Below, in pieces: positions 1 through 25,553 of a DNA stretch of 25,553 nucleotides. This stretch comes from Candidatus Altimarinota bacterium (GTDB taxonomy: Bacteria; Patescibacteriota; Gracilibacteria; JBDHUY01). Each line of letters starts with the position of its first letter. The first letter of the stretch is position 1. The stretch covers positions 1 to 25,553 of the forward strand of contig JBDHUY010000021.1 of the NCBI GenBank assembly GCA_039809385.1. Reading direction: 5' to 3'. The notes beneath the pieces are model-generated. The model did not search any database. It was not told the DNA's origin and was given only the letters and a program-made list of their open reading frames with translations. A program made the position numbers and the translations under genes.

Positions 1-112
1 ATACCTACCAGAGTATGTGAGTGAATTCTGTCTCAGATTTTCCTCACCAGAAATCTTTGATTCTCCTCAATCCTATCTCACCAAATCTCTCAATCCTGTT
101 CCATTTGACTAG

Positions 113-328
113 GGATACCCAATCATAGTGAATGGACAAAATGTCCTAAAGGCTTTTAATGAAGGTTTAAAATATCTTGATAACGCTAATCCAGGAACAT
201 TAAATCGAATTATGCAAGTTGGAGATAAATTCCTACGCGTAATAACAAAAATTGGTTCAGATGAGATTTTTCAAATTCAAGTTGCTAAAACTCTGGATCC
301 TTCCCGTTTTACTCCTTATGTACCATAA
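113..328 (+). pseudogene. Probable C-terminal remnant of a polymorphic toxin tip (ORF track start GTG128)
   Basis: The frame is open from an in-frame TAG (110-112) to TAA328 and ends 3 nt before the next gene, like a toxin-immunity junction. It is AT-rich and lies inside an Rhs orphan array. No Rhs core is attached. Confidence 0.45.
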
Positions 329-331
329 AAA

Positions 332-1408
332 GTGAAACTAGCAAATACTATATGCCCTCGAAAAGGCATCGATACAAAAAATAGCTCACACATCTCAATT
401 CCTGGGCCTAAAAAAGGAGAAACTATTCATAGAATAGACTTACCCTATACGTCGAAAGAATACCTAAGCAATGTGGGCGGTACTGTAGTCTATAATAATG
501 GTGATTTAGCAATAGCACATGGTGGCTATCTTTATCGCGTTAGCAAGGAAGGAAAGATACAGTGGGTAACAGAATTAGTTGAATACAATAAGGGAGATAT
601 ACACTATCACTCAACACCTGTACTATTAGAAAATGAATATATACTGGTAACGCTAGGAGATACGATTTTGTTTTTTGACAAAAATGGTTCCTTAAAATAT
701 TCACTCCAAAAGGAAATGCTTGATGATTCAGGATATTCTCCTAATGTTAGCCTTAAAGGTGAAATAATAATTACCACTCAAGACAATGAACTTTCTATTA
801 TTCGAAAAGGAGAAATTTTCAATCTTGGTGTATTTGGCTATGATTTAATGCCACCTCCAATATATAAAGATGGATCTATAGGGGTAGCAGGGTATTTGGG
901 TACAGGGTTTGCTAGAGTTGACTTGAATGGCAAAATTATCTGGAAATCAGAGCTCATTGATGCGGATGGGTTGGTTGTATTAAACACCAACGATTTTGCC
1001 GCACTGCATTGCTTAAATAAAAATATATCCGTTATATTTGACCCAAATGGAAATCAGGTAGTAACAATACCTAAAACATGCACTTTTTCAGTTTCATCGA
1101 GCAGGGAGTGGATTGCACATTCGGAAGATTCAATCATTAAATTCGATGGAGAAGGCAAGGTTATATGGGAATATCAAGATAGAACTTTGAGAGGCTATAT
1201 TTACAGACCTCCATGGAGTATTCAAACTCTGGTTGATGGCGAAGAGTTCATTTATTCAATTAGTTCAAATGGTATTATTTCTTTAAATACAACTGGAGAG
1301 GCGGAGTTTAAAATAGATTCATTACAGGAAGAGCCAGTTGATTTTTCTATTATTGACAAGAATATGGGAGTTATTTTAACAAATAGCAGTATCTTATACA
1401 TTAGATAA
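332..1408 (+). CDS. PQQ/BamB-like beta-propeller repeat protein, candidate immunity protein
   Basis: Repeated blade motifs (SKEGKIQW, DKNGSLKY, DLNGKIIW, DPNGNQV, DGEGKVIWEY). No obvious signal peptide. Directly follows a toxin-like fragment. Confidence 0.75.
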   Translation: MKLANTICPRKGIDTKNSSHISIPGPKKGETIHRIDLPYTSKEYLSNVGGTVVYNNGDLAIAHGGYLYRVSKEGKIQWVTELVEYNKGDIHYHSTPVLLENEYILVTLGDTILFFDKNGSLKYSLQKEMLDDSGYSPNVSLKGEIIITTQDNELSIIRKGEIFNLGVFGYDLMPPPIYKDGSIGVAGYLGTGFARVDLNGKIIWKSELIDADGLVVLNTNDFAALHCLNKNISVIFDPNGNQVVTIPKTCTFSVSSSREWIAHSEDSIIKFDGEGKVIWEYQDRTLRGYIYRPPWSIQTLVDGEEFIYSISSNGIISLNTTGEAEFKIDSLQEEPVDFSIIDKNMGVILTNSSILYIR

Positions 1409-1560
1409 CTGATGTATTTTCTGCAGGATCAAGTCTCCGGACTTGATCCGCACGATTAGCAAAACAACTCTCTCGGCAAAGGCCAGAGCGTCTCCCTCGA
1501 GACCGATGTGGCAACAAACACGACGAATACCATCTACCACCATACCGACCATCTGACGGG
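1344..1560 (+). repeat. Cassette-junction repeat, copy 1 (propeller 3' end + hairpin + start of Rhs core)
   Basis: Aligns by eye with 2976-3204. Segments 1344-1408 and 2976-3040 match at 58/65 nt. Confidence 0.9.
1426..1449. other. Perfect 10-bp hairpin GGATCAAGTC-TCCG-GACTTGATCC at Rhs cassette 5' boundary
   Basis: Inverted repeat seen directly. No following U-tract on either strand. Confidence 0.9.
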
Positions 1561-2533
1561 AAGCAGTATCGAAACTGATAGTTCTGGATCAGTCCTTCAA
1601 GTACAAGATTATTTACCTTTTGGCAGCCAACGTATTAATTCGCAAAGTGGGGAATACGATAACAAAAAGAAATTTGCCGGCAAGGACTACGATCCTGAAA
1701 CTGAGTTGACCTACTTTGGCGCACGTTACTATGATCCTGAGATTGGAAGATTTTTTGGTTGGGATCCTATCCAGATGGACGTAAAAATGATGGTCGAGAA
1801 AAATGAACTGAATGGATACAGATATGCAAAGAATAACCCGCTTAAATGGGTAGATATCATAGGTTTAGCAAGCGCTTTAGTTGTATATGGCCAGGGGTTT
1901 CCTGAGGGGCGTGGAGATTATGGAGAGACTAACGATACGTGGAAACAAAAAGCTGAGGCCAGAGTTAGAGAATTACAAGATATAGATAACAAAAGAATAC
2001 AAAATGGACAGGATCCACTTTACAGTGATGGTATATATGCAGTTGATGGTTCAACCTTTGAGAACTGGAATACTGCACTTACGACTTACAAAGATATCTC
2101 GGTGATTGAGTATTACGGACACGCAGATGGAGACGCTTTATATATTAGAGAAGTTTCAACAGCAGATGGATATAGATATGAATCACTCTATAAAGATGAT
2201 ACTGACAAAATATTAGAAGCATATTCTGATGGGACATCTGACCACTATATCTCTAGTTTATCACGTGGTAATACTACTAATAATTTGCAAATTCATCTCT
2301 GGGCATGCAATACTACTTACGGCGTAGCACAATCATTTGCGAACCACTTTGGCTCACCGGTATTAGGCTCTTATGCACTTGTTAATTTCGAGGGGCATAA
2401 ACCCTATGTTAAATGGTTCAGGCAGTTTCCTTTCTTTGACGGTGGTTTTAAATGGATATTTCCTGGATCTAATAATCAAAAGAGATATGACCCAAGTAAT
2501 AATTATGAGAAGCAATTTCAAAGGTCTTACTAA
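1508..2533 (+). CDS. Orphan Rhs-associated core + C-terminal caspase-hemoglobinase-fold (C80/CHAT/DUF4347-like) cysteine peptidase toxin
   Basis: Rhs core motifs YHHTDHLTGS, DYLPFG, YFGARYYDPEIGRF and Y.YA.NNPLKWVDIIG. The tip carries YYGH and LWACNT, a His/Cys dyad pattern. The frame is open from 1460 without a start codon. Confidence 0.85.
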   Translation: MATNTTNTIYHHTDHLTGSSIETDSSGSVLQVQDYLPFGSQRINSQSGEYDNKKKFAGKDYDPETELTYFGARYYDPEIGRFFGWDPIQMDVKMMVEKNELNGYRYAKNNPLKWVDIIGLASALVVYGQGFPEGRGDYGETNDTWKQKAEARVRELQDIDNKRIQNGQDPLYSDGIYAVDGSTFENWNTALTTYKDISVIEYYGHADGDALYIREVSTADGYRYESLYKDDTDKILEAYSDGTSDHYISSLSRGNTTNNLQIHLWACNTTYGVAQSFANHFGSPVLGSYALVNFEGHKPYVKWFRQFPFFDGGFKWIFPGSNNQKRYDPSNNYEKQFQRSY

Positions 2534-2553
2534 ATGATCTAGATTTCTAATAT

Positions 2554-2943
2554 ATGATAAAAGATTTGAAGCCGTTTCCCTCAAAAGTTCTTTATGTATC
2601 ACAGTTTTTATTGTTACTTATAGGTGTATTATCAATTTCATTGATTGTCATAAAAGCTAGTGGAGATATTCACGAAACAACAGGTTGTGATGTTTTTACG
2701 GTTGGTTACTCGATAATAATAATTGGGTTACTAGTAAGTATAGGGATTTCAATAAAGATTCTAAAAACAGAACAAAACCTCAGAAACCTAGCTCTCTACG
2801 TACCCATGATTTTTATGATAGCATTTCTTTTTCTTTGGGGGAGCTATAAGTTTGGGTATATAGGTATTTATGAGTACACCATTGGAAATCCTCCAAGATA
2901 TTGTAATGCATTATTACATTTTTTTTCTCCTTCATATAGATAA
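2554..2943 (+). CDS. Small three-TM membrane protein, candidate cognate immunity protein
   Basis: Starts 20 nt after the toxin stop, has three hydrophobic segments and shares the low GC of the toxin tip. Confidence 0.7.
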   Translation: MIKDLKPFPSKVLYVSQFLLLLIGVLSISLIVIKASGDIHETTGCDVFTVGYSIIIIGLLVSIGISIKILKTEQNLRNLALYVPMIFMIAFLFLWGSYKFGYIGIYEYTIGNPPRYCNALLHFFSPSYR

Positions 2944-2975
2944 CGTCAGCTCTTATTTACAATCAACCTGAAAAC

Positions 2976-3204
2976 TTTCTATCATTGACAAGAATATGGG
3001 AGTTGTTTTAACAACTAACGGTATTTTATACATTAGATAGATGATCGGTAATTAGGCTTTTTTTCTGCAGGATCAAGTCTTCGGACTTGATCCTCACGAT
3101 TAACAAAACAACCTCCTGGGCAAGGGTCAGAGTGTCTCCCTCGAGACCGACGTGGCCACCAATACGACCGCTACGATCTACCACCACACCGATCATCTCA
3201 CCGG
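2976..3204 (+). repeat. Cassette-junction repeat, copy 2
   Basis: Contains a non-coding copy of the propeller C-terminus (SIIDKNMGVVLTTNGILYIR*), the hairpin at 3069-3094 and QNNLLGKGQSVSLETDVATNT. Confidence 0.9.
3069..3094. other. 11-bp hairpin AGGATCAAGTC-TTCG-GACTTGATCCT (cUUCGg tetraloop)
   Basis: Perfect inverted repeat at the same position relative to the Rhs breakpoint as copy 1. Confidence 0.9.
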
Positions 3205-4117
3205 TGCAGCCGTCGATACCGACCAGGGTGGTTACCTCCTTCAGGTCCAGGACTACCTCCCTTTCGGCACCAACCGCCTCGACCAGCGTTTCCAGTCCTA
3301 CGACAACAACAAAAAATTCACCGGCAAAGAACTGGATACCGAGTCCGGTTTGTACTACTATGGCGCCAGGTACTACGACTCCGATATTGGCAAATGGATG
3401 GGGGTCGATCCGGAGAATATTGAAGCATTAAGCTCAAAAGACATCTACAATCCTCAGGAGCTGAATTCTTACAGTTACGTATTAAACAATCCACTTAAAT
3501 ATATTGATCCGAATGGAAAGTGGGTCTCAGTCGCTGTTAGAATTATAGTAATCGGCATAGGAGTATTGGGCGATCTATTTTCCGACATACCTCAAGCAGG
3601 TGATAATGCCACTAATCAAAAAAAAGAAGCCCTCTTGAATGGTGGACCGGGGTTAATGCTCTCAGCAATTGCCCAAAGAGGAAAGAATCTTTTAAAACCC
3701 CTGGCAGCTCAAGCGGTGAAGCAAGTTGCTAAACTTGCCGATGATATCACAAAACCCGTTTCGGAGGTAGTAGAAGAGGCAGCTGCAAAGCTTATTACGG
3801 AAGAAGGAAAAGGTATAAGATCATATGATACGGTAAAGTGGGACCATATTACTTCAAATCATTTCGAGTCAAGTACCAAAAGTAAATCCACATTCTATAC
3901 CAATTCTCAAGGTATTGTTAGCGACTATATTGATGACACAATTCAAACAGGTAGTTACAAATTAGAAAATGGTGATTTCGTTTTCGAAAAGAAACTTGAT
4001 AACGTTATTGGCTTTGATAAGTATGGAAACGATAGCAAAACTATTCGAGTTATAAGAGGAACAGATGAACATGGAAACTCGTTTATTAAAAGCGCTTACC
4101 CCATTGAGGATAAATAA
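3152..4117 (+). CDS. Orphan Rhs-associated core + C-terminal putative ribonuclease toxin (BECR/EndoU-like)
   Basis: Rhs motifs FTGKELDTESGLYYYGARYYD and NNPLKYIDPNG. The tip has WDHITSNH..KSTF...IRV...SAYP, a pattern seen in polymorphic RNase toxins. The frame is open from 3104. Confidence 0.85.
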   Translation: MATNTTATIYHHTDHLTGAAVDTDQGGYLLQVQDYLPFGTNRLDQRFQSYDNNKKFTGKELDTESGLYYYGARYYDSDIGKWMGVDPENIEALSSKDIYNPQELNSYSYVLNNPLKYIDPNGKWVSVAVRIIVIGIGVLGDLFSDIPQAGDNATNQKKEALLNGGPGLMLSAIAQRGKNLLKPLAAQAVKQVAKLADDITKPVSEVVEEAAAKLITEEGKGIRSYDTVKWDHITSNHFESSTKSKSTFYTNSQGIVSDYIDDTIQTGSYKLENGDFVFEKKLDNVIGFDKYGNDSKTIRVIRGTDEHGNSFIKSAYPIEDK

Positions 4118-4150
4118 TATTTTCTATCCTATCCTGACTGAGTTAGAAAT

Positions 4151-4723
4151 ATGATACATCTAGATTTTAAAGTAGACACTAAGGATATGATCCTACAAGA
4201 ACAAATAGATTTGCTGTACGAGAATTTAGAGAATAAACCTATATCGTACAGCAAAGAAAAGGGGCTGAGTTTCGATTTAGACAAAATCTCTGCTGATTTT
4301 CATTTATTGTATGATAGTAAGGATCTCTTTTCAGTGGAAATCAATGGAAAGATACAACCATGCGTAAATGAATTATTATTTGATACTTTGAGAGGATTTA
4401 TTTGGATAATACGTGAACTAGAGGCAAAGATACAACATACTAGAGTTATGTTCTTAGACGGATCCGGTTATCTCTATATAACTCGATTAGACAATTATGA
4501 CATTAGTATTCAATATGATGACGAATTAAAATATAAATCTGAAGTGGTAATTGTAAAGCTCTGGGATTGGTATTTTTGTGTAGCTCAACTTGGATATGAC
4601 ATACTGAACTATTTTGAAAACCATAAGAATGGATTTAAAGTCTTGGCTCCATTTGTTCGTTTAAAAGAACATTTAGATGAGATTTGGAAATTAGGTGAAT
4701 CGTTGCGCCAATCAAGATCCTAA
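4151..4723 (+). CDS. Soluble acidic/aromatic protein, candidate cognate immunity protein
   Basis: Immediately downstream of the toxin, AT-rich, 190 aa, no TM segment. Confidence 0.7.
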   Translation: MIHLDFKVDTKDMILQEQIDLLYENLENKPISYSKEKGLSFDLDKISADFHLLYDSKDLFSVEINGKIQPCVNELLFDTLRGFIWIIRELEAKIQHTRVMFLDGSGYLYITRLDNYDISIQYDDELKYKSEVVIVKLWDWYFCVAQLGYDILNYFENHKNGFKVLAPFVRLKEHLDEIWKLGESLRQSRS

Positions 4724-4888
4724 AGAGCTATCAATGCACGTCACTGTATATTTACCCGCATAGATGATACAAGATGGTAACTTCGATGAAGTAAGCATCG
4801 AAGACGTAGTAAGTTTTTCATTGAGTTCAAAGTTTGCTTCGATTCAAAAATTTACCTTACTTGGTATCCTAACCCACTGACTCGCTTC

Positions 4889-5566
4889 ATGATATTCTCC
4901 AAAAAACAGCAAGATGCCTCCACCCCCGAACAGATAACCGCATTCATTTTATCCGAAATGAAGAAAACATCGGACCAGAGAACGATGCGAGCAAAACTGG
5001 AATCCCGATTTATGCTGCCCGCCGAAACAGCCCAGATGGTCATAGACCAAACTGTCCCCATAGCATTGCAACAAGCCGAACGCGAGAAGTTCGAAACACA
5101 CCACTTCCCTATGGCTATCGCGGGAGGACTGCTAGCCGCCCTGATCGGAGGAGGAGTTTGGGCAGCCGTTACCTATTTCACCGAATACGAAGCGGGCTAT
5201 ATCGCCATAGGAGTAGGACTGCTAGCCGGGTATGCCGTAGTATGGATGACTGGCGGTCGGAAAGGCTTTATACTGCAGATTATTGCAATATTATCCGGTC
5301 TCCTTGCCATTGCGATCGGAAAATATTTCGCCGTATACTTTATTGTAAAAAAAGTAGTAGCCGAGCAGTACGGAGCTTCCATCGCCGACAGCATTTCGTT
5401 TCTCTCTCCTGATTTTTGGGAAGGATTCAAAGAAGTATTCTGGGAAATCCTAAGTCCCTACGACGTACTGTGGGTCGTTCTAGCTGTATACAGCGCCTGG
5501 AAAATACCACAGGCATTTAAAGTACAATCCTCTCCAACCGTCACATCAAAAAAAGAGCTCCTCTGA
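4889..5566 (+). CDS. Hypothetical multi-pass membrane protein
   Basis: Soluble helical N-terminus followed by about four Gly/Ala-rich TM segments. Confidence 0.8.
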   Translation: MIFSKKQQDASTPEQITAFILSEMKKTSDQRTMRAKLESRFMLPAETAQMVIDQTVPIALQQAEREKFETHHFPMAIAGGLLAALIGGGVWAAVTYFTEYEAGYIAIGVGLLAGYAVVWMTGGRKGFILQIIAILSGLLAIAIGKYFAVYFIVKKVVAEQYGASIADSISFLSPDFWEGFKEVFWEILSPYDVLWVVLAVYSAWKIPQAFKVQSSPTVTSKKELL

Positions 5567-5618
5567 TAGGAAAACCCCGCCAAATAAATATACTAGTCCG
5601 CTCAAGAATATTGATATT

Positions 5619-6650
5619 ATGTCTCTCGTTATTCCGCAGACCTTTATCGGCTCCTGTCGAAGACTGCTCAGCAAGAAATTACCAAAAGAACTGCAAGGAC
5701 GCTTGTTCGTCCCCGACGACCATTTCTACGAAGAATATCTGCAGGAAAAGAACAAGGTGTATGCCCTGGAAGACATAGCCAAAAAAATCGCGACCTGGTT
5801 AGATATTCGGATAGAAAATTGTACCTTTGATTTTTTTCGTCCCCGTCAGATCGGACCGCCGATATCCTATGATACCGCCGGGCTGTACTTTGAGAAACCG
5901 GAAACCATTCTCATTCATGAAAAATACAAGCACGATCCTCTCAGTCTTGGCGCCATTCTAGCCCACGAGATGATGCACCTGTATTTGTTTCGCAATAATA
6001 TTGTACTCCCGGATTCCCATGAAAATGAACTCTTAACTGACCTGGCCAGTATCGAGATGGGATTGGGATTACTCGTATTGAACGGATTTCAACGCGTAAA
6101 TCATTGGTGGATCAGCGCCATTGGCATACTCGGCGGCTGGTTCATCTCGGGAGTCAAAACATCCGGCTTCGGCTATATCAAAGATATACATTATGCCGAT
6201 TTGGTGGGAAACTATATCCGGAAAAAGAAGATCACCGAAAACCGTTTTCACGGAGCGATCACGCCGAGAGCTGTCAGACTGCTAAAAAGATCCCTCCCAA
6301 TATCCAAGCCCATTACAAAAAACAGATTCTTACAGGGAAAACAACGTTCCCATCGCATATACACGCTTGTACAATTACTAGTGATTGCCATAACTTTTTT
6401 GGCACTGTATAGAACCGGAGTATTAGGCGCACTATGGGAACGGATGACTGGCAAAGACTGTGATCTGCCTCTCTATATCCTGGCTCAAGAGATTCAAAAA
6501 AAGGATGATGAACTTTCCAATATGTCTCATCCGTTTGATACAAAGATTATAGAACGTTTACGACAAGAACGCCAAGAGCTGTTTCAAAAGTATGAAAATC
6601 TGCAAAACGAGTGTGGGATAAAACCAACTCCTAAGAATTTGAATCTCTAA
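5619..6650 (+). CDS. Membrane-anchored HEXXH zinc-metallopeptidase-like protein
   Basis: LAHEMMHLYL with downstream ENELLTDL (possible third ligand), hydrophobic segments and a C-terminal coiled coil. Confidence 0.75.
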   Translation: MSLVIPQTFIGSCRRLLSKKLPKELQGRLFVPDDHFYEEYLQEKNKVYALEDIAKKIATWLDIRIENCTFDFFRPRQIGPPISYDTAGLYFEKPETILIHEKYKHDPLSLGAILAHEMMHLYLFRNNIVLPDSHENELLTDLASIEMGLGLLVLNGFQRVNHWWISAIGILGGWFISGVKTSGFGYIKDIHYADLVGNYIRKKKITENRFHGAITPRAVRLLKRSLPISKPITKNRFLQGKQRSHRIYTLVQLLVIAITFLALYRTGVLGALWERMTGKDCDLPLYILAQEIQKKDDELSNMSHPFDTKIIERLRQERQELFQKYENLQNECGIKPTPKNLNL

Positions 6651-6654
6651 TTCT

Positions 6655-7149
6655 ATGTCTCCTCTGGCCTCGATTGAAACAGACCTTACCATTTCCGATC
6701 TGGAAGCACTTGGCAAACACCTCAAAAGATCATCCTATTTTATATGGATATTTCGTTTAGCATGCATTCCGATAATCCTCATTCTCTTGTGGAGCAGCTT
6801 CCAGCCTCCGATACATATCACGAATATTATTATTTCCGTGGGGATCCTTGCCTATTTTTTTACTCAAACCGACTTTTATATAAAGTACAAGTTTATAAAA
6901 TATATCCGAAATCATCCATCTGCTATCGGAAAAAGAGTCTATGAAATCCGCCCCGAAGGCCTCTTTGTCAAAGACGAATACGGCGATGGAATCAGATATT
7001 GGAAGCTTTTTAAAAAGCTCCAAGAAACGGAAACGCATCTATTTCTCTTTATCGGCCCCCACCAAGCATATATCCTTCCCAAACGAGCCTTTGCTTCCGA
7101 GACCGAACAAAAAAGCTGGATCTCCGCTTTCAGAGAGAAAATGCAGTAG
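6655..7149 (+). CDS. YcxB-family membrane protein
   Basis: Two N-terminal TMs followed by W..F....ET..HLFLF......YILPKRAF, the YcxB C-terminal pattern. Confidence 0.85.
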   Translation: MSPLASIETDLTISDLEALGKHLKRSSYFIWIFRLACIPIILILLWSSFQPPIHITNIIISVGILAYFFTQTDFYIKYKFIKYIRNHPSAIGKRVYEIRPEGLFVKDEYGDGIRYWKLFKKLQETETHLFLFIGPHQAYILPKRAFASETEQKSWISAFREKMQ

Positions 7150-7153
7150 AACG

Positions 7154-8053
7154 TTACACCCCCTCCTTTTTCCCCACCAACTCCAGAAACGACTCCTCGA
7201 GCGGCGTCCCCACCACAATCTGACGCACACCCACCTGGTGCCGGTGCAATAATTCCGAAATCGTCCAGTTCACCTCCTCCAGACTCGCCTGCTCCGGATC
7301 AAACGACACCGACAACACCTGCGTGTCGGCAGCATAGGTTTTCTCCAGTAGCCACGGATACTCCCCGATTCGTGCCGGATCCAAGGAAGGAGTAATGTGA
7401 AACTCTACCCGCGATCCGGTTTTGGTCAGTTCCTCAAGCGGCCCCTCGAACCGCATCCGTCCTTCGTGAATGATCCCGATCGTTTGCGAAATCTCCGAAA
7501 TCTCGTGCAGATTATGCGAACTGATCACCACTGTTTTGGAAACAGCCAACTCGGTAACCAGCGTACGTATCTGAAACGCGCTCTCGGGATCCAGACCTGC
7601 CGTAGGCTCGTCCAAAAGCAGAATATCCGGATTTCCCAGCAACGCCTGCGCAATCCCCAGACGTTTGTACATACCATGCGACATCTTTTCCGGCGACACG
7701 TGCCCCTTGTCGGCCAACCCCACCTGTTCCAGGACCCTCAGCGCTTCTTTTTTTCGAAGCTGGGGGGCAACCGAACTCAGCGCGGCCAGAAATTCCAACT
7801 GATTCGCGGCTTTGCGACCCCGGAAAAACCGGGCGTCCTGCGGCATGACCGAGAGCGTCCCGGAACGTACAAACGTTCCGGAATTCGCTTTGATAAACCC
7901 GGCCAGAATCCCAAACGTGGTCGTTTTGCCAGCCCCGTTCACCCCCAAAAAACCGTAGACTCCTGTGCGGGGTACATGCATCGAGACCCCCTGCAAGGTA
8001 GTCTTGCGACCGTAGTGTTTTACCAACATGTCTGTCGTCAGGGCGTAGTCCAT
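7154..8053 (-). CDS. ABC transporter ATP-binding protein (exporter type)
   Basis: Walker A GVNGAGKTT, signature MSHGM, Walker B ILLLDEPTAGLDP, H-loop SSH. Confidence 0.95.
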   Translation of the reverse strand: MDYALTTDMLVKHYGRKTTLQGVSMHVPRTGVYGFLGVNGAGKTTTFGILAGFIKANSGTFVRSGTLSVMPQDARFFRGRKAANQLEFLAALSSVAPQLRKKEALRVLEQVGLADKGHVSPEKMSHGMYKRLGIAQALLGNPDILLLDEPTAGLDPESAFQIRTLVTELAVSKTVVISSHNLHEISEISQTIGIIHEGRMRFEGPLEELTKTGSRVEFHITPSLDPARIGEYPWLLEKTYAADTQVLSVSFDPEQASLEEVNWTISELLHRHQVGVRQIVVGTPLEESFLELVGKKEGV

Positions 8054-8072
8054 GGGAAAAGCGAATAAAGAA

Positions 8073-8900
8073 CTAGAGATCCTTGCGGGAGAAATTCCAC
8101 CACCCGATCAGCCAGAACAGAATCGTAAAAAGTACATAGACACCCAGCGTTTCGGCCAGTTCGAGCGAATTGTTATAGAAGAGACCGGTGAGGTATTTCA
8201 CATCGTAGGGCGACAGATAGTCAATCCAGAAAGGCAAAATAAACAGCAGAAACAAAACCGTGGCCCCGACGATCAGCGCGGTAAACGGTTTTTTGAAAAA
8301 AGTCGAGAACATCATGGCAAAAGCGACAAACACCGACAGAAAGACTTGCCCAATGGCCCAAAAGCGGATTCCGTAAGCGAGAGTCACCCCAAAATCTAGC
8401 CCCTTGAGTTGAAAACTGGCCCAGACCAGCGCAAACAACAGAGCTACCAAAGTAATTAGAGCACACTCGACGAGACTCCCCAGAAACTTAGTGAGATAGA
8501 GCTGAAAGCGCGATACGCGAAAGAGCAGGTAACGCAGAGTCCCGTCATAAACCTCCTGCGCAATCTTGTCGTAATTGAGCAGCATTACAAGCAGCGGCGT
8601 ACCGAAAATAGTGACCAGAAACAGGGCCAGATTGATAAACGGTACATTGATGAGGAAATCGATCACCTGATTATTCTGGGATCTCAGCGCGTTTTTGGCA
8701 AAGCCGAAAGCCAGATTCTGCTGGGTCTGCGTAATCCCCTGCTGCTCGAACTGTTCTAAGATGCGGGCCTGGATATGAATAAATCCCAGCGCCAGCAGCA
8801 AAAAAACGCTCAGGTAGAGGATGAGAAATAGCACCGCTTTTTTGCTGCGCCATGAATTGAGGATTTGGTCTTTGAGCAGGATCGGGAAGGTATGTTGCAC
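8073..8900 (-). CDS. ABC-2 type transporter permease
   Basis: About six TMs with the E..DGTLRYLL..VSR..LYL.KF motif. Directly upstream of the ATPase. Confidence 0.9.
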   Translation of the reverse strand: MQHTFPILLKDQILNSWRSKKAVLFLILYLSVFLLLALGFIHIQARILEQFEQQGITQTQQNLAFGFAKNALRSQNNQVIDFLINVPFINLALFLVTIFGTPLLVMLLNYDKIAQEVYDGTLRYLLFRVSRFQLYLTKFLGSLVECALITLVALLFALVWASFQLKGLDFGVTLAYGIRFWAIGQVFLSVFVAFAMMFSTFFKKPFTALIVGATVLFLLFILPFWIDYLSPYDVKYLTGLFYNNSLELAETLGVYVLFTILFWLIGWWNFSRKDL

Positions 8901-9268
8901 GGGAGAAGAAAAAAGCGCGAAGTAACAAACTTATGCTATCGGGTTCGCCAAAAATAGCAAGAAATGAATATTAAAAATAAAGCGACTGCTTCGATTGGAA
9001 ATCTGGGGCTAAACATACCCGTCAGAAAATTTTCTATATAAAAAATTGATCGATAATCTACATCCCGAGTAATACAATATTTGTGTCTTACATAAAACAA
9101 ATATAAGCATCTAGGACTTTATGAAATTAACTATATATAAAATGTCACTAAATTGGCAGCAGTTCGGACTTACCAAGCACCCATATAATACGACCCCTTC
9201 TATCTGTAATGTTTTAACAGCAGTCGTATTATACTCCATGCATCCTATTTTTTAATCCACAATACCGT

Positions 9269-10045
9269 ATGCACCGCTACCATCTTACTATTTTACTCTC
9301 GGTAGTCATTCTGGGCGCTTCCATCTTTGGCACCGCCTCCTACCTGTCGGGCCAGGGTATTCTGGTGAGAACCCCGGCGCCGACCGTAACCACCGACGGC
9401 AAGATCACCAACACCATCCTGGTCAACGGCGAAGGCAAAGTCTACGCCACGCCCGACATGGTCGAAATCAATATCACCGCTACCGAGCTGTCCAAAACCA
9501 GCAAAGAAGCTCAAACAATCGTCAACCAGCGCATCCAGCAGATCATGGAAGTTCTCAAAGACCAGGGTATTCCCGAAAAGGACATCCAGACCGTCGAACT
9601 ATCGGTCACGCCGGAATATGACTACGGTACCACCCGTACATTGCTGGGACAAAGGGCTACCCAACGTTTGAATGTGAAAATGAAAAAGATCACGCCTCAA
9701 AATGAAAAGATTACGACTGTCATCGACAAAGTGACCGAATTAAATGGCATCGAAGTCGGCTCAATCGTGTTTGATATCGAGGATAAAACTGCTCTCTTTA
9801 GCTCCGCCCGCGAGCTAGCCTTTCAAAAAGCCAAGCAAAAAGCCATCGAGCTGGCCAAACTGGGAGAAGTTAGTTTACTCAAACCGGTCACAATCAGTGA
9901 CGCGGCGGTCGAATACTACCCTCCGGTACTGTACCGGAATCAGTTTGCCGCCGACTCCAGCCTGACCAGTAACGGCGGCAGCAGCGTGGCGCTGGGCCAG
10001 CTGGAGGTAAGTGTACGGCTGGATGTAACCTGGGGAATTCAGTAA
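9269..10045 (+). CDS. SIMPL domain (DUF541) protein
   Basis: N-terminal signal/anchor, then I.VNGEGKV.A.PD, L...GI.EKDIQT and AR.LAF.KAK.KA..LA motifs. Confidence 0.92.
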   Translation: MHRYHLTILLSVVILGASIFGTASYLSGQGILVRTPAPTVTTDGKITNTILVNGEGKVYATPDMVEINITATELSKTSKEAQTIVNQRIQQIMEVLKDQGIPEKDIQTVELSVTPEYDYGTTRTLLGQRATQRLNVKMKKITPQNEKITTVIDKVTELNGIEVGSIVFDIEDKTALFSSARELAFQKAKQKAIELAKLGEVSLLKPVTISDAAVEYYPPVLYRNQFAADSSLTSNGGSSVALGQLEVSVRLDVTWGIQ

Positions 10046-10069
10046 AAGATCTTATTCAGCACCTTCAAG

Positions 10070-10105
10070 AAAAAGCCGTCGGGAAGAGTCCTGGCGGCTT
10101 TTTTT
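10070..10105 (+). terminator. Intrinsic terminator after SIMPL gene (potentially bidirectional)
   Basis: A5-GCCGTCGGGA-AGAG-TCCTGGCGGC-T7. Confidence 0.88.
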
Positions 10106-10221
10106 AGAATTCCTCTATTGACACATGTATCTGTCAGTGTACTTTTTATTTGACTATTAAATATTTATAAATAATATTCTCTACTCGACAAGTTTTATTG
10201 TCATGTAAATTATTTTCCTGT

Positions 10222-12180
10222 ATGACAAACGTCAAAGTTCCGCTGAGCCTGGAAAAATTTAAAAAAGTAGTGTCACCCGAAACAATCAGCGTAAACATTT
10301 GGGAGTTAAGCAAATCAGAGAATTTGCCTGTCAGTCTCAAACAAGCGCTCGATACATTTAAAGAACAGCTGTGGAGCATCCTGCAAAATACGATCCCTGA
10401 TAAAACCTATGCCAGGCGGGTATTGGAGACAATGGAAAAAAGCATGCAACTTATTCCGGGAGATCCCAATGCACGGCAAAAAGCACAAGATGTTCTAACG
10501 CTGGAAACGCTTCAAAATAAGGAAACAATATCTTTCGAGCTCAACTTTGAAAGCTTTCAGGGAATATCCGACGCTTCTCTGCCTACGGCCGAAGCACTTG
10601 CGAAATCTCCTAAGAAACTCGATGAATATAGCATCCAAGTTATGCAGATGTTCCAGAGAGTAACGCAAAGTTTTGTCGGGTATAAAGTACAGCAGGAAGG
10701 AGAGATACAACGAATAGCCAGCGAAATAGCCAAAATGCAGGAACTCATGGATAAGTTTAGAAAAGAACGAAACAAGGCATTAACAATCAATCCAAAAGGA
10801 GAGAAAGCGGTCGACTTAGATCATCAGTACACCACGCTGGAAACAAAAATAAAAGACGCAACCAGTAGTCAGACGGCGAAGATAGAAACACTAACTGCCA
10901 TGGAAAATGCTTTATTGGAGATAACAAGTATTCTGAGAACCATTACAACCAGCGCAAACTGGTCAAAAGAGATCATAGAGCAGCATCAGAAACTAAAAGA
11001 AATAGCCTCCCGGCTCGGACTTCATGAGATTTCACTCGGAATAACCGAGTACCGCCTGCGGGTAGAGTTTCTGATTCAGCCTGATCCTCCGGTTGCGATC
11101 GAACCAACAGACGACAAGAATACCCCGGAACAACCATTGGATGAAAAAATGACATTTGCTGATGCAGTAAAACCGTTTATGTGGGTAGCGTTTCTGGCGC
11201 TTTGTATCATCTTTATCAAAGCAAGAATGGAGCAGTGGAACAGACAACCAGAACAAGATTCACCCATAATCTCTGATGGAACACTCATGGCGTGGTACGA
11301 CAAGGATCCAATCAACCATACACCTCGTTTACGATCTCAAGAAACAATAGTTGAAGCAAAGAATGTACGTCCGTTCTTAGAGACTTATTTCGCTACGAAG
11401 ATAACCAATATTCCTGATCCGACGATCATTGACCTGGCGGATCCTGAACAAAAGATCCCAATGACTAGCAAGAGTTTAGAGCAGATATTTCCCAAAAAAA
11501 ATGGTCATGTAGCAATGCAGGTCTTCGATACTGGTGCGGTAACACTGGTTTTAATGGAGGGAGAGAATAGGAAGTACCATATTGTATTTTCGCCGTTCCA
11601 AACAAAAATAATCAGGATACGACAAACTGATCAAGAGCAGGCAACAAAACTACCTATCATTGCACCAGTTGATCCTTTTTTGGACCCGGGAAGCATATAC
11701 GCGGAAACTACTGAAAAAGCTTTTCATGCCATGTATAAAGATCTCGTTGATGAAACAAACAAGTATCGAAGAAGCACCGTTGGAGATAAGGGAAATTTCA
11801 AAATCCCTCAAGGTATACTCATCAGATTTCTTGTCAGACAAATCTTCTCTGATAAACCACCACACATAGGAATGCAGACTCACCCTGAGTTTTTAAGAGC
11901 GCTTCAGAATAAGGATTTTAAGACTATCGAATCGTATATTGCTCCTCGTATTTCTATGGATAACACTAATGGAATGCTGATTTTAGGCGATCCAACAGGA
12001 TTTAATATGAAATGGGATAGGTCAAAGATAGAAGACCTCAGCGACCTGTTTTCTTTTTTCTGTGCATATTGCGAATCCCCTCGTGATCCACGTGAAGACG
12101 CTATCGGCAACGCCGCTTTTTATGCGCGCTACGCCGAGACGATCCGGGAGAGAAACAAAAGAATCTCGAACCAGAAATAA
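10222..12180 (+). CDS. Large hypothetical protein: coiled-coil N-half, single central TM, C-terminal domain of unknown family
   Basis: Long ORF. ATG10222 is preferred over TTG10198. TM segment FMWVAFLALCIIFI. Confidence 0.8.
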   Translation: MTNVKVPLSLEKFKKVVSPETISVNIWELSKSENLPVSLKQALDTFKEQLWSILQNTIPDKTYARRVLETMEKSMQLIPGDPNARQKAQDVLTLETLQNKETISFELNFESFQGISDASLPTAEALAKSPKKLDEYSIQVMQMFQRVTQSFVGYKVQQEGEIQRIASEIAKMQELMDKFRKERNKALTINPKGEKAVDLDHQYTTLETKIKDATSSQTAKIETLTAMENALLEITSILRTITTSANWSKEIIEQHQKLKEIASRLGLHEISLGITEYRLRVEFLIQPDPPVAIEPTDDKNTPEQPLDEKMTFADAVKPFMWVAFLALCIIFIKARMEQWNRQPEQDSPIISDGTLMAWYDKDPINHTPRLRSQETIVEAKNVRPFLETYFATKITNIPDPTIIDLADPEQKIPMTSKSLEQIFPKKNGHVAMQVFDTGAVTLVLMEGENRKYHIVFSPFQTKIIRIRQTDQEQATKLPIIAPVDPFLDPGSIYAETTEKAFHAMYKDLVDETNKYRRSTVGDKGNFKIPQGILIRFLVRQIFSDKPPHIGMQTHPEFLRALQNKDFKTIESYIAPRISMDNTNGMLILGDPTGFNMKWDRSKIEDLSDLFSFFCAYCESPRDPREDAIGNAAFYARYAETIRERNKRISNQK

Positions 12181-12315
12181 GACGGACCGATTCGCCTATA
12201 GCACAACCTGTTCCTTGACAATTCAGTGTCCACAGAGAGGAACCTCAATATAATGATTGCCCCTCTCTGCGGGCATTGAATTCGTTATAACGATTCATCT
12301 TTGGACGAGATGTTT

Positions 12316-12714
12316 TTAATAGATCCCCCGTTTACGTAGCGTCGCCTCGCTCAAACCCAGATAGTGACCAATCTCATGTACAAGCACTTTATGGACTTTG
12401 TTCACGAGCTCATCACCCGCATAATTCTCAATCAGCGGCCGGGCAAACAAGACCGCGTCGGGCGGTAACATCCCCGTATCGTACGGCGTTTGATGCGGCA
12501 CCGGCACACCGTAAAATTCGCCATATTTATCTTGCGTACGACTATCCCAGACCACCCGCACCACCAGCTTTTTCAGCAAGGCGCGCATAGCAGGCGAAGT
12601 TTTGCGATACAGGAAATCGAAATGCGCCGCCACCAGCGTATGAATATAGTCGGTCAGTTTTTGTTGTTCCTCATTTTGCGGAAAAATTAAATCGGCGGCA
12701 GGGGAAAGTGACAT
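12316..12714 (-). CDS. Minimal zincin (Zincin_1-like) metallopeptidase family protein
   Basis: G.FYGVP, PD.VLF.RP and VLVHEIGHYLGLSE..L...G motifs. Confidence 0.9.
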   Translation of the reverse strand: MSLSPAADLIFPQNEEQQKLTDYIHTLVAAHFDFLYRKTSPAMRALLKKLVVRVVWDSRTQDKYGEFYGVPVPHQTPYDTGMLPPDAVLFARPLIENYAGDELVNKVHKVLVHEIGHYLGLSEATLRKRGIY

Positions 12715-12754
12715 AACGAATCACGAGTAAGCAAGACAGCAAGGATGATTATAC

Positions 12755-12923
12755 GGTACTCGGTACAAAGTACCTAGTCCATAGTTGAGGAAGACACAGG
12801 GACAAGAAATATGCGTTGTAATAATGGCATAAACTCAGCGATAAATTTTCAACGTATTTCTTATTCAAGATTCATACTTCCTGATTCATCCTAACTTTTC
12901 ACTTTGCATTTTACACTTTTCAC
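12755..12923. repeat. Clusters of degenerate 7-nt tandem repeats
   Basis: ggtactc ggtacaa agtacct agtccat (12755-12782); attcaag attcata cttcctg attcatc (12863-12890); ttttcac tttgcat tttacac ttttcac (12896-12923). Confidence 0.65.
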
Positions 12924-12927
12924 TCCC

Positions 12928-13722
12928 TTATCCCCCGAACGTCATAAAATTGCTGCTCTCGTAACGCTGTACTGCCCGATAAAACACAAAAAGCGACAAT
13001 GCCAGCCAGAAAACGGCCAAGAGCGTCAGAAAAAGCAGATTTTGCGATGAGAGATCACGCACCGTTTCCGCCGGAATCGTACCGATCAACAACGACGGGA
13101 TGACAAACGTGAACACGAACCGCAGTGCCCCCTGAAAGGCCCCGCCGTGAAAAAGTGCCGGACTCAGAAACATTTCAAACAGACTGGAAGTAATCGCGTG
13201 CGCGTCAGCAAAGAGAAAACTGGCCGAATGAATGATCACCGCCGTAGCAAAAAAGATGATCGTGGTCAGAAAAACCAATACGAACAGTACGGCCAGACGC
13301 GGTCCATCTGCCTGAACCAGGAAAGCGTAACCCAGCAGACAGACTAGTCCGAATGCAACATCGCCCAGCGCTGAAACGTTCAACGAAGATAGAGACGTGC
13401 GCATCAAAAGATTTTTGGGAGATAACAGAAACGTATCGAATGTCCCGCTGCTGGTATAATCCGGCAGTTTGCGGATACCGGCCAGCAGGGAAAATACGAT
13501 CCCGAAACACAGCGCCGAAAATCCCTGCAGCGCCACCACGTCGGCAGCGTTCCATCCGCCTATGGTGCCGACCGCCTGGATGAAAAAGATCCAGACGATT
13601 AAAAAAGAGGTATTGTTGATCATCATGCCGACAATGTTTATCAAAAAACTGGTACGCAATTCCGCGCTATTTTGCAGATTCTTCCTTATAGTGTAAAACA
13701 AGAAGCGCAGTTCGTTTTTCAT
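12928..13722 (-). CDS. ABC-2 family (DUF990 / ABC2_membrane_6-like) permease
   Basis: About six TMs with IGGW, GTFD.FLL.P and P...F.G..RF.FTFVIP motifs. ATG13722 is preferred because the ORF-track start lies inside a palindrome. Confidence 0.9.
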   Translation of the reverse strand: MKNELRFLFYTIRKNLQNSAELRTSFLINIVGMMINNTSFLIVWIFFIQAVGTIGGWNAADVVALQGFSALCFGIVFSLLAGIRKLPDYTSSGTFDTFLLSPKNLLMRTSLSSLNVSALGDVAFGLVCLLGYAFLVQADGPRLAVLFVLVFLTTIIFFATAVIIHSASFLFADAHAITSSLFEMFLSPALFHGGAFQGALRFVFTFVIPSLLIGTIPAETVRDLSSQNLLFLTLLAVFWLALSLFVFYRAVQRYESSNFMTFGG

Positions 13723-13772
13723 ATAATTCTTTACTGTGCGTCTGATAGAAAAAATGGATAAAAATTCCCTGG

Positions 13773-13812
13773 AATCCCGTAGAGACGCATTGCAATGCAT
13801 CTCTACGGGATT
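13773..13812. repeat. GTAG-type REP-like palindrome
   Basis: AATCCCGTAGAGACGCATTGCAATGCATCTCTACGGGATT, 40 nt with one mismatched pair. Confidence 0.85.
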
Positions 13813-13827
13813 TCTAATACCCCTGCC

Positions 13828-14628
13828 TCAACCCCCGTTCACCGACACCCGCCGCCGGGCCCGCTGAAAGACCAGATAGGTAATACTTCCCAACACCACG
13901 ATCCAAAACAACTGAATCGCTAACAACCGCCACCACTCATCTTGCCAGCTCACATAGACCGTATGCGTGATAAACTGGGAAGCACCGAAAGGGCTGTAAA
14001 TCGCCAACTGTTTTACAAAATCGGGAAAGAGCGCCACCGGCAGATAGGATCCGCCCAGAATCATCACCATCTTGTCCACGATCCAAAAGATAGGGTTACT
14101 GTCTTCGATCCAGAAAGCCGTCAGTCCAATAATAGCATAAATAAACAAGGCCAGAAAAATACCTCCAACAATACTCAAAAGGATCGTTGGGAGAAATAAC
14201 ACGTTGAGCATTGTCGCCGGAAAACCGATCGTAATAAACAGTACCAGGGTTCCCAAGACCAGAATCACCAAAAACGGATACAACCCTGCTCCAACCTGCC
14301 ACCACCAGCGGTACCACAGATACGACACCGGCTTGTTCAGCATCAGTTCGACCGCACCCGACTGGACATCCTGGATGATCTGCTTGGAAAGCTCGCGAAT
14401 ACGTAAGACCGAGAGCCAGAAGTACAGAAACATGCTCCATGCCGCCACATCAAACGTAATACCGGCTACAGTTCCCCCCCGCAGTCCAAACACATAGGAA
14501 TAGAGCAGCAAGACAATACCGCAGCGCGCCATCACCGCCACCGTGTCGGTAACCAGCCGTCCGGGATAAAAAATCCGGTCTTTAAATAGAGTTTTGACTA
14601 ACGTCCACGCCACTCTAAGGTCTTTCAT
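13828..14628 (-). CDS. ABC-2 family (DUF990-like) permease
   Basis: DVQSG.VE.ML.KP.SY, AFWIED and [11 protein letters not shown]...PF motifs; about six TMs. Confidence 0.9.
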
Positions 14629-15601
14629 ACATATCGCGGATTACGGTTTCAAGATCGATACTGTAGACATTCAAGTCTTTTATATCAAAAAGCTCCAGGA
14701 GGGTTCGCAGCGCAATGCGCAGTTCGACGCGGGAGAGATCCACCATGACCGTAATCTTTTGATTTTCCTGCAAACGGTAGCGGATACCGGCGGGAAGATC
14801 CGGGAATTCGGAAAAGCTGGCGGTCGGGATCAGGTCGACATATTTTTCATGTAAAAAAGCGTTGGAGAGTTCGCGGGTAGGCAGATCTTTGACAATAGTC
14901 CCGTGATTGACCACGATCGTACGTCCGGCCAGCGATTCGATATCGCCCACATCGTGGGAGGTCAGAAAAACGGTAGTCCCCTGCTCTTTATTGATCTTGA
15001 GTAACAAATCGCGCAACGATTTTTTGGCCACGACATCCAGCCCGATCGTCGGCTCATCCAGAAACAAGATCTCGGGGTGGTGCATTAAAGACGCCGCAAC
15101 TTCGGCCCGCATCCGCTGTCCCAAAGACAGTTTCCGTACCGGTTGAGACGCAAAACCAGACAGATCGAACAATACGATCAACTCTTCCATCCGGTCGTGA
15201 ATCTGGCGCGCAGAAAGATCGTACATGACGCCGAAAAACTCCAGAGAATCGGTTAAAGGAAGATTGGCGAATAACTGGGAACGCTGGCCGAACACAGTAC
15301 CGATGCGGTATGCCAGTTTTTTACGATCCCGGGTGGGATCAAGGCCCAAGACCCGTATGTGCCCCGACGTGGGAAACAAGATACCGGTCAACATTTTGAT
15401 GGTGGTCGATTTTCCGGCCCCGTTGGGACCGATAAAGGCGATCCTTTCGCCCTGCGTAACCGAAAACGAAATATCGCTCACCGCCGGTACCTCTTTTTTC
15501 AGAGGCATAAAAAGATTACGCCACCAGGATACTCCAGGTGTCTTGGTCGAAAAAGTAAACGTTTTGGTGAGGTTTTTTACCTCGATGGCGACAGGTTGCA
15601 T
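14615..15601 (-). CDS. ABC transporter ATP-binding protein (DrrA/NatA-like exporter)
   Basis: [36 protein letters not shown] and TSH motifs. ATG15601 is chosen because the upstream ORF extension runs through a terminator. Confidence 0.95.
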
Positions 15602-15620
15602 AGGAAGAAAAGTTCGATAG

Positions 15621-15651
15621 AAAAAAAAGGTCCACCGTGGCGGACCTTTTT
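15621..15651 (-). terminator. Intrinsic terminator in the 5' leader of the ABC operon (attenuator)
   Basis: The minus strand reads AAAAA-GGTCCGC-CACG-GTGGACC-T8 and ends 19 nt before ATG15601. Confidence 0.85.
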
Positions 15652-15684
15652 CTTTATATATTCCTGAATAGTTGAAAGAGAATA

Positions 15685-15735
15685 TCAGAAAAGATCCACA
15701 TCCCGACGGGGAGTGACGCGGAAAATGAGAGACAT
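15685..15735 (-). CDS. Putative 16-aa leader peptide [16 protein letters not shown]
   Basis: ATG...TGA mini-ORF overlapping the candidate protector and antiterminator strands. A TATGAT -10-like hexamer lies about 22 nt upstream. Confidence 0.55.
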
Positions 15736-15808
15736 CTGACAGTGACGGTACGAGCAAATCATAGACAAAGGGGTTTTACAAAAATTCACCGCGGGATCAA
15801 AAATAAAC

Positions 15809-15852
15809 TGGAGCAGGGAACCGCCGCTTTACGGGGTCTCCGCCCAACCTGC
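15809..15852 (-). other. 44-nt tRNA-Gly-like mini element ending in U-CCA
   Basis: GCAGGTTGGGCGGAGACCCCGTAAAGCGGCGGTTCCCTGCTCCA. GCAGG pairs with CCTGC, and the last 13 nt match the tRNA-Gly 3' end at 11/13. Confidence 0.45.
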
Positions 15853-15875
15853 CCATGGGAACAGGATTTGCAGCT

Positions 15876-15950
15876 TGGAGCGGGTAACGGGACTCGAACC
15901 CGTATAGCCAACTTGGAAGGCTGGTGTACTAGCCATTGTACTATACCCGC
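15876..15950 (-). tRNA. tRNA-Gly (anticodon TCC)
   Basis: Cloverleaf with acceptor GCGGGTA/TACCCGC, anticodon arm CCAGC-CTTCCAA-GTTGG, T-arm ACGGG-TTCGAGT-CCCGT, U73 and encoded CCA. Confidence 0.97.
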
Positions 15951-15987
15951 GGGAAAACGCTATTGGAAAGATTACAAGAGAAGATGT

Positions 15988-16197
15988 TTAGCGTACAAAG
16001 GGCATCAGATCCATAAACCGGGCATTTTTGATCGAGTTGGCCAGTTTTTTCTGGTGCTGCAAGCAAGTACCGGTATAGTAGCGCGCTTTGATACGACCAA
16101 AACGGTCGGTAAACGGTTTGATCAGTTTAATATTCTTGTAATCGACATAGTCGACTTTGGCTTTACACAATTGGCAGTATTTTTTCGAATCGTTCAT
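15988..16197 (-). CDS. rpsR: 30S ribosomal protein S18 (Cys-containing type)
   Basis: YCQLC...VDYKN..L..F....G.I..R..TG.C..HQ..L...IK.AR...L.PF. Confidence 0.97.
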   Translation of the reverse strand: MNDSKKYCQLCKAKVDYVDYKNIKLIKPFTDRFGRIKARYYTGTCLQHQKKLANSIKNARFMDLMPFVR

Positions 16198-16211
16198 AGA
16201 GGGAGGGACAA

Positions 16212-16314
16212 GTATTAGGTATAAAGTATCTGGTATCTAGTATGGGGCCAAAGACACAGGCATTACTGGCTTTCGTTACTCTGACTCTGAGCGAGAACGA
16301 AGAGAGAGAGTCCC
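16212..16314. repeat. 7-nt tandem repeats plus degenerate palindromic-element arm between rpsF and rpsR
   Basis: gtattag gtataaa gtatctg gtatcta gtat (16212-16243). GTTACTCTGACTCTGAGCGAGAACGAAGAGAGAGAGTCCC (16275-16314) resembles 20906-20930. Confidence 0.6.
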
Positions 16315-16400
16315 GTGCGTTGCTGTGGTCAGTTGATTTCTGGTGCGATTCGTTAATCTCTCGCGCTACGAAAGCTTTTCCGTCTTCGAACAGGCATGTT

Positions 16401-17012
16401 TTAAAGATCGCTCAGATTGTCCAGAATATCCTTGATGCCTTCGTCGAAATCCTTTTTCTTCTTGGAAGATTTGGCCGGTTTTTCTTCCTCGGGTTGTTCG
16501 ACTACTTCTTCGGCTTCAGGCTCGGGCTGCGATACAGGCCGTGTTTCTTCCTCTGGAACTACTTTGGGAGCTTTTTTGACGACCGGCTTCTTCTCTTCTT
16601 TCACAGGGGCCGCAGGTTTTACCTCTTTCTTGGTCTCAACCACAGGCGCAGCTGCTTTGGCATCTTTTTTCTCGTCTTTTTCTTCCAGCACGGCAAACGG
16701 TTTGACTTCGAAGTTATGCGGGAGACGAATCATCAGAAACCGCAGGAGAGGCGTCATCAGTTGAAATTCGCGACGCATAGGGGTCACATCACCGTCAAAA
16801 GTGAAATTTAACACTACGTAGATCGCTTTATTTTGCCCTTTCATCGGATAGTAGAGGTCGCGCTTTCCCCAGACTTGTTCGTGGAAAATATTGCCGGAAC
16901 GAGTCAACAGTGCTTTGATCGAATCAAGTTCTTTGTGCAACTCTTTTTCGGTCAGTTGCGGCATGAAAGCCAGCATAAGTTCGAATTTGTTGCTTTTGGC
17001 GGAACGGGACAT
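16401..17012 (-). CDS. rpsF: 30S ribosomal protein S6 with long Lys/Glu/Pro-rich C-terminal extension
   Basis: FELM, WGKRDLYYPMK and LLRFLMIR motifs in the first ~98 aa. Lies upstream of rpsR. Confidence 0.93.
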   Translation of the reverse strand: MSRSAKSNKFELMLAFMPQLTEKELHKELDSIKALLTRSGNIFHEQVWGKRDLYYPMKGQNKAIYVVLNFTFDGDVTPMRREFQLMTPLLRFLMIRLPHNFEVKPFAVLEEKDEKKDAKAAAPVVETKKEVKPAAPVKEEKKPVVKKAPKVVPEEETRPVSQPEPEAEEVVEQPEEEKPAKSSKKKKDFDEGIKDILDNLSDL

Positions 17013-17031
17013 AGGATAAAAAAAGAAGATT

Positions 17032-17086
17032 CCTTATTAGCTGTGAATAAGGGGGTATAAAATGAGAGTACAGCACTCTCATTTTA
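17032..17086 (-). promoter_or_regulatory. Two-hairpin leader upstream of rpsF (possible S6:S18 autoregulatory RNA)
   Basis: A perfect 12-bp stem TAAAATGAGAGT/ACTCTCATTTTA (17058-17086) and a 7-bp stem CCTTATT/AATAAGG (17032-17052), with a C-run on the mRNA strand. Confidence 0.4.
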
Positions 17087-17266
17087 CTGAAGCGCAAAGC
17101 AGATGCAAGCTTTTTTAGCTAACAGCTGAAACGAATCACGAAGAAAGAATTACGAATACCGGATTGTAAAAATTCATCAGGAATTCACACGGAACATGAA
17201 GCAGGAAGCATAAATCAGGATATAGCTCCTCTTGCTACTATGGAAATTCGGCAAAACACGGTGTTC

Positions 17267-17402
17267 GTCTTTCTAAGCGAGAGGCAAGAATCTGCCTCCT
17301 TAGCGTCGTCGTGCTACAGAGAATGACAAGCAGAGGCTCGTCACCCCGTTCAGAGTGATGGACAGTCCAGTTATTCCGAGCGAAGCGAAGAATCTGCTTC
17401 CT
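17267..17402. repeat. Cluster of GTCA(C/T)TC(T/C)GAGCGAAGCGAAGA(G/A)TC-type palindromic element arms
   Basis: Left arms at 17267-17293 and 17370-17395, both followed by GC(C/T)TCCT. A degenerate right arm lies at about 17335-17359. Confidence 0.65.
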
Positions 17403-17487
17403 CCCCTACCCATGCGATCCAAATTCTGCTATCATACCGCTCGCTATGCTTTTGTACGCGTTTCTGGTATAGTAGACAGAAAGACAT

Positions 17488-17546
17488 AGTATAGAGTAGT
17501 AAGTATTTCGTATCTAGCTGTTTGCTGTAGGCTGTAAGCTGTCAGC
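17488..17546. repeat. 7-nt-period tandem repeat
   Basis: agtatag agtagta agtattt cgtatct agctgtt tgctgta ggctgta agctgtc agc. Confidence 0.7.
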
Positions 17547-17590
17547 CCACTTGTTCCCAGTTTTGAGTTTTGATTTTGCCCCTCCCCCCC

Positions 17591-20041
17591 ATGTTATACC
17601 TCCTGATTCTCATCGTCGTTGTCGGTCTTATTGGCGGCTATTTGACTCTGCAGCGAAGCAAATCGAACCTTTCGCGCAGCTTCGACATGGTCTTTTTCAA
17701 AATCCTGATCCCGCGTAAAGAATCGGAAAAAGACAAACAGGAGACTACCAGCGGCCAGACCAGCGAGGGGTTTAAAGAAGCGATCGGGGTCATGGATCAT
17801 TTTTTCACCAACCTCCACAGTATTTACAAAGGCGGCATGGGAGCGTTGATTCGTGGACGCGAGCATATCGCGCTTGAGTATGTTTACTTGGACGAGCAGG
17901 TCGGATTCTATATGGTAGCCCCGCGTAAACTGGCCAATTTGCTTGAGAAACAGGTCACCAGCTTCTACCCTGAAGCTATTTTCGAACAGACCGAAGACTA
18001 TAATCTGTTTTTACCCGACAGCCAGCAGTCTTCCGCCTATCTTACATTCTCAAAAAGCTACGGGTATCCGCTCAAGACATTTAAAACCATAGAATCGGAT
18101 CCGATCAACAGTATCGTCAATTCGCTGAGTAAACTGGGCAAAGACGAAACAGCCGCAATCCAGTTCCTGATCCGGCCCGAAAAGAGCGGCTGGCAAAAAA
18201 AGTGCAAAAACATCGCTTCGTCGCTACAGGGAGGGAAATCGCAGCGTTCTTTTTCGCTCAATCCGATTAAAATTTTGGGACTGCTTCTGGATATTTTTCA
18301 ACAGGGGCTGGATGACAAAAAACAGCCCGAGGCCAATAAACCGACCCCCTTGATCGACGAAGCAATCAAGGCACTGGGAGAAAAATCCAATAGCCAGGGC
18401 TACGAAGCGGTGATTCGGATCGTGACTTCGGCGCCGACTCGCGAGATCGCCACCAATAACCTCACGATCATCAAAAGCTCGTTTACCCAGTTTGCGGGTC
18501 CGGATATCAACGGCTTGAAATCGGTAAAACATCACAGTAACCGCGCTTGCCTGACGAACTTTATTCTACGATCATTCAGAAAAAGTATTCCCGAATACTG
18601 GAAAGGCAAAATGATCCTGTCGACGACCGAAATCGCGTCGATGTTCCATTTACCCAATACCAAATTTAACAAGATCGCGGCGATCCAGTGGCAAAATTAT
18701 AAGATCGCGCCGCCGCCGCCCAGTGTGCCCAAAGAAGGATTACTCCTCGGGCACAATATCTATCGGGGTGTCAAAACGCCGATATACATGATGCGCGAAG
18801 ACCGCTTTCGGCACTTTTACGTGATCGGACAGACGGGTACCGGAAAATCGAGTATGCTGATCACGATGGTGAAACAGGATTTGCAAAACAGCGACGGTTT
18901 CGCAGTGATGGATCCGCACGGACAGCTGGCCGACGATCTTTTTCCATTTATTCCGCGAGAGCGCGCCGACGACATTATCTATTTCAACCCGGCCGACGTG
19001 GAGCGCCCGATGGGGCTGAATCTGCTGGAGGCTCAAAATGAAGAGGAACGCGATCTGGTGGCTCTGGATGCTATGAACATGATGATCAAGCTCTTCGGGA
19101 ACGAAGTCTTCGGTCCGCGGATCCAGGACTATTTCCGAAACGGCTGCCTGACGCTGATGGCCGATCCGGAAGGCGGAGCCCTGACCGATATCGTGCGTCT
19201 GTTCACCGACGATACGTTTCAGCAGTACAAGGTGACGAAGGTGGCCAATCCGATCGTGAAATCGTTTTGGGAAAAACAGATGGCTTCGACCGGTCAGCGC
19301 GAAAAGCAAGAGATGATCCCCTATTTCGCGGCCAAATTCGGCCAGTTCACCACGAATTCGCTGATGCGTAACATTATCGGCCAGGTGAAATCGGCATTCC
19401 AGATTTCGGAAGTGATGGATACGGGTAAAATTCTGTTGATCAATTTGTCCAAAGGTCTGATCGGCGACATCAACTCGAATTTGCTGGGTATGATCATCGT
19501 ATCCAAGGTGCAAACCGCGGCACTGAGACGCCAGCGGGTGGATGCGAAACTGCGCAAGGATTTTTTCTTTTACATCGACGAGTTCCAGAACTTCGTGACC
19601 GATTCGATCGAGTCGATTCTGTCGGAAGCCCGTAAATACCGCCTGAGTCTCAATATCGCCCACCAGTATCTGGGGCAGCTGGAAAAGAGTGATTCGCTGA
19701 GTAAAAGTAGCACGAATCTCAAGAATGCTATTTTCGGAAACGTAGGAACGATTATGTCGTACAAGGTCGGTGCGGCCGACGCCGAATATCTGGAAAAGGA
19801 ATTTACGCCGGTATTTTCCCAGCAGGATCTGGTGAATATTGACGCCCGCAAGGCGGTCATGAAGTTATCGATCAATACCCAGCCGAGCCGGCCGTTCAGT
19901 CTGATTCCGCAAAATCCGAACGCGGGCAACAAGGACTATGAGGTGGTTGAGGCGTTTAAGCAGCTGGCGCGTCTCAAATATGGTCGCGACCGCGATTTTG
20001 TGTCGCGCGAGATTTTTCACCGTATCGGTGTGGCGGGGTAA
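17591..20041 (+). CDS. Type IV coupling protein-like (VirD4/TraD/TrwB, HerA-FtsK superfamily) ATPase with N-terminal TM
   Basis: Walker A GQTGTGKS, DPHG, Walker B YIDEFQNF, LSEARKY.L.L.IAHQY..QL and AIFGNVG motifs. ATG17591 is preferred over TTG17570. Confidence 0.93.
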   Translation: MLYLLILIVVVGLIGGYLTLQRSKSNLSRSFDMVFFKILIPRKESEKDKQETTSGQTSEGFKEAIGVMDHFFTNLHSIYKGGMGALIRGREHIALEYVYLDEQVGFYMVAPRKLANLLEKQVTSFYPEAIFEQTEDYNLFLPDSQQSSAYLTFSKSYGYPLKTFKTIESDPINSIVNSLSKLGKDETAAIQFLIRPEKSGWQKKCKNIASSLQGGKSQRSFSLNPIKILGLLLDIFQQGLDDKKQPEANKPTPLIDEAIKALGEKSNSQGYEAVIRIVTSAPTREIATNNLTIIKSSFTQFAGPDINGLKSVKHHSNRACLTNFILRSFRKSIPEYWKGKMILSTTEIASMFHLPNTKFNKIAAIQWQNYKIAPPPPSVPKEGLLLGHNIYRGVKTPIYMMREDRFRHFYVIGQTGTGKSSMLITMVKQDLQNSDGFAVMDPHGQLADDLFPFIPRERADDIIYFNPADVERPMGLNLLEAQNEEERDLVALDAMNMMIKLFGNEVFGPRIQDYFRNGCLTLMADPEGGALTDIVRLFTDDTFQQYKVTKVANPIVKSFWEKQMASTGQREKQEMIPYFAAKFGQFTTNSLMRNIIGQVKSAFQISEVMDTGKILLINLSKGLIGDINSNLLGMIIVSKVQTAALRRQRVDAKLRKDFFFYIDEFQNFVTDSIESILSEARKYRLSLNIAHQYLGQLEKSDSLSKSSTNLKNAIFGNVGTIMSYKVGAADAEYLEKEFTPVFSQQDLVNIDARKAVMKLSINTQPSRPFSLIPQNPNAGNKDYEVVEAFKQLARLKYGRDRDFVSREIFHRIGVAG

Positions 20042-20200
20042 ACAGGGACTGTCCGTCCGGCTTGGCCTTAAAGGCAGTGATCTGCTTGCCTTTCCAAAGG
20101 CATCAGAAAAGTTAGCTGAAATGAAATTTTATAACCTACCATTCAAAACGTATGGAAACAGAGCCAGGTCAGGATACCAGACCTGATTGGATTAAAAATA

Positions 20201-20602
20201 ATGAAGTTGGAATTGGTGAAGTCGTATATATATAAAGGGGGAAAAATTCCTTATACGATTTTGAAAAAAGAAGTAGCACCAACACTTCCCGGATTTTTAG
20301 GCTACCCACATGGAGAACACCTTTTTATCTCAGAAGAAGTTCCTGAAGCGTTCAGAGTCCCGCAATTGATCCATGAGATTGTCGAATTTACGGAATTACA
20401 GAATCAAAAGGGCAGGTGTGTCGAAGCGTTACAACGTGAGTTGTCGGTTGTTCCGGCAGAAATTAAGCACGCATACCTGGAATATAGAAGGATTTTTTTT
20501 GCCAATCTGATTAGATATTATCATGGCTCTGCCGACGAAGACTTCAAAACAGAAATACAAGCAAGCTATGATTTTTTGCTAGCTTTACAACGGAATCCTT
20601 GA
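20201..20602 (+). CDS. Hypothetical protein with HExxE motif
   Basis: 133-aa ORF with an ATG start. LFISEEVP....LIHEIVE resembles a zincin-like helix. Confidence 0.7.
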   Translation: MKLELVKSYIYKGGKIPYTILKKEVAPTLPGFLGYPHGEHLFISEEVPEAFRVPQLIHEIVEFTELQNQKGRCVEALQRELSVVPAEIKHAYLEYRRIFFANLIRYYHGSADEDFKTEIQASYDFLLALQRNP

Positions 20603-20811
20603 AAGCAATATTTATTTGTTCCCTCCCGCAAAAAGTTGACCTGCAAGTTGCGATTATACTCCTTCGCCGCAGGAATACGAAACTTTTCATAGCGATTGGA
20701 ACTTCCGATTGCCGCGCTTGAGAGCAATTTCAGATGGTATGCTTCGGAGCATTTTCGTAAAATGGATTTAGATGAGTATAAACGGTATTCTTCATTGCGT
20801 GGCTTGAACAG

Positions 20812-20985
20812 GCTCCGTGCATGTACGGATCCTGTACCCCCGCCGGGGCGGGGCAGGCAATCCAGCATGACGGGACTGGGGATTTTTCCCAAGCTCCCCT
20901 TTAATGTCACTCTGAGCGAAGCGAAGAGTCCCGGGACGGTCGGTACGATGGTGAACGAGTGTGGTGTTCGCTATACTGGCTGGGA
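20812..20985 (+). repeat. 174-bp direct repeat, copy 1
   Basis: Ungapped alignment to 21788-21961 with 8 mismatches by manual count (~95% identity). Confidence 0.95.
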
Positions 20986-21130
20986 GCGGATTTCAGGACC
21001 GACACGAGTGTCGAGGCGAGCAAGGCCGGTGATTCTTTGAGAAGTTGGGTACCAGATTGGTAGGATTTTCTATTTGTAATTTTATACAGATTTGATAACT
21101 TGATTTTAGTTATTCATTCAATGGGATGAT

Positions 21131-21394
21131 ATGATCAAAAATGACTTCGTATTTGAACTTGTCTTGGAACCGTCTGAAGAAGGAGGTTTTGTGGTACGAT
21201 GTCCCCAATTACAGGAAGTAGTTACGCAGGGAGAGACAATTGAAGAAGCGATTGCAATGGGGAGAGAAGCTGTGGAAGCATATATGGGATTTATGGAAAA
21301 GAAGAATATACCTCTGCCATCATCCATGATTCGGAATACGGCCGGAAGAACCCGTCATAGGAACCGTATTCGTGTCCAATTTGAACCTGTATGA
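21131..21394 (+). CDS. hicB: HicB-family antitoxin (short form)
   Basis: LEPSEEGGFVVRCPQL..V.TQGETIEEA..M.REA.E.Y.......PLP. Confidence 0.93.
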   Translation: MIKNDFVFELVLEPSEEGGFVVRCPQLQEVVTQGETIEEAIAMGREAVEAYMGFMEKKNIPLPSSMIRNTAGRTRHRNRIRVQFEPV

Positions 21395-21621
21395 GTCCCG
21401 CTTTGCCCATTACCACGTCAAAGAAAATAGTAAAAGCCCTCCGGAAGGCTGGCTTTTTGCTCGAACATGTACACGGGAGCCATTATGTTTTTGCTCACCC
21501 TGAGCGCCCCAAACAGGGTGTGGTAATACCCATGCATGGCAAAGACCTCAAACGTGGGACATTAGCATCGATACTCAAACAGGCCAATATGACGGTAGAA
21601 GAATTGATAAAAATACTGTAG
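21391..21621 (+). CDS. hicA: HicA-family mRNA interferase toxin
   Basis: L.KAGF.....GSH..F.HP.....V.IP.H.KDLK.GTL.SILKQA motif. ATGA overlap with hicB. Confidence 0.95.
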   Translation: MSPALPITTSKKIVKALRKAGFLLEHVHGSHYVFAHPERPKQGVVIPMHGKDLKRGTLASILKQANMTVEELIKIL

Positions 21622-21787
21622 TATTGATTCGTTGTAGGGATTTTGTATTGCTTCTGACCTAAAAGAAGGTCTTCCCAAAGAATTCGGGGACAGGTACAGC
21701 GATGAAAATGAGCGCGGTATCCAGCGCATGGAACGGGAGTAGAGTGTCTTGGTTTGATACGCACTCTTTACTGAGCGCCATAAAAAA

Positions 21788-21961
21788 GCTCCGCGCGTTT
21801 ACGGATCCTGTACCCCCGCCGGGGCGGGGCAGGCAATCCAGCATGACGGGACTGGGGATTTTTCCTAAGCTCCCCTTTAATGTCACTCTGAGCGAGGCGA
21901 AGAGTCCCGGGACGGTTGGTACGATGGTGAACGAGTGTGGTGTTCGCTGTACTGGATGGGA
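21788..21961 (+). repeat. 174-bp direct repeat, copy 2
   Basis: Matches copy 1 at an offset of 976 bp. Confidence 0.95.
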
Positions 21962-21990
21962 ATAGAATGCAGCCGTTTGATATGTACTCG

Positions 21991-24900
21991 TCACTGATTA
22001 CTCTTCTGAAACGCCGCATTAAGGCTCGTAATGAAATCTCGTTTTTTTAAATCCAATTGTTCCAAGCTTACGGATTCCTTTAATTTCATGATCCGATTGT
22101 GGCCTAGTTCGAAATAGAGGTTGATCGTGCCATAATTTTGTACGGCAGGATCAATCAGAACCTTGTCATTACTACCCCGGTTCATCTCCTGCATGATAGC
22201 ATTATCATCTACTGACACTAAAGCATTTTCACTAAGATTTATAATGGTATCACTACCACTACCACGATACTGTCCCCCTTGTTGCACGTAAATTTTTGTA
22301 ATGGTATTGCCAGTTTGATTCAGAAATTCCTGTAAAACTTCTCGGACAATTTTCTGATCTCTTTCTCGTTTCTCTTGTTGAGCCTTGATATTTTTATCAA
22401 TCTCTGCCTTTTGTTTGTCTATTTTCTCAGTTAAAACAGTGTTTACACTTGCTTCTTCCACATCCTTAGAAACGGTGATGGATGCGTCCGTATCATGGTA
22501 CCTGATATGAAATGTGTAGTCCCCGGCATTGACAGATTCTAGTGTTAGCTCGGTGAGTTGCTTGTTACCTTTTATACTCTCCAGCTGGAATGTCCGGGTT
22601 AACTGATTTATATTAACTTTTGGCACGATAGTAATAATGACTGCTACCTCAGCAGCGGTTTTTCCTGTCTTCAGATTTTCATACGAAATTTCCTGTGTAA
22701 CGAGTTTAAAGGAGTTATCATTAATGCGGGTGATCTCTACATTTGTAGCAATAGCACCTTGAAAATTATTACTAAATGGAATCGCATGTTTGCCTGTATA
22801 GCTCATACCTCCATACGTCCAATCAACATCGGACTTGGTCTGTTGAATGCCATACCCTCCCTCGAGAATAGCAAAGCCATAGGATTGGAGGATACTTTTA
22901 TGTGATTCTAGTTGTTGATTTACTTTTTTGACCGCTTCGGCAACCGTCATCACCTGCTCGATTTCCGTATTGAGGGAATTATAGTCAGTACTATTGGCAG
23001 CAATCGTGAGTTGGACAGACAGTTTTTCACTCTCTTGAGTGCTATTTTTTTGGGGTGCGTACCTGATGGTGAATTGCTTGTTGCCGTTATTCAGTATTGT
23101 TTCAAACTCTACCTGAACACCTTCTTTTTGAGCCTGGGTAATAAGACCTTTTGTCGTAGTGTCTAAACCATTGGGAAAACCTGGCAAGGTGGTATTTTCA
23201 GCTGCTGTCACAGGTTGACTAGGGGGGGGTATTGTTGCATTCGTCTGTTTTACAAACTCGACTTTGTATGGATATGGCACGTATGAGCTATCTGATTCTT
23301 TGTTAACAAACGTATCTTTATTATTATTCTCTACATTGATCGTATATGTATCCGAACCGTATTTAATCTCAGCTGGTTCGAAAGCAAAACTATCACCTGT
23401 TTTTTTGATAATAATATCCTGGGGAGTATTGTTATCGATTTTTAGTTGAGCACGTGCGGAGATAGGATCACCTGATTTGTTGAGCATATCCACTTTTGTG
23501 ATGGTGACTTTCTGGTCGCCAACTGTGCCTAATGTGAGAACTCTTTGAAGAAGATCCGGATTAATGCTTTCTGCCAGTTTGAGCTCATACTCTCCCTTAT
23601 CATTTTTCACCAGCAACAGACTCATCTGCTTTTTAGGATCTTTGTCTCCAACTTCAATCTTTTCTTTCAGTTCAACCACCAGTGGCTTATCTTTGGCATT
23701 AAGCTTTTCAAAATCAAGGGGAATACTATCAATGGAGACATCTTTATTATCAACTTTTACTGTAAATTTATAGGTCGATTTATTTGCTTCCAGTTCAACT
23801 TTTTCCAGTGTGCCGTTGCTTAGATTGGAAGAATCAATGCTGATCTTACTTTGGTCTTTGGTAAGATCAATGTTTTGCTTATCGGAACTGAGTGCAGCCT
23901 GAACCGTTTCTGGTTTCGCAGGTTCCGTGGAAACTTCGTAATCCTGAATAGTACTCTGCTTCGATATCTTTTTTAACGCATTTATGATATCTTGTCCTTT
24001 ATAGGGAGGATTTATATCTTCAGCAGCTATGTTATTTTGTACTTCTCCATGTTGATCCCTAGCACGAATAAAACAACTCTTCGTCGCTGAAAAATCCTGG
24101 CCAAGGTAAATTCGATATCTTTGTTTGTTAAGAATTACATCGATAGAAGAGAATTGCGATAAAGGTTCATTGGTGAATGGTTGATCAAGAGCAGAGTTTT
24201 GGACAAGACTGATTCCTGTCGGTAGATTTGTCTTAAATTCATCCAATGTCTTTTTGAAATCTGAATTCTTCGCTCGATTAAGAATAGCATTAACTGTATC
24301 GGCTGTTTGCAACTTTGTCCCAAGAAAATTATCACTACCGACGATCTGTTCCAGTACAAACTTATTCTCTTTGTCTTTGTAGATACGGAAATACGATTTA
24401 TTTTTAGAATCTTCTTCTGTATTATCGCTAAACACTACCGAAACAAACCCATCCGGTCCTTTCTTAATTACTGGTGTTATATCTGTGGCCTTAGTCTTTA
24501 ATGTATCGGTGATTTCCCTAACCTGCGTTTCGGCATTGCCAACTGCTTCAGGTTTATACTCCTGTGACAGCTCCTTATCCTTGGCGGCATTGCTCTCCCA
24601 TTGTTGATAGTAGTTGGTATCTTTGCTGACAGTGCGCTTTTCCATACTCTGCTTTAGCTGATCGGCAAGATTATTTTCCAAGTAGACCGCCAGACGATAA
24701 AGAGAATGCATCCCAAACCGCCCGTCGGGTTTGGTCCCGATCGTACGCTGGAGGGCTTTAACAGCACTCGATTTTTCCGCAGCAGATGCGTCATTCAAGC
24801 CCAATGCGGTTGCAATTTTATCGTTCCATTCGGAGACAGAGACTTTGAAATCTTTGTCCTCTTTTTGACTTGCGAGTTCAGCCAATAATTTGCCCAGATC

Positions 24901-25553
24901 CCCTTTTTTGGAATCAAGAAAGGAAATCCGTTCCGCCCGTTTGGCTGCGGAGAAATTCGCTGGTTCCAATGTCGAGATTGTTTCTGTCTTATTGGGAACT
25001 ACGACAGAGTCTTGATTCAGAAAGTCCACAGTGTTCGTACTCTTATCAATAGCCACAGGTTTTGCATTTTGATTGGTCAAATCAAGACGAAATCGCCCTT
25101 GTTTATCGCCTTTCTGCAAAGTAAATTCGACAAACTGAAGGGTCTTCCCATCTTGATCAACCCACTTTAGCCCTGCTTCTTTATTGAGGACAACATCTGG
25201 TTGTACCCCGATCTCTCTCCCGGAAATCGTTACTTTTTCGTTCTTCTGATCAACTCCTACATCTGATTTTTGGAGCAAAGTTACTTGCTCTTTCAATTTG
25301 TCAGCTATTACCGGACTTCCAAACGTATATCCCTCTTTACCACGCAAAACGAAATTTTCTCCAGCATCTGTTTCCACCGTGAACTTTTTGTCCGCCAGTG
25401 TTTTGGTTCCTCCTTTATTCAAATCGAGAATTGTCATCTTATCTGTCGGCGGCTGCGATTTGAGGAATTCACTTAAGTTGGTCCCCTGATCTCTCAAAAT
25501 ACTTAGCTTTGCGGAGCCGGGAATAAGGTGCACGTAGCTGTCATTCTTCTTTA
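21991..25553 (-). CDS. Very large hypothetical protein (>1186 aa, 5' end outside window) with a peptidoglycan-binding-like motif
   Basis: The frame stays open from the window edge (KKNDSYV...) to TGA21991. It is K/D/N/T-rich and contains AVKALQRTIGTKPDGRFG. Confidence 0.85.
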   Translation of the reverse strand, partial: KKNDSYVHLIPGSAKLSILRDQGTNLSEFLKSQPPTDKMTILDLNKGGTKTLADKKFTVETDAGENFVLRGKEGYTFGSPVIADKLKEQVTLLQKSDVGVDQKNEKVTISGREIGVQPDVVLNKEAGLKWVDQDGKTLQFVEFTLQKGDKQGRFRLDLTNQNAKPVAIDKSTNTVDFLNQDSVVVPNKTETISTLEPANFSAAKRAERISFLDSKKGDLGKLLAELASQKEDKDFKVSVSEWNDKIATALGLNDASAAEKSSAVKALQRTIGTKPDGRFGMHSLYRLAVYLENNLADQLKQSMEKRTVSKDTNYYQQWESNAAKDKELSQEYKPEAVGNAETQVREITDTLKTKATDITPVIKKGPDGFVSVVFSDNTEEDSKNKSYFRIYKDKENKFVLEQIVGSDNFLGTKLQTADTVNAILNRAKNSDFKKTLDEFKTNLPTGISLVQNSALDQPFTNEPLSQFSSIDVILNKQRYRIYLGQDFSATKSCFIRARDQHGEVQNNIAAEDINPPYKGQDIINALKKISKQSTIQDYEVSTEPAKPETVQAALSSDKQNIDLTKDQSKISIDSSNLSNGTLEKVELEANKSTYKFTVKVDNKDVSIDSIPLDFEKLNAKDKPLVVELKEKIEVGDKDPKKQMSLLLVKNDKGEYELKLAESINPDLLQRVLTLGTVGDQKVTITKVDMLNKSGDPISARAQLKIDNNTPQDIIIKKTGDSFAFEPAEIKYGSDTYTINVENNNKDTFVNKESDSSYVPYPYKVEFVKQTNATIPPPSQPVTAAENTTLPGFPNGLDTTTKGLITQAQKEGVQVEFETILNNGNKQFTIRYAPQKNSTQESEKLSVQLTIAANSTDYNSLNTEIEQVMTVAEAVKKVNQQLESHKSILQSYGFAILEGGYGIQQTKSDVDWTYGGMSYTGKHAIPFSNNFQGAIATNVEITRINDNSFKLVTQEISYENLKTGKTAAEVAVIITIVPKVNINQLTRTFQLESIKGNKQLTELTLESVNAGDYTFHIRYHDTDASITVSKDVEEASVNTVLTEKIDKQKAEIDKNIKAQQEKRERDQKIVREVLQEFLNQTGNTITKIYVQQGGQYRGSGSDTIINLSENALVSVDDNAIMQEMNRGSNDKVLIDPAVQNYGTINLYFELGHNRIMKLKESVSLEQLDLKKRDFITSLNAAFQKSNQ

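Follow-up and report, generated by a model that had tools for sequence, protein, structure and literature searches.

We analysed a 25,553-nt stretch of the genome of an ultra-small, uncultured Candidatus Altimarinota bacterium (hereafter, the window) and identified, on its minus strand and in front of a three-gene ABC transporter operon, a compact leader that we model as a lineage-specific, ribosome-dependent transcription attenuator of the VmlR/BmrB type, an interpretation that we regard as evenly balanced. The leader combines a small upstream open reading frame (uORF) with an anti-antiterminator, an antiterminator and an intrinsic terminator, and in our folding model the position of a ribosome on the uORF selects between the last two. 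If real, this would be a leader-peptide attenuator in Patescibacteria, with reduced bacteria steering transcription by ribosome position, and would offer a first clue to the stimulus behind an uncharacterised exporter that is widespread in that group. The attenuation mechanism itself is well known; the lineage is unexpected for it, and with one unconserved example in one genome the case carries limited weight. Among the matches listed in our literature search, conducted outside the subscription journals, none described a leader-peptide attenuator in Patescibacteria.

The exporter operon and its genomic setting

The operon encodes an ATPase and two permeases, and its 5' side is occupied by rpsF, rpsR (identified with Pfam) and a tRNA-Gly gene:

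14615..15601, minus strand: ABC ATPase, 328 aa, PF00005; best NCBIfam model drrA, below its cut-off
13828..14628, minus strand: ABC-2 permease 1, 266 aa, PF06182
12928..13722, minus strand: ABC-2 permease 2, 264 aa, PF06182
15876..15950, minus strand: tRNA-Gly(TCC), from ARAGORN and Rfam, downstream of rpsF-rpsR

All three operon genes are intact with lengths as in their orthologues, and the gene order, an ATPase and two PF06182 (ABC2_membrane_6) permeases, is identical in orthologous loci. The combination of an ATPase and two ABC2_membrane_6 permeases in one operon, by which EVE/DUF990 exporters are recognised, is thus present; PF06182 is presumably the former DUF990. The EVE (ethyl viologen exporter, DUF990) family, TC 3.A.1.141, is described as having an ATPase and two membrane subunits, as in the window operon (PMC5417439). 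In its predicted proteins the window transporter resembles this family, a likeness drawn from architecture and PF06182 rather than from a direct comparison with EvrABC. The NCBIfam model drrA matched the ATPase with 211.6 bits against a cut-off of 312.45, and no model among the matches listed for the operon proteins reached its cut-off; a PDB sequence search with the permease alignment returned 0 matches. "Drug exporter" is a label that we infer for the transporter.

The ATPase start at ATG 15601 agrees with the starts of the orthologues in the locus comparison. Its frame is open for 52 codons further 5' (15757-15601, minus strand), across the entire leader, to a TTG directly after the TATGAT motif discussed below; an N-terminal extension of these 52 codons from TTG 15757 was ruled out, as the orthologues start at the equivalent of ATG 15601. 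Permease 1 ends in TGA exactly where the C-terminus of the family is conserved, which indicates that TGA is a stop in this genome and rules out its reading as glycine, under which the uORF would run through the terminator. For a neighbouring coupling protein, most named relatives belong to Peregrinibacteria and Gracilibacteria (56-58% identity), which most likely places the host in a deep lineage of Patescibacteria; homologues of this protein at 67-79% identity form a small clade.

Several other features of the window were recorded. A near-perfect palindrome (13773-13812), which resembles a REP-type insertion, separates the two permease genes, whereas these are just a few bases apart in most orthologues. 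In the product of rpsF (16401-17012, minus strand), the C-terminus is lengthened by a charged stretch of low complexity, ~100 residues long. A 208-nt direct repeat (20789-20996 and 21765-21972, 89% identical) flanks a hicB-hicA toxin-antitoxin pair, and a 25-nt piece of it recurs at 17370. Other repeats (1344-1560 and 2976-3204) lie where two genes resembling Rhs-core cassettes begin; a small gene follows each of them, and Pfam gave no match. A second ABC-2 type operon (7154-8900, minus strand) encodes a PF12679 permease and an ATPase; our pattern scan flagged no terminator upstream of it.

Elements of the leader

The initial annotation had described the leader as a TATGAT box, a mini-ORF, four RNA strands forming three mutually exclusive pairings, and a terminator, and every letter that it cited was found at its place. 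The elements, delimited here from sequence and folds, are as follows:

15758..15763, minus strand: TATGAT, candidate -10 box; predicted transcription start near 15751; ATG 15762 is an in-frame alternative uORF start
15745..15750, minus strand: 5' strand able, in the folds, to base-pair with 15638-15633 (loop and 3' arm of the terminator), reinforcing the antiterminator
15685..15735, minus strand: uORF of 16 codons covering strands 1 and 2, read from the sequence; translation predicted
15683..15741, minus strand: anti-antiterminator domain; strand 1 is CCGCGTC (15721-15715); longer register -17.7 kcal/mol
15702-15696, minus strand: strand 2 of the protector pairing, GATGTGG, from the sequence
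15699-15689, minus strand: antiterminator 5' strand GTGGATCTTTT, from the sequence
15650-15640, minus strand: AAAAGGTCCGC, strand of the 2:3 pairing, from the sequence
15640..15699, minus strand: antiterminator hairpin 2:3, with an 11+2 bp outer helix and two 4-bp helices; -16.6 kcal/mol
15621..15654, minus strand: intrinsic terminator with A-tract, 7-bp stem and U8; stem -11.4 kcal/mol
15798..15846, minus strand: imperfect hairpin with U-rich tail, candidate terminator of rpsF-rpsR-tRNA; fold of -17.9 kcal/mol

The terminator stem GGTCCGC/GTGGACC (15646-15629) is followed by T8 (15628-15621) and by 19 nt to the ATPase ATG 15601; the terminated leader RNA would be ~130 nt long. The uORF ends directly after strand 2, 38 nt before this stem. 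Both alternative pairings are present, although neither is quite as first described: 2:3 is longer, extending over a 60-nt hairpin, and 1:2 exists in several registers, the strongest being the hairpin 15741-15683. In the register originally given, 1:2 shares just 4 nt with the 2:3 helix; one protector register takes in the A of the uORF start codon. The strand at 15745-15750 is dispensable, the terminator probability being 0.04 with it and strand 1 masked together. Further upstream, a sub-stem of the 15846-15798 hairpin was flagged as terminator-like by the pattern scan.

Searches with Rfam 15, over the whole window and in E-value mode, brought the tRNA alone to its gathering threshold. The best match unrelated to tRNA was DapZ (E 0.005, 28.4 bits against a gathering threshold of 56), and Thr_leader gave 25.1 against 55. 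Where the uORF ends, the sequence resembles a pause consensus (G-11 G-10 ... U-1 G+1), a match to which we attach no weight.

Promoter and start of the uORF

The attenuator had been called complete; its elements are indeed present, but the promoter is weak and the uORF has two possible starts. TATGAT fits the -10 consensus at 5/6 positions, no consensus -35/-10 pair was called there, and its score on a matrix of orthologue promoters is 0.3 (5th percentile 1.35), a matrix that may not fit this host. Within TATGAT, ATG 15762 is in frame with the uORF and yields a 25-codon version. No Shine-Dalgarno-like motif is visible for the uORF. By eye, the gene starts of the window are mostly devoid of such a motif, and several follow a pyrimidine run, which precedes ATG 15762 and is absent before ATG 15735.

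No -10-like box (TAnnnT) occurs in the window between the terminator and the ATPase ATG. The best extended -10 match in the region lies at 15684, downstream of strand 2. As operon promoter, this candidate (TGATATTCT, -10 at 15684) was rejected because its transcript would lack strand 2 and terminate; such matches are also common by chance. A counter-reading offered with the initial annotation, in which the hairpin only terminates the rpsF-rpsR-tRNA transcript and the operon has its own promoter, is weakened by the lack of a -10-like box after the terminator, and the separate hairpin at 15846-15798 also weakens the idea that the 15646 hairpin serves the tRNA transcript only.

Folding as a function of ribosome position

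At equilibrium, the full-length RNA always folds into the terminator (probability 0.98 or more), hence any switch must be kinetic. This fold is itself uninformative because the A-tract pairs with the U-tract. At the decision point the U-tract sits in the RNA-DNA hybrid, and it was therefore masked in folding. Ribosomes were represented by a footprint of -13 to +15 around the P site, with +12 and +18 also tried.

Once the U-tract was masked, folding reproduced the three-state logic that had been proposed. The terminator probability was 0.48 for naked RNA. With the P site on codon 1 it was 0.95 and on codon 2 it was 0.85; codons 3-8 gave, in order, 0.00, 0.00, 0.53, 0.31, 0.06 and 0.36, and every position from codon 9 up to the stop gave 1.00. 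Masking strand 1 alone gave 0.001 and masking strand 2 alone 0.999. The earlier suggestion that a ribosome masking strand 1 allows read-through is thus borne out in the folds, whereas the main control lies in the occlusion of strand 2 past codon 8. The more specific suggestion of read-through upon stalling near I-F-R depends on the footprint, since at F5 and R6 the terminator probability ranges from 0.002 to 0.53 with the footprint assumed. Footprints of +12 and +18 move the permissive range by about one codon, with strong changes in single values, and either uORF start leaves this range at identical nucleotides.

The profile was kept at 10-37 C, naked RNA staying at 0.44-0.48 over the temperatures tested, and for six assumed transcription starts from 15790 to 15745; with RNA begun at the end of the tRNA the switch was much weaker (minimum terminator probability 0.33). 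On untranslated RNA, the protector lifts the terminator probability only from 0.001 to 0.48, and in stepwise folds it survives until strand 3 emerges. To refold from the antiterminated state into the terminator, the RNA has to cross a saddle ~13 kcal/mol higher, which makes a kinetic switch feasible. The leader presents a terminator in front of the ATPase gene with no -10-like box after it, and a mutually exclusive antiterminator able to form first; the selection between them by a ribosome on the uORF holds in silico only.

Chance expectation

The 2:3 duplex (-12.8 kcal/mol) was reached by 26/5000 dinucleotide shuffles. As a natural control we used 123 terminators from 80 related loci, two of which matched this duplex (1/123 when expressed relative to a perfect duplex). 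Shuffling produced a uORF of at least 6 codons in 231/1000 cases, and a uORF together with the switch in 6/1000 under strict and 17/1000 under lenient rules; among the natural terminators, 45/123 had an ATG uORF and 0/123 the switch geometry. Under a relaxed test admitting weaker hairpins and three start codons, two of 11 orthologue upstream regions (L048 and L066) passed, with hairpins of -8.2 and -7.0 and a -10-like box downstream in both, so that the switch test is not specific for weak stems. The locus was chosen by eye from a genome scan, and all these chance rates are consequently post hoc.

Orthologous operons

Permease relatives numbered 563 at E 1e-20 or better, the best being 65% identical. 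An alignment of 82 permeases led to the best 80 of 97 loci in the genome collection, of which 8 were dropped (short flanks or broken ATPase match), leaving 72 for analysis. Conservation of the uORF and stems, named as a check in the initial annotation, was not observed: the leader is common to none of the 72 distant orthologues. The best blastn match of the leader in the 80 loci (744 kb) had an E-value no better than 0.16, and none was found in plasmids; 10 weak 39-nt matches within streptococcal phage genes were rejected as chance. Judging from these sequences, the leader is not a feature of the PF06182 operon family in Patescibacteria, the relatives compared all being distant from the window lineage. 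In a quick tree of 70 ATPases (3/73 skipped as short), the median end branch is 0.26 and that of the window measures 0.95, which makes these orthologues too distant for covariation.

The extended -10 motif TGnTAnnnT stands 5-10 nt before the ATPase ATG in 37/72 orthologues, as compared with 1-3 in four control windows, and its spacing to the ATG peaks at 6 and 9 nt. TAnnnT at 4-10 nt was found in 15 more; the remaining 20/72 have neither box, several of these being coupled to an upstream gene or preceded by a more distant -10-like box. In the 37 orthologues the position of the box leaves no room for a leader and suggests leaderless or nearly leaderless mRNAs in Patescibacteria, on which passages of a promoter survey say nothing (PMC12641261). 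A hairpin followed by U residues lies upstream in 11 orthologues, and 10 of them have TAnnnT between hairpin and ATG, where the window has none.

Orthologues occur in unrelated contexts, several directly behind a tRNA and terminator (L001, L012, L031, L067). A shared context with the nearest orthologue, L001, was considered and dismissed: it too lies behind tRNA-Gly(TCC), but has other upstream genes and no similar leader. The operon often begins within ~200 nt of various tRNA genes (L001, L012, L022, L027, L031, L047, L056, L067), as if inserting at tRNA sites, and it is also present in records labelled Gammaproteobacteria, Bdellovibrionota and Verrucomicrobiota.

Proposed mechanism and rival explanations

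In the model that we put forward, this lineage would have acquired the attenuator ahead of an exporter operon that appears leaderless in about half of its relatives. Transcription would start near 15751 and, assuming translation and coupling, a ribosome following the polymerase would by default translate the 16-codon uORF. Having passed codon 8, it would cover strand 2, so that no antiterminator could form and the 3:4 hairpin would end transcription 19 nt before the ATPase. A ribosome held on codons 3-8 would instead leave the 5' protector melted and strand 2 free; the 60-nt antiterminator would then form before strand 4 exists, and the exporter would be transcribed. Arrest at the start codon would not induce, and untranslated RNA would be leaky, with about half terminated. 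The signal would most likely be translation-inhibiting compounds, to which we assign about two thirds of this reading, the other option being a general slowing of translation. Antibiotic sensing is thus a role that we infer for the leader.

It is quite possible, though short of probable, that the hairpin is a plain terminator of the rpsF-rpsR-tRNA transcript or of a small RNA, behind which the exporter operon landed. Expression would then come from leak-through or an unrecognised promoter, the uORF would be incidental, and the copy of the terminator arm in strand 2 would be a chance match or a short local duplication. The unrelated contexts of the orthologues, several of them behind a tRNA and terminator, fit such a history, as do the ease with which uORFs arise in shuffles and before natural terminators, the lack of leader conservation, the terminator's win at equilibrium and the location of the best extended -10 match (15684) downstream of strand 2. 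This explanation has to contend with an antiterminator strength within the top 1-2% of natural terminators and 0.5% of shuffles, with the lack of a -10 box after the terminator, with another terminator candidate nearer the tRNA, and with three intact genes of orthologue length.

Two further explanations dispense with the ribosome or with control of the operon by the leader. That the leader is a bistable RNA responding to a small ligand, to the speed of the polymerase or to an RNA-binding protein, with no involvement of the uORF, seems unlikely to us. The naked RNA is close to 50:50 at every temperature tested, uORF translation is a prediction, and leaders of ABC genes with unexplained mechanism have been described (PMC2965389); against this stand the absence of any Rfam family at threshold and a uORF laid out as a ribosome-driven switch requires, extending over strands 1 and 2 and ending just beyond the latter. 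We consider it very improbable that the 130-nt terminated RNA acts in trans as a small RNA while the operon is regulated otherwise: DapZ is the best Rfam match unrelated to tRNA, yet it falls well short of its gathering threshold and owes its score mostly to a generic terminator, and the transcription of the operon would be left unexplained.

Comparison with known systems

ABC transporter genes are reported to carry the most predicted attenuators of any family, with a patchy distribution (PMC2965389), and uORFs responding to several drug classes are known from toiL (PMC12121999). At the peptide level, the window uORF resembles the streptococcal leader MsrDL (MYLIFM), which tolerates changes at position 2, requires L3 and I4, and stalls the ribosome at codon 6 (bioRxiv 10.1101/2021.11.29.470318). 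The window uORF likewise starts M-x-L-I-F, with M1, L3, I4 and F5 in the MsrDL register, which holds only for the start at 15735 and not for that at 15762; such starts are found at 13/23712 ATG codons in the loci, and the MsrDL stall codon 6 falls in the permissive range of the window leader. MsrDL has six codons; its stop codon matters, regulation is weaker when a codon is added, and the terminator is covered directly by the stalled ribosome (bioRxiv 10.1101/2021.11.29.470318), whereas the window leader would use an antiterminator. In the window uORF codon 6 is Arg, ~70 nt from the terminator stem, and the frame continues to 16 codons; it is therefore not an MsrDL member, for want of the stop after codon 6 that matters in MsrDL. 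We see little likelihood that a Patescibacterium independently gained an MsrDL-like M-x-L-I-F nascent-peptide sensor, wired it to a full antiterminator switch on an operon that is leaderless in many relatives, and thereby senses tunnel-binding antibiotics with arrest at codons 3-8 and ignores drugs with arrest at the start codon; were this true, an uncultured episymbiont lineage would couple transcription to translation and possess an inducible defence against drugs.

In architecture, the window leader resembles two systems of Bacillus subtilis. The bmrB-bmrCD leader places a leader peptide and a terminator/antiterminator/anti-antiterminator arrangement before an ABC exporter, and efficient translation of bmrB prevents the antiterminator (PMC4191407). 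The bmrB frame has 53 codons and contains the terminator, whereas the window uORF has 16 (or 25) codons and ends ahead of the stem; the window transporter, an ATPase with two PF06182 permeases, is also unlike bmrCD. The vmlR gene encodes an ABC-F factor, and its leader, conserved in Bacilli, holds a three-codon uORF with a Shine-Dalgarno sequence inside the anti-antiterminator; an intrinsic terminator and an antiterminator complete the leader, the latter being freed when the ribosome stalls (PMC9226507). Unlike vmlR, the window leader showed no conservation, its uORF spans strand 2 as well, and start-codon arrest is predicted to be non-inducing. The three-structure layout is common to vmlR, bmrB and the window leader.
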